Of a stretch of DNA of 64,000 nucleotides, positions 1-64,000 are shown in pieces. The DNA lies in the NCBI GenBank assembly GCA_964567265.1, contig CAZMLK010000001.1, positions 523,723 to 587,722 on the forward strand, read 5' to 3'. Position 1 is the stretch's first letter. The number at the start of each line of letters is the position of its first letter. The notes beneath the pieces were generated by a model. The model was not told the origin of the DNA. It searched no databases and saw only the letters and a list, made by a program, of their open reading frames with translations. The stretch comes from an uncultured Candidatus Saccharibacteria bacterium. Its GTDB lineage: Bacteria; Patescibacteriota; Minisyncoccia; Phycocordibacterales; UBA12088. A program made the translations under genes and the position numbers.

Positions 1-231
1 CCACGCGAATGGATGCGCCACATTCTCTGGCGACATGAGATTGTAGTAGACCGTGGCGTGGTCGGTGAGTCCATATTCTCGAGCCAGCGCGCGATGCACG
101 TCGCCCGGCCACGCAGCGTCCTTCGCGAGACCGAAGCTGATTTCGCGTGCGGGCAGTGGCGTAGCGCTCGTCATCCCGCCGGTTACCGCAAGAAGCAGCG
201 GCAGGATATGCAGCCAATTCGCATCGTCCAT
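1..231 (-). CDS. N-terminal fragment of a secreted or membrane protein; the CDS continues beyond the window start
   Basis: Minus-strand ATG at 231 is preceded by a GGAGGA RBS with 4 nt spacing and a TTGACA-N16-TATTGT promoter-like element. The N-terminus MDDANWLHILPLLLAVTGG is signal-peptide-like. No stop is reached before position 1. The overlapping plus ORF 13..315 has no such signals. Confidence 0.35.
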   Translation of the reverse strand, partial: MDDANWLHILPLLLAVTGGMTSATPLPAREISFGLAKDAAWPGDVHRALAREYGLTDHATVYYNLMSPENVAHPFAW

Positions 232-309
232 TTCATCCTCCGTAAGGTAGTTGTCCGTTCATCGGTGCACGGAAGCGCGCTGCAGAATGCAGCTTGCGGG
301 ATACCTATT

Positions 310-346
310 CTCTAAGTGGACAATACGTCTTTTTTTCTGAGTGTCA
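310..346 (-). promoter_or_regulatory. Sigma-70-like promoter (TTGACA -35, 16 nt spacer, TATTGT -10) reading leftwards into the partial gene at 231
   Basis: Minus-strand sequence TTGACActcagaaaaaaagacgTATTGT lies 60-80 nt upstream of the RBS and ATG at 231. Confidence 0.35.
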
Positions 347-369
347 ATATGTCTCCTGCGCGCGATCAC

Positions 370-3300
370 TTATTGTGCGGTAGTGGATGCAGTATCGTCT
401 TGGCCTGGGACAGGCGGAGATACCACAGGAGCAATTTCCTGCGGAGGCGTCGATGACGCTTCGACTGTTTCTTCCTGGGTGGTCGTCGCATCCTCGTCGG
501 GCGGTATGTCTGCAGGTATCGCAGGCGCATTCGGCTCCACGGGTGCGTGGTGGATGCCTGCATTCTCCATGAGCGTCCGGAGCTCTTCCCCAGTCACGCA
601 GACGCCGTCGATGCAGACACGCTTCCCTGCCGTAACCTCATCGGCTTCAATTTTCTTTGACTGCAGGTTATCGACGACGATGGTCTTCGCGAAGATCGTA
701 TCAAAAGTCGCCTGGAGCGCGCTTCCGGCCGCGCGAGCGCCGGATCCGAGGAGCGATGCGATCTGCTCCTGTTGATGCTTGAATGCGCCGACAAGTACCG
801 CTGCGATATCCTCATAGCGGACGCCACGCGGTGCCCCGTCCTCCTCGCGGAAGACCAATCGCCCGTCGACGACGGCCACTTCCTCGGCAATGAGACCGAC
901 ACGCTCCTCGTCCGTGCCGTTGTACTTGAAGCTGACTGGATGAAGCCGCGTCGCGAGGTCAGCCGCTTCCGCAGGCGTGAGCTCCGCGATGTCGTGCTTG
1001 AAACGTGCGGATGAGACGGTGCAGGTCTGCGCGCCCGTGTTCACGGTCACCTCCTTGTCTGACGAAAGACAGAGTGCGCTCCCGCTCGAGACCTCGGCGG
1101 TCAGACCGTCGAAACCGACCGTGCCGGTGACTGAGAGGAAACGCCAAGGACTGGTCGAGGCGATGCCGAATTTCCCGCCCGAGGTGAGTGCAGCCTTCGA
1201 GGTCTGATTCGTGATGAATCGGAGATCATGATTGGTCATCGTCCCAAGGAACGCCTGCGTGTCCTCGACGCGCATATCCATCGCTGCGCCATTGGTGGTA
1301 TCAGTGAAGCGGAAACCGGGGCTCGTCGCATCAGCTACATTCAATTTACGGTTCATCGTCGTCGTACCGATGCCGACGTTGCCGGATGAGTCGACGGTGA
1401 GGATATCACCGACCGCTGCAGCATACGTCGATTTGATGCGGAAATAATCCGCGCTCTGGCTCGTGGCGCCGGCGATCGTGAGCACGGATGCAGCCGCGTC
1501 GGTTCCGACGACATGGAGCCGTGACGTCGGAGTCGTCGTGCCGACGCCCACATTCCCCGCCGCGTAGACGAGATTCGATGAGGTTGCGATCCACTTATCA
1601 TTGTGGAGCGATTCGGAGACGACATTGTATCCGACTTTCTTGAGGGTATCCTCGCCGATGATGAAATGGTCATTGCCGCCGCCATCGGAATATGCTTGAT
1701 CAACGCCCCAGAGGACGCCGTCGACGCTGACGTAGCTCGCCTTCTCGACGCGGATGCCGACTGACGGCGCAGGCGTGCCCGTTCCATCGTCATCAACGCC
1801 CGGGATCTCGGTCATATTCTTGATGACGACCGGCGCGACGTGCGCGCTCGCCGAGCCGATGATGGCAACGCCAGCATACGGCGTCTCGCTTCCCCCGCCA
1901 TCGTTCGCGCCGTCGCGCCGGATGAGGAGCCCGGTGAAGCTGATCGTCGTTGTGCCGGTCGCGGAAATGCGGATGCCATGCCGATCGTTTCGGTCGGTCG
2001 AGAAATCAGTGAACTGGAATCCGCCATTCGAGGACGCGCCGTCGATATAGAGTCCCTCAAGCGTATTGAAGACGGCGCGCGAACTCACGACCTTCGTCTC
2101 TCCCATCGAAGTGAAATAGAAGCCGCGCTGCGCCCCGCCGACCACAAGCACGTCTTCGAGATAGGAGTCCGTAAGCGCGGTCGCGCGAACGCCGTGGAGT
2201 GCCGGGCTATAGATGGAAAGTTGCTGGACCGTGAAGCCGCGTGGATTGCCTGATCCACTGCCTTGCGCGGTCCGGAATCCGTTTCCGGATGTCTGTGAGA
2301 TATCAACGCCTTCCACCTTCCAGTCGCGCACCAAGCCCTCGAAGTAGAGGCCGTCGATCGCGGTGCCGAACGAATTGCCATCGATCGAAATATTACGGAT
2401 GCGCCCGCCGTTATTGTCCGCCGCCTGCCCCGAGATGCTCTTGTCGCGCACATGGACGATGGCAGTGCCCGAGAAGCTGGTCGTCGGCTTGATCGAGCTC
2501 CGCGGCGTCGAGGCATAGTACCAGCGCGGCGCATAGGTTCCTTGGAGCGTGACCGGCTTATCAAGAGTGATCGGCTGACTGATGCGGAATACTCCCATCG
2601 GGAACAGCACGGTGCCGCCGATCGGGCACGCGTTGATTGCCGCCATGATGGCAGCGTAGTTGTCCCTGGAGTCATCGCCGACCGCGCCATACGCTTCGAC
2701 GTTACAGACCGCACCACCGATGTCATAGAATTTTCCGGTCGTCGATGCGAGCGAGGTTCGCGCGAGCACGCTCAGTGAATGCTGGATGGTCGTCGTGCCC
2801 GCTGCTCCGCCAAAAAAAGCCGCGCCTGAGACTGAGAGCACTGACGCCGGGGAGCTCGTCCCGATACCCACGTTCCCGCTCGATCGGTACACATTCGCGC
2901 CGCTTGCGGTCCACGAACTTGAAGTCGCGGTGCCGAGCTCGGACCCGTTCCAGTACAGCGTGCCGCCCGAATTATAGAGACGATTCGTCGTATCCGATGG
3001 AGAAATGGATGAGAGCGCGAGCGCACCCTGCATGGAGGTATCGCCGGTGAAGGTCGCCTTATCGATCGTGCTTTCTGACGCGATCGTCGTCGAGACCGCG
3101 CGGACGGTCCCGGCACGGATGACCGTGAGCGCGTTCGTCGCATAAGCCTTCGCGTCAGCAATCTTTGCATCGATCGCGGATTCGGAGAGGCCTTGGAGAA
3201 TGTTGGTGACATTGGTCACGTAAGTCGGCGCAGCCTGAGAAGGCGCGGGGCGCGGCGAAGAAACGACCGGAGCATTTACCGGCTTAGGAATGGCTGGTGA

Positions 3301-3609
3301 ATGAACAGGCGCGGTTTCGGGTATTGCGACAGGTGCAGTGGTGTCAGGAATGACGGGGGGCGGGAGCGTCGCAACGGGGTCCGTCTGGACCTCCTTAGGT
3401 GGAAGAGCGGGAGTCGTATCGACGACAACAGGTTCTTCCTTGCAGAATCCAAGCGGTTTCAGAATGAAGCCGAACGTCGAGCAGAAAAAACCAGGAGTGC
3501 CGCCTTCCGCAGCGGCGATCTGGGGTACCAAGAATACCGTTACGGCAAGAACGGTTGCCGTTAAACGCAAAAGCCGAGGACTGCAGGGTCCTGTACGCAT
3601 TCCTCCCAT
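370..3609 (-). CDS. Secreted tailspike-like protein (1079 aa): Sec signal peptide, Pro/Thr-rich linker, pectate-lyase-superfamily beta-helix, three GNVGIGTTxP fibre-like repeats and a C-terminal peptidase S74 intramolecular chaperone autoprocessing domain
   Basis: The N-terminus MRTGPCSPRLLRLTATVLAVTVFLVPQIAAAEG is a signal peptide. YGAVGDDSRDNYAAIMAAINAC matches the YGAxGDGxTDDTxAIQxA motif that opens pectate-lyase-fold / tailspike beta-helices, and ISIDGN / GLYIDG are beta-helix rung motifs. The C-terminal SSARFKHDIAELTPAEAADLATRLHPVSFKYNGTDEERVGLIAEEVAVV matches the endosialidase-type S74 chaperone, including the SxxxxK Ser-Lys dyad spacing (cf SDARLK). Confidence 0.8.
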   Translation of the reverse strand: MGGMRTGPCSPRLLRLTATVLAVTVFLVPQIAAAEGGTPGFFCSTFGFILKPLGFCKEEPVVVDTTPALPPKEVQTDPVATLPPPVIPDTTAPVAIPETAPVHSPAIPKPVNAPVVSSPRPAPSQAAPTYVTNVTNILQGLSESAIDAKIADAKAYATNALTVIRAGTVRAVSTTIASESTIDKATFTGDTSMQGALALSSISPSDTTNRLYNSGGTLYWNGSELGTATSSSWTASGANVYRSSGNVGIGTSSPASVLSVSGAAFFGGAAGTTTIQHSLSVLARTSLASTTGKFYDIGGAVCNVEAYGAVGDDSRDNYAAIMAAINACPIGGTVLFPMGVFRISQPITLDKPVTLQGTYAPRWYYASTPRSSIKPTTSFSGTAIVHVRDKSISGQAADNNGGRIRNISIDGNSFGTAIDGLYFEGLVRDWKVEGVDISQTSGNGFRTAQGSGSGNPRGFTVQQLSIYSPALHGVRATALTDSYLEDVLVVGGAQRGFYFTSMGETKVVSSRAVFNTLEGLYIDGASSNGGFQFTDFSTDRNDRHGIRISATGTTTISFTGLLIRRDGANDGGGSETPYAGVAIIGSASAHVAPVVIKNMTEIPGVDDDGTGTPAPSVGIRVEKASYVSVDGVLWGVDQAYSDGGGNDHFIIGEDTLKKVGYNVVSESLHNDKWIATSSNLVYAAGNVGVGTTTPTSRLHVVGTDAAASVLTIAGATSQSADYFRIKSTYAAAVGDILTVDSSGNVGIGTTTMNRKLNVADATSPGFRFTDTTNGAAMDMRVEDTQAFLGTMTNHDLRFITNQTSKAALTSGGKFGIASTSPWRFLSVTGTVGFDGLTAEVSSGSALCLSSDKEVTVNTGAQTCTVSSARFKHDIAELTPAEAADLATRLHPVSFKYNGTDEERVGLIAEEVAVVDGRLVFREEDGAPRGVRYEDIAAVLVGAFKHQQEQIASLLGSGARAAGSALQATFDTIFAKTIVVDNLQSKKIEADEVTAGKRVCIDGVCVTGEELRTLMENAGIHHAPVEPNAPAIPADIPPDEDATTTQEETVEASSTPPQEIAPVVSPPVPGQDDTASTTAQ

Positions 3610-3646
3610 GATACCAATGCACTCGAGGAGCGTCTACGCAGGAAAA

Positions 3647-3662
3647 TGCCCTCAAGAGGGAG
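3647..3662 (-). terminator. Weak hairpin (CCCTC-TTGA-GAGGG) followed by a T-rich run, downstream of the GH130 operon
   Basis: Short inverted repeat read directly from the sequence. It is the only candidate terminator between operon end 3691 and the next gene start 3609. Confidence 0.25.
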
Positions 3663-3672
3663 AGCAATATAA

Positions 3673-4665
3673 ATGAAAAAAGTCAAAATCCTAGGAAAGC
3701 TCCTTCACGAGGTCGGCAAGCTTGATGGTCGCGACGCCGACGACGGAATCCGCGCCGCCATAATAGACATACACCATATTGTCGCGGATGACCGCGCCAC
3801 AGGGGAAGACGACGTGCGGTATCTGCCCTTCATGCTCATACTGTTCCGTTGGCTCGAAGAGCGGCGACACGGTGCGGGAAAGCACCGTGGTCGGATCCTT
3901 GAGGTCGAGAAGGACCGCGCCGACGCGATACGTCTTGTTCTTCGACACGCCGTGATAAAGGAGTATCCATCCGTGCTTGGTCTTCAAGGGCGGCGCAGCG
4001 ATGCCGACCTTCTGGCTGTCCCACATGCCGGGCCGGGGTCCGATAAGCTGGATGCAGCGCGACGCCTTGTCGATATCGAAGTTCAGCGAATTCAGGAAGT
4101 CAGCGCAGATATGCGTGCCGAGGCGATGGAGGATCATGTACTTCCCTTTCACTTTCTCCGGGAGGATGCAGGTATCCTTGTCATCGATGCCGGTCGGCGT
4201 GATCACGACCGGGCGGGACCAGTTCCACTCATGGCTCACGAAATCCTGGACAGAAATGGAGGTCGCGGCGACGACAGGCGCATGCACGCCATCGTACGCC
4301 GTGTAGCACATATAGAGCGTGTCGCCGAGACGCGTGATGCGCGGATCCTCGCATCCGGAATTCCCGTTCGGGTCACCTTTCTTCATCTCGAAATCCTCCC
4401 GCGGAACGTAGATCGGCTCATCAAGGCGCGTCGTTATCGAGAGCCCGTTCTTCGAGGTCGCGAGGCCGAGCGTCGAGGTGTTGTCCTCGGACATGGCGCG
4501 GTAGACGATGTAGACCGTGCCATCGATCTCGATCGCCGCCGGATTGAACACGGCTCGCGATTCCCAGCCATGCTGCGGGATCGGCTTCAGGGTCGGATTC
4601 TTCGGATAGCGCTTCATGTACTTGAAGCGGGTCTTGGTATTCAGATTCGCGATCAGGCTTGGTAG
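3673..4665 (+). other. Long antisense ORF opposite the GH130 gene; judged non-coding
   Basis: High-GC antisense frame fully embedded in a confidently assigned CDS. Its translation is Arg/Asp/Gly-rich and low-complexity. Confidence 0.1.
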
Positions 4666-5595
4666 CTCGACCGTCGCGCGCGCGGAGGTCGTATCCGCAG
4701 CGCCATAGTAGATATCGAGATTCTTCCCGCGCACGAGCGCGCCCGACGGGAAGATCACGTTCGGGATCTGGCCGTAGTATTCATATACTTCTTCAGGAAC
4801 CAGCAGCGGTCCCGGCGTCCGGCCGAGGATCTTCCGGGGATTCTTGAGATCAAGAAGGAGCGCCTCGACGCCCCAGACCTTGTCATTCGAGAAATAATTC
4901 TGTGCATGCGAGTAGATGAGGAGCCAGCCATCCTTGGTCTTTATGGGCGGCGCGGCCACCTCGGCCTGCTCATTATCAGAACGGCGCGGATCGATGATGT
5001 GCTTCTCTTTGTTCTTCTCCCAATTCTCCCAGAATGCAGGTGACCACAAGTCCTCGATGTTCTTGCACTCGGCGAACGCCATCTTCACGGGCGGGCGGTC
5101 GGTGTCGAGCGAGAAGATCACGACGAACTTGCCGTTGACCTTCTCGGGGAAAAGCGCCATCGCTTTCGCGTTGAACGGCGTGATGAGGTGCTTCTCTTGC
5201 ACCCTCTTCAAGTCCTTCGAGATCGCGAGCGCGACCTTGATATTGTCCGGGCCGAACGGGAAGCCGCCGAGCGCGGTATAGAAAATATAATACTTGCCGC
5301 CGATCTTGGTGACACGCGGATCCTCGCAGCCGTACCGCTCCCATGCATGCTCAGGAATGATGAACTGCTCACGGTTGTCGAACTTGACCCCATCCTTCGA
5401 GGTCGCGTGCCCGATCGTGGAGAGCGCGAGATGCACGCCTTCATACTGGTCGGCGCGCGACATCGCGCGGTAGAGCACATGCAAGGTCTTCCCTTCCATG
5501 ATCGGACTCCAATTGAAAGTCGCCAGCGCCTCCCACGGATGCTCGGCAAGCGGGCGGAGGAGCGGATTGTGCGGATCTCGTTTGATGATAAACAT
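3691..5595 (-). CDS. Glycoside hydrolase family 130 protein with two complete GH130 (DUF377, 5-bladed beta-propeller) domains fused in tandem; probable beta-mannoside phosphorylase or mannosidase
   Basis: 634 aa. Both halves carry GH130 hallmarks (NPxxxxxxxWExxAxFNxAA, GxxxLLYRAxS, GCEDPRIT, YYGAAD, IYPCG-like). The second copy starts near residue 320 (KNPTLKPIPQHGWESRAVFNPAAI). Confidence 0.85.
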   Translation of the reverse strand: MFIIKRDPHNPLLRPLAEHPWEALATFNWSPIMEGKTLHVLYRAMSRADQYEGVHLALSTIGHATSKDGVKFDNREQFIIPEHAWERYGCEDPRVTKIGGKYYIFYTALGGFPFGPDNIKVALAISKDLKRVQEKHLITPFNAKAMALFPEKVNGKFVVIFSLDTDRPPVKMAFAECKNIEDLWSPAFWENWEKNKEKHIIDPRRSDNEQAEVAAPPIKTKDGWLLIYSHAQNYFSNDKVWGVEALLLDLKNPRKILGRTPGPLLVPEEVYEYYGQIPNVIFPSGALVRGKNLDIYYGAADTTSARATVELPSLIANLNTKTRFKYMKRYPKNPTLKPIPQHGWESRAVFNPAAIEIDGTVYIVYRAMSEDNTSTLGLATSKNGLSITTRLDEPIYVPREDFEMKKGDPNGNSGCEDPRITRLGDTLYMCYTAYDGVHAPVVAATSISVQDFVSHEWNWSRPVVITPTGIDDKDTCILPEKVKGKYMILHRLGTHICADFLNSLNFDIDKASRCIQLIGPRPGMWDSQKVGIAAPPLKTKHGWILLYHGVSKNKTYRVGAVLLDLKDPTTVLSRTVSPLFEPTEQYEHEGQIPHVVFPCGAVIRDNMVYVYYGGADSVVGVATIKLADLVKELS

Positions 5596-5614
5596 ATGCG
5601 TGTCGCGTTGTTAC

Positions 5615-7429
5615 TTATTTTACAACTACTTTTTCCGGCTGGAGCGATACGAGGCTGTCCTTCTTGATGTTGTCCACGAACGCATCGAGCGGCGTATGCG
5701 CGACGCAGGTCACCATGTCTGCTCCGCCATAATAGATGTACAGCTCTCCCTTGATGACCGCAGCCCCGCATGGATAAATCACTCCCCATTTGTGGCCATG
5801 GTTCTCGTACTCGGCATCCGGGACCGCGATCGGCAGGCGCGCGCGATAGAGCACCTTGGTCGGATCCTCAAGGTCAAGGATCATGGCACCCATCTTGTAG
5901 CGTCCAGGATCACGATCGTCGACGCCTTGGTAGATCACGAGCCAGCCCGCTTCCGTTTTTATCGGCGGAGGTCCGACGCCCAGCTTGCGGCTGTCCCAGA
6001 ACGACGGGCGCGGCTTGATCTTGTGTTCGCCGGTCAGCCACCGCTTCCCTTTGAATTCAAGATCTGGCACGAAGTCGATGAGCATGTTCGGGAAGATGCG
6101 ATGGAAGAGCACGTACTGCCCGTTGATCTTCTCGGGAAACAGAGCGGCATTCTTGTTGACCTGGTGCGGCCGCGAAATCAGCAAGGGTTGCTTCCACTTC
6201 CAGTTTCCTGCCTTGAAATTATTGAAATCGATCGACGTGATGGCGACGCGCGGCGCCTCCCAGCCGTTGTACGCGACGTAGGTCATGTACACCTTGCCGT
6301 CGATGAGCGTGATCCGCGGATCCTCGCAGCCGCCCCAGCCGCCGCCCGAGGTGTATTCTTGCGTGTGCTGCCACGGGAGGGTTTCCGTACCCTCAGAAGG
6401 CGTCCTGGCTGCATATATAGGATAGGTAAGGCGGTCCGTAAACGAGAGGCCGTCAACCGACGTCGCGTAGCCAACCGTCGACATCCCGTCGTGCCCGATG
6501 GCGCGATAGAGGAGATGCACCTGCTCGCCATCGAAAAGCGCCGCAGGATTGAAGGTCGCGACTGATTCCCAGTGGCTGTCCGCATCCGGACTGAGGACCG
6601 GATTGAGATGGTGCGGCTTCTTGAGGTACGCATCGCCGACCGCGAGCGGATGCTTGAATGGCTCCGGGATCGCGACGGTGTGTATCTCTTTGGCTGCATC
6701 AATCCAGTAGAGTCGGATATCTTCGCCGATGAGGACCGCGCCGAGTGCCTCCGCGATCGTGTCCTTCATGTGTTCCTCGAAAAGGAACGACTCGCCGCTC
6801 CAGATGAGACGCTTCGGATCATCGGAAGCGAAGAGGAATCCTTCGATACGGAGAAGTGTCCCTCCCGCATCGGCCTTCGAGCGGTCCATGAGCACGAGGA
6901 TGCCGGCCGGCGTCGCGAGCGCTCCCCAAATCTTCCCGCCGACGATGCTTGTCCGCGTCTTCTTCCATTTCTTGAAATCCTTGGTTTCCGCGATGGTGAG
7001 GGTATCATCGCCGATGTAGAGCGCGTGGTGATCATGGGCGAAGATGCCCGGCGCCAGCACTGCGGAAGACACGTTTTCCGCGATCTTCCCTTTCACGCAC
7101 CACGAAGACAGGTCTTTCGAGATGGACCCGACAAGCTCGGACTTCTTCCCTTTCGTACGGACGTATGATGCGAAGGCGCCTTCCGGGACCGGAGTCACAT
7201 GCATGTGCGAGAGCGCGCTCACATCCTCAAGCGAACCGCGATCCGTGAGGAGCCGCAGCTTCTTCCGTGGCCGATCGAAGCGCACGCCTTCGCCACTCTT
7301 CTGGAGGAAGACGGCGACATCACCCTTCTTGTCAGTCTCGCGATATACGAGGAGGGCGCTTCGCCCATGTTGGCCGACGCCAAGGGGCACGTTCCCGATC
7401 GCCAGTTGTTTCCCCTTCTTCACAGGCAT
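5615..7429 (-). CDS. GH130-family protein (604 aa) with a degenerate N-terminal GH130-like half and an intact C-terminal GH130 catalytic domain
   Basis: The C-terminal 330 aa carry HLNPVLSPDADSHWESVATFNPAAL, LLYRAIGHDG, GCEDPRITLIDGKVYMTYVAYNG, IYYGGADM. The N-terminal 270 aa retain only faint GH130 patterns (ALLVYRETDKKGDVAVFLQKSGEGVRFD). A 20 bp gap separates it from the upstream gene. Confidence 0.8.
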   Translation of the reverse strand: MPVKKGKQLAIGNVPLGVGQHGRSALLVYRETDKKGDVAVFLQKSGEGVRFDRPRKKLRLLTDRGSLEDVSALSHMHVTPVPEGAFASYVRTKGKKSELVGSISKDLSSWCVKGKIAENVSSAVLAPGIFAHDHHALYIGDDTLTIAETKDFKKWKKTRTSIVGGKIWGALATPAGILVLMDRSKADAGGTLLRIEGFLFASDDPKRLIWSGESFLFEEHMKDTIAEALGAVLIGEDIRLYWIDAAKEIHTVAIPEPFKHPLAVGDAYLKKPHHLNPVLSPDADSHWESVATFNPAALFDGEQVHLLYRAIGHDGMSTVGYATSVDGLSFTDRLTYPIYAARTPSEGTETLPWQHTQEYTSGGGWGGCEDPRITLIDGKVYMTYVAYNGWEAPRVAITSIDFNNFKAGNWKWKQPLLISRPHQVNKNAALFPEKINGQYVLFHRIFPNMLIDFVPDLEFKGKRWLTGEHKIKPRPSFWDSRKLGVGPPPIKTEAGWLVIYQGVDDRDPGRYKMGAMILDLEDPTKVLYRARLPIAVPDAEYENHGHKWGVIYPCGAAVIKGELYIYYGGADMVTCVAHTPLDAFVDNIKKDSLVSLQPEKVVVK

Positions 7430-7450
7430 AGAAATAGGCGGTCGTTGCCG

Positions 7451-7792
7451 CTAAATGCGTCCGTACTTGTCTGCTAACCTGACGATATCCTTCTCATCAA
7501 AAGAGCCGAACGCGATCTCGAGAAACATTGCTCCTCCTTTCCCTGCCTTGATGCGGTGCTTCTTCTTTTTAGGTATCAGGAATTCATCTCCTGGCTTTGC
7601 GACGGTAACGACGTCGCCAATCGTGACAGTCGGCTTCCCCGAAAGGATCCGCCAGAACTCGCTCCGGCCGTTATGATATTGTAGGCTGAGCTCGCCGCCC
7701 GACTCGATGGTAATCACTTTTACGGTCGATTCCTGATTCGCCGTAAACTGTCGAAAATTCCCCCACGGGCGCTTCACTTCCTTGATTCGCAT
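7451..7792 (-). CDS. Small cupin, phosphomannose isomerase (type II PMI C-terminal cupin) family
   Basis: 113 aa. KRPWGNFRQF...SLQYHNGRSEFWRILSG resembles the cupin_2 / ManC C-terminal domain (KRPWG, HxH..E pattern). Confidence 0.65.
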   Translation of the reverse strand: MRIKEVKRPWGNFRQFTANQESTVKVITIESGGELSLQYHNGRSEFWRILSGKPTVTIGDVVTVAKPGDEFLIPKKKKHRIKAGKGGAMFLEIAFGSFDEKDIVRLADKYGRI

Positions 7793-7823
7793 ATGCTGTC
7801 AGTATAACCCCTCCGCTCGTAAA

Positions 7824-8585
7824 TTAGACAATGGCTTCTGTGAGTACCTTTTCAGTGAAGGTGCCTGTTTCCTCCGGCCCCGTGACCGGAACGGTCTCGA
7901 TGCCGGTTTCTTTCGCCGGCGCATCATTCCCGCCTTCAAAAAGCGCGTCACCGACAAACACGGCATCCGCGACCGGGATCTTGAGATACTCGAGAATCTT
8001 CCGGATGCCGTAGGCCTTATCGACACCCTTCCGCGTCACATCGATCGTGGTCGAGCCGGAAACGCGCACCTCGAAATCGGGAAGCTTCGGGACGAGGACC
8101 GCCTGGAGAGCTGCCCGTTTGGTCCGCTCTGGATCCCATGCATGCTTCTCTGAAAGCGGCGCCTGCTGGCCGAGGCCTGAGAAGGATACCTGCGAGCCGC
8201 GGTCCTCGATCTGCTCGCCGTACAATTTCGCCGGCTGCTCGAAGTTGATCTCGCCGAACGATTCATGGAATGCATCGATGATCCGCCGGCGCTCATCGGG
8301 AGTGAGGAGCTCCTCATATTCAGCGCGGAATGAATTGTGCTCCTCATCGTATATATAGAGCGCCGCGCCGCTTGTCGGCAGGAGGTAGAGGTTGTGGAGT
8401 ATCTGCCCTTGCTCCCCGAGCTTGCTTACGCACTGCTTCTCGAGCTGGTCGAAGGTCCCGCCCGTTATGATGGCAACCTTCGTCGCCGCAAGGAGATTGA
8501 GGAGGAGGTTTATAACTTTCGGTTCGAGGGGAGATTTCGAAGGTGCGAGCGTGCCGTCGAGATCGAAGATGTAGAGTTTCTTCAT
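7824..8585 (-). CDS. HAD-IIB hydrolase of the eukaryotic-type phosphomannomutase (PMM) family
   Basis: 253 aa. LYIFDLDGTLAPSKS (DxDGT catalytic motif), AIITGGTFDQLEKQ and FVGDALFEGGNDAPAKE parallel the PMM motifs (FDVDGTL, VVGGSDF.K, GDKTxxGGNDxEI). Confidence 0.8.
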   Translation of the reverse strand: MKKLYIFDLDGTLAPSKSPLEPKVINLLLNLLAATKVAIITGGTFDQLEKQCVSKLGEQGQILHNLYLLPTSGAALYIYDEEHNSFRAEYEELLTPDERRRIIDAFHESFGEINFEQPAKLYGEQIEDRGSQVSFSGLGQQAPLSEKHAWDPERTKRAALQAVLVPKLPDFEVRVSGSTTIDVTRKGVDKAYGIRKILEYLKIPVADAVFVGDALFEGGNDAPAKETGIETVPVTGPEETGTFTEKVLTEAIV

Positions 8586-8812
8586 ACAGAAGAGTATACC
8601 CCGGGAACGGACCCATGCTCCACCCTACAATCCTACAGCTCGGAACCACCCTTCCCGAACCTGTGCTGGTTGTGCAAAAATGCATTGACAGAAAACCTAT
8701 TCTGTACTACAAATAAGGGGTCAAAACGATAGGTCTGCGTAGGGAAAATTGGTTGAGTTTTCTTCAGCAGGACGCGATGTTTTGAAGATTTACTCAGCGT
8801 TATTTTGCCACT

Positions 8813-9016
8813 ATGGACAAAGGAACAATTGCTCGCCTCATGGGCGACAAGGGTTACGGCTTCATCAAGCGCGATGATGGCCAGAAGGACCTCTTCTTCC
8901 ATGCAAAGGAATTGAACGGTGTTGTGTTCGAGGAATTGCACGAGGGAGATGCCGTTACTTTCGAGATCGGAAGCAACGAGAAGGGTCAGCACGCAACGAA
9001 CGTTGCGCGCGCATAA
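8813..9016 (+). CDS. csp: Cold-shock protein (CspA family, S1-like OB fold)
   Basis: 67 aa. GTIARLMGDKGYGFIKRDDGQKDLFFHAKEL carries the RNP1-like KGYGFI motif. A ~100 nt 5' UTR is typical of csp genes. Confidence 0.9.
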   Translation: MDKGTIARLMGDKGYGFIKRDDGQKDLFFHAKELNGVVFEELHEGDAVTFEIGSNEKGQHATNVARA

Positions 9017-9044
9017 GGTCTAGGCTCCGGCCTTCCCTACACAG

Positions 9045-9078
9045 AAAACAGCTCCGAAAGGAGCTGTTTTCTTTTGTG
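9045..9078. terminator. Bidirectional intrinsic terminator (AAAACAGCTCC-GAAA-GGAGCTGTTTT)
   Basis: Perfect 10 bp stem with a GAAA loop, A-tract before and T-tract after. It sits between convergent csp (+) and the 9096..9716 gene (-). Confidence 0.7.
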
Positions 9079-9095
9079 CATACGCTCATCAAAAC

Positions 9096-9716
9096 CTACT
9101 GGAGCGCCGGATCCTCATCAGAGGCGATGCCGATCTCAGCAGACTTCACCATCTCGTCGAAATCCTTGATGATCTGGTCATCAGGCGTGAGCCACGTCAC
9201 GCTCCAGAGGAACAGGTGCGGCCCATTTACGAACGCGATGCTCCTGCCTTCATAGAGTCCGTTCCACCGGTACGAGAAGGCGTCTCTCGTCCCAACCTTC
9301 GTCTTCGCGAGCACGCCGTCGCCCAACTTGTAGTTGGTCTCGCTCGTATTCTTGATGAATGATTCGACCGACTGCTGTTCCATATTCTGGAAGACATCAA
9401 GCGTGATCGCGGTCGGTCCCTCGCGACCCGGCGATTTTCCTTCGCGCACCAAACGGTTCTCTTCCGTATCTTCAGTGAGCATTACCAGGTAGTGCGTCCG
9501 CTCGGCGTTGCCGATTTCCCGCTCTTCGAGGAAGTAATGGGTTGGGTAGTGGAAACGGATACCGAAGATATCCGAAGAGTACACCCTGGTATTCGTGGTT
9601 GAGGGAGTCGTCGTGGCGGTATCTTCGATCCGAACGGTGGTCTCCTGCCGGTAATACCAGATCGCCCCGACAAGGATCGCAACGAGGATCGCGATTATGA
9701 GCATCATCTTTTGCAT
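9096..9716 (-). CDS. Hypothetical membrane-anchored protein (N-terminal TM helix, extracytoplasmic domain)
   Basis: The ORF track extends to 9818. The likely start is MQKMMLIIAILVAILVGAIWYY at 9716, because the upstream extension is Arg-rich and low-complexity. No recognisable family. Confidence 0.5.
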   Translation of the reverse strand: MQKMMLIIAILVAILVGAIWYYRQETTVRIEDTATTTPSTTNTRVYSSDIFGIRFHYPTHYFLEEREIGNAERTHYLVMLTEDTEENRLVREGKSPGREGPTAITLDVFQNMEQQSVESFIKNTSETNYKLGDGVLAKTKVGTRDAFSYRWNGLYEGRSIAFVNGPHLFLWSVTWLTPDDQIIKDFDEMVKSAEIGIASDEDPALQ

Positions 9717-9859
9717 ACGAGCAGTATACCAAGAATTACTGCGCGAAACATGTCTGTCATGGGGCTTCCTCCCTATACACACTGAAGCCGCAGGTGCCCG
9801 CAAGCGTCCACGCTCCATGATATAGTTACGGCAAGCGTTAGGGGCATAATCTGATTCCT

Positions 9860-10054
9860 ATGTTCGATAACAACTTGTATAATTTAATGAATCAGCTGGT
9901 CGAGGAGCATAAGAGCTTGTGGCGCATCCGTGATGAATATCTTGAAGATGCCGAAGGAGATGTCGAGGCGCTCGATTTCTGGAATCGCATGATCGAAGAC
10001 AAGGGTGCGGAAATCGTCGCGCTCACCGAACTTGTGCAGGCCCGGCTGTCGTAA
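9860..10054 (+). CDS. Small acidic hypothetical protein (64 aa)
   Basis: ORF only; helical and acidic sequence. Confidence 0.3.
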   Translation: MFDNNLYNLMNQLVEEHKSLWRIRDEYLEDAEGDVEALDFWNRMIEDKGAEIVALTELVQARLS

Positions 10055-10088
10055 CCCGCGTATTATCCGTCATTTGTAGCACACCACC

Positions 10089-10640
10089 ATGGAAAAGAAA
10101 CACCTGCTTGCAATCGTCGTGATCGCGATCATCGCGGTCGGCGCGCTGTTCTGGAAAGACGCGTCGCTTCCAATCGGAAAGGCGCCCATCACCTCCTACG
10201 ATGAATGCGTCGCGGCCGGAAACATGGTCCAGGAAAGCTACCCGGCAGTCTGCGTGACCACGGACGGACAGCGCTTCATCCAGGAAGTCGCTGATCTTCC
10301 GGATGTCACCACTCCGGAAGAAGATATCATCGTCGTTGAGAAGCCGACCCCGGACGCAACGGTCACGAGCCCGCTCACTGTCACCGGCAAGGCGCGCGGC
10401 AACTGGTATTTCGAAGCCTCATTCCCCGTAAAGCTCCTCGATGCAAATGATGACGTGATTGCCTCCGGAGTCGCGCAAGCAAAGGGTGATTGGATGACGG
10501 AAGACTACGTCCCCTTCAGCGTGACGCTCACCTTCAAGAAGCAACCGAAGGGATCCTCTGGGACGCTTGTCCTCATGAAGGACAATCCGTCCGGGTTGCC
10601 CGAGAATGAGGATGCGCGGACGCTATCCGTCACCTTCTAG
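10089..10640 (+). CDS. Membrane-anchored Gmad2 immunoglobulin-like domain protein
   Basis: An N-terminal TM helix is followed by GKARGNWYFEASFPVKLLDANDDVIASGVAQAKGDWMTEDYVPFSVTLTF, typical of the Gmad2 / GerMN-associated Ig-like domain. Confidence 0.65.
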   Translation: MEKKHLLAIVVIAIIAVGALFWKDASLPIGKAPITSYDECVAAGNMVQESYPAVCVTTDGQRFIQEVADLPDVTTPEEDIIVVEKPTPDATVTSPLTVTGKARGNWYFEASFPVKLLDANDDVIASGVAQAKGDWMTEDYVPFSVTLTFKKQPKGSSGTLVLMKDNPSGLPENEDARTLSVTF

Positions 10641-10671
10641 CGGGCGCTTATTCACCACCTTCCTGACTTCA

Positions 10672-11154
10672 ATGCATTTCCTTCAAAATAAATGGACGCT
10701 GGCGCTTTCAAGCGTGGGAATGGTCGGCCTTGCGCTTGTGTTCGTCCTTCTCAGCGATCACTCGGCTGCACCGGCTCCAATAGAGGTCGTACCGACGATC
10801 CAGAAGCATCCCGTTTCAGATCTTGAAGGACCGACCGGCGGAACCTACATGGAAGGCGGCGTCCCGGAATACAATCCATTCAACGGGAACGCGTACATCT
10901 CGACCGAAGCGGGCGGCGGTCCGAAATCACCCTACATCGTCAACAAGCCCGCCCCCGATTCGCATGTATACGTCTTTCCTGAACCATACAAGAGCAAGCG
11001 CGTGAGCCCGGACGGCGGGACGCTGTACACCGGGACGAACAGTTCTGCGGGTACTACTGGAGGAACGACCAATACGTCGAACAATACCAGTGGCGAACAG
11101 GTGCTCCCCGATCTCCCGCCGCCCCCACCACCTCCCCCGATGCCGTCGCAGTAG
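10672..11154 (+). CDS. Hypothetical secreted protein with a C-terminal poly-proline tail
   Basis: Start chosen at MHFLQNKWTLALSSVGMVGLALVFVLL (signal or anchor). Ends in PPPPPPPPMPSQ. Confidence 0.45.
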   Translation: MHFLQNKWTLALSSVGMVGLALVFVLLSDHSAAPAPIEVVPTIQKHPVSDLEGPTGGTYMEGGVPEYNPFNGNAYISTEAGGGPKSPYIVNKPAPDSHVYVFPEPYKSKRVSPDGGTLYTGTNSSAGTTGGTTNTSNNTSGEQVLPDLPPPPPPPPMPSQ

Positions 11155-11160
11155 CGCTGG

Positions 11161-11215
11161 GGGCATACACAAACCCCCGCGTGGCCTTTGGCCACGCGGG
11201 GGTTTGTGTATGCCC
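11161..11215. repeat. 55 bp perfect palindrome (26 bp stem, TTTG loop) between convergent genes, with no flanking U-tract
   Basis: GGGCATACACAAACCCCCGCGTGGCC tttg GCCACGCGGGGGTTTGTGTATGCC read directly. The stem is too long and the U-tract is absent, so it is not a typical intrinsic terminator. Confidence 0.6.
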
Positions 11216-11234
11216 ATTTCACCCGTAGACCTTA

Positions 11235-11996
11235 CTAGAACTTCAGCGAATGCTCACCGATCCGTGTACGCCGGATCCGGAACGCAAGAGCGGGAACGCC
11301 AAGCGTCGCGCCCACTTTCTCGGCGAGGCTCCGCATGTACGTTCCGCTCGAACAGCGGACGCGCACGCCGACGATCGGGAACGTGAGGTCGTAGAGCGTG
11401 CGCGTATGTTCCTGCCAGAGCGTGAGGATGCGTTCTTGCCTGAAGTCACCCGCGACTTTTCCGATGCCTTCCGTCACATCCGCGAGCAGCGCCTCGGAGG
11501 TGATCTCGCGCATGCCGACGATCCCCGCTTCCATCACTTCAAATGCGTGTTCCGGAATCTCGATGTCCTCAAGCTTGCCCGCCTTCGCCCATTCAAAGAG
11601 CGGCACTCCGGCGACCGGCTTCGAGGAGTACGCGGGATACGGATCTGTGTGCGTACCGACGAGCGCTGCGACCGCTTCTGGAAGTCGCGCGAGTACGGAA
11701 CGCGGCACGCCCTTTCGCGTGGGAGCATCCACCAGCTCTCCAAGCACGTCACCAGTATCGCTCCGGAACCCGAACAGGATCTCGATATCATATTCCTTAT
11801 CAAGTGCCGTATACTCGGCCTTCTCATGCACGGTGTCACCGGCAAGCAGGAGCACCAGTCCCTCCGCCATCGGATCAAGCCGCCCGGCGTAGGTCAGGGA
11901 TTCGTCCTTGAGGCCCGGGTGGGCCTTCTTGAAGCGGCTCAAAAGGACTGAGAGCGTTTCCCCCCGATCCTTCGAGACCGCATAGACTGCTTTCAT
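11235..11996 (-). CDS. truB: tRNA pseudouridine(55) synthase TruB
   Basis: From MKAVYAV. AGRLDPMAEGLVLLLAGD (catalytic-Asp motif GxLDPxAxG) and CSSGTYMRSLAEKVGATLGVPALAFRIRRTRIG align with E. coli TruB (CSKGTYIRTIIDDLG...LRR). The upstream 77 aa of the ORF are Arg/Trp-rich and probably not translated. Confidence 0.85.
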   Translation of the reverse strand: MKAVYAVSKDRGETLSVLLSRFKKAHPGLKDESLTYAGRLDPMAEGLVLLLAGDTVHEKAEYTALDKEYDIEILFGFRSDTGDVLGELVDAPTRKGVPRSVLARLPEAVAALVGTHTDPYPAYSSKPVAGVPLFEWAKAGKLEDIEIPEHAFEVMEAGIVGMREITSEALLADVTEGIGKVAGDFRQERILTLWQEHTRTLYDLTFPIVGVRVRCSSGTYMRSLAEKVGATLGVPALAFRIRRTRIGEHSLKF

Positions 11997-12178
11997 AGAG
12001 TGCGTTGCTTTGCTACAATCGGAGCTAGATTTCAAGTCATTTCGGGCGCCCCAAGGGCCCCTGCTCTGCTCGCTTGAATCTATCGTAGCACCAATGGTTC
12101 CATTCGTCCGCTGCACCGCTTTGGATGCACGGCTCGCACTCCTTTCCTGGTGCCATTCCCATAATCCTCTCAATATCC

Positions 12179-13459
12179 ATGGCCGAAAAAGCAAAAAAGG
12201 CATCCAAAAAAATAGGTACCGACGCATACAAGGGCGTCCGTGATTTCTATCCTGAAGAGATGTTCATACAGGAGTACATCTTCTCGACCATGAGCGAGGT
12301 CGCGGAACGCTTCGGCTACGACGAATACGGGGCCTCCATCCTCGAGCCGACCGAGCTCTATGCGTCGAAGACGAGTGACGAGATCGTGAATGATCAGACG
12401 TACACGTTCATCGACCGCGGCGAGCGTTCCGTCACGCTCCGTCCTGAGATGACGCCGACGGTCGCGCGCATGGTGGCTGCGCGGAAGCGCGAGCTTGCGT
12501 TCCCGCTCCGCTGGTATTCAATCCCGAACATGTTCCGCTACGAGCGCCCGCAGCGCGGGCGCCTGCGCGAATTTTGGCAGCTCAACTGCGACCTCTTCGG
12601 GATTGCCGGCATCGAGGCCGACGTCGAGATCATTTCCCTCGCGTATCACATCATGCGCGCCTTCGGCGCCCTCAACGAGGACTTCGAGATCCGCGTCAAT
12701 GACCGCCGGAGCATCCTCTCCTTGCTCGAGGATGATCTCGAGCTTTCGGGAGACCAGATCAAGCCGTTCCTCTCACTCCTAGACCGCCGCGAGAAGCTGC
12801 CCGAAGCCGAGTTCGAGATCGCTGCCATCGATTTGATCGGAGCGGACATGTTCGAGAAATTCGTCGAGGCAAGCGCGCATCCGGAGCCATCTCCTGCGCT
12901 CGCCGAGTTGATCGCCTCGCTCACGAGCCTCGGCGTCTCGAACGTAATCTATGACCCGGAACTCATCCGCGGATTCGACTACTACACCGGCATCATCTTC
13001 GAAGTGTTCGACACTGCACCCGAGAACAACCGCTCGCTCTTCGGCGGCGGCCGCTACGACAATCTGCTCGACGTATTTGGCGCGGAAAAGGTCCCGGCGG
13101 TCGGCTTCGGCATGGGCGACGTGCCAATCCACAACTTCCTCGAGACGCGGAAGCTCCTTCCAACCTATACGAGCGTGGTTGATCTCGCGCTCCTTGTCCT
13201 CGATGCCGACTCGATGCGCTACGCGCAGGAACTCGCACAAAGCCTCCGCGAGCAAGGCCTCCATGTTTCCATTGACTTCACGCTCCGGAAGGCGGGCGAT
13301 CAGATCAAGGCGGCATCGAAGTCAGCTGTGCCATACATCGCGCTTATCGGCGCGACCGAGCGCGGCACACGGACGCTCCGCATCAAGGAGCTCGAGAACG
13401 GCACCGAGACCGAGGTCCCGGAAGGCGCGATCGCCGATTTCATCCTCGCCGTAGACTAA
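12179..13459 (+). CDS. hisS: Histidine--tRNA ligase
   Basis: FRYERPQRGRLREFWQLNCDLFG (class II motif 2 of HisRS), GGGRYDNL, and an anticodon-binding C-terminus. Start at MAEKAKK. Confidence 0.95.
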   Translation: MAEKAKKASKKIGTDAYKGVRDFYPEEMFIQEYIFSTMSEVAERFGYDEYGASILEPTELYASKTSDEIVNDQTYTFIDRGERSVTLRPEMTPTVARMVAARKRELAFPLRWYSIPNMFRYERPQRGRLREFWQLNCDLFGIAGIEADVEIISLAYHIMRAFGALNEDFEIRVNDRRSILSLLEDDLELSGDQIKPFLSLLDRREKLPEAEFEIAAIDLIGADMFEKFVEASAHPEPSPALAELIASLTSLGVSNVIYDPELIRGFDYYTGIIFEVFDTAPENNRSLFGGGRYDNLLDVFGAEKVPAVGFGMGDVPIHNFLETRKLLPTYTSVVDLALLVLDADSMRYAQELAQSLREQGLHVSIDFTLRKAGDQIKAASKSAVPYIALIGATERGTRTLRIKELENGTETEVPEGAIADFILAVD

Positions 13460-13483
13460 TCAGCATCTCTAAAATCCCTTTCC

Positions 13484-14059
13484 ATGCGGAAGCTCGTCTT
13501 TGATATTGAAACGAAAAATCTCTTCGAGGAGGTCGGCAAAGCCGATCCTGCGCTTCTCGATATCTCCATCGTCTGCGTCTGGGACTCGGAGACGGACCAG
13601 TACACCAGCTACTTGGAGGAAGAACTGCCGAAGCTGTGGCCGCTCATCGAGAAGACCGAGATGCTGATCGGCTACAACTCCGACCACTTCGACATCCCGC
13701 TCCTCGATAAGTACTATCCCGGCGATTTGAAGAAGATTAAGAGCCTCGATCTTCTCAAGGAAATCCGTGCGTCGATCGGACGCCGCGTGAAGCTCGACTC
13801 AGTCGCCGAAGCCACGCTCGGCGTCGGAAAGAACGGCCACGGCCTCGAGGCCGTCCGTCTGTGGCGCGAAGGCAATATCACCAAACTCCGCGAGTACTGT
13901 CTCAACGACGTGAAGATCACCAAGGACGTGTACGAGTACGCGGTCAAGAACAACAAGCTGTTCTACCGTGATGTCGGCGCACCGCGCGAAATCAAGCTCG
14001 ATACCTCCACTTGGGAGAATGACGAAGGCCACTCAATGACCTTCACACTCCCCTTTTAG
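13484..14059 (+). CDS. RNase H-like 3'-5' exonuclease (PolB-exonuclease-like / YprB family)
   Basis: FDIETKNL, LIGYNSDHFDIPLL and YCLNDV form the DEDD-type acidic motifs. A TAAAAT box lies 8 nt upstream of the ATG. Confidence 0.65.
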   Translation: MRKLVFDIETKNLFEEVGKADPALLDISIVCVWDSETDQYTSYLEEELPKLWPLIEKTEMLIGYNSDHFDIPLLDKYYPGDLKKIKSLDLLKEIRASIGRRVKLDSVAEATLGVGKNGHGLEAVRLWREGNITKLREYCLNDVKITKDVYEYAVKNNKLFYRDVGAPREIKLDTSTWENDEGHSMTFTLPF

Positions 14060-14061
14060 CA

Positions 14062-14610
14062 TTGACAACGTATCAATTAAATTATATAAAATTTCTAGCG
14101 AACTCTGACTTGGGGAGCATAGAGATGACTACGGATAGGCCATACGTACCCCGGATTCAGTATGTCGTCTGGTGGCTTACGAGCGCAGGCAAAATACTTG
14201 AGGTAAACCCGGACGATGTTCTCCATGAACACACCCATATAAATTATTCTGGAGGTTCCAGCGGGTGGGAGAGCTCAATCGACGTGGTTTATTTCGAACC
14301 CTGCACCATTGAGGAGCGAATGTTACAGGGTGAGATTCACGAGATACTCCTCACTGCTCTTCACAACGCGCTCAGTGCCATCGAGCGACCAACACGGAAG
14401 CAGGTGTGGTCTATCGATAGGCAGTTGGATTTATCGGAGGCGTGGCGTATCAGCGAGATGATCAAATGCCTGGATCCCATCCACGCAGTGCGGGTCCAGA
14501 TACTACTCAATAGGCTTTGTGTGCGCTATCTAGGGAAAGGTCTGCATTCAACGGTCCGTGAAAACTTCTCACGATTCATGTTCATTGCACATGAGGAGGA
14601 TTCCGAGTAG
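14062..14610 (+). CDS. Hypothetical protein encoded in a locally lower-GC segment
   Basis: 182 aa ORF with no recognisable motif. GC is visibly lower than the flanks. The start may instead be at MTTDRPY (14125). Confidence 0.4.
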   Translation: MTTYQLNYIKFLANSDLGSIEMTTDRPYVPRIQYVVWWLTSAGKILEVNPDDVLHEHTHINYSGGSSGWESSIDVVYFEPCTIEERMLQGEIHEILLTALHNALSAIERPTRKQVWSIDRQLDLSEAWRISEMIKCLDPIHAVRVQILLNRLCVRYLGKGLHSTVRENFSRFMFIAHEEDSE

Positions 14611-14622
14611 CCGAACACGTCA

Positions 14623-14659
14623 GGTGGCCGCCAGCAAAGCTGGCGGCCACCTTTACTTT
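14623..14659 (+). terminator. Intrinsic terminator (GGTGGCCGCCAGC-AAA-GCTGGCGGCCACC, then TTTACTTTA)
   Basis: 13 bp perfect stem followed by a T-rich tract, immediately downstream of the 14062..14610 gene. Confidence 0.7.
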
Positions 14660-15467
14660 ATATATACAAAAATCCGAGGATGGAGAGCGCGAGGAGGGTG
14701 CGATAGAGGATGAAGATGCCGAGCGAATTGTTTTTGAGGAATCGAATGAGGAAGTGGATGCAGCCGAGGCCGACAGTGAAGGCGACGAGGGAGCCGAGGA
14801 GGAGCGGGAAACCGATCTGCGAGAGCTCGCCGTGCATGCCGAGCTCCAGGAGCTTCTTGAGGCCGGAGCCAAGGATGATCGGGAAGGAAAGGAGAAAGCC
14901 GAAGCGGGCGGCCTCCGAACGCGAAAGGCCGAGCATGAGGCCGCCCGCTATGGTCGCACCCGAGCGGGACACGCCAGGTACGAGCGCAAGGCATTGATAC
15001 AAGCCGATGCCGATGCCGCGCCACACCGAAAGGGTTTTTTTCTCAGTGATCCACTTCCCCGTCCACTCCGCAAGGAGGAGGAGCGCGGAACCGGCGAGCA
15101 GCATCCACGCGACCAGCTCCGCGCTCCGGAAAATGGTTTCCATGCGTGACTCGAGGAGAAGGCCTGCGATCACCGCAGGGATGGTGCCAAAAATGATCGC
15201 GAGGATCATGACCTTCTGGCCCGATTCCACCCCGCGACCGCGGATCCACGAGAGCGTGTCCTCGGCAAGGCGCCAGAAATCATTGCGGAAATACACGAGG
15301 ACCGCGAGCGCGGTCGCGAGCTGGAGGACGGCATCGACCGCAAGCCCGTCTGGTGTCACGACGCCGAAGAGATCACGGGCGATGATGAGGTGGCCCGAAG
15401 AGGAGACCGGCAGGAACTCGGTGAGACCCTGCACGATGCCAAGAAAAAGGAATGGGTAGAGGTACAT
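14658..15467 (-). CDS. uppP: Undecaprenyl-diphosphate phosphatase
   Basis: MYLYPFLFLGIVQGLTEFLPVSSSGHLII and GVSRSGATIAGGLMLGLSR are the two conserved BacA/UppP motifs. Eight predicted TM helices. Confidence 0.95.
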   Translation of the reverse strand: MYLYPFLFLGIVQGLTEFLPVSSSGHLIIARDLFGVVTPDGLAVDAVLQLATALAVLVYFRNDFWRLAEDTLSWIRGRGVESGQKVMILAIIFGTIPAVIAGLLLESRMETIFRSAELVAWMLLAGSALLLLAEWTGKWITEKKTLSVWRGIGIGLYQCLALVPGVSRSGATIAGGLMLGLSRSEAARFGFLLSFPIILGSGLKKLLELGMHGELSQIGFPLLLGSLVAFTVGLGCIHFLIRFLKNNSLGIFILYRTLLALSILGFLYI

Positions 15468-15544
15468 ACGTGTGCTTGGCGGACAAAATCGAGTATATGG
15501 TAGAATATGCTCACTGTCTATTCATCTACTCGCACTAAACTACC

Positions 15545-16279
15545 ATGGATCAAGAACCAACGATGCCGCCGCAGATGCAGAAGAACGCGCTTATCCCGAT
15601 CGCTATCGTCATTGCAGGCGTCCTCATCGCGGGCGCGGTGCTCTACGTGAACCGCGGCGCACTCGGGGGCGGAACACCAGACACGACCGCCGAGACCGCT
15701 GCTGCCAAGGACATCAACATTCGCCCGATCGGCAAGGATGACCACATCGTCGGTAATCCGGCAGCACCGATCGTCATCGTCGAATATTCGGATCTTGAAT
15801 GCCCGTTCTGCAAGGATTTCCACCAGACGATGCGGAAGATCATGGACGAATACGGGACGAAAGGTCAGATCGCATGGGTATTCCGCAATTTCCCGATCGC
15901 AAGCAATCATCCGAAAGCGCAGCACGAGCACGAGGCGGCTGAATGCGCGGCGGAACTCGGAGGGAATGATACCTATTGGAAATACATCAATCGCATATTC
16001 GAGATAACCCCATCGAATAACGGCCTTGATCCGGCCGAGCTCTCCAATGTCGCTGCCCAGGTCGGCATCGACAAGAAATCCTTCGACGCCTGCCTCTCGA
16101 GCGGACGCACCAAGGACCTCGTTGACCGCGACTACAATGATGCCGTGAATGCGGGTGCGAAAGGAACGCCATATTCCGTAGTGATCGCCAACAACCAGAA
16201 AGCAGTCATCAACGGCGCGTACCCGTATCCGGCAGTGAAGTCGATCGTCGATTCGATTCTCCAGAAAGTATCGAACTAG
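15545..16279 (+). CDS. Membrane-anchored DsbA-family thiol-disulfide oxidoreductase
   Basis: N-terminal TM segment, CPFC active site (EYSDLECPFCKDFH) and a DsbA-like helical insertion. Confidence 0.85.
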   Translation: MDQEPTMPPQMQKNALIPIAIVIAGVLIAGAVLYVNRGALGGGTPDTTAETAAAKDINIRPIGKDDHIVGNPAAPIVIVEYSDLECPFCKDFHQTMRKIMDEYGTKGQIAWVFRNFPIASNHPKAQHEHEAAECAAELGGNDTYWKYINRIFEITPSNNGLDPAELSNVAAQVGIDKKSFDACLSSGRTKDLVDRDYNDAVNAGAKGTPYSVVIANNQKAVINGAYPYPAVKSIVDSILQKVSN

Positions 16280-16295
16280 GTCAAACGGAAGTGCC

Positions 16296-16337
16296 GAAAC
16301 CCCGCCGAGGCTTCGCTTCGGCGGGGTTTCGTTTGAC
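16296..16337 (+). terminator. Intrinsic terminator (GAAACCCCGCCGAGG-cttcg-CTTCGGCGGGGTTTC, then GTTTG)
   Basis: 15 bp stem (one G-U pair), 17 nt downstream of the dsbA-like stop. Confidence 0.65.
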
Positions 16338-16452
16338 TCCCCCCATCCCTCCTGTTAGGGTATGCGAGGCCGCACAGCCGCATCCTGTGCCTCCGCAGAG
16401 GTTGCGGTCCCGGCTCGAGGGCAAGGAGCATCGTGGAGTGCGGCTAGATTTT

Positions 16453-16490
16453 GGGCGCTTTTGGGGAAACCCGAGAGCGCCTACTTTTTT
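16453..16490 (+). terminator. Intrinsic terminator with a nested hairpin (GGCGCT...GGGGAAACCC...AGCGCC, then TACTTTTTT)
   Basis: Stem GGCGCT/AGCGCC encloses a GGG-GAAA-CCC hairpin, followed by T6. Confidence 0.5.
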
Positions 16491-16496
16491 ATCCCA

Positions 16497-16526
16497 ATTG
16501 ACCATTCACCCGCTTTATTGATATAT
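16497..16526 (+). promoter_or_regulatory. Candidate sigma-70 promoter (TTGACC, 18 nt spacer, TATATT) with no downstream CDS
   Basis: TTGACCattcacccgctttattgaTATATT read from the sequence. The only thing downstream on this strand is ~100 nt ending in a strong terminator. Confidence 0.3.
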
Positions 16527-16532
16527 TTTTTT

Positions 16533-16637
16533 CTGTTTGAGGGCTTGGGCGTGTCCGTTTCCCCTTATATTCACAGGGTGACAGACCGCCACAATTCATG
16601 GACGTGACGCACTCCGGTGCGGCACGTCCTTTTTTTA
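16533..16637 (+). ncRNA. Candidate small RNA (~105 nt), delimited by the promoter-like element at 16497-16526 and the intrinsic terminator at 16600-16637
   Basis: There is no ORF with a start and RBS on the plus strand. The terminator is oriented for plus-strand transcription only: the minus strand reads A-tract-hairpin and cannot terminate. It overlaps the last codons of the convergent helicase gene. Confidence 0.3.
16600..16637 (+). terminator. Strong intrinsic terminator (GGACGTGaCGCAC-tccg-GTGCGgCACGTCC, then TTTTTTT)
   Basis: 12 bp GC-rich interrupted stem plus T7, read directly from the sequence. Confidence 0.75.
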
Positions 16638-19600
16638 TGTTTCGCCTCCGCTCCGTTTCAAGCCCAGCACCAAGTCCTTGTATGGATTATCCTCGGTCGG
16701 CTCGAGATCGAAGAAGGAAAGATCAAGTATCTCTTTCGAGACCTTCGTTACCAGCGCTTTCATCTCCTCGACTTCAGCATCACTGACCGCATAGGCCTCG
16801 CGATGATAGTTTCCTTTCTCATCCGGCTCCACGAAATCAAGTGCTCCCTCGGCCATCTTCTCCCCATGGAGCTCAAGAAGCAGCTTGTAGAAAATGAGCT
16901 GCCGATGGTAGTTCCCTTCCGATGACTTCGTCTTCCCTTCGATATGTGCGCGTGTCTTCGGCTTGCCGGTCTTGTAATCGGTGACCGAGACTGTTCCATC
17001 CGAGAGACGCTCCAAGCGGTCTATTTTCCCCCGGAGCGGCAAGGGCTCGCCGGAAAGGAACGGGAGCGGCAGCGCGGCAGAAATCGCATACTCGCTCAGA
17101 ATAGCCTCCGGATTCTTCGACTTCCAACCGTCCACATGGGCGCGGTAGTAGCCCGTGAGCGCCTTCACGCCCCGCACGTCCGCATCCACGAGCGCCGAGG
17201 CCGGCAGGTCGAGCTTCTCGAGCTCTTCCTTGAAGAGGTGGATGAATTCGGCTTCCGTCGGCATCTTTGCATTCGAATACGCGCGGAACAGCCGGTCGAG
17301 CGCTCCGTGGACCGCGGTCCCGAAGAGCTGATGGATTTCAGGATGCGCCGGAATGCGGATGAGGTTGGTATAGAAATACAGCCACGGATCACGGAGATAA
17401 TTATCGAGCGCAGTAACGGAAAGTCCCTGCTCCAGGAACAGCTGGTTCAAGTATGTCTTTTCGGTGCTGCGGAAATCGCCGCGAGCCTCTTCGGCTGGCT
17501 TCGGCGTGAGCAGGAGGAAATCGCCTGTGCCCCCTTCGATGTCCTTCCGCTTCAGGACTCCTTCGCCGATCGTCTCGATGAAACTGCTTCCGAGCACTGG
17601 CTTTCCGGTATCCGAGAGTTCCGAGTATGAGATCGTAAGCGCGCTCCGCGCGCGCGAAAGCGCGACATAGAAGAGGCGCTGCTCGTCTGATTCCTTCCCG
17701 CCCTCAGAAAGGCTCGCGCTCGCCGCCCGCCAGATGCCTGGAAAGTCGTCATGGCTCCGCGAGCCTTCCCAGACATTCTCAGTCGCGCCGACCACATACA
17801 CGCGGTTGAATTCGAGTCCTTTCGATCGGTGCGCGGTCATGAGGCGCACCCGTCCCGGCTCGACGGTGCCTGAGGATGTACCGAGCCCGAGGCCGTATTC
17901 TTCTATGAGGTGTATGCGTTCCATGAGGCCCGCATATGAGGCCTTGAGCGCGCCGAGGCCCTCTGCCGCCGTCCAGAGCGCCCGGTACTCCTCAAGCTTC
18001 TCGGAATGATCGGATGCGTCTTGAAGCACGGCCAGGAATCCCGAGGAATGCGCGATATGCTCCAGCGCCTCGAGGAGGCCCATCGTCCGCTCGCATTTCT
18101 TCCACTTGCTGAAGAGTCCCGCGATCTCAACGAACCGTGGCACCACCTCGATGCCCGCATCCGCAAGCTTCTTTTTCGATGCGGCGAGATCATACAGCGA
18201 CATCTTTTCCCGCCGACCCACATTCAGGAATTTGTAGAGATCGAGCGGGGCGAGCGCGAAAAAGGACGCATGGAGCGCTTCCGCAAAGGCGCCTTGGTCG
18301 CCATAGACGGCGAGCGCGCGAATGACGGAGATGAAATCGCGGATCAAGGGATCAGCGAGCGCATCGCTCTTCGATTCGATGCGGGAAGGAATGCCGTATT
18401 TCTCAAGGGCGCGCGCGATATCCCCGCCATCTCGGTTGCGGCGATAGAGGACCGCGATCTCATCAAGCAGTTCCCCGCGTTCCCGATCTTCGGCAATCGC
18501 CCTGCCGAGCGCGGAGAGCTCGCTCATGCGGTCGGGCGCGACCATAAGCATAGGCGCAGCTACGTCTGCGGATTTGCGTGCTGCATGAAGGGCGCCCGCA
18601 CCTTCGCCGGCATCATCTCCGCCGCCAAGGGGCGCGATCGTGTCGAGGATCGGCTGCGTTGATCGGTAGTTTTCCCGGAGCGTGATGACCGCCGCGTCCG
18701 GATACTGCTTGGTGAATGAAAGGAAGTTCTCGACCGACGCGCCCTGGAAGCGGTAGATCGCCTGGTCGGGATCGCCGACGACGAAGATGTTCGGACGATC
18801 GTGATACGACGCAAGGAGTTCCAAGAGGCGGTTCTGTGCACGGTTCGCGTCCTGATGCTCATCCGCAAGGAGGTATTGGTATTCTTCCTGGAGCTCGAGG
18901 AGGAAATCCGATTTCGTCTCAAGCGCGCGGACCGTCTCAACGATCATGTCATCAAAATCGTAGACGCGCTGCTCCTTCCGCAAGGTCTCGTAGCGCTCAT
19001 ACACGCGCGCGAGCTCGACATGCTTCTCGAGCTTCTTCTTCCGGTCGGCGAACGCACCCTTCATCTGGCCCTCATACTTCCCTTTCTGATGGAATGCCTC
19101 GGGATCCTTCTCGAGGATAGCAAGTTCCATGAGCGCCCACTTCGAAAGGGCTTCCGGCGAGACGTATTCGCGCTTGGCATCCGAGATTCCTTTCGAGATC
19201 GAGCGGAGGTGGTGCAGCGGATTGCCGAGCGGGCGGAGCATCGTCACGTACGCGCTCTCGAGCGCTTCTCGGACGAGCAAGATCTTCCCGACATCATCAA
19301 GCGCGCGCGAGCCGATGATGTCCGGGAATTCTTCCGGATACTGCTCGATGAGGTGATTGCAGAACCCATGGAAGGTGTGGATCGAGACGCGGTAGGGCGC
19401 GGTTCCGCCCATGATGCGGAGGAGACGCGAGCGCATCGAGGCGACGCCGGACTCGGTAAAGGTGAGCGCGAGGATGGAATCGGGAGTCGTATCGGTCTGC
19501 TTCAAGATGTTCGCGATGCGGAGGGTCAGCATCTGGGTCTTTCCGGTGCCCGGACCCGCGACCACCATGACCGGCCCGTCGATGGTATCGACCGCCCGCT

Positions 19601-19745
19601 TCTGCTCCGTATTCAGCTTTTTGTAGGCCTCCTCGAATGCGTCCATGGCTTCCAGTATACCTTTCTCCGACAGAGTAGACATATCTATATATAAATTGTA
19701 TGGTTTGTGGGAAACAGTACTGAGGAGAACCTTGATGCGCACCAT
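16635..19745 (-). CDS. UvrD/PcrA-family SF1 helicase fused to a C-terminal PD-(D/E)XK (RecB/AddA-type) nuclease domain
   Basis: AGPGTGKTQ Walker A, DEHQD (DExx) box and UvrD motifs through ~residue 700. The C-terminus has GKIDRLERLSDGTVSVTDYKTGKPK...YHRQLIFYKLL, a RecB-family nuclease motif III (DYKTG) and QxxxY. The start may be MSTLSEKG at 19682. Confidence 0.9.
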   Translation of the reverse strand: MVRIKVLLSTVSHKPYNLYIDMSTLSEKGILEAMDAFEEAYKKLNTEQKRAVDTIDGPVMVVAGPGTGKTQMLTLRIANILKQTDTTPDSILALTFTESGVASMRSRLLRIMGGTAPYRVSIHTFHGFCNHLIEQYPEEFPDIIGSRALDDVGKILLVREALESAYVTMLRPLGNPLHHLRSISKGISDAKREYVSPEALSKWALMELAILEKDPEAFHQKGKYEGQMKGAFADRKKKLEKHVELARVYERYETLRKEQRVYDFDDMIVETVRALETKSDFLLELQEEYQYLLADEHQDANRAQNRLLELLASYHDRPNIFVVGDPDQAIYRFQGASVENFLSFTKQYPDAAVITLRENYRSTQPILDTIAPLGGGDDAGEGAGALHAARKSADVAAPMLMVAPDRMSELSALGRAIAEDRERGELLDEIAVLYRRNRDGGDIARALEKYGIPSRIESKSDALADPLIRDFISVIRALAVYGDQGAFAEALHASFFALAPLDLYKFLNVGRREKMSLYDLAASKKKLADAGIEVVPRFVEIAGLFSKWKKCERTMGLLEALEHIAHSSGFLAVLQDASDHSEKLEEYRALWTAAEGLGALKASYAGLMERIHLIEEYGLGLGTSSGTVEPGRVRLMTAHRSKGLEFNRVYVVGATENVWEGSRSHDDFPGIWRAASASLSEGGKESDEQRLFYVALSRARSALTISYSELSDTGKPVLGSSFIETIGEGVLKRKDIEGGTGDFLLLTPKPAEEARGDFRSTEKTYLNQLFLEQGLSVTALDNYLRDPWLYFYTNLIRIPAHPEIHQLFGTAVHGALDRLFRAYSNAKMPTEAEFIHLFKEELEKLDLPASALVDADVRGVKALTGYYRAHVDGWKSKNPEAILSEYAISAALPLPFLSGEPLPLRGKIDRLERLSDGTVSVTDYKTGKPKTRAHIEGKTKSSEGNYHRQLIFYKLLLELHGEKMAEGALDFVEPDEKGNYHREAYAVSDAEVEEMKALVTKVSKEILDLSFFDLEPTEDNPYKDLVLGLKRSGGET

Positions 19746-20126
19746 TGCGTGCCCACTGACCCTGGATCCCGTTCGTAGAGAGCCCTATCTACACGATCGT
19801 GGATTGCGCTGCGAGGATGTACCGACAGGCGAAGTACTTCCGGAGCATCTTCGCGAAGCGTACGTGTCGCTTGATATTCTTGGATTCTATGAGGCTCAAG
19901 GAATCCCTGTAGTCGATGAGTATTGCGGGAGTCCTATAGAATTTTCAGCGAGATCATGCGGATTCTGAATATCACGTGGGATGAGCTCGAGTACTACGGC
20001 GCTGCACTCGCGGTTCGGCAAGAGTGGGAATTAGTGCTTGTCATGCCTGTACACCAGCTTCAGGTGCTGTATGCGGTTCAAATATTCCCGCACTCATCGT
20101 CATCTGTATCGGTGACTCGGCACTAA
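19735..20126 (+). CDS. Two short overlapping hypothetical ORFs (19735..19968 and 19923..20126) in a lower-GC spacer; coding status uncertain
   Basis: ORF track only. A terminator at 20155-20185 follows on the same strand, so something is transcribed here. Confidence 0.2.
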
Positions 20127-20154
20127 CGCTCTTCGAAGGACTTGGAAACTGACG

Positions 20155-20185
20155 AAGCGGCCCCCATGAAGGGCCGCTTTTTTTG
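20155..20185 (+). terminator. Intrinsic terminator (AAGCGGCCC-ccatgaa-GGGCCGCTT, then TTTTTTT)
   Basis: 9 bp stem plus T7. Confidence 0.7.
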
Positions 20186-20306
20186 TTACAACCAATACTT
20201 CTATATGTAGCAACCGGGGGTTGCATGCACATAGGGGCGGCGTTAGAGTAAGGCACGCAGTCCCTGCGTTTTTTATTTTACGGTCCTTACCACATAATCC
20301 AACCCC

Positions 20307-22391
20307 ATGTTTCCTCTCGGCTCATTGTTTGCGGCGTTCGCATTTCTGGTCATCGCGAGCTTGATTGCATTTGTATCGAAACGGGTCGGGCTTCCCTACA
20401 CGGCGCTTCTTGCGTTTGTGGGAGCGCTCTTGGCTCCTGTCACCATCTTCGTCCCTGCGCTCGACTTTATGCGGGATCTCGCGCTCACCCCAGAGCTCCT
20501 TTTCTACGTCTTCCTCCCCACTCTTATTTTTGAATCCGCCTACAATATCAATATCCGCCGCTTCCTCGACGATATCTGGTCCATATCTCTTCTCTCGGTC
20601 ATATCGCTCCTCATATCCTCCTTCCTGATCGCCGGAGGCATGTTCTTCCTCCTCGGCTGGATCGGCTTTCCGATTCCGTTCATGGTCGCGCTCATCTTCG
20701 GCTCGCTTATTTCGGCAACCGACCCGGTCGCAGTACTCGCGCTCTTCAAAGAATACGGCGCGCCCCGTCGTTTGTCTCTGATATTCGAGGGCGAGTCGCT
20801 CTTCAACGACGGGACCGCAGTTGCCTTCTTCCTTATCGTCCTTGGAATCGCGCTCAATGGATACCATGGATTTACAACCCTTGGTGAAGGTCTCCTCGGA
20901 TTCCTCGTCATGGTCGGCGGCGGAATCGTGATCGGGCTCCTTTTTGGCGGTGCCTTCGCACACGCGGTCGGATGGGCAAAATCAAATGAATCCGTATCGA
21001 TTACGCTCACGCTGGTCCTAGCGCACCTTACCTTCATCCTGACCGATGTCCTTTCGCAAACGCTCGCGTTTGGCGGACACTCGATCCATCTCTCTGCCAT
21101 CATCGCGACCACCGTTGCCTCGATGGTCATGGGCAACTACGGGCGGTACAAGATTTCCCCGCGCGCCGAGGAGTTCATTGAGAAATTCTGGGGCCAGCTG
21201 GCGTTCATCGCGAATTCTCTTGTGTTTGTGCTCATCGGATTCCTGTTCGTCCAAGTCCCCGCGACGACCCCCTCGTTCATCGTTCCTATTCTGTTATCCA
21301 TAGTCATCGTCGCCGCAAGCCGCGCACTCTCGATCTATCCGGTCATTTCTGGCCTCAATCTCTTCGCAAGCGTTGAAAAGCAGATTCCGCTTTCCTGGCA
21401 GCACCTTCTTTCGTGGGGCTCTCTCCGCGGTGCACTCGCCGTCACCATGGTCCTTCTTATCCCTGATACGCTCACATTTCCAGGGTGGTCATATGCCTTC
21501 ACTGCAAAGGAATTTATCCTCGCGGTTACGGTTGGCTGTGTCTTCACCACACTGTTCCTGAAGGCTCCGACCATCGGCCCACTCATGCGCCGCATGAAGA
21601 TCGATGCACTGACCCCGCTCGAGGCGCTTGAATACGAGGAAGCGCGAGCGCTTGTCGAGAGTGCGGTACTCACGCGCCTCGATGATTTCTCCGCTAAAGG
21701 ATACATTGACGCCAATATCTACGAAAAGCTGCGGAAGGAGCACGAGGTCCGGTATAACGACGCATGCCGGGGATGCGCAGACGAAACTGGTGAGCTCGCG
21801 CTCCGGGCGCTCCGCATCCATGCGATTGGTATCGAGCGCCACTACCTGAAGGATCTCTACGTGTACGGCGAAGTAAGTGAAAATGTGGTTCGTCGAATCA
21901 TGTCCAAACTGGAGCTCCAACTCGAGCGCGTGGAACATGGGATTCTTTCCGGGCCTGATTTCCATGTGTCGGCAGAACACGACATCTTCGAGCGGTTATT
22001 TGGAGGAATTCGTGAAATACTCCGACCGCAAACGCTCGCTGCCAAAGCAGCTGAGGATTATGGATACTACCGGGCACAATCAATCATTGCGCGTAAAGTC
22101 GTCAAGGAACTGACCCAAACGAACCCGGACGGCAAGAGTCCAATCTTCTCCGCACGTGCACTCGAGCGCATTATCGAAATCTATCAGATCTTCCGCGACG
22201 GCTCAGAAAAGAAATTACAGTCGATCGCAGCAGCCCATCCAGAAATAGCGTCGGAAACCAATACCCTTCTGGCACGCCGCGGCCTGTTCAAAGTCGAGGA
22301 GGCCGTACTTGGAGATCTCTTCCGGAAGGAGCTGATTACACCAAAAATCTACATCAGCCTGCGAGATCAGTTTGAGGAGGAGGTGAAATAA
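20307..22391 (+). CDS. Monovalent cation:proton antiporter (CPA1/NhaP type) with a C-terminal cytoplasmic regulatory domain
   Basis: About 12 TM helices including the CPA1 motifs (FESAYNINIRRF-like, TDPVAVLALFKE). The ~270 aa soluble C-terminal extension is as in NhaP2-type exchangers. Confidence 0.9.
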   Translation: MFPLGSLFAAFAFLVIASLIAFVSKRVGLPYTALLAFVGALLAPVTIFVPALDFMRDLALTPELLFYVFLPTLIFESAYNINIRRFLDDIWSISLLSVISLLISSFLIAGGMFFLLGWIGFPIPFMVALIFGSLISATDPVAVLALFKEYGAPRRLSLIFEGESLFNDGTAVAFFLIVLGIALNGYHGFTTLGEGLLGFLVMVGGGIVIGLLFGGAFAHAVGWAKSNESVSITLTLVLAHLTFILTDVLSQTLAFGGHSIHLSAIIATTVASMVMGNYGRYKISPRAEEFIEKFWGQLAFIANSLVFVLIGFLFVQVPATTPSFIVPILLSIVIVAASRALSIYPVISGLNLFASVEKQIPLSWQHLLSWGSLRGALAVTMVLLIPDTLTFPGWSYAFTAKEFILAVTVGCVFTTLFLKAPTIGPLMRRMKIDALTPLEALEYEEARALVESAVLTRLDDFSAKGYIDANIYEKLRKEHEVRYNDACRGCADETGELALRALRIHAIGIERHYLKDLYVYGEVSENVVRRIMSKLELQLERVEHGILSGPDFHVSAEHDIFERLFGGIREILRPQTLAAKAAEDYGYYRAQSIIARKVVKELTQTNPDGKSPIFSARALERIIEIYQIFRDGSEKKLQSIAAAHPEIASETNTLLARRGLFKVEEAVLGDLFRKELITPKIYISLRDQFEEEVK

Positions 22392-22407
22392 CATACAGTC
22401 AGTAGTC

Positions 22408-22442
22408 AAAAAGCCCGGCCCCTAAAAGGGGCCGGGCTTTTT
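22408..22442. terminator. Bidirectional intrinsic terminator (AAAAAGCCCGGCCCC-taaaa-GGGGCCGGGCTTTTT)
   Basis: 10 bp GC stem flanked by A5 and T5, between convergent genes. Confidence 0.8.
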
Positions 22443-22452
22443 GAAATCCCTA

Positions 22453-23466
22453 CTATGCTCGCACCTCCCGCACATTCACCACGCGCGCCTCGTCTCCGTT
22501 CGGAACCGCGATCCGGTCATGGTCGAACGAGTCGACGTATCCGATCGTGAATGCGTAATGCTTGCCCCCGATCTCAAGGGTTCCCTCTTTCCGCTCCTCG
22601 TCTCCTTTCGCGAACTGATTGAAGGCGCGCACGCCCATCCGGATCCGATTTTCCATGGTCGCGTCAGCTCCGGAAAGGATAGCGGGGTCGATCCTGAACT
22701 CACCTCCTCGTCCGGTCAAGCGGAAGAGATCATTTCTCGCCGCAAGTTTTTCTACGGGAGTGTTTGCGCTTTTGAGAAGGATTTCTGAGATTTCATTGAA
22801 TGCCGCATCGGGTTTGCTGAAGAGGAACTGGATCGCCTTGGCGTATGCATCTGCGCGATTTGCACCAGCTTCCACGATTTGATAGAGCTGGCTTTCGCGA
22901 CGCTCATCAGCGCTCGGCATGCCGGTCGAGACCACTACAGACTCGGGGCGAACAATGGATACGGGCGGAGCCGACTGCGGAACCGGAGCGGCAGGAACTT
23001 CTTTGGGAGCGACTTCGATACGAACCATCGGGCCTCCGGGAAATGCACGTCCAACAATGTACTGCTTTTCAAGCACGGGAGGAGCGGTCGCGACGGGTGC
23101 GGCCTCAACGGCTGGAACGGGAGGAATTACCGCAACGGCTTCGGGAGATGGAACAGGGGCTCTAGGAGTCGCGACCTCTAGAGGTGCGGCAGCTGCGTAC
23201 ACGGGGTTTGGATTTCCCCACTGCTTCCATCCTTCGTGGATGAGCCCTGCGTCCGTCTGAGGCACTTCGCCGACCGCCTGAGCTGGTGTTGGCTCCGATT
23301 CCCACGCTTTCGCGCCCGCACTAATCGCACTGCCTTCAGTCGCAAAATCGCCCGCCTCGTTCAGGAACTTGGGTCCTGGCGCCGCAGCTGGAGCTGAGAC
23401 AACCTCGAGCCTGATTCTGTCATTATCATTTGCAGGCTCGATTCCCGGTGCACGTTCAGCGCTCAT
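22453..23466 (-). CDS. Hypothetical protein with a long Pro/Ala/Val-rich low-complexity N-terminal half and a globular C-terminal domain
   Basis: 337 aa. No signal peptide and no recognisable family. Confidence 0.45.
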   Translation of the reverse strand: MSAERAPGIEPANDNDRIRLEVVSAPAAAPGPKFLNEAGDFATEGSAISAGAKAWESEPTPAQAVGEVPQTDAGLIHEGWKQWGNPNPVYAAAAPLEVATPRAPVPSPEAVAVIPPVPAVEAAPVATAPPVLEKQYIVGRAFPGGPMVRIEVAPKEVPAAPVPQSAPPVSIVRPESVVVSTGMPSADERRESQLYQIVEAGANRADAYAKAIQFLFSKPDAAFNEISEILLKSANTPVEKLAARNDLFRLTGRGGEFRIDPAILSGADATMENRIRMGVRAFNQFAKGDEERKEGTLEIGGKHYAFTIGYVDSFDHDRIAVPNGDEARVVNVREVRA

Positions 23467-23544
23467 AGGTCAGTTCTTCGAATTATATAAACTATTGTCG
23501 ATATTCTAGCATCGAAATGGCGACGGAAGAACCAGGATGCTAGC

Positions 23545-24918
23545 ATGGTCTGCATGGCCACCGGCCCCGACACCAACCTCCGCAACCGGATTATCGGCCC
23601 CACACTCCTTGTCGCGTTTGCGTGGCTCCTCTACGCGCTTGGCGTCGCCTGGCGATTTTGGTACATACTTTTCGACCATCGTGCTACGAATTTTATCTTC
23701 AGCGATATGCAGAATTATGCAGTCGTGGGAATGAAGATGTTCAACGGCACACCTCTTTCTATCTCAGATACGATCTGGTCGCCCGGCGCATCGCTGTTAT
23801 TCGGGTACTTCGGGACGCTGTCTCCCGCATTTTCAGCGACGATGGCAGTGCAGTTCTTCATCTCCGCGGCAGTCCCGGTCCTCCTCTTCCTTCTCACCCG
23901 CAAGATCTACGGACGCCCGGAAGCGTATCTTGCCCTCGTCTTCGCAACCGCCTACTTCCCATTCGTCGAATTCTCTGCGTACTTCCTTTCCGAGATCCCA
24001 TTCCTTGCCGTCATACTCCTCGCACTTCTCGCGCTCGTCAACGGGCTCGAGACCCCGCTCCACTGGAAGATGCCATTCTTCGGGTTCGCAGCAGGTCTCC
24101 TCCTTGGCATCGCGGTGGCATTCCGGAGCATCGCCCTTGTCCCGGGCGCGTTCGCGCTCATCGCGCTCCTCATGTTCTTCCCTGGCGCGTATGGATGGAC
24201 GCGTATCCGGAGACTGCTCCTCTTCGGCACGGGAGGATTCGGGCTCGCGATGCTTCCGCTCATGTTCTGGTGTTCTAGCATTGCAGGATTCTTCTGCATC
24301 GGCTCTACGAACGCGGCGCTCACCACGCTCCAGGGTCATTGGTATCCGGGAATCTCCAATTTCTATTTCCATGACCTCAAACGCGGCCATGAGCTTGGAT
24401 TCGGGCCGCCAACGCTCCACGAACGCGGGATCGAAGGCAACCTGAACTTGTATTTCGGCCCGTATGACCAGCCGCGCGTACTCCTGCTCATCCATGATTT
24501 CATCATCGAGCACCCGCGGCTGGCATTCAGCCAGTCGGTCCGGAACGTCAAGGATCTCTACTGGGGCACGGTTCCGTGGCCGTCGTGCTGCAATGCCGCA
24601 CGGAGGATGATGGCCTTCTCGCAGTGGGCATGGCTTCTCCTCCTGGTCATCCCGACGCTCGCGGTCATCGGACGGGTTCCGAAAGGTGACCAGCGCGAGA
24701 ATCGATATCTCCTGCTCCTCATTGCGCCGATCATCGGCATCACGATCGCGGCATTCCTGACGCTCGGCGATCCGCGGTACCGCATCCCCTTCGACTTCAT
24801 CTTCATGATCATCGCGGCGCATGGCTATGTTCTCGCGTTCGAGCACCTCAGGCACTCTTTCCAAACGCAAAAGAGCCGGCGCGTACGCGCCGGCTCTTCA
24901 GGAGTCATTCCAAATTAA
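23545..24918 (+). CDS. GT-C fold polytopic membrane glycosyltransferase (ArnT / PMT / YkcB-like, probably polyprenyl-phosphate-sugar dependent)
   Basis: 457 aa with about 11 TM helices. The N-terminal loop between TM1 and TM2 and the overall topology resemble GT-C enzymes. No exact motif could be confirmed by eye. Confidence 0.6.
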   Translation: MVCMATGPDTNLRNRIIGPTLLVAFAWLLYALGVAWRFWYILFDHRATNFIFSDMQNYAVVGMKMFNGTPLSISDTIWSPGASLLFGYFGTLSPAFSATMAVQFFISAAVPVLLFLLTRKIYGRPEAYLALVFATAYFPFVEFSAYFLSEIPFLAVILLALLALVNGLETPLHWKMPFFGFAAGLLLGIAVAFRSIALVPGAFALIALLMFFPGAYGWTRIRRLLLFGTGGFGLAMLPLMFWCSSIAGFFCIGSTNAALTTLQGHWYPGISNFYFHDLKRGHELGFGPPTLHERGIEGNLNLYFGPYDQPRVLLLIHDFIIEHPRLAFSQSVRNVKDLYWGTVPWPSCCNAARRMMAFSQWAWLLLLVIPTLAVIGRVPKGDQRENRYLLLLIAPIIGITIAAFLTLGDPRYRIPFDFIFMIIAAHGYVLAFEHLRHSFQTQKSRRVRAGSSGVIPN

Positions 24919-25334
24919 ACTGCAAGCTTTTCGATCTCCGAGGCGACCCACTTCCCCTCAGCATCGGGAGCGACCCACAGGCCGAGGACGGTGGTCCCTT
25001 CGGGCAATTCCCACTTGGAGACCATGGCGACGTCATCCTTGATCTCCTTCGCATGCTCCTCCGGCGAAACAGGGTTGCCTGCGCAATCCTCATGCCCGGC
25101 GACCGCGACGATCCGCGAGCCATGATGTCCGACTGAAATGGAAACGACGCGGCGCTTGAACTCATCGAGTGTCGAGGAGTCGCAGGAGCCGCAGACCAAG
25201 TCCATGCCAGGCGCCGTGATCATGTCCGGATAATCGACGCTGTATTCATTCTTCAAAAAAGAAGCGATGGCGACCACTGACCGCCCATCCATGCATCCGA
25301 GCACCGTTGCAAACCTTCCCTGTGATTCAGACAT
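24915..25334 (-). CDS. Small beta-carbonic-anhydrase-like protein (CxDxR and HxxC motifs)
   Basis: 139 aa. VLGCMDGR (CxDxR) and VAGHEDCAG (HxxCxG) mirror the two zinc-ligand motifs of beta-CAs, but the protein is shorter than canonical enzymes. Confidence 0.4.
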   Translation of the reverse strand: MSESQGRFATVLGCMDGRSVVAIASFLKNEYSVDYPDMITAPGMDLVCGSCDSSTLDEFKRRVVSISVGHHGSRIVAVAGHEDCAGNPVSPEEHAKEIKDDVAMVSKWELPEGTTVLGLWVAPDAEGKWVASEIEKLAV

Positions 25335-25343
25335 ACCTACGGA

Positions 25344-26636
<1,293 letters not shown>

Positions 26637-26752
26637 AGGGTGCTGATATAAAAAACTATAAGAGAAACGTGTGGGATATGGGACCTGGTATGCCCTGCCA
26701 CATGTACGAAAACCCTCCTTGACAAGGGTTTCATAACTTATGAAAGACAATA

Positions 26753-28483
26753 CTACACTTTTGAGCCCTTCGCAAGACGTTTGGAGAGCTCCTGCTGCTC
26801 GCGAAGCAAGGTTTCCACCTCGCTATGCTTCCCGAGCATCTCGGCGTCCCGCACCTGCTGTTCGATGCGACGAAGCTGGTCGCGGACAATTTCACCGGAG
26901 AGCCGGTCCAGCGCATGCTCGATAAGATCCTCAGGGTGGGAATCCGCGAGTACCTGCTCGGCTTCAAAGAGCGATTCCTGATCCTCGGCACGGAGCGCGA
27001 TCAGGTTGGCAACCGCTTCATCGCCGACGATGTCGCCGAAGCGAGTCGTCACGAGCTCCCGGTCGAATGCCGGCGTCGTCTTCGGTGCTTCGAGATACAG
27101 CATCGCGGCAATGAGCCGCTCCAACTTCTCGCGCTGGCTCTGGGCAGGACGAAGCGGGACGGACGCCGATTCTTCCTTCGGCATTTCCGGAAGCGCAGTC
27201 GCGGAAATCTTGGAGAGCTCATCCCATACGGCCTCCTCGCGGATGCCGAGGAAACCGGCGACCTTCGAGACGAAATGCGCCTGGTCGATCGCGCTCTGGA
27301 TGTTCTTGATGAACGGAAGGACCGCCTCGCGGACACGGAGCTCGCGCGTCCGAGCATCCAGCCCCTGTTCAGCGAGAAGCGCCAACTGGAAATCAACCAC
27401 ATGCTTCGACTCGCGGACTGCTTGCTTCCAGAGGTTCGGATCTTCCTTTACGGCATCCGCGGGATCTTTCCCCGAGGGCACGCGTGCGATCTTCACATCC
27501 ATGCCGCGGCGGAGCGCGAGCGCAGTCCCGCGCATCGCGGAGGCGACACCAGCGCTGTCCGCATCGAATGCCATCACGATATTGTTCGAGATCCGGGAAA
27601 GGAGCGTGAGGTGGTCGTCCGTGAGACCAGTGCCGCTTGCGGCAACCGTGTTCGGGAATCCGCCCTGATGCGACATCACGAGATCCATCTGGCCTTCAAC
27701 AAGAATCGAGAAGTTGTATTTCCGGATCGCGCTCTTCGCCCTCGTGTAGCCGTAGAGGATCTTCCCTTTTTCAAAGAGCTCCGTCTCAGGGCTGTTGAGA
27801 TACTTCGGCGCCTTGCCGCTTCCGTCGTCTGGAAACAGACGACCAGAGAATGCGACGACACGCTCGCTGGTATCTGTAATCGGGAAGAGAATACGGCCGC
27901 GGAAGCGATCGTATGGCTCCTTCCCTTTTCCTTCAGCATCCGGCTTCTTCGTGAGGCCGCCGCGCAGCATCTCGTCGTCGGTGAAGCCAAGTTTCTGGAG
28001 GTGGGTGCGCATCGGACGCCAGTCGCTCGGCGCATAGCCAACCCGCCACTCATGGATGGTCTTCGTGAGTAACCCGCGGCCGTTCAGATATTTCTCCGCC
28101 TCCGGATATTTTACAAACTCCTCCTCAAAATATTTCGCGGCAGCTTCCATGACCTCATGCAGGCGATCAGCGCGCTTCCGCGCTTCGGGATTCTCCTGCG
28201 TCAATTTCACACCCGCCTTGTCGGCAAGGATCTTGAGCGCGCCGCGGAAATCCACGCCCTCCATTTCCTGGATGAAGCTGAACGCGTCGCCGCCTTTCTG
28301 GGTCGAGAAGCAGTAGTACGAATTCCGCTCCGGAGAGACCATGAAGGACGGCGTCCGCTCCTTCTTGAAGGGCGAGAGGCCCTTGTAGTTCTTGCCGGCC
28401 TTGGTCAGCTTCACATACTGCGAAACCACCTCAACGATATTGAGCCGGTCCTTGATCTCTTGCACCTGGGAGTTTCCTGCCAT
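26753..28483 (-). CDS. dnaG: DNA primase
   Basis: CHC2 zinc finger ([15 protein letters not shown]) and TOPRIM ([15 protein letters not shown]). Classical dnaG-rpoD adjacency. Confidence 0.95.
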
Positions 28484-28526
28484 CTGGCAATTATATCACC
28501 TCTACTCCATTGGGTTGTTTGGCCTA

Positions 28527-28556
28527 TTGACATTAATTTATATATATGTTTATATA
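28527..28556 (+). promoter_or_regulatory. Sigma-70-like promoter (TTGACA, 17 nt, TTATAT/TATATA) for the small gene at 28587
   Basis: Consensus -35 hexamer in an AT-rich patch. AGGAGA RBS sits 5 nt before the ATG. Confidence 0.45.
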
Positions 28557-28586
28557 TGATTCGTAACTTCTAGACAGGAGAGCGAG

Positions 28587-28829
28587 ATGGCGAAGTATCT
28601 GGACCCCGCTAAGGTAAGGAAGTATGGTCGCTGCATCACCGGGGATCATGAGCTTCGTAAGGGGGGTGAGGAGATTGCGGTAACCCTCTACAATAACGGC
28701 GTCTTCGATGTCGTTCCGTACGATGACCCCGATTACGTGGAGAATCAGTACAGGGCTGGCATGTTCATTACCAAGCAACTCTATGCATTCCCTCTCAGCC
28801 AAGTTGCTTCATCCTTGCAGGTCGGCTAG
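28587..28829 (+). CDS. Small hypothetical protein (80 aa) with its own promoter, RBS and terminator
   Basis: ORF plus flanking signals. No recognisable family. Confidence 0.5.
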   Translation: MAKYLDPAKVRKYGRCITGDHELRKGGEEIAVTLYNNGVFDVVPYDDPDYVENQYRAGMFITKQLYAFPLSQVASSLQVG

Positions 28830-28849
28830 GCACAAGCCTTTGCCCTGCC

Positions 28850-28884
28850 AATGCCCCGACTTCGGTCGGGGCATTCTTCTTTTT
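28850..28884 (+). terminator. Intrinsic terminator, family A copy 1 (AATGCCCCGAC-ttcg-GTCGGGGCATT, then CTTCTTTTTCTG)
   Basis: 11 bp stem with a UUCG tetraloop. Near-identical to 29266-29302. Confidence 0.8.
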
Positions 28885-28899
28885 CTGATTTAGAAGATA

Positions 28900-28928
28900 T
28901 TGACAATATATAATTTTTAAGGTATTTT
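28900..28928 (+). promoter_or_regulatory. Sigma-70-like promoter (TTGACA, 17 nt, TATTTT) for the small gene at 28965
   Basis: Consensus -35. GGAGG RBS sits 6 nt before the ATG. Confidence 0.4.
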
Positions 28929-28964
28929 TTCAAAAGTCAATTTTGGCTCACACGGAGGTTACCG

Positions 28965-29237
28965 ATGATGACACGCGCTGAGGAAGCGGTCGAGCGCTTC
29001 AAACGAGAATACGATGGCCTTACACCGAGTGAGAAGTATGCTGTGGAAGGATTCCTGACTCCTGCACACAATCTTGGCGTTTCTATTGCACGTGAAATGG
29101 GAGCACTCGCGGATCACAACCGTGATCACACATACTGCAGCTGGAATCCGGGCATCCAGTTCCTCCCCTCGCACTTTCTTTTCGAGGACGGGTCCCGTGC
29201 TGTTTCGAACGACCAAGGGCTTATGCTCGACACCTGA
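28965..29237 (+). CDS. Small hypothetical protein (90 aa)
   Basis: ORF plus RBS plus terminator. No recognisable family. Confidence 0.5.
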   Translation: MMTRAEEAVERFKREYDGLTPSEKYAVEGFLTPAHNLGVSIAREMGALADHNRDHTYCSWNPGIQFLPSHFLFEDGSRAVSNDQGLMLDT

Positions 29238-29265
29238 TCTTCTCTCGATGTCACCCACATTCATA

Positions 29266-29302
29266 ACGCCCCGACTTCGGTCGGGGCGTTCTTCTTTTTC
29301 GG
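29266..29302 (+). terminator. Intrinsic terminator, family A copy 2 (AACGCCCCGAC-ttcg-GTCGGGGCGTT, then CTTCTTTTTCGG)
   Basis: Differs from copy 1 by one compensatory base-pair change (A-T to G-C in the stem). Confidence 0.8.
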
Positions 29303-29354
29303 AAACGTGCTTCCCTGCTATGCTTTCAGAGGAACGAAATTGAGAGAGGGTGTG

Positions 29355-29570
29355 ATGTGTCACGATGCGAGCAGGGACAAGCGACTACAAGAGCTGACCG
29401 CCGAACGGGATGCGGCTCGGGACCCAGAAGCTCTGCTTAGAGCTGAGCTCCGAGCGGAAAGGCGGCGAGGCCTTGGACCCGTTGGCACCTTGATCGAGGA
29501 TGAAATCACAGCTCAAGAGAGACCCCTCCGTGCGCTTGCCGAGCGCGGCGCAATTGGGATGCTGTCATGA
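29355..29570 (+). CDS. Small hypothetical protein (71 aa, Arg/Glu-rich helical)
   Basis: Start chosen at MCHDASRD, preceded by GAGGG. The track ORF begins at 29307. The stop TGA is the first triplet of a family B repeat. Confidence 0.4.
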   Translation: MCHDASRDKRLQELTAERDAARDPEALLRAELRAERRRGLGPVGTLIEDEITAQERPLRALAERGAIGMLS

Positions 29571-29612
29571 CGCGATCCCGTGCTGGCCAACTCGTTGGCC
29601 AGCACGGGATTT
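29568..29612 (+). terminator. Intrinsic terminator, family B copy 1 (TGACGCG-ATCCCGTGCTGGCCAAC-tcg-TTGGCCAGCACGGGAT, then TTTC)
   Basis: 16 bp stem. The repeat begins exactly at the stop codon. Confidence 0.7.
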
Positions 29613-29619
29613 TCAATAC

Positions 29620-29648
29620 TTGGCAATCTCCGTATTCATGTCTATAGT
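29620..29648 (+). promoter_or_regulatory. Sigma-70-like promoter (TTGGCA, 17 nt, TATAGT) for the gene at 29681
   Basis: Read directly from the sequence. GGAG RBS precedes the ATG. Confidence 0.45.
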
Positions 29649-29680
29649 GGTTCCCAAACACGTATCAGTGGAGAACATCC

Positions 29681-30229
29681 ATGCGCTGGTTCTTTGCCAT
29701 CACGCTTCTTGCCGGATTCATTTCTATCGCCACCCCATTCAATGCGCAGGCAGACAAGGCCCCTGTCCATCTTTGGGTACTCAATTCTGCAGATGATCTG
29801 AACGATGCCAATGATCCTACGCTAGCTGCCGGGCCCAAAGCAGCAATTAAAAAAGGGGTGCCGGGAATTGCGATCGACACGACCTTCTACGCAAGTGCCA
29901 CTCCCGAGATCCAAGAGGCAATACGGAAGCAGATTCATAATTTCGGGAGGATAGATCGCATGGTGCTCATGCTCTATTCGCCAACGTATCCTCCTGGAAT
30001 AGCAGGCCAGCTTAACCTTCTCGGAACAGACTACGCGGATAAGAACGCTCCGCGCTGCACCACTTGGCTGGTCGCACGTGTCGTCGATCAGCAAAACGGA
30101 GACCAGATGCTCTGCAATAGCTCGCTCTCGAAGCCGCCTTCCTCAGATTTGATGAACACAATCCTGGTGATCGAGGCAGCGAAGATGCATGCCCTCATCT
30201 TCCCACCTGCAGTGGAAAGGGAAACCTGA
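29681..30229 (+). CDS. Hypothetical secreted protein (182 aa, cleavable signal peptide)
   Basis: MRWFFAITLLAGFISIATPFNAQA is a signal peptide. No recognisable family. Confidence 0.55.
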   Translation: MRWFFAITLLAGFISIATPFNAQADKAPVHLWVLNSADDLNDANDPTLAAGPKAAIKKGVPGIAIDTTFYASATPEIQEAIRKQIHNFGRIDRMVLMLYSPTYPPGIAGQLNLLGTDYADKNAPRCTTWLVARVVDQQNGDQMLCNSSLSKPPSSDLMNTILVIEAAKMHALIFPPAVERET

Positions 30230-30276
30230 CGCGATCCCGCGCTGGCCAACAAGTTGGCCAGCGCGGGATTTCCTTT
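30227..30276 (+). terminator. Intrinsic terminator, family B copy 2 (TGACGCG-ATCCCGCGCTGGCCAAC-aag-TTGGCCAGCGCGGGAT, then TTCCTTTTTG)
   Basis: Same element as 29568-29612 with a compensatory T-A to C-G change. It also begins at the stop TGA. Confidence 0.75.
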
Positions 30277-30294
30277 TTGAATTCCAACTAAGAC

Positions 30295-30325
30295 AAAACG
30301 CCGCCCGGAGGGCGGCGTTTTGTTT
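30295..30325. terminator. Bidirectional intrinsic terminator (AAAACGCCGCCC-gga-GGGCGGCGTTTT), shared by rpoC (-) and the 29681 gene (+)
   Basis: Perfect 12 bp stem flanked by A4 and T4, 15 nt past the rpoC stop. Confidence 0.85.
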
Positions 30326-30339
30326 CAGCTTTTGCAGTA

Positions 30340-33300
30340 CTAGTCGACTTCTGCAACGACTCCTCCTGCTTCTGCCGGGCTATACACTGGGACTTCGTTC
30401 GCTTCTTCGTTGAGACGAATTTCTTCCTGGAGCGCAGAAACATGTGCATGCTTCTGGCTTCCCTTGTAGCCGGTTCCTGCAGGGATGAGGCGGCCGATGA
30501 TGACGTTCTCCTTGAGGCCGCGGAGCGTGTCCGTGCTTCCCTTCACTGCCGCACCGATCAAGACCTTCGTGGTGTTCTGGAACGATGATGCTGAGAGGAA
30601 CGACTTCCTGGTGAGCGCGACTTCCGCGATGCCGAGGATGAGCGTGTCAGCGACTGCTGGCTCGCCGCCTTCCTCCTTGGTGCGCGCATTGATCTCATCA
30701 AGCTCCCAATCCTCGACGATGTCGCCCATGTTGAGGCGCGTATCGCCCGAGAGCTTCACCTTCCGGCGAGAGAACATCTGCTTCACGATGACTTCGATGT
30801 GCTTCCGAGAAATGGTAACGCCCTGGAGCTCGTAGATGCGGCTTGCTTCCTGGATGATGTATTCCTGCGCGCGCTCTTTGCCGGAGTATTTGAAGACTTC
30901 CTCGATGTCTGCGGAGCCGTCGGTAAGGAGTTCGCCCTTCTCGACCGACTGCCCGACTTTGACGAGGATCATGCGGCGGAAGTGGACTCCGTATTCGAGC
31001 GCCTTGCCCTTCTTCGTAGAACCTTCTTCCGGCATGACGACGATGATCTTCTCCTTTCCTTCTTCCTTGATCTCGGTCACGACGCCCGCAGTATGGGAGA
31101 CGATCGCCGGATTCTTCGGCATGCGGGACTCGAAGATTTCTTCGACGCGTGGGAGACCGGTCGTGATGTCGCCGCCAATCGCCGCGACGCCTCCTGAGTG
31201 GAAGGTACGCATGGTGAGCTGGGTTCCCGGCTCGCCGATCGCCTGCGCGGCGACGGTACCGACTGCTTCGCCGATATCAACGACCTTGGTGGTCGTGAGA
31301 TCAGTGCCATAGCAGTGCTGGCAGACGCCGTAGCCTGTCTTGCAGGTCATTGGAGAGCGGACGAGGACCGAGACCGTGCTCGACTCCTCGATCTTCTTCG
31401 CATCGGCGCCGGTGACGAGGTGGTTCCGCTCGAAGAGCGTGTTTCCTTCCGCATCAACAGCCGGCTTCGCGAGATAACGTCCTTCGATGGTCTTCGCGAG
31501 CGGGATATCGATACCGGATGCGCTCACGCGGCCGATGACGACACCTTCCTTCGAATTACAATCCTCATCGGTGACGATCGCGTTCTGCGCGACATCGAAG
31601 AGTCGGCGGGTGAGGTAGCCAGCCTTCGCGGTGTTGAGCGCGGTGTCGGAGAGACCTTTACGCGCGCCGTGCGTCGTGACGAAATATTCGATCGGCGAAA
31701 GTCCCTCCTTCATGCAGGCGATGATCGGGAATTCGATCGTCTCGCCCTGTGTGTTCTGGATGAGGCCCTTCATGCCGGCCATCTGCGTGATCTGGCCCAT
31801 GGAACCGCGGGCTCCGGAGACGACGAGGTCATGGACGGATCCGTTCGGATCGAGTGTCTCAGGAATGAGCTTCTCGACATCGCTCTTGGCCTTGTGCCAG
31901 ATCTCGATGATCATGCGGCGGCGTTCTTCGCCGGAGAGGAGTCCTTCGTTGAACTGGTTGATGATGGTGATCTGCTTCGCCTTCGCTTCGCGCACGATCT
32001 CCTTCTTCTTTTCTGGAATGTGGAGGTCGCCGATCGCCCAGGTCACGCCGGACTTCGTCGCATACTTGAATCCGAACGCCTTGATCTTGTCCAAGGTCGC
32101 CGGCACGGCGCCGAGGCCGTACTTGTGGATCATCTGGTTGGTGAGGTTGAGGAGCGACTGCTTCTTCAGCTCTTCGTTGAGGTATGGGAAATCAGACGGA
32201 AGGACGCTGTTGAAGAGCAGGCGGCCGACGGTGGTCTCGAAGACCTTGCCCTCGAATCCTGCATACTTCGCCGAGTCGCTCGGCAAGACCTTGATCTTGG
32301 AGCGGAGGTCGATGTCTGCGAAGTCGTATGCGGTAATCGCATCGTTCGGCGAGGCGAATGCCTTGCCTTCGCCCTTGCCGCCCGGAACGACTTTCGTCAT
32401 CCAGTAGCAGCCGAGCGCGATGTCGAGCATCTTCGTCGCGACCACTGGATCGCCGTTTCCTGGCTTCAGGATGTTCTTCGAGGACGACATGATCTCGCGC
32501 GCCTCCATCTGCGCCTCTTCTGAAAGCGGCACGTGGACAGCCATCTGGTCGCCGTCGAAGTCAGCGTTGAACGCTGGGCACACGAGCGGATGCACCTGGA
32601 TCGCGTTGCCTTCGATGAGGACCGGGCGGAATGCCTGGATACCCTGGCGGTGAAGCGTCGGGGCGCGGTTGAGGAGCACGTGCTTGTCGCGGATCACCTC
32701 TTCGAGGATCGCCCACACTTCAGGCGTGCCTTCTTCGATGAGGCGGCCGGCGCCGCGGATGTTGTATGCGAATTCGCGCTCAAGCAATTTCGCGATCACG
32801 AACGGACGGAAGAGTTCGAGCGCCATGTGCTTCGGCAGACCGCACTGGTCGAGCTTCAAATCCGGACCGACGACGATCACCGAGCGTCCTGAGTAGTCGA
32901 CGCGCTTTCCGAGAAGGTTCTGTCGGAAGTAACCCTGCTTGCCCTTGAGGTAGTCAGAAAGCGACTTCAAAGGACGGCGCTGCGCCTGGCTCATCGCTGA
33001 TGCCGCCGCATTGCCGTGACGGATCGAGTTGTCGAGGAGTGCGTCAACGGCTTCCTGGAGGATGCGCTTCTCGTTGCGGAGAATGACCTCCGGCGCATGG
33101 ATATCAAGAAGTTTCTTGAGGCGGTTATTGCGGTTGATGACACGGCGGTAGAGGTCGTTCACGTCGGATGTCGCATGGCGACCGCCTTCAAGCGCGACCA
33201 TCGGACGGAGTCCTGGCGGAATGACCGGAAGCGCAGTGACGAACATCCATTCCGGACGCACGCCTGCGGCAACCATGTTCTTCACCAAGGAGAGTCGCTT

Positions 33301-34062
33301 CGCGATCTTCGGGCGATCGCCCGCACCCGACTTGTCATAGTCGGCTTCGAGCTGCTCGCGAAGCTTCGGAAGGTCTGCCTTCTTGAAGATCTCGAACACG
33401 GCTTCGGCACCAATGCCCGCTTCGAAGAGCGCGCCGTACTTCATCGAGTAGCGGTGGTACGACATCTCGTCGAGCACCTGGCCTGCCTGGATGCGTTCGA
33501 TCTCTTCCTTTGCTGCTGTGAGGAGTTCCTTGAGCTTCTTCTTAGTCTTCTCATCCTGCGCGTCCTTCGACTTGGTCTTGTATTCAGTATCGATATCGCG
33601 AAGGAGGCGCGCACGCTCTTCCTCGTTCACATTGAGGACGATGTAGCCTGCGAAGTAGACGACCTTCTCGATGTCAGTCGCGGAGAGTCCGAGGAGGATG
33701 GCCATGCGTGACGGGACGCCACGGAGGAACCAGATGTGCGCGACCGGAGTCGCGAGCTCGATGTGGCCCATGCGCTCGCGGCGGACGATCGAACGCGTGA
33801 TCTCGACGCCGCAGCGGTCGCAGACGATCCCTTTGTAGCGGATGCCCTTGTACTTGCCGCAGAAGCATTCGAAGTCGCGCTCCGGGCCGAAGATCTTCTC
33901 ATCGAAGAGGCCACTCTTTTCTGAACGCTGGGTACGATAGTTGATGGTTTCCGGCTTGGTCACCTCGCCATGGGACCAGTCGCGGATCCGATCTGGGGAT
34001 GCGAGCCTGATCGAGATCAGGTCGAAATCCGGCGCATCGTTGATTTTTTTCTTGGGTATCAT
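30340..34062 (-). CDS. rpoC: DNA-directed RNA polymerase subunit beta'
   Basis: 1240 aa with the NADFDGDQM catalytic loop, zinc-binding Cys clusters, trigger loop and bridge helix. Confidence 0.98.
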
Positions 34063-34073
34063 GATGGTGCCTA

Positions 34074-37000
34074 TTACGAGTGACTCATAATGCCGGTCTC
34101 ACCGAATGCCTTGTCTTTCTTCAGCTCGACATCGAGCGCGAGACCGCGGAGATGCGAGAGGAGGACGTTGAAGGATGCCGGCGTGCCGAGATTGCGGATA
34201 TGATCGCCGCGGACGATGGCATCGAATGCCGCCGAGCGGCCGACGATGTCGTCTGACTTGATCGTGAGCATTTCGCGGAGCGTGTATGCCGCGCCGTAGC
34301 CGAGGAGTGCCCAGACTTCCATTTCTCCGAAGCGCTGGCCGCCGTTCTGCGCCTTGCCACCGAGTGGCTGCTGCGTGATGAGCGAGTACGGACCGATCGA
34401 GCGCATGTGGATCTTGTCTTCCACCATGTGATGGAGTTTCAAGATGTACATGTAGCCGACGGAAATGTCCTGGTCGAATGCTTCGCCAGTGCGTCCGTCA
34501 TAGAGCTTCATCTTGCCGTTCTCCTGGAAGCCGCCCTTCTTAAGCTCTTCGCGGATTTCAGCTTCGGTTGCGCCTGCGAATGGCGGCACGATCGCCTGGT
34601 AGCCGAGCTCGTTGGCTGCGAGACCGAGGTGGAGTTCGAGGATCTGTCCGAGGTTCATGCGGGATGGAACGCCAAGTGGGGTCAAGATGACGTCGACTGG
34701 GCGGCCGTCTTCCATGTACGGCATGTCTTCCTCAGGAAGGATGCGCGAGATGACGCCCTTGTTGCCGTGGCGTCCGGCGAGCTTGTCGCCTACGGAGACG
34801 TTACGGAACTGCGCGACGGTGACGTGGATCTTCTTGATGACGCCGGAGTCGAGATTGTCTCCGCGCTCGCGCGAGAATATCTTCACGCCGATGACGCGAC
34901 CCTGCTTGCCGCCTTCGAGGCGGAGGCTGGTATCTTTCACGTCCTTTGCCTTCTCGCCGAAGATCGAACGGAGGAGGCGCTCTTCAGGCGTGAGCTGCGT
35001 CTCGCCCTTTGGAGTCACCTTTCCGACGAGGATGTCGCCTGAGCGCACTTCTGCGCCGATACGGACGACTCCTTCCTCATCGAGGTTCTTCAGCTTCGAC
35101 TCGCCGACATTCGGGATGTCGTGCGTCGTTACCTCGGGACCGAGCTTGGTGTCACGAACAACACATTCGAAATCTTCGATGTGGATTGATGAGAATTTGC
35201 TCTGCTTCACCAGACGCTGGGAAATGATGATGGCGTCCTCGAAGTTGGAACCGCTCCACGACATGAAGGCGACGAGCGCGTTCTGTCCGAGCGCGAGCTG
35301 GCCCTTGTCGCTCGACGAGGTATCCGCGAGGAGCGTGCCCTTCTTCACCTTGTCGCCGACCGAGACGACCGGGCGGTGATGGAAGCAGGACATGTCGTTG
35401 GTGCGGCTGAACGAGATGAGGCGGTGCGTGTGCTCCTTGCCCTTCGTATTCTTGATGGTGATGTTGCGCGCGTCGACTGCGGTCACTTCGCCTTCTTCGT
35501 CAGCGAAGATGAGGCGTCCAGTGTCCTTCGCGGCCTTTTCTTCCATGCCGGTCGCGACGAATGGCGCTTCCGGGACGGCGACAGGAGTCGCCTGCTTCAT
35601 CATGTTCGAACCCATCAGCGAGCGGTTCGCGTCATCGTTCTCGAGGAACGGAATGAGCGAGGTCGCGATCGAGAACGGCTGGTTAGTCGCGACGTCCATA
35701 TAATGGACATCGTTCCGCTCGACGAGTCCTGGCTCGCCCTTGATGCGGACTTCGATCTGATCCTCGATAATGCGACCCTTCTCGTCGACTGGCGTCGCGG
35801 CATGCGCAATGTTGCAGTCTTCTTCCTCGAATGCATTGAGGAGTGCGACTTCGCCGGTAACGACTCCATTCTTCACCTTCACGTACGGCGTCTTGATGAT
35901 GCCGAAATCGTCGATCATCGCGTAGTTCGCGAGGTGGAGGATGAGGCCGATGTTCGGTCCTTCAGGAGTGTGGATCGGGCAGAGGCGGCCGTAGTGGGAC
36001 GGGTGCACGTCGCGCACTTCGAAGCCGGCACGCTCACGGGTGAGTCCGCCGGGACCGAGCGCTGAGAGCGTACGAAGGTGTTCAAGCTCAGTCAGCGTAT
36101 TCTGCTGCTGCATGAACTGGGAAAGCTGGTTGGTGGTGAAGAATTCCTTGATAGCGGCCTGGAGCGGGCGCGGATTCATGAATGAGATCGGCGTCGTCGT
36201 CTCCGGTTCCACCGTCGACATACGGTCCTGGATGTTGCGCTTCATGCGCGAAAGGCCGACGCGCACCTTCTGCTGGAGCATCTCGCCCACGTAGCGGACG
36301 CGGCGGAAGCCGAGGTGGTCGATGTCATCCGGTTCTGCAAGCAGGTCCTGATCCTGATCGGCGACATGTGCGATGATGGTCGCGATGTCATCAAGAGAAA
36401 GGGTGCGGCGCGCGAGATCCTTCTCGGTCATGCCTTTCTTGAAGCGCTGGTTGAAGCGGTGGCGTCCGACCGGGGAGAGGTCATAGCGCTCCTCGCTGAA
36501 GATCGATTCCACGTATTCGCGCGCATGGTCCGGAGTCGCCGGATCGCCGTCGCGCATCTTTTTGTGGACTTCGACGTATGCTTCCTCGATGGTCTTCACC
36601 GAGTCCTTCTCGAGCATCAACGAGACGATCGCGTGTGCGATCTCCTTGTTTTCGAAGAGCTTCTTGATGTCGGCGTCCGTCTTCGCGCCGAGCACGCGGA
36701 GAAGCGTCGTCACCGGGAACTTGCGCTTCCGGTCGATCTTCACATAGAGGATTCCATCCGGTTCGGACTCGATTTCGATCCAGGCGCCGCGGGCCGGGAT
36801 GATCTTCGCGCCGAAGTAGCGCTTGCCTTTGAACTCATTCGTGATGAAGAACACGCCGAACGAGCGCGCGAGCTGCGGCACGATGACGCGCTCGACGCCG
36901 TTGATGACGAAGGTGCCGTGACCGGTCATGACCGGGAGATCGGCAAGGAAGATCTCCTGCTCCTTCTCGGAACCGACCGTCTTGTTCTTCAAGCGAACCG

Positions 37001-37268
37001 TCGCGCGGAGCGGCGCTTCATAGGAGAGCATGTTCTCCTTCGCGTAGAACTCGTCGTACTGCGGCTGGCCGACTTCGTACTTCACGAATTCGAGGTCGAA
37101 CTTCTTGGTGCCGTAGTCGCGGATCGGCGAGAACTCCTTGAAGAGCTCGCGAAGGCCCTGATCGAGGAGCCAGTTGAAGGAAACCACCTGCTGCTCGACG
37201 AAGTTCGGCAATTCTGCATGCGGCTTGCGGAACTTGCTGAAGTACTTTTTCTCTCGGGTAGTTTTCAT
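34074..37268 (-). CDS. rpoB: DNA-directed RNA polymerase subunit beta
   Basis: 1064 aa with rifampicin-cluster and fork motifs (LSALGPGGL, GEMEVWAL). 11 bp upstream of rpoC. Confidence 0.98.
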   Translation of the reverse strand: MKTTREKKYFSKFRKPHAELPNFVEQQVVSFNWLLDQGLRELFKEFSPIRDYGTKKFDLEFVKYEVGQPQYDEFYAKENMLSYEAPLRATVRLKNKTVGSEKEQEIFLADLPVMTGHGTFVINGVERVIVPQLARSFGVFFITNEFKGKRYFGAKIIPARGAWIEIESEPDGILYVKIDRKRKFPVTTLLRVLGAKTDADIKKLFENKEIAHAIVSLMLEKDSVKTIEEAYVEVHKKMRDGDPATPDHAREYVESIFSEERYDLSPVGRHRFNQRFKKGMTEKDLARRTLSLDDIATIIAHVADQDQDLLAEPDDIDHLGFRRVRYVGEMLQQKVRVGLSRMKRNIQDRMSTVEPETTTPISFMNPRPLQAAIKEFFTTNQLSQFMQQQNTLTELEHLRTLSALGPGGLTRERAGFEVRDVHPSHYGRLCPIHTPEGPNIGLILHLANYAMIDDFGIIKTPYVKVKNGVVTGEVALLNAFEEEDCNIAHAATPVDEKGRIIEDQIEVRIKGEPGLVERNDVHYMDVATNQPFSIATSLIPFLENDDANRSLMGSNMMKQATPVAVPEAPFVATGMEEKAAKDTGRLIFADEEGEVTAVDARNITIKNTKGKEHTHRLISFSRTNDMSCFHHRPVVSVGDKVKKGTLLADTSSSDKGQLALGQNALVAFMSWSGSNFEDAIIISQRLVKQSKFSSIHIEDFECVVRDTKLGPEVTTHDIPNVGESKLKNLDEEGVVRIGAEVRSGDILVGKVTPKGETQLTPEERLLRSIFGEKAKDVKDTSLRLEGGKQGRVIGVKIFSRERGDNLDSGVIKKIHVTVAQFRNVSVGDKLAGRHGNKGVISRILPEEDMPYMEDGRPVDVILTPLGVPSRMNLGQILELHLGLAANELGYQAIVPPFAGATEAEIREELKKGGFQENGKMKLYDGRTGEAFDQDISVGYMYILKLHHMVEDKIHMRSIGPYSLITQQPLGGKAQNGGQRFGEMEVWALLGYGAAYTLREMLTIKSDDIVGRSAAFDAIVRGDHIRNLGTPASFNVLLSHLRGLALDVELKKDKAFGETGIMSHS

Positions 37269-37790
37269 GCGGGGATTTTTAAGGGTAACGCGCTACTAAT
37301 GTGGATCGTATGAATAATGGATGCGTCGCTTCTTCCAACCGGTTCGTATTCCTTGATTCACTACCGAGTTTGCCGAAACGCAAAATTCGCTTTCTAAATG
37401 AAAGCGCATAAAGAGGCAGGGCTACTCTGCTCCGTGTGAAAACAAAATATGTGAACTAATCTCCACTAGTAAGGGTGCAACCTTCATGCCTTCCGTCGTT
37501 CTCGAAACAAGAGTGGTATTCCCTGCTTCAATAAGACTGCGGATAAGCGATAACCCTTCTTCGAACTCGTGGCTGGCGTAACGCAATCGTTCGGAGTTGT
37601 CAAGAAAATGTATCAAATTCATGTTGAAGTGTCAACGCCTACGTCAACCCTTCTCAAATTAGACCTGGGGATAAGACAGAACGCCAGAAAACCCATACGC
37701 CGTATAGCGACCGCAGACAAATTCGGCAAATCCTTAGATTCTAGAAACAGTGGTCAACCCAGGATATCCACAGTTTTTACATGGGAAAAC

Positions 37791-37821
37791 AAAAGGCCGC
37801 CGCGAGCAAGCTCGCGGCGGC
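37791..37821 (-). terminator. Intrinsic terminator, family C copy 1 (GCCGCCGCGAGC-tt-GCTCGCGGCGGC, then CTTTTGTTTT on the minus strand)
   Basis: Perfect 12 bp stem directly after the stop of the 37830..38168 gene. Identical 30-mer to 38281-38312. Confidence 0.75.
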
Positions 37822-37829
37822 ACATCTCG

Positions 37830-38168
37830 TCAGGTCAATCGCGGCCAAGTCTCCGTCTGAAGTGAGTGGTGAGCTTCAACGAGCTCAGCGAACCCCGCAT
37901 AGAGTTCATCCGCAAGAGCTTCTATCTCCGACTCTCTTGGTGGGCGAACGATACCGATGCTGGCACTTCGGTCTCCGAGGATATCGCACCTGAGGTAAAG
38001 CGCATGGCATGCAGCCCTCGAATCAAAGGTGCACTTGAACTTGACGGCCCCATGCCATTCTTTCGGCAACTTGCGGAAAAATACCCCCAGAATCTTCAGC
38101 ATGTACTCGGTGGTTGCTGGTGTAACGTCGCCCCCACGATCGAGCGTATAGGACAAGGTCAACTTCAT
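37830..38168 (-). CDS. Hypothetical protein (112 aa)
   Basis: ORF followed by a terminator. No recognisable family. Confidence 0.4.
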   Translation of the reverse strand: MKLTLSYTLDRGGDVTPATTEYMLKILGVFFRKLPKEWHGAVKFKCTFDSRAACHALYLRCDILGDRSASIGIVRPPRESEIEALADELYAGFAELVEAHHSLQTETWPRLT

Positions 38169-38280
38169 TACTGAGTCCTCCTAACAAAAAAGTTCTCTAA
38201 ATTTGTATCACGGATAAAGACCGCTGTCAAGTGTTTCGCCCTGCCCCTTGGCAAGCTAAGAGGTCGCATTATCGCGCCTA

Positions 38281-38312
38281 AAAAAGGCCGCCGCGAGCAA
38301 GCTCGCGGCGGC
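38281..38312 (-). terminator. Intrinsic terminator, family C copy 2 (identical core AAAAGGCCGCCGCGAGCAAGCTCGCGGCGGC)
   Basis: Directly after the stop of the 38319..39395 gene. T6 follows on the minus strand. Confidence 0.75.
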
Positions 38313-38318
38313 TATCCT

Positions 38319-39395
38319 CTATGAGAGGGGCTTCTCGGTCTGGATCGAGAGAACGAAGCCAAATGAGTTCACCACCGCCGGATAGCGTGCCCCTATACGG
38401 AGCTTCCTCCACGCATTTGGTGGCATGCTTCGCGAGACATCTTCCCCGTCGGCACCTCGGAATACCGCCGTGTACGTCTCGACGCGATGATCATCGCTAA
38501 TGCGAAGCGTCGGCGTCGGAACGAACACCGGCCATTTTGGATTGAAATCTTGTGCCTTTGCGGTAAGTGAACGATCCAATACCCACCGCATGACGTAATA
38601 CTCGGCGAAGCGATCAAATACCGGAACAGATTTATACTTGATCACTTTCTTCGGACCATAGACAGGTTCCGTGCAGAGCGTGACTTTCTTGAACCCGTTC
38701 TGGAGATTCCGTTCGCCGCAGTTACTTCCCGGAACATCGCGATGGCCGACGATCACCGATATTGTCTCAGTACCGTCTTCTACCTGCCGGAAACTGCGCC
38801 GCTTGTCGTACTGACGCGTGATCGTGGCGTCGCTGGGAAGCTGGTCAACCCATTCTTCCTTGTCGACCTTCTGGTACCGTTCAACATTGAGCGAGCGGTA
38901 CCATTCGACGCTCGCGAGCATCAGCGTCGTATCGGTCGTCTTCCAAAAGAAGAAGTAACCCAGGGTGAGTGCCGCCGCCACGGAAAGTGAGATAATTGCA
39001 GGAATCACCCATGTATTTCGGCTCGGGGTCTTCTCTGCTACATGGTCTGGGGCCCTCCTCCCATCAACTTCCCAGACTTTTACAAGCGTCGGCTTGTGCT
39101 TCGGGTCACCGAGTTTCTCGATCCCTTCCACATATCCGCAGCCAGGGCAGTGTTCTTCCTCTCCTTCTTTCTTGAGGTTCCGATTCGCGGTGCCGCATCT
39201 TTGACAAATCCAGAGTGCGCCTTCATCCGCTTGCGCGATGAGTGTGTCGTCGGTGACCACAACATCACCTTCGGATGCATCAGTGAAGACGACATGCTCG
39301 TCACGCGGACGCCCGCAGACACATTGCGAGACCCGCCCTTTATTTACGGTTCCGCATCCGCACGTCCACTCCATTTCAACGAGGACTTCTGTCAT
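38319..39395 (-). CDS. Membrane protein with an N-terminal cytoplasmic double zinc ribbon, one TM helix and a ~210 aa extracytoplasmic domain
   Basis: CGCGTVNKGRVSQCVCG and CQRCGTANRNLKKEGEEEHCPGCG are two C4 ribbons. A TM helix (WVIPAIISLSVAAALTLGYFFFW) is followed by a Trp/Tyr-rich domain. Confidence 0.6.
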   Translation of the reverse strand: MTEVLVEMEWTCGCGTVNKGRVSQCVCGRPRDEHVVFTDASEGDVVVTDDTLIAQADEGALWICQRCGTANRNLKKEGEEEHCPGCGYVEGIEKLGDPKHKPTLVKVWEVDGRRAPDHVAEKTPSRNTWVIPAIISLSVAAALTLGYFFFWKTTDTTLMLASVEWYRSLNVERYQKVDKEEWVDQLPSDATITRQYDKRRSFRQVEDGTETISVIVGHRDVPGSNCGERNLQNGFKKVTLCTEPVYGPKKVIKYKSVPVFDRFAEYYVMRWVLDRSLTAKAQDFNPKWPVFVPTPTLRISDDHRVETYTAVFRGADGEDVSRSMPPNAWRKLRIGARYPAVVNSFGFVLSIQTEKPLS

Positions 39396-39533
39396 GCAAC
39401 GCTCCCTATATGCAGGAGTTGTATCTCAAAATATAGAGCATTAATTATTCACATTTGTCAATGTTTCGCCGCGCTTGCCGTCGAACTCAAGAAACGAGGC
39501 CACCGCTTTTGAGGCGATGGCCGGTTGCATCAA

Positions 39534-39965
39534 TTATGCAGATTGGCGGATATGCTCATCCGCGAACAGTGGCGCTGGGAGCAGGCAGGTTGCCGCAGAT
39601 GCGCCGAAGGCTAGGCGGAAATCTTCCGGTGAAGCAACAAATCTCGCTTCTGCGCGCATCTGATTGAGATCGAAACTTGCGAACGGAACATGGAATGTGT
39701 CTTCGACACGAGTCAGGTTCCCCTCTTCGATCAGCCTGCGCAAATCGGGGTGCGTGCCTGTGAAGTATCCGCCGATCCTCTGATTCCTGATGATTTCGTT
39801 GGCGGAACAGAAAGTGAATACCGAGAACGCAGGAGTCCTGACCCTGAGGGTGCGCCAGGTCGCTTCGTTACTGAGACACCCCTTGTGTTCTCGCAGCTTC
39901 TGGCGATGGATTTCCGTCATCACTGCTGTGACATCACCGTTGGTGCACACATGGAGATTGGGCAC
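39534..39965 (-). CDS. Hypothetical protein (143 aa)
   Basis: ORF only. Competing antisense ORFs exist. Confidence 0.25.
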   Translation of the reverse strand: MPNLHVCTNGDVTAVMTEIHRQKLREHKGCLSNEATWRTLRVRTPAFSVFTFCSANEIIRNQRIGGYFTGTHPDLRRLIEEGNLTRVEDTFHVPFASFDLNQMRAEARFVASPEDFRLAFGASAATCLLPAPLFADEHIRQSA

Positions 39966-40022
39966 GTGTTTCGCCTCACTGGGGTTTCTTGCGGATTGCT
40001 CCGCTCCGGCACTGTATTAACA

Positions 40023-40673
40023 CTATTTTGACTTCGTGTCAATCTTCCACGCCTCGATCTTTTTGTGGTCACCGGAGAGAAGCACCTTTGGGACTTTGTA
40101 CTTCTTCCCTTTCCAAACAAGAACTTCAGGGCGCGTATAGACTGCATGCGAGGAGATGCGGTTCTCCTCGAGCGAATCGAACGAGCCGAGCACACCTTCG
40201 ATCTGGCGCGAGATGGAATCGACGAAGATCATCGCGGGGAGTTCCCCACCAGTGAGCACATAAGGCCCAACCGAATATTCCTTTGCACGGAGAATCTTCT
40301 GGACACGGGCATCAATGCCTTCGTATCGGCCGCAGATCATGACGATGTGCTTGTACTTCTTTGCAAATGATTTGGCATCCGTGGTCTCGAACTGCTTGCC
40401 GCCGGGTGAAAAGAAAATGACCGCCACTTCCCTGCGAGACTTCTTGCCAACCGCTTTGTCGACGGCCTTCAAGACGGATTCCGGCTCGATGACCATCCCC
40501 GGACCGCCCGCGTACGGACGGCGGTCGATCCGCTTCCATTTGTCCTTGGTGAAATCACGCGGGTTGTACAAAGACACGCGGATCTTCTTATCCTCAATGG
40601 CGCGCTTGATGATGGACTCTCCCAAGTACGAAGTGAACGCATCCGGGAAGAGTGTGACGATATGAAAATGCAT
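40023..40673 (-). CDS. trmD: tRNA (guanine37-N1)-methyltransferase
   Basis: MHFHIVTLFPDAF..., GRYEGIDARV and VLTGGELPAMIFVDSI are the SPOUT/TrmD signature motifs. Confidence 0.95.
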   Translation of the reverse strand: MHFHIVTLFPDAFTSYLGESIIKRAIEDKKIRVSLYNPRDFTKDKWKRIDRRPYAGGPGMVIEPESVLKAVDKAVGKKSRREVAVIFFSPGGKQFETTDAKSFAKKYKHIVMICGRYEGIDARVQKILRAKEYSVGPYVLTGGELPAMIFVDSISRQIEGVLGSFDSLEENRISSHAVYTRPEVLVWKGKKYKVPKVLLSGDHKKIEAWKIDTKSK

Positions 40674-40796
40674 GAGGCTACCCTACGATAGAATCGCGAA
40701 AGACACAAGTATGTTAGTGAGTCAAGAGCGGTGGCAGAGACTAAAACCGCAAAGGCGCGGGCGTTCGCCCGCGCCTTTGTGTGTTGTTGTAAAAGC

Positions 40797-41120
40797 TTAG
40801 AATTTCAGAGCTTCCATCGCTTCGTCCACGGTCTTCGTTGCAGAGGTAGAAATCGGAGCCGACTTGAGGCCGCCGACCGGCTCGTTCACCTTGAGGTTCA
40901 CGCGCGCGTTGTTCTTCATGCCGACGACGCGCAAGAGGGTTCGAATCGCCTTCGCGGTATTCCCGGAACGGCCAATCACCTTGCCCATGTCTTCGGAACT
41001 CACATCGAGCGTGAGGAGGACTCCCATTTCATCGACGGTGCGCACGATCTTCACATCATTCGGATGATCGACGAGCGACTTCACCACGTACTCTAGAAAC
41101 TCCTGATCCCGTTCTGTCAT
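40797..41120 (-). CDS. KH-domain RNA-binding protein (KhpA/YlqC family)
   Basis: DMGKVIGRSGNTAKAIRTLL contains the GxxG KH loop. The gene lies between rpsP and trmD, where KH or RimM genes normally sit. An alternative in-frame start at 41183 has a strong GGAGGGAGG RBS. Confidence 0.8.
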   Translation of the reverse strand: MTERDQEFLEYVVKSLVDHPNDVKIVRTVDEMGVLLTLDVSSEDMGKVIGRSGNTAKAIRTLLRVVGMKNNARVNLKVNEPVGGLKSAPISTSATKTVDEAMEALKF

Positions 41121-41289
41121 TGTCGTATTCGAATCTGTTAAAAGGTATTGAAATACTGTAGTTCCTTCGCCGGCGTGATACATGCCTCCCTCCACCGAAT
41201 CATCTATCACAAATCAGAAAGAATACAGCGGCGAGGCAACGCGCCTCTTCAGAAATTGTACTCTACACCGACCATTGCGCGCAATTCAG

Positions 41290-41315
41290 AGACACGGGGA
41301 GAAGTGTCTTTTTTT
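41290..41315 (+). terminator. Orphan plus-strand hairpin plus T8 (GACAC-ggggagaa-GTGTC-TTTTTTTT), on the strand opposite the rpsP operon
   Basis: Read directly from the sequence. No plus-strand gene lies upstream. Confidence 0.3.
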
Positions 41316-41318
41316 TGG

Positions 41319-41708
41319 TTACGCTGCCGCAACTTCCTCCACCACTTCTTCTGCAGCGGGCGCTTCAGAAACTTCTGGGGCTGCTTCTGCCTTCGGTGCA
41401 GCTGCAGGGGCAGCCGCGACAGGCACTTCCTTGACCGGTACGGTCTTCTTCGGAAGGACATTGATCTTCTTGCCCTTGATGATTTCCTTGGAGACGAGGA
41501 AATTGTGGACCGTGTCGGATACCTGGGCGCCATTCGAGATCCAAAGCTTGATGCGCTCTGCATTGAGCTCGATGGTACCCGCCTTCGGGTTGTACGAACC
41601 GACCATCTCGAGATAGTTCGCCTTCGGGCCACGCTTGGAGTCGGTCACGACAACGCGAAAAGCCGGGTCATTCCGGCGTCCGACTCGCTGTAAACGAATG
41701 ATAATCAT
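41319..41708 (-). CDS. rpsP: 30S ribosomal protein S16 with an Ala/Pro/Glu-rich C-terminal extension
   Basis: MIIIRLQRVGRRNDPAFRVVVTDSKRGPKANYLEMVGSYNP is canonical S16. Confidence 0.95.
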   Translation of the reverse strand: MIIIRLQRVGRRNDPAFRVVVTDSKRGPKANYLEMVGSYNPKAGTIELNAERIKLWISNGAQVSDTVHNFLVSKEIIKGKKINVLPKKTVPVKEVPVAAAPAAAPKAEAAPEVSEAPAAEEVVEEVAAA

Positions 41709-41711
41709 GTG

Positions 41712-41746
41712 AGCGGTACTCTACCAAATAAAGGCAAAAGGGTCAA
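41712..41746 (-). promoter_or_regulatory. rpsP promoter: TTGACC, 17 nt, TAGAGT, then 9 nt to the ATG (leaderless or near-leaderless)
   Basis: Minus strand reads TTGACCcttttgcctttatttggTAGAGTaccgctcacATG. Confidence 0.55.
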
Positions 41747-41795
41747 CAAAAGGGTGAATTAGGGCCGATTTTGAGGGAAATGCAGGAAAATTAAA

Positions 41796-41834
41796 GGGGC
41801 GGGCCGTTGTGGCGACGGCCCGCCCTTGTTTTTG
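41796..41834. terminator. Strong GC hairpin (GGGCGGGCCGT-tgtggcg-ACGGCCCGCCC) with T-rich flanks on both strands
   Basis: 11 bp GC stem. Followed by TTGTTTTTG on plus. The minus strand has CTTTAATTTTCC after the stem. Confidence 0.5.
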
Positions 41835-42151
41835 TAGCCCTGTTCTGAAGACCAGCTGTCAGTTCTGGCCAACTACTAGGACTACCTTCGTTCCCCGTAT
41901 TTGTACCATAGGGCCCATGAGGATGCAATGAATTATCCACAGGTCCCGCAGGCTGATTTTGGACATAAAAACAAGCCTGCTTCCGAATGGAAACAGGCGG
42001 TCTGTATGGGGCGTGGCCTCCCAAAGTGGGAGGAAAAAGCGGGCAATTGCCGCAACAAAATGAAAGAACTGAAAGGACAGCCTTCAGTATGCTCCTCTCG
42101 AAAAGAGCGCGCAAGGCGGATATCCACTCTCTCTGCTATACTGCCCTCACC

Positions 42152-44125
42152 ATGAGGAACCACAAAAAGGGCCACGAAGGCCACAAGGGTACGGCGAAGG
42201 AGCAGGTAGGAGTCATCAGCATTACCTCAAAAGGAACCGGCTTTGTATCGATTCCCGGACACACGGAGGACATTGAGATCCAGCCGGAGCGTACGTTGAC
42301 CGCGCTTCATCGAGACACAGTCGAGATCACCATCCTTGATGAGAAGCGCGGCCGGCGCGTCCAGGGCAAGGTTGATCGTATCGTGCGGCGCGCGAAGGAC
42401 ACTTTCGTGGGTTCGCTCCACCAGGAAGGCGAGAGTCTCATTCTCGTGTCTGACGAGCGGAAGATGCGCACCCACATCAGGGTCCGCGCACCGTTTCCGG
42501 AGGATGCAAAAACCGGCATGAAGGCTGTCGTCAAAATGTATGAATGGGAAAACGCTGCGGAGCTCCCCGAAGGAAAGATCCTCGAGGTCATCGGCAAGGC
42601 GGGAGCGCACGAAACCGAGATGCGCGCGATCGTGATCGCGCAAGGCTTCGCGACCAACTTCCCTCCTGGCGTCGAGGACGAGGCGGAGAAGATCCGCGTT
42701 TCCAAGAATGAATTCCAGGCTGCCGAGATGCCAAAGCGCCGCGATATGCGCGGCTCAACCACCTTCACTATCGACCCTGCGGACGCGAAGGACTTCGACG
42801 ACGCGATCTCGGTGAAGGAGCTCGAGGACGGTGCCGTCGAGATCGGCGTCCATATCGCCGACGTGTCAGCGTACGTCACGCCAGGTGATGCCATCGATGT
42901 CGAAGCCGAGCATCGCGGCACCTCGATCTATCTCGTCGACCGCACCATCCCGATGCTTCCCGAAGTGCTCTCGAACGATGTCTGTTCGCTCAATCCGCAC
43001 GAGGACAAGCTCACGTTCTCCGCCGTCTTCGTCTTCAACAAGCACAAGGAGATCGAGAGCGAGTGGTTCGGCGAGACCGTCATCAACTCCGACCACCGCT
43101 TCGCCTACGAGGATGCTCAGAAGATTTTGGATGCAAAGGAAGGGACCCTGTACCGGGAGCTCGAGCTCGCGAACGGCATCTCAGAGAAGCTGCGCGCAGA
43201 GCGCTTCAAGGAGGGCTCGATCGCGTTCGAGACCGACGAGGTCAAGTTCCGGCTCGATGAGCACGGCAAGCCGCTCAGCGTGTACTTCAAGGAACGCCAG
43301 GCAACGAACCTCCTCATCGAGGACCTCATGCTCCTCGCCAATAAAAAGGTCGCGACCTTCGCGACTAATTTTTACAACAAGCTGAAGAGCGAGCAGCCAG
43401 TCTTCGTGTACCGCATCCACGACCAGCCGCGCGCGGAGCGCATCCAGGAGCTCGCGAACTTCCTGAAGGCGATCGGCTACGAGCTCGACAAGAACCACGA
43501 CGGCGTCATCGAGGCGACCGACATCAACGCGCTCTTTAAGGAAATCCAGGGCAAGCCGGAGCAGGGACTCATCGAGACTGCGGCCGTGCGCTCGATGGCG
43601 AAAGCGATCTACTCGACCAAGAACATCGGCCACTTCGGGCTCGCATTCAAATTTTATACGCACTTCACTTCCCCGATCCGACGCTACCCCGACCTCATGG
43701 TGCACCGCATCCTGAAGCAAATCCTTTCAGGCAATCATCCCTCAGGCAAGGACCTCGGCAAGTACGACGTCCTCTGCGCACATGCATCCGAGCGCGAAGT
43801 TGCGGCAGTCGAGGCCGAACGCGATTCGGTCAAATACAAGCAGGTTGAATTCCTCCGCGGCCGCGTCGGCGAATCATTCGACGGCATCATTACCGGCGTT
43901 GCCGAGTGGGGCCTGTATGTCGGCGAGATCACCACGAAGGCAGAAGGACTCCTCCGCATCCGCGACATCGGCGACGACTACTACACCCATGACGAGAAGA
44001 AATACTGCCTCCGTGGCGAGCGCACCGGGAAGACCTATTCCCTCGGCGACAAGATCCGTGTGACCCTCGCGGCAGCCGACCTTGAGGAAAAGACGCTGAC
44101 CTGGAAGCCTGAAGTTGTCAAATAG
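42152..44125 (+). CDS. rnr: Ribonuclease R (RNB-family 3'-5' exoribonuclease with N-terminal OB and C-terminal S1 domains)
   Basis: RNB catalytic motifs (FTIDPADAKDFDDA, GTSIYLVDRTIPMLP) and a C-terminal S1 (GESFDGIITGVAEWGLYV). Start at MRNHKK. A TATACT box lies 9 nt upstream. Confidence 0.95.
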   Translation: MRNHKKGHEGHKGTAKEQVGVISITSKGTGFVSIPGHTEDIEIQPERTLTALHRDTVEITILDEKRGRRVQGKVDRIVRRAKDTFVGSLHQEGESLILVSDERKMRTHIRVRAPFPEDAKTGMKAVVKMYEWENAAELPEGKILEVIGKAGAHETEMRAIVIAQGFATNFPPGVEDEAEKIRVSKNEFQAAEMPKRRDMRGSTTFTIDPADAKDFDDAISVKELEDGAVEIGVHIADVSAYVTPGDAIDVEAEHRGTSIYLVDRTIPMLPEVLSNDVCSLNPHEDKLTFSAVFVFNKHKEIESEWFGETVINSDHRFAYEDAQKILDAKEGTLYRELELANGISEKLRAERFKEGSIAFETDEVKFRLDEHGKPLSVYFKERQATNLLIEDLMLLANKKVATFATNFYNKLKSEQPVFVYRIHDQPRAERIQELANFLKAIGYELDKNHDGVIEATDINALFKEIQGKPEQGLIETAAVRSMAKAIYSTKNIGHFGLAFKFYTHFTSPIRRYPDLMVHRILKQILSGNHPSGKDLGKYDVLCAHASEREVAAVEAERDSVKYKQVEFLRGRVGESFDGIITGVAEWGLYVGEITTKAEGLLRIRDIGDDYYTHDEKKYCLRGERTGKTYSLGDKIRVTLAAADLEEKTLTWKPEVVK

Positions 44126-44201
44126 CTCCAAATCTGGCTAGATAAAGCCAGACTTTGTTTGTATCTTTGAAATCTCCATCCCCACATGGAAAGGACGCGT
44201 C

Positions 44202-45926
44202 ATGTCTCGTTTGAACGATGATGTTGGACTCTTGCCGATCGATCCGATCGCGCGTTTTCGCGACGCGGCCGGGCGTGTCGGTTTTGAGCTCAGCGATATC
44301 GAAATCGCAAGCCTGGGAATCCAAAAATCTACCGGCGTTCTTGCGTCGGCGGATGATTTCCTTGAAGGCAAAGTAACCCCCTCTGAACGCGCGACGGTTA
44401 ACAGAAATCTCCTCGAGGCCGCGCGCATGCTCGATGCCGGCAATGACGGCATCGGCTGGCTAGCCGGCTCTGAGCGGAAAGGGCCGAAGGGCTCGAATGT
44501 GTATCCACCGAAAGGAAAGGAAGTTCACCTGAGCGGCGGCGCAGATAGTCAGCCGCCCCCGGCCTCGAAACCTCCGACAGATACCACCGCACTTGCGGCG
44601 GCGCTCGAAAAGGCCCGGCAGGCGCAGGTTCCTCCAGAACCTGCGCCTGCTCCCCCGACAATCGTGGCGGCTCCCGCAACTGCCGTGAAGGACGACGAGC
44701 CAGGATCCTTGGAGGCAGCAGTTCTCCGATTCACGATGCCTGGCTCGAAAATCGTCGAGATTTCAGCAAATCCAGACGATTGGCCTCGAACCCTTCATGC
44801 GACTGGGCATGTCCCGCATTCCGCAGTCATGCTCAATCCAAACCAACCGCGACAATTCGTCGATGACGAATTCGTCGGGGATCTCGCGGCCAGCCTGACT
44901 GAGGGCAGCACATGTCCTCCAATCGTCGTCTGCGTGCGTTCAACTGAAGAACGCGAGGAATCTAATCCAGATGTCCTGTATCGCACCATCGCCGGCGAGC
45001 ACCGGTGGATCGCGCACGAGCTGGCTCAGATCCCGTTGATCGAGATCACGGTTCGCGAGCCGGCGAGCCCGCAGGAAGAATTCCTTGCGGCGCTCATCGA
45101 CAACAACACCTCTCCGCTCACGGATGTTGACCGCGCGCTTGCGGTCGCGAAGGTTGCTGCAGATTTCAATCTCAATTCTGTCGCAGCGATCGCCAAAAAG
45201 GTCGGGTACGACCAGCCGCTCACGGCAGCGCTCATGCATATCGCCTCCCTTCCAGACGAAGTGCATGCGTTCATGCATCCCGGACGGAAGACGGCGGAAC
45301 GGCTCAAGCGCCAGCCGGCAGTCGCGCTCGCGAAATTCACGCTCATCCCCAGCATCAAAGTACAGCTGGCAAAAAGAATGCTCGCCGAAGTCGGCATGAA
45401 GAATGCGGGAACGCAGGTGCGCTGGCTCCACCGCGAGGCGGAGCAATACGGTACCGGAGGCGATGGTGCGTCACGCCGCCGTTCCCCGAAGGAAGCATTG
45501 GCGCTCATCAACAGCCTGCTGTCCGCGATCAACAATCGACGCGGGGTCCTCGGCGAATTCAAGATGTCCATACCGGACTGGCTCGAAGTGATTCAACAGT
45601 CCTACGGTGTCGACCATGTGCTCGCGGAACTTCGTGAAGCATCTGAGCGGCTCCAGCGGTTTGCCACAATCATCGAGACCTCGACGAATGGCGCCGAGGC
45701 TTCAAGGCGGGAAACGCTTGCCCGTGTCCTCCCCGACACCATTCAAGTCGATTACTTGGACGATGCCGGCAAGGTACGGAGGGGAGAATTCGTCGATCAT
45801 CGCACCTATCTGCGACTCCATGACCAAAAGAAGCTGACCTGGAGAAAATTCGGCTGGAAGCGGCCTTCCGATCAGCCTCCGATTGGATCCGTGCGAGACA
45901 TGCTTTCCGCGAACAAGCTCCAGTAA
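44202..45926 (+). CDS. Standalone ParB/sulfiredoxin-fold (ParB N-terminal nuclease-like domain) protein, 574 aa, with no adjacent parA
   Basis: VLYRTIAGEHRWIAHELAQIPLIEITV matches ParB box II (YxLIAGERRxRAAxxAGxxxIP) with His replacing the first Arg. A GGAAAGGA RBS precedes the ATG. The N-terminal 100 aa and C-terminal 240 aa helical regions are unassigned. Confidence 0.55.
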   Translation: MSRLNDDVGLLPIDPIARFRDAAGRVGFELSDIEIASLGIQKSTGVLASADDFLEGKVTPSERATVNRNLLEAARMLDAGNDGIGWLAGSERKGPKGSNVYPPKGKEVHLSGGADSQPPPASKPPTDTTALAAALEKARQAQVPPEPAPAPPTIVAAPATAVKDDEPGSLEAAVLRFTMPGSKIVEISANPDDWPRTLHATGHVPHSAVMLNPNQPRQFVDDEFVGDLAASLTEGSTCPPIVVCVRSTEEREESNPDVLYRTIAGEHRWIAHELAQIPLIEITVREPASPQEEFLAALIDNNTSPLTDVDRALAVAKVAADFNLNSVAAIAKKVGYDQPLTAALMHIASLPDEVHAFMHPGRKTAERLKRQPAVALAKFTLIPSIKVQLAKRMLAEVGMKNAGTQVRWLHREAEQYGTGGDGASRRRSPKEALALINSLLSAINNRRGVLGEFKMSIPDWLEVIQQSYGVDHVLAELREASERLQRFATIIETSTNGAEASRRETLARVLPDTIQVDYLDDAGKVRRGEFVDHRTYLRLHDQKKLTWRKFGWKRPSDQPPIGSVRDMLSANKLQ

Positions 45927-45981
45927 TAGTTGCGCCACTTCGACCGCAGATTCCCAATCAGGGAATCTGCGGTCTTTTTCA

Positions 45982-47106
45982 TCAGTGATGATGCCCTCCC
46001 TCTGCCTTCGCGTCAGCACGGAGCCAGATCGCGAACAGGGTCGAGAGCGGGACCGCGAGCGTGAGCGCGGCAGTTCCGACAACGGTACGTATAATCTCCG
46101 TCGCGAAGATCTCCTGGTTGATGAGGATGCCGATCGGCGTGTCGAGGCGTGAGATGAGGAGGAGCAAAGGAAGCGATGCACCGGCATATGCGAGCGCGAG
46201 CGTATTCACGAGCGCGCCCACATGCTCCTTTCCTACGGCCATGGCACGCCGATACAGTTCTTTTTTTGAAAGCCCAGGATTCGCATGCCTCAGTTCCGCC
46301 ACCGTCGCTGCCTGCGTGATCGCGATATCGTCAAGGATGCCGAGGACGCCGATGATGATGGCTGCAAGGAGGAGGCCCTGCATGTCCAAAGCACCGCTTG
46401 TCGAGATATTCAGATAGACTGATTCTTCTGCGGAAAATCCAGACAGCCGGGCAGCCCAAACGGCAATCGACGCGAAGATCCCCGTGAGCATGATGGTGAG
46501 AGCGGTACCAAGGAACGCTGCGTGCGTCACTCGATTCCAGCTATGTGTGAAGTACATGACGCCACCAAGTATGAGCGCTGCGACTATGACGGCTGTCCAG
46601 ACCGGCGGGTATCCTTTGAGGAGGAGCGGCAGCAAGACCAAAATGATTCCTGCGAGGCTTGCTCCGAGTGCGAGGAGTGAACGGATGCCGACCCATCCCG
46701 CGAGAAGGATAACGATCGCTGCTCCGATCACCGAAATGACAAGAAGCGACTTCCGGCGGTCGACATCCTGGAGAAAGTATGCGGAGGTCCCTTCGGGATA
46801 CGATTGTTTTACCAGAAGGAACCGATCTCCAGCGCGCACCGCGACGTAGTCATTTCGCACCTCGACTATCTGCCCTTTTTCCGGTCCTTCCAGAATTTCT
46901 GCGCGGAGTATCTGCTCCTGGCGGATGGTGTCCGTACCAGGAATGGTTGAGGGGGATTGAGAGACGATGGCCAGCACTTCTGCTGTCGAGACGGTCGAGA
47001 CCATTTCCGGATCCTCCGGTGCCGCGAAAAGTGGCATGCCCGGAAGCATGAGCCCGCACATGAACAATATGATGCCGGGTATATGGTACCAGCGCGCAGT
47101 CTTCAT
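45982..47106 (-). CDS. YibE/F-family integral membrane protein
   Basis: A periplasmic N-domain is followed by about 8 TM helices. The overall pattern resembles pfam YibE_F. The chosen start MKTARWYH avoids overlap with the upstream gene. Confidence 0.6.
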   Translation of the reverse strand: MKTARWYHIPGIILFMCGLMLPGMPLFAAPEDPEMVSTVSTAEVLAIVSQSPSTIPGTDTIRQEQILRAEILEGPEKGQIVEVRNDYVAVRAGDRFLLVKQSYPEGTSAYFLQDVDRRKSLLVISVIGAAIVILLAGWVGIRSLLALGASLAGIILVLLPLLLKGYPPVWTAVIVAALILGGVMYFTHSWNRVTHAAFLGTALTIMLTGIFASIAVWAARLSGFSAEESVYLNISTSGALDMQGLLLAAIIIGVLGILDDIAITQAATVAELRHANPGLSKKELYRRAMAVGKEHVGALVNTLALAYAGASLPLLLLISRLDTPIGILINQEIFATEIIRTVVGTAALTLAVPLSTLFAIWLRADAKAEGGHHH

Positions 47107-47140
47107 TGTGTACATTTGTGGCACGTTCGGCAGAATATTC

Positions 47141-47875
47141 CTAGACACCCGCAAGTGTGATCGCGAGATACAGGGTGAGCACTCCGAGCACCGTCATGAG
47201 CGTGGTCCAGACGGTCGGATGCGCATGGTGGCTTTCAGGGAGAAGGTCGCTCGCGCCGATATACAGGAAGAAGCCGGCAAAGAGCGCCAGGAGCACGCCG
47301 AGCGAGCTCTCAGGAAGCGTGAAGAAGAGCGTTGAGATGATGCCGAGGATTGGGGTCGTCGCATCAAGAAGGAGCCAACGGAACGCCGTCCGTTTCCTGC
47401 CGCCGTTCTTGAGGATGAGATTGACTGTGTTGATGCCGTCGGAAAAATCATGGACGAGGACGGCGACCGCGACGATCGCGCCGACGGCCGCTGAGACCTG
47501 GAACGCGAGGCCGATGGCAACGCCGTCGAGGAAGCTATGGATCGAGAGGCTGCCGGCGCCCAAGGTGCCGCGACGCTCATGGCCGTGCGCATGCTCTCCA
47601 ATGTGATCTTCGTCGCGATGGCTATGAAGCACGATGAAGCGATCGAGGATCATGTAGAGCACGAAGCCGAGCGCCGCGAATGCGGTGAGGGTGCTCGCGG
47701 AATGTGTCGCGCCTCCAAGCTCTATCGCTTCAGGCAACAGGTCGAAGAATGCGACCCCGATAACGGCGCCCGCGCTGAACCCGATGATGAGGTGGAGGCG
47801 GTCGCGGAACCGGAGCGCGAAAAGGCCGCCCGAGAGGGTGGCTCCGAAGGTCGCGATACTGAGCAGGAAAAGCAT
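47141..47875 (-). CDS. ZIP-family divalent metal (zinc) transporter, ZupT-like
   Basis: 8 TM helices. The His-rich loop HSHRDEDHIGEHAHGHE and the HDFSDG/HNxxEG-like metal-binding motifs in TM4-5. Confidence 0.9.
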   Translation of the reverse strand: MLFLLSIATFGATLSGGLFALRFRDRLHLIIGFSAGAVIGVAFFDLLPEAIELGGATHSASTLTAFAALGFVLYMILDRFIVLHSHRDEDHIGEHAHGHERRGTLGAGSLSIHSFLDGVAIGLAFQVSAAVGAIVAVAVLVHDFSDGINTVNLILKNGGRKRTAFRWLLLDATTPILGIISTLFFTLPESSLGVLLALFAGFFLYIGASDLLPESHHAHPTVWTTLMTVLGVLTLYLAITLAGV

Positions 47876-47986
47876 GCGAGCAATGGTAGCGCGAAGCAGG
47901 GCGAAATGCTACTCCCCAGGTGCCGTTCGACCGTCCTGTGTAAAAAAGAAAAGCTGAGCGCTTTGCCGGTGCTATACTGCGTGCAT

Positions 47987-48724
47987 ATGCATAGATCGCG
48001 CGGATTCGGACTGCCCCTCCTCATCGGCATCATCGCAATCATCACCATCGTGGTCGGCGGGAGTTATTACTATGCGGAGATGCGCTGGCCGAGCCGCGCA
48101 CCAGAACCGATCGGCTGCACACTCGAGGCAAAGATATGTCCTGATGGCTCGTCAGTAGGACGCACGGGACCGAATTGCACCTTTGCAGACTGCCCTCCGT
48201 TAGCCCTGGAAACTGGCAAGGTCACTGCCAGCAGCACGACCACCATCGCACCCGGACCGCTCTCTGCGGAAGAGCAGGCGGCATTGTTCAAGAAGGCCGC
48301 AACTCCTATAGCTGAGCCGAAGAAAGAAGCGCCAGCATTAAAAAAGGGGGGCTATACCGGGACCTTGCTTGCAGGGTCGACAAACACATCGCCACTGCTC
48401 GCATTCACCCTCTCGGATTATCGGAAAGCCCAGCAATCGGGACTTTTGATCGTTCTCTTTTTCTATAGCGACTGGTCGCCGATATCACGTGCCGAATTCG
48501 CTGAGATGCAGTCGGCATTCAACGGTCTCTCAGGCGGTGCGATCGGCTTCCGGGTGAACTATGTCGACAGCTCGATGGATGCCGATGAGAAAGAGCTGGC
48601 ATACTCATTCGAAGTCGCGCATGAGGCGGCGAAGGTTCTTCTCAAAGGCGATGCAGTGCTCCTGAAGACGACCAAGCAATGGATGGCGAAGGATTTCGTC
48701 ACTGAGATAAAGGCGAGGCGGTAA
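47987..48724 (+). CDS. Membrane-anchored thioredoxin-fold-like hypothetical protein lacking the CxxC dyad
   Basis: Start MHRSRGF sits 10 nt after a TATACT box (leaderless). It has a TM helix and a Cys-rich segment (CTLEAKICPDG..CTFADC). LLIVLFFYSDWSPISRAE resembles the thioredoxin FxAxWCGPC region with WSPIS substituted. The ORF-track 5' extension to 47537 is antisense to the ZIP gene and was discarded. Confidence 0.45.
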   Translation: MHRSRGFGLPLLIGIIAIITIVVGGSYYYAEMRWPSRAPEPIGCTLEAKICPDGSSVGRTGPNCTFADCPPLALETGKVTASSTTTIAPGPLSAEEQAALFKKAATPIAEPKKEAPALKKGGYTGTLLAGSTNTSPLLAFTLSDYRKAQQSGLLIVLFFYSDWSPISRAEFAEMQSAFNGLSGGAIGFRVNYVDSSMDADEKELAYSFEVAHEAAKVLLKGDAVLLKTTKQWMAKDFVTEIKARR

Positions 48725-48734
48725 GGCTGCCAGC

Positions 48735-48772
48735 AAAAACCCCGCACGGCACTCGTGCCGCGCGGGGTTTTT
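48735..48772. terminator. Bidirectional intrinsic terminator (AAAAACCCCGCACGGCAC-tc-GTGCCGCGCGGGGTTTTT)
   Basis: About 13 bp stem with one mismatch, flanked by A5 and T5, between convergent genes. Confidence 0.75.
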
Positions 48773-48798
48773 CATTTACCTGGGGTCAGTCGCAAACC

Positions 48799-49506
48799 CT
48801 ACTGCACCTCGACCGCCGTAATGACGACCGGCGTGGTCGGGACATCACGAGGACTGCGTGCAGACTTCGAGATCTGATCGACGACCTCCATGCCGCTAAT
48901 CACCTTGCCGAAGACCGGATGTGCGCTGTTGTTCGGATCAGGAACATCGAAGTCGAGCGCCTTGTTGTCGACGACGTTGATGAAGAATTGGCTGCCGCCG
49001 GTGCCTGGTCCTGCGTTCGCCATGGCGATCGTGCCGCGGACGTTCGACAGGCCGGCCACGAACTCATCCTTGATCGCATAGCCCGGGCCTCCGGTTCCCC
49101 ACTGCGCCATTTTCGAATCGTCCTTCGTAAGCGGGTCGCCGCCCTGGATCATGAAGTTCGGGATGACGCGGTGGAACTTCGTATTCGTGTAATAGCCCTC
49201 CTTCGCGAGCTTCACGAAGTTTCCTGCCGTGATCGGCATCTTGTCGGTAAAGAGCTCGAGGACGATGTCGCCCTGGCTGGTCTTCAGTGTGACGTGCGGA
49301 TTTCCCATGGTGTTTGTAGATTGCTGATTCGTCTGGTTGGTAGTAGTGGCGGGTGCGGTCGCATCAGGCGTTCCGGTCGTCGTCTGAGACGTCCCGTACG
49401 TGTCGGTGGACTGCATCGCGGGTGCTGGCGTCCTTCCGAACCACCAGAATCCGGCTCCGACGATGATAATGCCGGCGATCACGCCGAGGTACATGGTTTT
49501 TTGCAT
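48799..49506 (-). CDS. Membrane-anchored cyclophilin-type peptidyl-prolyl cis-trans isomerase
   Basis: HRVIPNFMIQGGDP, GTIAMANAGPGTGGSQFFIN and the remaining cyclophilin core. The N-terminal TM helix starts at MQKTMYLGVIAGIIIVGAGF. The ORF-track extension to 49650 is unlikely. Confidence 0.9.
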   Translation of the reverse strand: MQKTMYLGVIAGIIIVGAGFWWFGRTPAPAMQSTDTYGTSQTTTGTPDATAPATTTNQTNQQSTNTMGNPHVTLKTSQGDIVLELFTDKMPITAGNFVKLAKEGYYTNTKFHRVIPNFMIQGGDPLTKDDSKMAQWGTGGPGYAIKDEFVAGLSNVRGTIAMANAGPGTGGSQFFINVVDNKALDFDVPDPNNSAHPVFGKVISGMEVVDQISKSARSPRDVPTTPVVITAVEVQ

Positions 49507-49609
49507 ACTTGCTGAGTATACCGGATTCGTATGGAAAAGAAAAAGCCGCGTCCCGTGAGGGGCGCGGCAAGTGGGTGCGAGGGTCGTATGTTGACCCTTC
49601 GCGAATAAT

Positions 49610-49825
49610 CTAGTCCTCGCAACGGCCGGTGATGATGACCGTATTGTCACCGGCGTCCTTGTGGTTCGTATTCAGCTTGCCCTTCGGGCAGCTGAGGACG
49701 GCCGTAATCTCCTGCTTGTCCGCATCGAGCGCGGACGTCAGCACGGGAGCGCTTTCCCGTCCTCCGGAACATGCCGCTGTGGTGAGCGTGACTGCTAAAA
49801 GCAGGAGCGTGGTCAGTAGTCTCAT
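49610..49825 (-). CDS. Small putative secreted or lipoprotein (71 aa) with 4 Cys
   Basis: MRLLTTLLLLAVTLTTAAC looks like a signal peptide with a lipobox-like TAAC. Confidence 0.3.
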   Translation of the reverse strand: MRLLTTLLLLAVTLTTAACSGGRESAPVLTSALDADKQEITAVLSCPKGKLNTNHKDAGDNTVIITGRCED

Positions 49826-50113
49826 GGTCGGACTCCAGTGTCAGTGTCGCGTCATGCGCGCAACGTGTGGGGCTACCTCAGCTGCAAGAAGCACGGCCTC
49901 TGCAGCGGTGATCTTGAGGAACGGAACCGGTGACGGTGATTGCTCATGCATCGTCGTGAAAAATAAGCCAAGGACGATGATGCTTGCGATACCGATCGCA
50001 TTGTAGGTTTGAGAACCAGACGCCAACACGCTCTCCTGTTGCTTGCAAGGTGCTTGAGGTACCAAGCAACCTTACCACGTAGTAATATACTTGTCAAGTG
50101 TGTAGCCGCGTCA

Positions 50114-52408
50114 TTACTTGGCGACTGCGACCGCTTCCTCGAACTTGACCGACAGGAGCTTGGAGATGCCGTCAGAGCCCATGGTGACGCCGTAGAGGAT
50201 GCCTGCACGGCTCATGGTCTCGCGATTGTGGGTGATCAGAATGAGTTGGGATTTCTTCGAGAGGCTCTCGATCATGTCGCCGTAGCGGCGGCTGTTGGCT
50301 TCATCGAGCGCGGCGTCGGTCTCGTCGAGTATCAAAAACGGTGGCGGATTCACCTGTGACATGGCGAAGATGAGCGCAATCGAGGTGAGCGCCCGCTCCC
50401 CTCCTGAGAGCATCGCGAGTCCCCGGACGCGCTTGTTGGGGAGATTCACCGACACATCCACGCCCTCTTCCGTATCACCTTCTTCCATCTCGGATTCATC
50501 GCCCGCCCCATCGAGATCGAGCGCGGCACCTTTCTTCCGCTTCTCCCCCTCAACCAGGGTGAGCCCGCCTGAGCCGCCGCCGAACATAATCATGAAAAAA
50601 TTGTTGAATTCGCGCGAGATAAGGTCGATGCCCTCGTGGAACTTCGCATCAAGCTTCGTCTCGAGTTCGACGATCAGCTCCTTGAGCGATGCAGCCGACT
50701 TCTCGAGGTCGGCAAGCTCGCGTGTGAGGAATTCATCGCGCTCCTTCACCTCCTTGTACTCGCGCATGATGTCCTCGGCCGACGCGCCACCGAGCTCTTC
50801 GAGCCGGATCTTCAGCTTCTCGAGCGTGCGGCGGCGCCCCTCCTGCACGTCGCGCTTCTCGGAGACGATGCTCTCCGTACTCGCCTCGTCGCCATTGTCG
50901 CCAAGAATGCGGATCTCCTTATACCCCCCGACATATTCGCCGATGAGTGCTGCCGCCTCCGAGAGCTCGCGCTCGAATTCGCCGCGATGTCGCACTACTT
51001 GTTCTTCCTGCATGCGAAGCGTCTGGAGTACTGTACGCACTTCGGCTTCCGAAGTCATGATCTCGAAGACGGCGCGTTCGGCCTCGCGGCTCTTGTCCTT
51101 CTTGCCTTCGATCTCCTGGCGGAGAGCACGGTACTGCGATTCAAGCTCGCGTTCCGCGGATTCCGCTTCCTTGATGCTCGAGGCGATGCGAGCGTGCTTG
51201 TCACGGAGTTCCTCGACGAGGCCCTCATTCTCCACGCGAACACGCTCCGTCTTCGCCGTCGCGATATGCGCGATGAAATCACGGAGCCGGGTGAGCGCAT
51301 TCTTGAGGGTCGTGCGGATGTGGGATGGATCGACTGATTCTTCCGCGCTCCGGAGCTCGCCTTCGATCTCATCGGCAAGCGAGCGGACATCGCGGAGCGC
51401 GACGACCTCGTCACCGCCTGTCTCGATCGCCTTCTCTTCGCGCTCCTTGCGGCGCTCTTCGGCGACGATCTCGCCTTCGAGGCGGCCAAGGTCACGTGAG
51501 AGCGTATCCTTCACGCTCCGCGCTTCACGGAGACTGGTCTCGATACGAAGCACGTCGTCGCTCTTCGCGTCATGGCCGTCTGACTCCGAAAGCGCCTGTC
51601 GCGCCTCTCGGAGCCGCTCCTCGAGCTCGCGCATCTCGCGCTCCGGCTTCTCCTTCTCGCGCGCCAATGATTCGCTCGCGTAGGCGAGATACAGCTCCTC
51701 TCGCTTCAGGTACTCCTGATATGACTGCGCGAGCTCTTCGCGGAGCAAGACCGCCTTCTGGAGCTTTTCAACTTGGCGCTCGAGGAAGCGGAGATGCGGC
51801 GCGTTCTCCTTGCGGAGCGCTTCCACCTGCTTCCGGTTCTCTTCGGTCTTCTCGAGCTTCTTCCGGCTCTCGTCTTTCTTGTATTGGAACACGCGAAGCC
51901 CGAGCGCGTCCTCGATCATCGCACGGCGCTCCTTCGGATTCGCGGTGAGCACGCGATCCGCTTCGCCCTGAGAGATGATGTGGTGACCGGATGAGCCGAC
52001 GTTGGCGCCGGCGAGGAGCTCGATGACATCGCGGAGACGCACCTTGGTGCCGCTGATCAGATATTCGTTCTCGCCGTCGCGATGCACGACACGCTCGATC
52101 GAGACTTCGTCATAATCAACCGGGAGCAGGCGCTTGCCGTTGATGCTCGGGTTGTCGAAGACGACCTTCACGCCCGCGCGGTTCATGCGCGCGACTGATG
52201 CCGATCCGTTGAAGATGAGATCCTCGCCGCGCTTCCCGCGCATCGACTTGATGGACTGCTCTCCGAGCACGAAGCGGAATGCTTCCGCGACGTTCGATTT
52301 CCCGGAACCATTCGGTCCCACAATAGAAGTAATCGCCGAGCTGAATTCCAGGTCGGTTTTCTTGGCGAACGACTTAAACCCCGAGACTTCGAGGCTCTTC
52401 AAATGCAT
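50114..52408 (-). CDS. smc: SMC-like ABC-type ATPase (764 aa) with an SMC head and long coiled coil but no recognisable hinge domain
   Basis: N-terminal Walker A (GPNGSGKSN). C-terminal signature LSGGERALTSIALIFA, Walker B ILDETDAALD and D-loop. Continuous heptad-rich region from residues ~170-600. No GxxGxxxDLI hinge. Start chosen at MHLKSLEV (52408), preceded by TACACT 7 nt upstream. Conserved rnc-smc neighbourhood. Confidence 0.85.
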   Translation of the reverse strand: MHLKSLEVSGFKSFAKKTDLEFSSAITSIVGPNGSGKSNVAEAFRFVLGEQSIKSMRGKRGEDLIFNGSASVARMNRAGVKVVFDNPSINGKRLLPVDYDEVSIERVVHRDGENEYLISGTKVRLRDVIELLAGANVGSSGHHIISQGEADRVLTANPKERRAMIEDALGLRVFQYKKDESRKKLEKTEENRKQVEALRKENAPHLRFLERQVEKLQKAVLLREELAQSYQEYLKREELYLAYASESLAREKEKPEREMRELEERLREARQALSESDGHDAKSDDVLRIETSLREARSVKDTLSRDLGRLEGEIVAEERRKEREEKAIETGGDEVVALRDVRSLADEIEGELRSAEESVDPSHIRTTLKNALTRLRDFIAHIATAKTERVRVENEGLVEELRDKHARIASSIKEAESAERELESQYRALRQEIEGKKDKSREAERAVFEIMTSEAEVRTVLQTLRMQEEQVVRHRGEFERELSEAAALIGEYVGGYKEIRILGDNGDEASTESIVSEKRDVQEGRRRTLEKLKIRLEELGGASAEDIMREYKEVKERDEFLTRELADLEKSAASLKELIVELETKLDAKFHEGIDLISREFNNFFMIMFGGGSGGLTLVEGEKRKKGAALDLDGAGDESEMEEGDTEEGVDVSVNLPNKRVRGLAMLSGGERALTSIALIFAMSQVNPPPFLILDETDAALDEANSRRYGDMIESLSKKSQLILITHNRETMSRAGILYGVTMGSDGISKLLSVKFEEAVAVAK

Positions 52409-52474
52409 AGGAAATAGTGTATCATGCCGCTCATGAAGGGCTGAAAAAGCAGGTGAAAAAGTGCAGCAAAAGAT

Positions 52475-52501
52475 AAAGGGCGCCCCGGAGGGGCGCCCTT
52501 T
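52475..52501. terminator. Bidirectional intrinsic terminator (AAAGGGCGCCCC-gga-GGGGCGCCCTTT)
   Basis: Perfect 9 bp GC stem flanked by A3 and T3. Placed to terminate the minus-strand ORF 52537..52806. Confidence 0.75.
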
Positions 52502-52536
52502 CATATGTCATTCGAACGAACTAATGAGTGTGCGCT

Positions 52537-52806
52537 TCAGTATGCCCGCGCGCGCCTAGTCGGACAGCCGCGACCCCTTCCGTGACGGCGATCTTTCCGC
52601 GGTGGCTTCTCGCCAGGCAGGAGCTGCGGCGCTTTCGGGCTGCCAGACCCGTTGGTGATCTTGCCCGGAAGGCTTCCAAGAAGGCGCTCCTCCCGACGCC
52701 TGAGCTGGCCCAGGGAAAGCGATGGAGCGAGATCGCTCGAATCCCTGCCGCTACGAGCCGGTGCTGCAACCTCGACCGCACGATCAGGATAATTCCGATG
52801 TGCCAC
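52537..52806 (-). CDS. Small highly basic hypothetical protein (89 aa), GTG start
   Basis: AAGGAG RBS 5 nt upstream of the GTG, and a terminator 35 nt downstream. The sequence is Arg/Pro/Gly-rich and disordered-looking. Confidence 0.3.
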   Translation of the reverse strand: MAHRNYPDRAVEVAAPARSGRDSSDLAPSLSLGQLRRREERLLGSLPGKITNGSGSPKAPQLLPGEKPPRKDRRHGRGRGCPTRRARAY

Positions 52807-53221
52807 GATGACTCCTTATCCCAAAGTTGATACCGCGAAATAGCATCCCATATTCGGGCACGATCGTCAAAATACTGGAATGCAAAGCGGCGGCCCGATC
52901 AGGGCCGCCGCCACGTGCACAGATTCAAATCAGCGTCAGGGACGGCCTTGCTGCGGTCGCCGCATCGTCAGCAAGTCACCGAATACAAGTACTCGTTCTT
53001 GGTGTGGCGGCTGCACCTCCATTTCGACATGGGCGTAGGTTCCTACACCAGATGCATCCACATGTCGCCAGGTCATCAACGGCACGACCCGACCGCTTGA
53101 ATCACGGACATGGCCAGTGATTTCGCCTCGCGGATAATCAAGCGTCTGGCCCTCGATCTTTTGTTTCAAGACAAAGCCTCCGGCTGCTGTTTCCCCGGGG
53201 TATCCGGGGTCCAAAATGAAT

Positions 53222-53926
53222 CTACCACGCCTTCTTTTCGAGCGCCACGCGGGCTGCCGACTGCTCGGCTTCCTGCTTCGACTTCCCTTCGCCTTCAGCG
53301 ACGAGCTCGGTACCGAGGTAGACGCCGACGGTGAATTTCTTGTCGTGGTCAGGGCCGCTCTCTGAGAGGATCTTGTAGGTCGGCGTGATCGAGACGCGCT
53401 CCTGCGCTTCTTCCTGGAGATGGCTCTTGTCATCCTGCCAGAGCTTCTTCGAGACGATCTCGTCGGTCAGCGGGAAAATATTCTGCCCGATGAACTTCTC
53501 AGCGGCATCGTATCCCTGATCGAGATAGATCGCCCCGACGACCGATTCGAAGGTGTTCGCGAGGATGTACTGGCGGGCGCGGCCGGTGTCCTTCGCTTCG
53601 CCGCGCGACAGCATGAGGAACTCGTTCATGCCGAGCTTCTGGGCGACTATCGAGATGGTGTTCGTATTCACGAGCGCCGCGCGGTAGGCAGTGAGCTCAC
53701 CCTCGTTGTCGCCAGGGAACTTGTCGAAGAGGAACCGGGTCACGACCAATTCCAAAACCGCGTCCCCGAGGAATTCAAGACGCTCATTGTGGGAAACGGT
53801 CGCTCCGCGGTGCTCGTTGAGATACGAGCGATGCGTGAATGCTTGTTCGATCAACGCCTTGTTGTTGAATGGAAATCCAATGCGGGCGGTGAAACTATCG
53901 ATATCTTTCTTGTCCATACCGGTCAT
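53222..53926 (-). CDS. rnc: Ribonuclease III
   Basis: ERLEFLGDAVLELVV (RNase III signature) and a C-terminal dsRBD (KSKQEAEQSAARVAL). Confidence 0.95.
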   Translation of the reverse strand: MTGMDKKDIDSFTARIGFPFNNKALIEQAFTHRSYLNEHRGATVSHNERLEFLGDAVLELVVTRFLFDKFPGDNEGELTAYRAALVNTNTISIVAQKLGMNEFLMLSRGEAKDTGRARQYILANTFESVVGAIYLDQGYDAAEKFIGQNIFPLTDEIVSKKLWQDDKSHLQEEAQERVSITPTYKILSESGPDHDKKFTVGVYLGTELVAEGEGKSKQEAEQSAARVALEKKAW

Positions 53927-54074
53927 AGTTTATCTGAGAGTATTTCCACAGCCCTTCTGCAGACTTCAGATGCGAGGCGCGGGAAGACAAAGTTCGAAGA
54001 CGTATTTCATATACGGCGACGGACTTTGTTGGGTCCTGCAACGATGCAGGTGGAGTTTGCAGAAGGGCTGTCAA

Positions 54075-55004
54075 TTACTGTTTCTGCAACAGCAGATTGA
54101 TGGCCTTGGTAATAATGGGGAGGATATCGCGATAGAAGTTGAGGTCGAGGATGCTTGAGAGCTTGAACCAGCGGGCGTCATCGAGACCTCCTTTTTCTTC
54201 AAGGGTGATTTCAGAGAATTCTGATTCAGCGAGGAAGTAGATGACGCGCTTACGCTTCTTGCCGTCGCCAGGCGTCGAAGCGACGTACTCGTTCTCGCCG
54301 AGCTTGTCCTTGACGGTGATGTCGAGATTGATCTCTTCCTTGATCTCGCGGACGACGCCGTCTTCTTCGGAGATGCCGTCCTCGATGCCACCCTTCGGCA
54401 GCGTCCAGTGGCCGAAGACATCGTGGACGAGCGCGACATACACATCATCGCCTTCGCGAGCGAAGACGACGGCGCCGACTTTGCGCTCGATCGGAAGCTT
54501 GTCGTACGGGATCTCCTCGCGCTTCTTGTGCTTCCCTTGCGGGTGCGGCTTCTTGGAGGTTTCTTCTTTGCCGGGCTCGCCGAGCTCCTTGTACACGGCC
54601 CCGAGGACGCCGTTCACGAAGCGGCCGCTCGACTCGCCGCCGAAATTCTTCCCGAGCTCGATTGCCTCGTTTATGGCGACCTTCGCAGGCACTTCCTTGC
54701 GATCCGCGAACAGGAGCTCGTAGAGGCCGAGGCGGAGGATGTTGCGATCAACCGGCGCGATCTTGTCGATCGGCCATTCAGGAGCAGCCTTCTCGATGAT
54801 GAGATCGAGATCCTTCTGCTTCTCCCTGACTCCCTGGAGCAGATTCTTCATGTACGAAAAATCGCCCGTACCGGGAGCGAATTCATCAATATTGCGCTGG
54901 AGCACCTCTTCGACGTCGATATTCCCCTGGCCGTCCTTTGTAGTGACGTCCCATTCAAAGAGCGTTTGGAGGACTATTGACCTCGATAGGTGCCTGTTTG
55001 CCAT
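54075..55004 (-). CDS. nusB: Fusion protein: N-terminal transcription antitermination factor NusB domain plus C-terminal Nudix hydrolase domain
   Basis: Residues 1-140 (RSIVLQTLFEWDV...DRNILRLGLYELLF...VAINEAIELGKNFGGESSGRFVNGVL) are NusB. Residues ~170-309 carry the Nudix box GGIEDGISEEDGVVREIKEEINL (Gx5Ex7REUxEExGU). Confidence 0.85.
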   Translation of the reverse strand: MANRHLSRSIVLQTLFEWDVTTKDGQGNIDVEEVLQRNIDEFAPGTGDFSYMKNLLQGVREKQKDLDLIIEKAAPEWPIDKIAPVDRNILRLGLYELLFADRKEVPAKVAINEAIELGKNFGGESSGRFVNGVLGAVYKELGEPGKEETSKKPHPQGKHKKREEIPYDKLPIERKVGAVVFAREGDDVYVALVHDVFGHWTLPKGGIEDGISEEDGVVREIKEEINLDITVKDKLGENEYVASTPGDGKKRKRVIYFLAESEFSEITLEEKGGLDDARWFKLSSILDLNFYRDILPIITKAINLLLQKQ

Positions 55005-55084
55005 TCTGGTTCGCGTATGCGATTCGCTTCCTCTTCTTCCCCTGTCAACTCACTTTTGCGACGTTCGCAGCAGTGATCACTTCT

Positions 55085-55309
55085 CTATTTCGCGGCAGTC
55101 TTCCGTGCGGTCCGGACAGTGCGCTTCGCCGTCTTCTTGGCGACATCGACAACCTGCTTCCCGCGGTACATCCCACAGGCCGTACAAACCGTGTGGCGCA
55201 CATGCTGGGCACCACAATTCGCACACTTTGAAAGGCGTGCGGACGGAAGGCGGTGGTGACTGCGTGTCGCCCCTACCTTCGCTCTTGTACGTTTCATCCT
55301 GACGGACAT
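55085..55309 (-). CDS. rpmF: 50S ribosomal protein L32 with a basic C-terminal tail
   Basis: RTRAKVGATRSHHRLP...CANCGAQHVRHTVCTACGMYRGKQV is the L32 zinc-ribbon consensus. Confidence 0.85.
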   Translation of the reverse strand: MSVRMKRTRAKVGATRSHHRLPSARLSKCANCGAQHVRHTVCTACGMYRGKQVVDVAKKTAKRTVRTARKTAAK

Positions 55310-55420
55310 GCGGGTACTCTAGCGCAGATAGCCGAAAATGACAAGAAATGTGGGGAAAACATGAACTTTGAGAGAAAAGGCGCCGGCCGTGGTTTGACAC
55401 GAGTCCGGCGTCCTGAAGAG

Positions 55421-55705
55421 TCACCTAGTTTTTGGTCGGTCTGGACAAATGGATCCGGAAGGGACATAGCGGAGGCCCGGACCTCCTGCACGTGCGGTGC
55501 AAAATATCTGCAGATCTTTGCGAGCGGTAGATCCGCCGCTTCCGCAGGTACCCTCGTACTTGGGGCAACCAGAGCAAATAGCGGGCGGTTTAGGAGGCGC
55601 AGGCGGTCTCGACATTTCGGCGCTAGTGGGCGCCCGAGCGAGGAAGTGTCCGTTACGGTGGGCCATGCAAAGTCGTCCTGTGGAAAAGTGTCCGCTATTC
55701 ATCAT
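55421..55705 (-). CDS. Hypothetical Cys-rich small protein (94 aa), translationally coupled to rnhB via an ATGA overlap
   Basis: The start ATG overlaps the rnhB stop TGA. Six Cys including a CSGC pair. No family recognised. Confidence 0.35.
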   Translation of the reverse strand: MMNSGHFSTGRLCMAHRNGHFLARAPTSAEMSRPPAPPKPPAICSGCPKYEGTCGSGGSTARKDLQIFCTARAGGPGLRYVPSGSICPDRPKTR

Positions 55706-56322
55706 GCGCCCCTCCCGAGCCTTGTCAAGAAGCTCTTTCGATGGGCAGGTGATAACCCGTTTGTAATGATTTTTTGATAGTGGCCCCTTGTTCCATACCC
55801 CTTGTGGACCTCGAACCCGTATTGCGGATGCTTTTTCGAAAGGCGGACCATGTGGCGGTCGCGGGTCACCTTGGCAGCGATCGATGCCAGTGATATGACC
55901 GGGATCTTCTCGTCGCCCTTGATAATCGTTTGCTGGTTCTTGAATGCGCTCGGCGCGCGGAGCGAGCCGTCGAGGAGGATGTGGATGTGGTCGAGGCGCT
56001 CGCCCGGGTTTTGGCCGCGTGCGGCCAAAACCCGGGCGAGCGCCTTCTGCATTGCTGTCTCAACCGCATGCACGATCCCCTTCCTATCTATATGCGCGGC
56101 TCCGACGAGCGCAGCCGCGAACACGAGGTCGGGATGCGCGCTCATTTTCCGGAGCCATGCTTCCCGTTTCGCTTCCGACAATTGCTTGGAATCGCGGATG
56201 CCTGCAAAAAAATCCGTATCGAAATCGACCGGGATCATGCATGCTCCCACCGACACCGGTCCGGCGATCGGCCCGCGGCCCGCTTCATCGATGCCGATGA
56301 TCCACTGGATCTTTGATTTCAC
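55702..56322 (-). CDS. rnhB: Ribonuclease HII
   Basis: IIGIDEAGRGPIAGPV (DEAGRG catalytic motif) and the remaining RNase HII core. Confidence 0.95.
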   Translation of the reverse strand: MKSKIQWIIGIDEAGRGPIAGPVSVGACMIPVDFDTDFFAGIRDSKQLSEAKREAWLRKMSAHPDLVFAAALVGAAHIDRKGIVHAVETAMQKALARVLAARGQNPGERLDHIHILLDGSLRAPSAFKNQQTIIKGDEKIPVISLASIAAKVTRDRHMVRLSKKHPQYGFEVHKGYGTRGHYQKIITNGLSPAHRKSFLTRLGRGA

Positions 56323-56390
56323 GAGACCATTGTCTCAGAAAGAACGTGCGGCCGCACGGCGACGTCCTGCCAGCGGTCAGTTCGCCGACG

Positions 56391-56891
56391 CTACGGGTTG
56401 TGGTAACAACCAGGTTCTTGCCAGTACGTGGTGCCGGCACTGCCCTGTGTATCTGAATATTTTCCATTACTACTCACACAAACATACGTACCCTTTCCAG
56501 GAAGCTTCGCCATCACAACGTAGACTTTCGGATATGCGGAAGCACCGAGAGAAGTTCCTGTATAGAAACGATTACCGCTCGTACCAGAAAGCGTGATTAT
56601 CTGGTTACAGATGTTCGCCGCCTCCGCAGCAAAATTTCCAGTAAATCCACAATCATTCCAGGCATTCTTTTGAAGTCCCGCGTACGTATTCGTAGTGGAG
56701 TGGTTCAGCTCAAGCAACTTCGTGAACTCACGTACTGAGCTCACGATTGCAGAATCTCTAGCCTTCATGCGCGCAGACGCAAGATTGGTCAACACTACCG
56801 ATGAGAGTATGCCGATGATCGCAATGACGACTAAAAGTTCGATAAGTGTGAATCCTTTCGAACCCTGTACGTTGGATGACATAATTTTCAA
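56391..56891 (-). CDS. Type IV pilin / pseudopilin (prepilin with class III signal)
   Basis: KGFTLIELLVVIAIIGILSS is the G/FTLIE prepilin-peptidase cleavage and N-methylation motif. Four Cys in the C-terminal globular domain. Confidence 0.85.
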   Translation of the reverse strand: MKIMSSNVQGSKGFTLIELLVVIAIIGILSSVVLTNLASARMKARDSAIVSSVREFTKLLELNHSTTNTYAGLQKNAWNDCGFTGNFAAEAANICNQIITLSGTSGNRFYTGTSLGASAYPKVYVVMAKLPGKGTYVCVSSNGKYSDTQGSAGTTYWQEPGCYHNP

Positions 56892-56903
56892 ATATAATGG
56901 TCC

Positions 56904-57227
56904 CTAATGACCGAAATTCATGGAGTCAATCAAGGAGGCAGGAATTGGAATCGGCTCCTTTTGCTTCGTACCTATCTTAATGGTCACAATGGAAAACAAA
57001 ACCATGACCACTACCAGCGCAAGGAGGATATATTGCGCGTGTCGAACCTTCGTGACCACTCCAGTAGCGATGATCATTCGAGCGAGTCTTCCCCGAGCAC
57101 GTGGCCCCTCCTTTTCGGCAAAACGTTCTTCCTGAAATTGTACGCTCTGCATTAGACCTAACCATATCCATTTTTCTACATTCGAGCCAGTGGTTCTATC
57201 CCCATTGAGAATAGGAAACAGAACCAC
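56904..57227 (-). CDS. Hypothetical small membrane protein
   Basis: ORF with one TM segment (YILLALVVVMVLFSIVTI). Start uncertain. Confidence 0.3.
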   Translation of the reverse strand: MVLFPILNGDRTTGSNVEKWIWLGLMQSVQFQEERFAEKEGPRARGRLARMIIATGVVTKVRHAQYILLALVVVMVLFSIVTIKIGTKQKEPIPIPASLIDSMNFGH

Positions 57228-57284
57228 GGGAAATAGGTCTTTGCAACGGACTCGAATATTTCCGCATGCGCTATAATCAATCGC

Positions 57285-60200
57285 ATGTCACGCTTCGTCC
57301 ATCTCCACACGCACTCCCACTACAGCCTCCTCAACGCCCTCCCGAAGATCCCCGACCTCGTGAAAGCCGCGAAGGCGGCCGGCATGCCCGCGATCGCGCT
57401 CACCGACGCCGGCAATCTCTATGGTGCCGTCGAGTTCTACAAGGAATGCAAGAAGCAGGGCATCCAGGCGATCGTCGGCATCGATGCGTATGTCGCGGTG
57501 CGCACCCGCTTCGACAAGGAGCCGGGCGTCGACAACCGTCGCGCGCGACTCGTCCTTCTTGCGGAGAATACTGCGGGCTACAAGAATCTCCTGAAGCTCA
57601 TCACTGACTCCTATATGGAGGGCTTCTACTACAAGCCGCGTGTCGACCGCGAGCTCCTCTCGAAATATTCCGAAGGCTTGATCGCGATCATTCCCTCCTT
57701 CAGCGGCGAGACGACGAACGCGCTCAAGATGGGCGACATCGTGAAGGCACGGGATATCTTGAACTGGTACTGGGACGCGTTCGGGAAAGAGAATGTGTTC
57801 CTCGAAGTGACGCACCACCCCGAGATCGAGGGTCATGAAGTGCTGCAAAAAAAGATCATCGATTTTGCACGCGAGTCCGGCGCACAAATAGTCGCCGCGC
57901 ACGATGTATACTACCTCCTTCCGGAAGACCGACGGGCTCGGGAGACCATGATCAAGATCCAGTCCGGCGGCACCGTCGAAGAAACCGGCCAGAGCGGATT
58001 CGAGGATGCGGAGGATGATTTCTCATTCATCAGTCCCGAAAAAGCTGAAGAGCTTTTTCGGGACACCCCAGACGCGCTCGACAATACCCTGAAGATCGCC
58101 GAGCGCTGCACATTCGAGTTGCCGCTCGGCAAGTGGTCGTTCCCGATCCCGCAGATCGAGAGCGGCCGGACGCCGGACGAGGAGCTTCGTCATCTCGCCT
58201 TCGAAGGCATCGCGAGGCGCGGACTTGAGAAGAGCAAGGAGCTCGAGGACCGCCTGGAGTACGAGCTCAGCGTCATCAAGACCAAGGGCTACGCGAGCTA
58301 CTTCATCGTCGTCGCCGACCTCCTCCGCTACGCGCACGACCACGACATCCTCACCAACATCCGCGGCTCGGTCGCCGGATCCCTGACGACCTATCTCACG
58401 GGGATCACGAACGTGAACCCGCTCGAGTACAAGCTTCCCTTCGAGCGCTTCCTCAATCCGGAACGTCCTTCCGCTCCCGATATCGACATGGACTTCGCCG
58501 ACGACCGCCGCGACGAGGTCATCGAGTACGCGAAGCAGAAGTACGGGAGCGCGAATGTCGCGCAGATCGGGACCTTCGGGACCATGATGGCGCGCGCCGC
58601 CGTCAGGGACGTCGCGCGCGCGCTCGGCCATCCCTATGCAGTCGGCGACCGCATCGCGAAGCTGATCCCGATCGGCTCGCAGGGATTCCCGATGACGCTC
58701 GACCATGCCATGGAGATCGAAGCCGACCTCGCCAAGCTGTACAAGACCGACAAGGACGCGAAGGAGGTCATCGATCTCTCGAAGAAGATCGAGGGCTGCG
58801 CGCGGCACATTTCCGTCCACGCGGCCGGCGTCGTCATCGCCCCTTCCCCGCTCACTGACTACAGCCCCCTCCAGATGGACCCCAAGGGCGGCAAGATCAT
58901 CACGCAGTACGACATGTACTCGATCGACGAGGACAACGCCGGCCTTCTCAAATTCGACTTCCTCGGCATCCGCAACCTCTCGATCCTCGCGGACGCCGTA
59001 AAGCGTGTGCGCACGATCCGCGGCATCGATATCGACATCGGCGCGATCCCGCTTGATGACAAGAAGACCTTCGAGATGCTCGCGCGCGGCGAGACCATGG
59101 GACTGTTCCAATTGAACGGCGGCGGCATGACGCGCGCGCTTACCGAGCTCCGGCCGACTACGATCCATGACATCAACGTCATGGTCGCCCTCTATCGCCC
59201 GGGCCCGATGGACAACATCAAGGAATATATCGCCCGGAAGCATGGTGAGAAGCCGGCGACCTACATGCATCCGAAGATGAAGGATTTCCTTGATACGACC
59301 TTCGGCGTGCTGGTGTACCAGGACGACCTCCTCATGACCGCGGTCGAGGTCGCGGGCTATACGTGGGGCGAAGTGGACAAGTTCCGCAAAGCGGTCGGAA
59401 AGAAGATCCCAGAAGAGATGGCGAAGCAGCATGTCATCTTCGTCGAGGGCTGCCAGAAGCACGGCGGCATGACCAAGGAGAAAGCTGAAGCGATCTGGAA
59501 ATTGTTCGAACCGTTCCAGGGCTACGGTTTCAACAAGGCACACGCCGCGAGCTACGGCCTCGTCGCGTACCAGACTGCGTACATGAAGGCGAACTATCCG
59601 GTCGAGTACATGGCGGCCGTGCTCACCGCCGACTCGGGCGACGTCGACAAGGTCGCGGAAATCATCGCCGGCACGAAGCGCATGGGCATCCAAGTAATGC
59701 CTCCCGACGTCAACGAGAGCTTCGGAGTCTTTTCGGTCGTTCCGAACGAGATGAAAATCCGCTTCGGACTCTACTCCATCAAGAACTTCGGCACGGGCGT
59801 CGGCGACACGATCATCGAGGAACGGAAAGCTGGCGGGCCGTACAAGTCGCTGGCTGATTTCTTGAAGCGCATCAAGGATCGGAATTTGAATAAGAAATCG
59901 CTCGAGTCGCTCATCATGTGCGGCGCTCTCGACGCATTCGGCGAACGCGGTATCATGCTCTCGAATATCGAATCCCTACTCACCTTCAACAAGGAGGCGG
60001 CCGCGAACCATAACCAGGATTCCCTGTTCGGTCTTTTCGCCGAAGGATCGATCTCGGAACTGACTCTTGCACCCGGCGAGCCGGCGACGAAATCGAATAT
60101 GCTCAAGTGGGAAAAAGAGCTTCTCGGACTGTACGTCTCTGGGCACCCGCTCGACGCCTTCGCCGAGAAGCTCGCGAACCGCGGCAAGACCATCAACCAG

Positions 60201-60467
60201 GTGAAGGAGTCGACCTACGAAGGCGTCGAGACCGTGATCGGCGGCATCATCGAGGACCTCCGCCTCGTGCTCACCAAGAAGGGCGACAAGATGGCGTTCG
60301 TGAAGATCGCCGACATGTCAGGCTCGATCGAGGTCGTCTTCTTCCCGAAGCTCTACGCGGAGAAGCAGGCGCTTATCGTCCCCGAAGCCTGCCTCGCGAT
60401 CAAGGGAAAATTCTCAATGCGGAACGGTGACGCGTCCATCGTCGCAGAAGCCGTGAAGGCGCTATAG
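57285..60467 (+). CDS. dnaE: DNA polymerase III alpha subunit (short, 1060 aa)
   Basis: PHP domain (FVHLHTHSHYSLL), palm/fingers motifs (GxFGTM, PDIDMDF), and OB fold near the C-terminus. A TATAAT box lies 7 nt upstream of the ATG. Confidence 0.97.
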   Translation: MSRFVHLHTHSHYSLLNALPKIPDLVKAAKAAGMPAIALTDAGNLYGAVEFYKECKKQGIQAIVGIDAYVAVRTRFDKEPGVDNRRARLVLLAENTAGYKNLLKLITDSYMEGFYYKPRVDRELLSKYSEGLIAIIPSFSGETTNALKMGDIVKARDILNWYWDAFGKENVFLEVTHHPEIEGHEVLQKKIIDFARESGAQIVAAHDVYYLLPEDRRARETMIKIQSGGTVEETGQSGFEDAEDDFSFISPEKAEELFRDTPDALDNTLKIAERCTFELPLGKWSFPIPQIESGRTPDEELRHLAFEGIARRGLEKSKELEDRLEYELSVIKTKGYASYFIVVADLLRYAHDHDILTNIRGSVAGSLTTYLTGITNVNPLEYKLPFERFLNPERPSAPDIDMDFADDRRDEVIEYAKQKYGSANVAQIGTFGTMMARAAVRDVARALGHPYAVGDRIAKLIPIGSQGFPMTLDHAMEIEADLAKLYKTDKDAKEVIDLSKKIEGCARHISVHAAGVVIAPSPLTDYSPLQMDPKGGKIITQYDMYSIDEDNAGLLKFDFLGIRNLSILADAVKRVRTIRGIDIDIGAIPLDDKKTFEMLARGETMGLFQLNGGGMTRALTELRPTTIHDINVMVALYRPGPMDNIKEYIARKHGEKPATYMHPKMKDFLDTTFGVLVYQDDLLMTAVEVAGYTWGEVDKFRKAVGKKIPEEMAKQHVIFVEGCQKHGGMTKEKAEAIWKLFEPFQGYGFNKAHAASYGLVAYQTAYMKANYPVEYMAAVLTADSGDVDKVAEIIAGTKRMGIQVMPPDVNESFGVFSVVPNEMKIRFGLYSIKNFGTGVGDTIIEERKAGGPYKSLADFLKRIKDRNLNKKSLESLIMCGALDAFGERGIMLSNIESLLTFNKEAAANHNQDSLFGLFAEGSISELTLAPGEPATKSNMLKWEKELLGLYVSGHPLDAFAEKLANRGKTINQVKESTYEGVETVIGGIIEDLRLVLTKKGDKMAFVKIADMSGSIEVVFFPKLYAEKQALIVPEACLAIKGKFSMRNGDASIVAEAVKAL

Positions 60468-60534
60468 AATTGACAGAATCCTCACGGTACGGTATTCCAG
60501 GCAAAGCACTGGGAACATCTATGGAGGGACACAC

Positions 60535-60942
60535 GTGACCAGGATCCAAGCAGGAATTCTTGAAGAAGTCCAAGGAACACTTCTATACATAGTACGACCG
60601 AGCGATCTACAGTGGGAGAAAGCGCGGAGAAAGGGACAACGCCGGGACGGACAGGACGCAAACGCATTCCGCTCACAGCGCATGTATTTTCGCGGACTCC
60701 TCAGCCCAATCACACTCGATGTATGGCGAGTACTCCTACCGGATCCAGCAAAAGGTTTAAAGCGGCTGGTCGATTTTGTTTGGAAGAGCGGGGATGATCC
60801 TTCACCAATTTATTTCGCACTGACCGGAAGCGGGCACATATACGGCCATCTTGAAATATTCGACCACTGGCATCCCCTACCCAAAGGCACCTCACATTAT
60901 TGGCAATACTCAGAACGTCCCCTCACCGAAGAACCCATGTAA
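60535..60942 (+). CDS. Hypothetical protein (135 aa), GTG start, in a lower-GC segment
   Basis: GGAGGG RBS 5 nt before the GTG. Followed by a strong terminator. No family recognised. Confidence 0.4.
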   Translation: MTRIQAGILEEVQGTLLYIVRPSDLQWEKARRKGQRRDGQDANAFRSQRMYFRGLLSPITLDVWRVLLPDPAKGLKRLVDFVWKSGDDPSPIYFALTGSGHIYGHLEIFDHWHPLPKGTSHYWQYSERPLTEEPM

Positions 60943-60953
60943 GCCGAGCTGCC

Positions 60954-60997
60954 GCCGCCATTCAGAACCTTTCAGGTTCTGAATGGCGGCGTTTGTA
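60954..60997 (+). terminator. Intrinsic terminator (GCCGCCATTCAGAACC-tttca-GGTTCTGAATGGCGGC, then GTTTGTATTT)
   Basis: 16 bp perfect stem followed by a T-rich tract. Confidence 0.75.
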
Positions 60998-61002
60998 TTT
61001 CC

Positions 61003-61198
61003 AAGCGCTTTTGACAAGAAAGTCCGGGCGGCATAGTCTACTCATATGGAACGGACGACCACAACAACGACCACCTAATCCCCTCGGGAGGCCTCGTTGT
61101 TGCTCAAGAAGAACACCGAACAGCCTCCGCCCTCGCGGGGGTTTTTCAATAGGACGCCTAGGAAACACCTTATAATCAGTCGTATAATAACTGGCACC
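61003..61198 (+). promoter_or_regulatory. thrS promoter/leader region: TTGACA -35, a ~190 nt structured leader containing a terminator-like hairpin plus T5, then TATAAT 10 nt before the ATG
   Basis: TTGACA at 61003. Stem CAACAACGACC...GGCCTCGTTGTTG spans 61063-61108. CCGCCCTCGCGGGGGTTTTTC sits near 61128-61150. TATAAT at 61179-61184. Confidence 0.35.
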
Positions 61199-62938
61199 AT
61201 GAACCTCGAACACAACCGTCATACGCTCGCCCACCTCCTCGCCGCGGCCGTTATGAAGCAGTACCCGCACGCGAAAGCCACGATCGGTCCTGCAGTCGCG
61301 ACCGGCTTCTACTATGACTTCGATTTTTCGGGCGGCGCGGTCCCCGGCGAGAATGAGCTGAAGAAGCTCGAGAACATCATGCGGAATCTCCTCCCGCAGT
61401 GGACCGAATTTTCACACAAGGTCGTGACGGCCGATGAGGCACGCACGCATTTCGAGGGCAACGAATACAAGACCGAGCTCATCAACGATCTCGAGAAAGC
61501 CGGTGAGACCATCACCTTCTACACCTGCGGCGGCTTCACCGATCTCTGCCGCGGCGGGCATGCAGAACATCCTTCAGAAGAAATTCCAGCGGATTCATTC
61601 ACGCTCGAGCGCATCGCCGGAGCCTACTGGCGCGGCGACGAGAAGAATCCGATGCTGACCCGCATCTACGGCCTCGCGTTCGAGGACAAGGCCACGCTTG
61701 ATGCGTACACCACGCAGATCGAGGAAGCCAAGAAGCGCGACCATCGCAAGCTCGGCAAGGAGCTCGATCTCTTCACGTTCTCAGAGCTTGTCGGTTCGGG
61801 ACTTCCCCTGTGGACGCCGCGCGGCACGCTCCTCAGAAGTCTCCTTGATCAGTACGTATGGGAACTCCGCACCAAGTACGGATACCAGCGTGTCACGATT
61901 CCCCATTTCACCAAGAAGGATCTGTACGAGAAGTCGGGCCATTGGGAGAAGTTTGCGGACGAGCTGTTCCGCATCACCACGCGCGAAGGCAAGGAATACG
62001 CTGTGAAGCCGATGAACTGCCCGCATCACACGCAGATCTTCGACCGGAAGCCGCACTCGTACAAGGAAATGCCGCAGCGTTACGCGGAAACGACGATGGT
62101 CTACCGCGACGAGCAATCGGGCGAGCTCGGCGGCCTCACGCGCGTGCTCTCGATCACGCAGGACGATTCGCATATCTTCTGCCGCCACTCGCAGGTGAAG
62201 AGCGAATTCTTCAACATCTGGGATATCGTCGATACCTTCTACGGCACGTTTGGCTTCAAGCTCCGCGTACGCCTCTCATTCCACGACCCGGCGGAACCAG
62301 AAAAATATCTGGGCACGCCTGAGACTTGGAAGAATGCCGAAGATGCGCTCCGAGAAATCGCTGAGGAGCGGAAGGCTGACTACTTCGAGGCGCTTGGAGA
62401 AGCGGCGATGTACGGCCCGAAGCTCGATTTCATGGCAACCGATTCCATGGGCCGCCAGCACCAGGTCGCGACCATCCAGCTCGACATGCTGCAGCCGGAG
62501 CGCTTCGACCTCACCTGCAACAACGAGAAGGGCGAGAAGGAGCGCGTCGTCATGATCCACTGCGCGATCATGGGCTCGATCGAGCGCTTCACCGCGGTCC
62601 TCATCGAGCACGTCGCGGGCGCATTCCCCTTCTGGCTCTCGCCCGTCCAAGTGAAGGTCCTGCCGATCACGGACAAGCAGGAGGGGTACGCGAAATCAGT
62701 GTTCGAGAAATTGAAAGCGGCAGGTCTTCGCGTCGAGCTTGATGATTCCAACGAAACGCTCGGCAAGAAGATACGAAATGCAACGCTCGAGAAAGTTCCC
62801 TACACACTGGTGATCGGTGACAAGGAAATCGAATCGGATACGGTCACCGTCGAAAGCCGCGATCATGGAAAACTGGGCGCGCTCTCCGTCGTAGACGCCC
62901 TCGCACGCTTCACGGACGAGAATGCCCGCCGCATCTAG
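61199..62938 (+). CDS. thrS: Threonine--tRNA ligase lacking the N-terminal TGS/N1 domain
   Basis: HxxxH-CxxxH zinc site (CPHHTQIF), class II motifs 2/3 (FRDEQSGELGGLTRV, GSIERFTAVLIEH) and the anticodon-binding domain. Starts at MNLEHNRHTLAHLLA in the second additional domain. Confidence 0.95.
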   Translation: MNLEHNRHTLAHLLAAAVMKQYPHAKATIGPAVATGFYYDFDFSGGAVPGENELKKLENIMRNLLPQWTEFSHKVVTADEARTHFEGNEYKTELINDLEKAGETITFYTCGGFTDLCRGGHAEHPSEEIPADSFTLERIAGAYWRGDEKNPMLTRIYGLAFEDKATLDAYTTQIEEAKKRDHRKLGKELDLFTFSELVGSGLPLWTPRGTLLRSLLDQYVWELRTKYGYQRVTIPHFTKKDLYEKSGHWEKFADELFRITTREGKEYAVKPMNCPHHTQIFDRKPHSYKEMPQRYAETTMVYRDEQSGELGGLTRVLSITQDDSHIFCRHSQVKSEFFNIWDIVDTFYGTFGFKLRVRLSFHDPAEPEKYLGTPETWKNAEDALREIAEERKADYFEALGEAAMYGPKLDFMATDSMGRQHQVATIQLDMLQPERFDLTCNNEKGEKERVVMIHCAIMGSIERFTAVLIEHVAGAFPFWLSPVQVKVLPITDKQEGYAKSVFEKLKAAGLRVELDDSNETLGKKIRNATLEKVPYTLVIGDKEIESDTVTVESRDHGKLGALSVVDALARFTDENARRI

Positions 62939-62943
62939 TGAAT

Positions 62944-63444
62944 ATGAAAAAGGTTCCAGAGAATGAAATTCACGTATTCGTCCACTTCCTCTCGAACTTG
63001 ATCCGGCTGCTTGCGGCAGCGGAGCATGATGCGAAGAAGCGGAAGTTCGATTCCGTGCAGTTTCTGACAATGCGGCTCGCGCCCGACCAATACGACCTCA
63101 CGAAACAAGTGCAGTATGCGTACTTCAGCGCGTTCGAGGCGGCTACGAATCTTACCGGCGTTCCCTATCCGAAATTCGCGTATGACGAGAAATCGATCTC
63201 CGAGCTCAAAACCAGCCTCAGGCAGGCGATCGTATTTCTGGAGTCAGTGAACGGAAAAAAGATGGCAGGCGGAACGAAGCAGGTCACCTCCTACCTCCTT
63301 CCGAAAAAACAGATGCGGCTTTCCGAGTACGTCTCCTATTTCGCGCTCCCGAATTTCTTCTTCCATTACGCGACCGCATACGACATCCTCCGTCTTGCCG
63401 GCGTCCCGCTCGGCAAGGACGACTACTTGGCGCTCAAAAAATAG
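62944..63444 (+). CDS. DUF1993-like four-helix-bundle hypothetical protein
   Basis: 167 aa helical protein. The resemblance to DUF1993 (ENEIHVFVHFLSNL, FALPNFFFHYATAYDILR) is from memory, not a search. The track ORF start 62938 (GTG) overlaps the thrS stop. Confidence 0.45.
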   Translation: MKKVPENEIHVFVHFLSNLIRLLAAAEHDAKKRKFDSVQFLTMRLAPDQYDLTKQVQYAYFSAFEAATNLTGVPYPKFAYDEKSISELKTSLRQAIVFLESVNGKKMAGGTKQVTSYLLPKKQMRLSEYVSYFALPNFFFHYATAYDILRLAGVPLGKDDYLALKK

Positions 63445-63452
63445 AAATGAAT

Positions 63453-63487
63453 AGCCGCCGGATTCCTGAAAGGAATCCGGCGGCTTC
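63453..63487. terminator. Hairpin terminator (AGCCGCCGGATTCC-tgaa-GGAATCCGGCGGCT), with a T-rich tract on the minus side
   Basis: 14 bp stem between convergent genes. Confidence 0.6.
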
Positions 63488-63499
63488 GTCATAGGCGGA

Positions 63500-63796
63500 T
63501 CAATAGCCATACTTCTCGGCGCAATTCTCGTGCCGCCGATTTCTTCTGATGCAGGCTCTATACGCCTGCCGCCTCGACCAACCACCTGACCCGCCGCCGC
63601 GATATTCACGGTACCCTCTGGAGCCGTCGCGATCCCAGGGATCGTAACTTCTTCCAAATCCGGAATTACCGTAGCTTCGCTGTGGGACGCTTCGGACCGG
63701 AGTACTGTCCCGACCTCCGGGAATCACGGGATAATAGCAGCTCGAAAGCACGCTCGTGAAGAGTCCCGCAAGAATGGTTCTTCGACTGATAGTCAT
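63500..63796 (-). CDS. Small Gly/Arg-rich putative lipoprotein
   Basis: MTISRRTILAGLFTSVLSSC is a signal peptide with an LSSC lipobox. Start chosen at 63796. Confidence 0.45.
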   Translation of the reverse strand: MTISRRTILAGLFTSVLSSCYYPVIPGGRDSTPVRSVPQRSYGNSGFGRSYDPWDRDGSRGYREYRGGGSGGWSRRQAYRACIRRNRRHENCAEKYGY

Positions 63797-63860
63797 GGAT
63801 ATTCTCCCTCGGCACATGATTACCTAGACTCAAGCAAACGCTACTGGACGCATTCTTGCA

Positions 63861-63900
63861 AGCATGAAAAAGCCGGGCATCCCTTTTGAGGAAGCCCGAC
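63861..63900 (-). terminator. Minus-strand hairpin plus T5 downstream of the partial CDS at the window edge
   Basis: Minus strand reads CGGGCTTCC...GCCCGGCTTTTTC. Confidence 0.4.
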
Positions 63901-63920
63901 TCCGTCTGTTGATTCTCACC

Positions 63921-64000
63921 TCACCAGTCGTCGTCCCAGCCGTCGTCCTGCGGAGCAAACTCGCTGCATGTATTGAAATCATTCCATTGATTCATGCAAT
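63921..64000 (-). CDS. C-terminal fragment of an unknown protein (ends ...APQDDGWDDDW); the gene starts beyond the window end
   Basis: Open minus-strand frame running from the window edge to a TGA at 63921-63923, followed by a terminator. Confidence 0.3.
   Translation of the reverse strand, partial: CMNQWNDFNTCSEFAPQDDGWDDDW

What the first reader, a model, noticed from the sequence alone, without database searches (positions are those of the whole stretch)
54075..55004. NusB fused to a Nudix hydrolase
A single 309 aa ORF has a complete NusB antitermination domain followed by a complete Nudix domain with a canonical Nudix box. NusB is normally a ~140 aa stand-alone protein partnered with NusE. 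A covalently attached Nudix pyrophosphohydrolase could couple rRNA antitermination complexes to nucleotide or RNA-cap hydrolysis, as in RppH-like 5' processing. Alternatively it may simply be a stable gene fusion typical of reduced genomes.
Basis: seen in the sequence. Interest (0 to 1): 0.6.

Follow-up and report, generated by a model that had tools for sequence, protein, structure and literature searches.

The report
NusB with a tethered, often-dead Nudix domain
A whole group of tiny uncultured bacteria (Parcubacteria) makes its rRNA-transcription factor NusB as one protein with an Ap4A-hydrolase-like Nudix domain, and across the group that domain keeps its nucleotide-binding residues but often loses its catalytic ones, so it looks more like a binding or sensing module than an enzyme.

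Summary
The ORF is real: window 54075-55004, minus strand, 309 aa. It holds NusB (aa 7-139, above NCBI's equivalog cut-off), a 19-32 aa flexible linker, and a Nudix fold (aa 174-289).

It is not an artefact. 80 of 80 related species genomes carry one uninterrupted ORF in the same operon (rnhB-rpmF-nusB::nudix-rnc-smc). The identical protein also occurs in an independent assembly. Both halves are under equally strong purifying selection (omega about 0.05 and 0.04).

The Nudix half belongs to the Ap4A/ApnA-hydrolase branch (Aquifex aq_158, NUDT2, Ndx1), not to RppH.

The box in this copy is near-canonical, not canonical. REIKEE is intact, but the Gx5E Glu is Ile and the last Gly is Asn.

The main new point concerns conservation across orthologues:
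- The catalytic box residues drift. The full R-E-E-E set survives in 34 of 81 close species. The 'RE' Glu survives in 25% of 57 diverse cluster representatives.
- The equivalents of NUDT2's phosphate-binding lysines and adenine-stacking aromatics (K204, Y240, K252, Y291) are invariant in the 81 and 72-93% conserved in the diverse set.

Best reading: a NusB carrying a tethered module that binds a nucleotide or an RNA 5' end, with hydrolysis optional. It is undescribed in the searched literature. I rate it a new variant of known kinds, of moderate interest.

The parts
54075..55004 (-). nusB::nudix ORF, 309 aa plus stop
   Evidence: An uninterrupted orthologous ORF is present in 80/80 related loci.
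54582..55004 (-). NusB domain (aa 1-141), all-helical
   Evidence: PF01029 E 5.7e-34 and TIGR01951 at 126 bits against a cut-off of 88. AF2 model pLDDT >90 here. Foldseek matches T. maritima NusB 1tzt with TMt 0.84 and rmsd 1.9. F129 corresponds to NusB F122 (BoxA U8 stacking), D86 to AaNusB E81, and F16 to EcNusB Y18.
54495..54581 (-). Flexible K/E/P-rich linker (aa 142-170) with conserved ends LGEPGK.E and VPY[DE].[LM]P
   Evidence: pLDDT 53-58. Length 19-32 aa in 81 species. Composition K 21%, E 14%, P 13%. Omega about 0.08.
54078..54494 (-). Nudix-fold domain (aa 171-309) of the Ap4A/ApnA-hydrolase branch
   Evidence: PF00293 E 4.4e-15. A profile of this half against PDB sequences gives Aquifex Ap4A hydrolase 3i7u E 4e-22 and NUDT2 E 5e-14. 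Foldseek matches 3i7u with TMt 0.88.
54324..54392 (-). Nudix box GGIEDGISEEDGVVREIKEEINL (aa 205-227). REIKEE is intact; Gx5E Glu is Ile211; last Gly is Asn226
   Evidence: Box positions are variable among orthologues.
55085..55309 (-). rpmF (ribosomal protein L32), upstream gene of the conserved cluster
   Evidence: PF01783. Adjacent in 77/80 loci.
53222..53926 (-). rnc (RNase III), downstream gene of the conserved cluster
   Evidence: PF14622, PF00636 and dsrm. Adjacent in 80/80 loci.
53927..54074 (-). 148-nt spacer between nusB::nudix and rnc that folds into one long closed hairpin. A side observation; it may not belong to the fusion's function.
   Evidence: MFE -58.8 kcal/mol, z -5.78, 0/200 shuffles as stable. 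Similar hairpins occur in 13 of the 19 cases with a 70-400 nt spacer, the window's own spacer included.

Best explanation
This is the organism's bona fide NusB, the BoxA-RNA/S10-binding subunit of the rRNA antitermination complex. A flexible linker of about 25 residues joins it to a Nudix-fold module derived from an Ap4A/ApnA hydrolase.

Across the clade, selection maintains the module for its ligand pocket: two phosphate-binding lysines, two adenine-stacking aromatics and one metal-binding Glu. Selection does not maintain it for catalysis.

The most likely mechanism (inferred, not shown) has two steps:
1. NusB docks on BoxA of the nascent rRNA leader.
2. The tethered Nudix module binds an adenine-nucleotide polyphosphate group. 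This could be the 5'-triphosphate or an Np4-capped 5' end of the same leader. Alternatively it could be a free signal such as Ap4A or ATP.

Either way, the module would anchor or gate the complex that later hands the leader-spacer duplex to RNase III, which is encoded next door.

The window's copy keeps R219, E220, E223 and E224, so it may still hydrolyse slowly. Most orthologues probably cannot.
For: SHOWN
1. The fusion is real and clade-wide.
2. The NusB half is an equivalog-level NusB. It keeps the BoxA U8 pocket (F129 invariant, acidic D86) and the aromatic at the NusE interface (F16).
3. The Nudix half is as constrained as NusB. Median omega is 0.04 against 0.05, and dN(Nudix)/dN(NusB) is about 1.06. 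It is therefore functional.
4. It belongs to the Ap4A-hydrolase branch by sequence profile (3i7u E 4e-22, NUDT2 5e-14) and by fold.
5. Conservation is dissociated between binding and catalytic positions.
 - In 81 species, W200, T201, K204, Y240, K252, W279, Y291 and E224 are 81/81.
 - In the same 81, E220 is 48/81 (16 Lys, 9 Gly), E223 58/81, R219 70/81 and E211 67/81. The full R-E-E-E set is present in 34/81.
 - Box positions differ from the nearest neighbour about as often as the median Nudix site.
 - In 57 diverse representatives of 50%-identity clusters, E220 is 25%, R219 56%, E223 54% and E224 74%. By contrast K204 is 93%, Y291 91% and Y240 79% (plus 9% Phe); position 252 is Lys in 72% and Arg in 14%.
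6. Residue roles. NUDT2 K42, Y82 and K89 bind the P1 phosphate, and Y82 with F128 stack the adenine (PMC4734340). These align to K204, Y240, K252 and Y291. The inactivating mutants used by crystallographers, NUDT2 E58A and Ndx1 E50Q, align to E220 and E224.
7. A degenerate orthologue (box KIMKEK) still folds confidently as the same two domains (pLDDT 93.6) and again matches Ap4A hydrolases.
8. Gene order rpmF-nusB::nudix-rnc is conserved in 77-80 of 80 loci.

FROM THE LITERATURE
- Non-catalytic Nudix domains that bind Ap4A or ADP-ribose and act in RNA processing or transcription already exist: CFIm25 (PMC2425470), and the NrtR Nudix domain, which is a fold hit.
- NUDT2 acts on ppp-RNA (PMC8616924).
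Against: - No ligand or RNA binding has been measured, so the identity of the ligand is pure inference.
- W200, Y256 and W279 are also core residues of active Ap4A hydrolases, so part of the 'binding-residue' conservation could be structural.
- Some Nudix enzymes place their catalytic base outside the box, so loss of the 'RE' Glu does not prove inactivity. E224, a metal ligand, is invariant in the close clade.
- The window's own copy and 4 of the 5 sequences at 80% identity or more keep R-E-E-E, so catalysis may matter in this sub-lineage.
- AF2 gives no firm inter-domain geometry (pTM 0.73 and 0.60).
- dS is near saturation in many pairs, so the omega values are rough.
Confidence: 0.5

Rival explanations
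1. Active enzyme coupling. The Nudix half is a working pyrophosphohydrolase of Ap4A-hydrolase or RppH type. NusB brings it to nascent rRNA leaders, where it removes 5' pyrophosphate or an Np4N/NAD cap. Alternatively it clears Ap4A locally.
For: - The window copy keeps R219, E220, E223 and E224.
- The closest solved relatives are active ApnA hydrolases.
- NUDT2 dephosphorylates ppp-RNA (PMC8616924), and RppH removes Np4N caps (PMC9283932).
- E224 is invariant in 81 species.
Against: - Orthologues in the same operon and under the same purifying selection replace the catalytic residues freely. R-E-E-E is present in 34/81 close species. The 'RE' Glu is kept in 25% of the 57 diverse representatives, and about a dozen of the roughly 60 representatives listed keep R-E-E-E.
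- Relatives at 65-80% identity are mostly REQE or REDE.
- The window copy itself lacks the Gx5E Glu and the last box Gly.
- RppH family models score far below their cut-offs.
Confidence: 0.25
2. Protein-docking or structural module. The Nudix fold is kept as an interaction surface that is independent of any nucleotide. It might substitute for a missing rrn-complex factor such as SuhB, contact RNA polymerase, S10 or RNase III, or mediate dimerisation.
For: - Non-enzymatic Nudix domains that mediate protein-protein contacts are known (PMC5389931; CFIm25).
- The catalytic residues are dispensable.
- There is strong constraint over the whole domain.
Against: - The best-conserved non-core positions are exactly the phosphate- and adenine-contacting ones of Ap4A hydrolases, plus one metal-binding Glu. 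That points to the ligand pocket rather than to an outer surface.
- No partner has been identified.
- The presence or absence of SuhB in these genomes was not tested.
Confidence: 0.13
3. Functionally neutral fusion. A housekeeping Ap4A hydrolase gene lay next to nusB and became fused during genome streamlining. The two halves work independently.
For: - CPR genomes are compact, with short or overlapping intergenic spacers.
- The linker is flexible and variable.
- One relative (L081) carries an in-frame stop at the Tyr138 codon that splits the two halves.
Against: - A housekeeping hydrolase would keep its catalytic residues, and these do not.
- No relative with two intact adjacent genes was found. 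L081 is a single nonsense change in the same frame. L082 has rpmF-nusB-rnc with no Nudix at all.
- The fusion persists down to about 30% identity.
Confidence: 0.1
4. Assembly chimera, frameshift or sequencing artefact joining two genes.
For: None was found.
Against: - 80/80 species loci have a single ORF.
- All 120 of the 120 best hits carry both domains.
- The identical protein occurs in an independent assembly.
- Purifying selection runs across the junction.
Confidence: 0.01

Closest known systems
Stand-alone NusB (E. coli, T. maritima, A. aeolicus; TIGR01951/PF01029)
   Same: - Same fold: TMt 0.84 and rmsd 1.9 to 1tzt.
- Scores above the equivalog cut-off.
- Keeps the BoxA-U8 stacking Phe (F129 = F122), the acidic residue at the U8 pocket (D86 = AaE81) and an aromatic at the NusE interface (F16 = EcY18).
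- A close relative (L082) has a stand-alone 144-aa NusB in the same rpmF-nusB-rnc position.
   Different: Carries a C-terminal extension of about 170 aa (linker plus Nudix fold), which is absent from all characterised NusB proteins.
Nudix Ap4A/ApnA hydrolases (A. aeolicus aq_158 3i7u, human NUDT2 3u53, C. elegans 1ktg, T. thermophilus Ndx1 1vc8, C. trachomatis CT771)
   Same: - Best sequence-profile and fold matches.
- Shares the WT[LP]PKG motif, the adenine-stacking Tyr after the box and the second aromatic near the C-terminus.
- Shares both phosphate-binding lysines.
   Different: - Fused to NusB.
- The catalytic box residues are not conserved among orthologues.
- The window copy lacks the Gx5E Glu and the last Gly.
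RppH (RNA pyrophosphohydrolase; E. coli 4s2y, NCBIfam PRK00714)
   Same: Same superfamily. It is a conceptual analogue as a Nudix protein that recognises RNA 5' ends and Np4N caps (PMC9283932).
   Different: - Only a weak, partial match: 30 bits or less against cut-offs of 116-259, and Foldseek rank 50.
- This protein is not a member.
Non-catalytic Nudix-fold regulators: CFIm25/NUDT21 and NrtR
   Same: - They work alike in principle: a Nudix fold with a degenerate box binds Ap4A/ATP (CFIm25; PMC2425470) or ADP-ribose (NrtR) without hydrolysis. It acts in RNA processing or transcription control.
- The NrtR Nudix domain is a top-10 fold hit.
   Different: - Different sub-branches and different partner domains.
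- CFIm25 uses a different stacking residue.
- No specific homology was shown beyond the superfamily.
RsmB/Sun (16S rRNA m5C967 methyltransferase with an N-terminal NusB-like domain)
   Same: It is a precedent for a NusB-type RNA-binding domain fused to a second domain that acts on rRNA. RsmB models hit the NusB half.
   Different: - The partner domain differs (methyltransferase versus Nudix).
- RsmB's NusB-like domain is a paralogue, whereas here the fused domain is the NusB orthologue itself.

Membership tests
NusB (TIGR01951 / PF01029) | Score above the curated family cut-off over the full-length model | tested here: met
   TIGR01951: 126 bits against a cut-off of 88.35, model positions 2-130 of 131. 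PF01029: 117.8 bits against a cut-off of 23.1.
NusB (TIGR01951 / PF01029) | All-helical NusB fold | tested here: met
   The AF2 model has seven helices with pLDDT >90. Foldseek 1tzt: TMt 0.84, rmsd 1.9.
NusB (TIGR01951 / PF01029) | BoxA-U8 pocket residues (NusB F122, Aa E81) and the NusE-interface aromatic (Ec Y18) | tested here: met
   F129 is invariant. D86 is Asp in 95% (conservative for Glu). F16 is conservative for Tyr. Sources: alignments, residue roles from PMC3177189, conservation.
NusB (TIGR01951 / PF01029) | Binds S10 (NusE) and BoxA RNA; supports rrn antitermination | not testable with these tools
   Needs biochemistry. No rRNA operon lies in the window.
Nudix hydrolase superfamily (PF00293) | Alpha/beta/alpha Nudix fold | tested here: met
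   PF00293: 56.3 bits against a cut-off of 21.1. The AF2 Nudix half has pLDDT >90. TMt is 0.88 to 3i7u.
Nudix hydrolase superfamily (PF00293) | Nudix box GX5EX7REUXEEXGU | tested here: inconclusive
   The window copy meets 7 of 9 specified positions. REIKEE is intact; Glu7 is Ile211 and Gly22 is Asn226.
Nudix hydrolase superfamily (PF00293) | Catalytic box residues conserved among orthologues, as expected of an enzyme family | tested here: not met
   R-E-E-E is present in 34/81 close species. E220 is kept in 25%, R219 in 56% and E223 in 54% of 57 diverse representatives.
Ap4A/ApnA hydrolase branch (NUDT2 / aq_158 / Ndx1) | Closest relatives by sequence profile and by fold | tested here: met
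   3i7u E 4.2e-22, CT771 3.4e-16, NUDT2 4.6e-14, Ndx1 3.7e-13. These are also the top Foldseek hits.
Ap4A/ApnA hydrolase branch (NUDT2 / aq_158 / Ndx1) | Adenine-stacking Tyr/Phe downstream of the box, plus a second aromatic. Phosphate-binding Lys42 and Lys89 equivalents. | tested here: met
   Y240, Y291, K204 and K252 are all 81/81. Mapping comes and PMC4734340. PMC2425470 describes the stacking Tyr/Phe as 17 aa after the box; here it is 13 aa after, because the intervening loop is shorter.
Ap4A/ApnA hydrolase branch (NUDT2 / aq_158 / Ndx1) | Ap4A hydrolase activity; catalytic Glu (NUDT2 E58 equivalent) retained | tested here: inconclusive
   The window copy has E220. Among orthologues it is lost in 33/81 close species and in 75% of diverse representatives. 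Activity itself cannot be tested here.
RppH (PRK00714 models) | Score above the curated cut-off of any RppH equivalog model | tested here: not met
   Best score is 30.4 bits against a cut-off of 118, and it covers only the box region, aa 178-227.

The most novel reading that the evidence does not exclude
In Parcubacteria the rRNA antitermination factor NusB is ligand-gated or 5'-end-anchored. The tethered pseudo-Nudix domain would read either the 5'-ppp/Np4-capped end of the nascent rRNA leader or a free alarmone such as Ap4A. It would thereby control assembly or persistence of the antitermination/chaperone complex and the hand-over to RNase III. This would be a nucleotide-sensing input into rRNA synthesis with no counterpart in model bacteria, and it might compensate for regulatory factors that these reduced genomes lack.
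Probability: 0.25. Interest if true: 0.75.

Novelty: new variant of a known kind. Interest (0 to 1): 0.55.

Why it matters
NusB is one of the most conserved and best-studied transcription factors. In every characterised system it is a stand-alone protein of about 140 aa.

Here an entire, very large and uncultured bacterial lineage has welded a nucleotide-binding fold onto it. That fold has been kept under the same selective pressure as NusB itself, while its catalytic residues have been allowed to decay.

If the module binds the 5' end of the rRNA leader or a dinucleotide alarmone, it would reveal a new regulatory input into ribosome synthesis. It would also add a clean natural example of a Nudix enzyme turning into a binding module, and a handle for studying rRNA transcription in CPR bacteria.

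Practically, public annotation calls these proteins just 'NusB' and hides the second domain.

Tried and rejected
1. Artefact or frameshift: rejected.
2. A second NusB or Nudix gene in the window: none.
3. True split-gene ancestors. The 'stand-alone Nudix' P0267 (locus L081) is the same ORF with a single in-frame stop at the Tyr138 codon. The 'stand-alone NusB' P0195 (locus L082) is followed directly by rnc with no Nudix. No case of two intact adjacent genes was found.
4. RppH membership: rejected on scores.
5. A conserved motif (a BoxA-like or other element) upstream or downstream of the gene. K-mer counts over 81 loci showed only coding-sequence carry-over.
6. Promoter and terminator scans around the gene: nothing above the shuffle expectation.
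7. rRNA, tRNA or other RNA families in the window, to look for a BoxA leader: none.
8. Inter-domain packing. Only pTM was available (0.73 and 0.60) and no coordinates or PAE were returned, so this is unresolved.
9. An AFDB fold search to test the consistency of domain orientation across orthologues: the library was unavailable.
10. Literature. Three searches combining NusB with Nudix, fusion, Patescibacteria, Parcubacteria or CPR found no paper on this architecture. The Nudix-clan review PMC5389931 does not mention NusB.
11. Linker charge as a hint of RNA binding: median net charge only +1, so uninformative.
Full report
THE OBSERVATION

The window holds one ORF at 54075-55004 on the minus strand. 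It is 309 aa with an ATG start.
- Pfam finds NusB (PF01029) at aa 7-139 with E 5.7e-34, and NUDIX (PF00293) at aa 174-289 with E 4.4e-15.
- The NCBIfam equivalog model TIGR01951 (nusB) scores 126 bits against a cut-off of 88.
- No other NusB or Nudix coding region exists in the 64 kb (tblastn).

The Nudix box is GGIEDGISEEDGVVREIKEEINL (aa 205-227). Against GX5EX7REUXEEXGU it meets 7 of the 9 specified positions. The REUXEE core is intact, the Gx5E Glu is Ile211, and the penultimate Gly is Asn226. The fusion is therefore confirmed. 'Canonical box' is only nearly true.

NOT AN ARTEFACT, AND CLADE-WIDE

- The 120 best hits in the 5.8-billion-protein collection (67-96% identity, about 300-315 aa) all carry both Pfam domains. 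Where they are named at all, they are called only 'NusB'.
- A scan of one genome per GTDB species found 456 genomes encoding a relative. The 80 best loci are labelled Paceibacteria/Parcubacteria (Kaiser-, Taylor-, Nomura-, Zambryskii-, Adlerbacteria), unclassified Patescibacteria or bacterium MAGs, or uncultured 'Candidatus Saccharibacteria'. That last label on third-party (TPA) MAG assemblies is probably a generic one.
- In all 80 loci a single uninterrupted ORF spans both domains.
- The identical protein is present on an independent Logan assembly, and the cluster look-up records it on a 621,860-bp contig.
- An exhaustive HMMER search of 1.84 billion cluster representatives found full-length fusions down to about 30% identity.

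CONTEXT

The order rnhB - rpmF - nusB::nudix - rnc - smc seen in the window (Pfam) is conserved. rnc follows in 80/80 loci and rpmF precedes in 77/80.

Two 'split' candidates were examined:
- L081 has the same reading frame with one in-frame stop replacing the conserved Tyr138 (GVLGAV*KELGEP). That is a nonsense change or an error, not two ancestral genes.
- L082 has rpmF - nusB (144 aa) - rnc with no Nudix. Related lineages therefore have a plain NusB at the same position.

The fused NusB is thus the orthologue of the ordinary nusB, not an extra paralogue.

BOTH HALVES ARE FUNCTIONAL

- Nei-Gojobori estimates on the 25 closest pairs give a median omega of 0.05 for NusB, 0.08 for the linker and 0.04 for Nudix.
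- Over 162 sampled pairs, dN(Nudix)/dN(NusB) is about 1.06. dS is often near saturation, so the values are rough. They are still far below 1.
- AlphaFold2 on a 52-sequence alignment gives pLDDT 91.8, with a helical NusB domain, a low-confidence linker (aa 142-166) and an alpha/beta Nudix domain.
- The linker is 19-32 aa and K/E/P-rich, with conserved ends.

WHAT THE HALVES ARE

The NusB half:
- It superposes on T. maritima NusB (TMt 0.84, rmsd 1.9).
- It aligns end-to-end with E. coli and A. aeolicus NusB.
- By those alignments, F129 is the Phe122 that stacks on BoxA U8, D86 is the Aquifex Glu81 of the same pocket, and F16 is the E. coli Tyr18 of the NusE interface. Residue roles are from PMC3177189.
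- F129 is invariant and D86 is Asp in 95% of sequences.

The Nudix half:
- A profile of this half hits A. aeolicus Ap4A hydrolase 3i7u at E 4e-22. Next come CT771, human NUDT2, T. thermophilus Ndx1 and C. elegans Ap4A hydrolase.
- Foldseek ranks the same proteins first (3i7u TMt 0.88), together with the mycobacterial MutT1/Rv2985 diadenosine polyphosphatases and the ADP-ribose-binding Nudix domain of NrtR.
- RppH is distant: Foldseek rank 50, and NCBIfam scores of 30 bits or less against cut-offs of 116 or more.

THE KEY RESULT: BINDING RESIDUES ARE KEPT, CATALYTIC ONES ARE NOT

In the 81 species-level sequences:
- W200, T201, K204, Y240, K252, W279, Y291 and E224 are identical in all 81.
- E220 (the Glu of 'RE') is kept in 48, with 16 Lys and 9 Gly among the replacements.
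- E223 is kept in 58, R219 in 70 and the Gx5E Glu in 67.
- The complete R-E-E-E set is present in 34.
- These box positions differ between nearest neighbours in 10-13 of 81 cases. That equals the median rate for the domain.

Among 57 diverse fusion proteins, one per 50%-identity cluster:
- E220 is kept in 25%, R219 in 56%, E223 in 54% and E224 in 74%.
- By contrast, K204 is kept in 93%, Y291 in 91%, W200 in 93% and Y240 in 79% (plus 9% Phe).
- Position 252 is Lys in 72% and Arg in 14%.

Other points:
- Sequences at 65-80% identity to the window protein are mostly REQE or REDE.
- The flanking anchors (R/K ... xGU) show that the alignment of the box helix is sound.
- The invariant positions align with the human NUDT2 residues that bind the P1 phosphate (Lys42, Tyr82, Lys89) and sandwich the adenine (Tyr82, Phe128), as described in PMC4734340.
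- The variable E220 aligns with NUDT2 Glu58, and E224 with Ndx1 Glu50. Crystallographers mutate these two residues to inactivate the enzymes (entries 4ijx and 1vc9).
- A degenerate orthologue (P0229, box KIMKEK) still folds confidently as NusB plus Nudix (pLDDT 93.6). It again matches Ap4A hydrolases best.

INTERPRETATION

An enzyme family keeps its catalytic residues, and this one does not. Yet the domain is as constrained as NusB itself, and its ligand-contacting residues are frozen.

The best-supported reading is that the Nudix module is retained as a binding module for an adenine-nucleotide polyphosphate-type ligand, with hydrolysis optional. The window's copy (I211, R219, E220, E223, E224, N226) may retain some activity.

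Which ligand it binds is inference. Two candidates fit the setting.

(a) The 5'-triphosphate or Np4-capped end of the nascent rRNA leader.
- NusB binds BoxA in that leader.
- Ap4A-hydrolase-type NUDT2 acts on ppp-RNA (PMC8616924).
- RppH accepts Np4N caps (PMC9283932).

(b) A free signal such as Ap4A or ATP. This is how CFIm25 behaves: a non-catalytic Nudix protein of the pre-mRNA 3'-processing machinery that binds Ap4A at micromolar affinity without hydrolysing it (PMC2425470).

The invariant adjacency to rnc fits a role at the rRNA leader. So does the published genetic link between nusB and rnc. No inter-domain geometry can be claimed: pTM is 0.73 and 0.60, and no PAE or coordinates were available.

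RIVALS

- An active RppH- or Ap4A-hydrolase-type enzyme coupled to NusB remains possible for this particular copy. It cannot be the family's conserved function.
- A nucleotide-independent docking module cannot be excluded, but it does not explain why the pocket residues are the frozen ones.
- A neutral fusion with a housekeeping hydrolase is contradicted by the decay of the catalytic residues and by the absence of any relative with two intact adjacent genes.
- The artefact reading is refuted.

COMPARISON WITH WHAT IS KNOWN, AND NOVELTY

- Membership of NusB is met on every testable criterion.
- Membership of the Nudix fold and of the Ap4A-hydrolase branch is met structurally and by the binding residues. 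The defining catalytic signature is not conserved among orthologues.
- RppH membership is not met.
- Functionally, the nearest analogues are ligand-binding pseudo-Nudix domains attached to nucleic-acid-handling modules (NrtR, CFIm25).
- RsmB is a precedent for fusing a NusB-type domain to a second domain that acts on rRNA.
- Three literature searches and the Nudix-clan review found no description of a NusB-Nudix protein. Databases label it simply as NusB.

I rate it a new variant of known kinds: not categorically new, but not merely another member either. Interest is moderate (0.55). It is a clean, testable hypothesis about rRNA transcription in a huge uncultured lineage. The mechanism is still inferred, and the architecture is already visible, though unremarked, in public domain annotations.

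Noticed in passing
window 53927-54074 (minus strand), between nusB::nudix and rnc: The 148-nt spacer folds into one long closed hairpin with a 14-bp perfect basal stem (MFE -58.8 kcal/mol, z -5.78, 0/200 shuffles). Of the 19 cases with a 70-400 nt spacer (18 related loci plus the window), 13 fold far better than shuffles (z of -3.9 or lower). It could be an RNase III autoregulatory leader like E. coli rncO, or an inserted inverted-repeat element.
   Followed up: partly
L081 positions about 940-945 (contig JACCDV010735530.1): An orthologue has an in-frame stop codon exactly at the conserved Tyr138 codon (GVLGAV*KELGEP). Gene callers therefore report separate 'NusB' and 'NUDIX' genes. This is a nonsense mutation or a sequencing error, not an ancestral split.
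   Followed up: yes
L082 (Logan SRR22315509 contig): A related lineage has rpmF - nusB (144 aa, 55% identical to the NusB half) - rnc with no Nudix domain. The extension was therefore gained or lost within the Patescibacteria.
   Followed up: partly
proteins P0258, P0264 (and P0259): Relatives of 338-345 aa carry NusB followed by a Lys/Glu-rich low-complexity tail of about 200 aa instead of a Nudix domain. Pfam finds NusB only in P0258 and P0264; P0259 was not scanned and is judged from length and alignment alone. This is another kind of C-terminal extension on NusB.
   Followed up: no
protein P0254: A 306-aa protein combines an NAD-binding epimerase-type domain with a partial NusB domain. It is probably a mis-assembly or a gene-call chimera.
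   Followed up: no
window 50114-52504 (minus strand): The SMC-type ORF is only 796 aa. The true start is probably the internal Met at MHLKSLEVSGF, which gives about 764 aa. That is much shorter than the usual bacterial SMC of about 1,100-1,200 aa.
   Followed up: no
window 1-64000: There is no tRNA gene (ARAGORN) and no Rfam family at gathering threshold in 64 kb of a genome that is about 90% coding.
   Followed up: no
window 47537-48724 (+), 38319-39395 (-), 60535-60942 (+): Three sizeable ORFs (395, 358 and 135 aa) have no Pfam match at E of 1e-4 or better.
   Followed up: no
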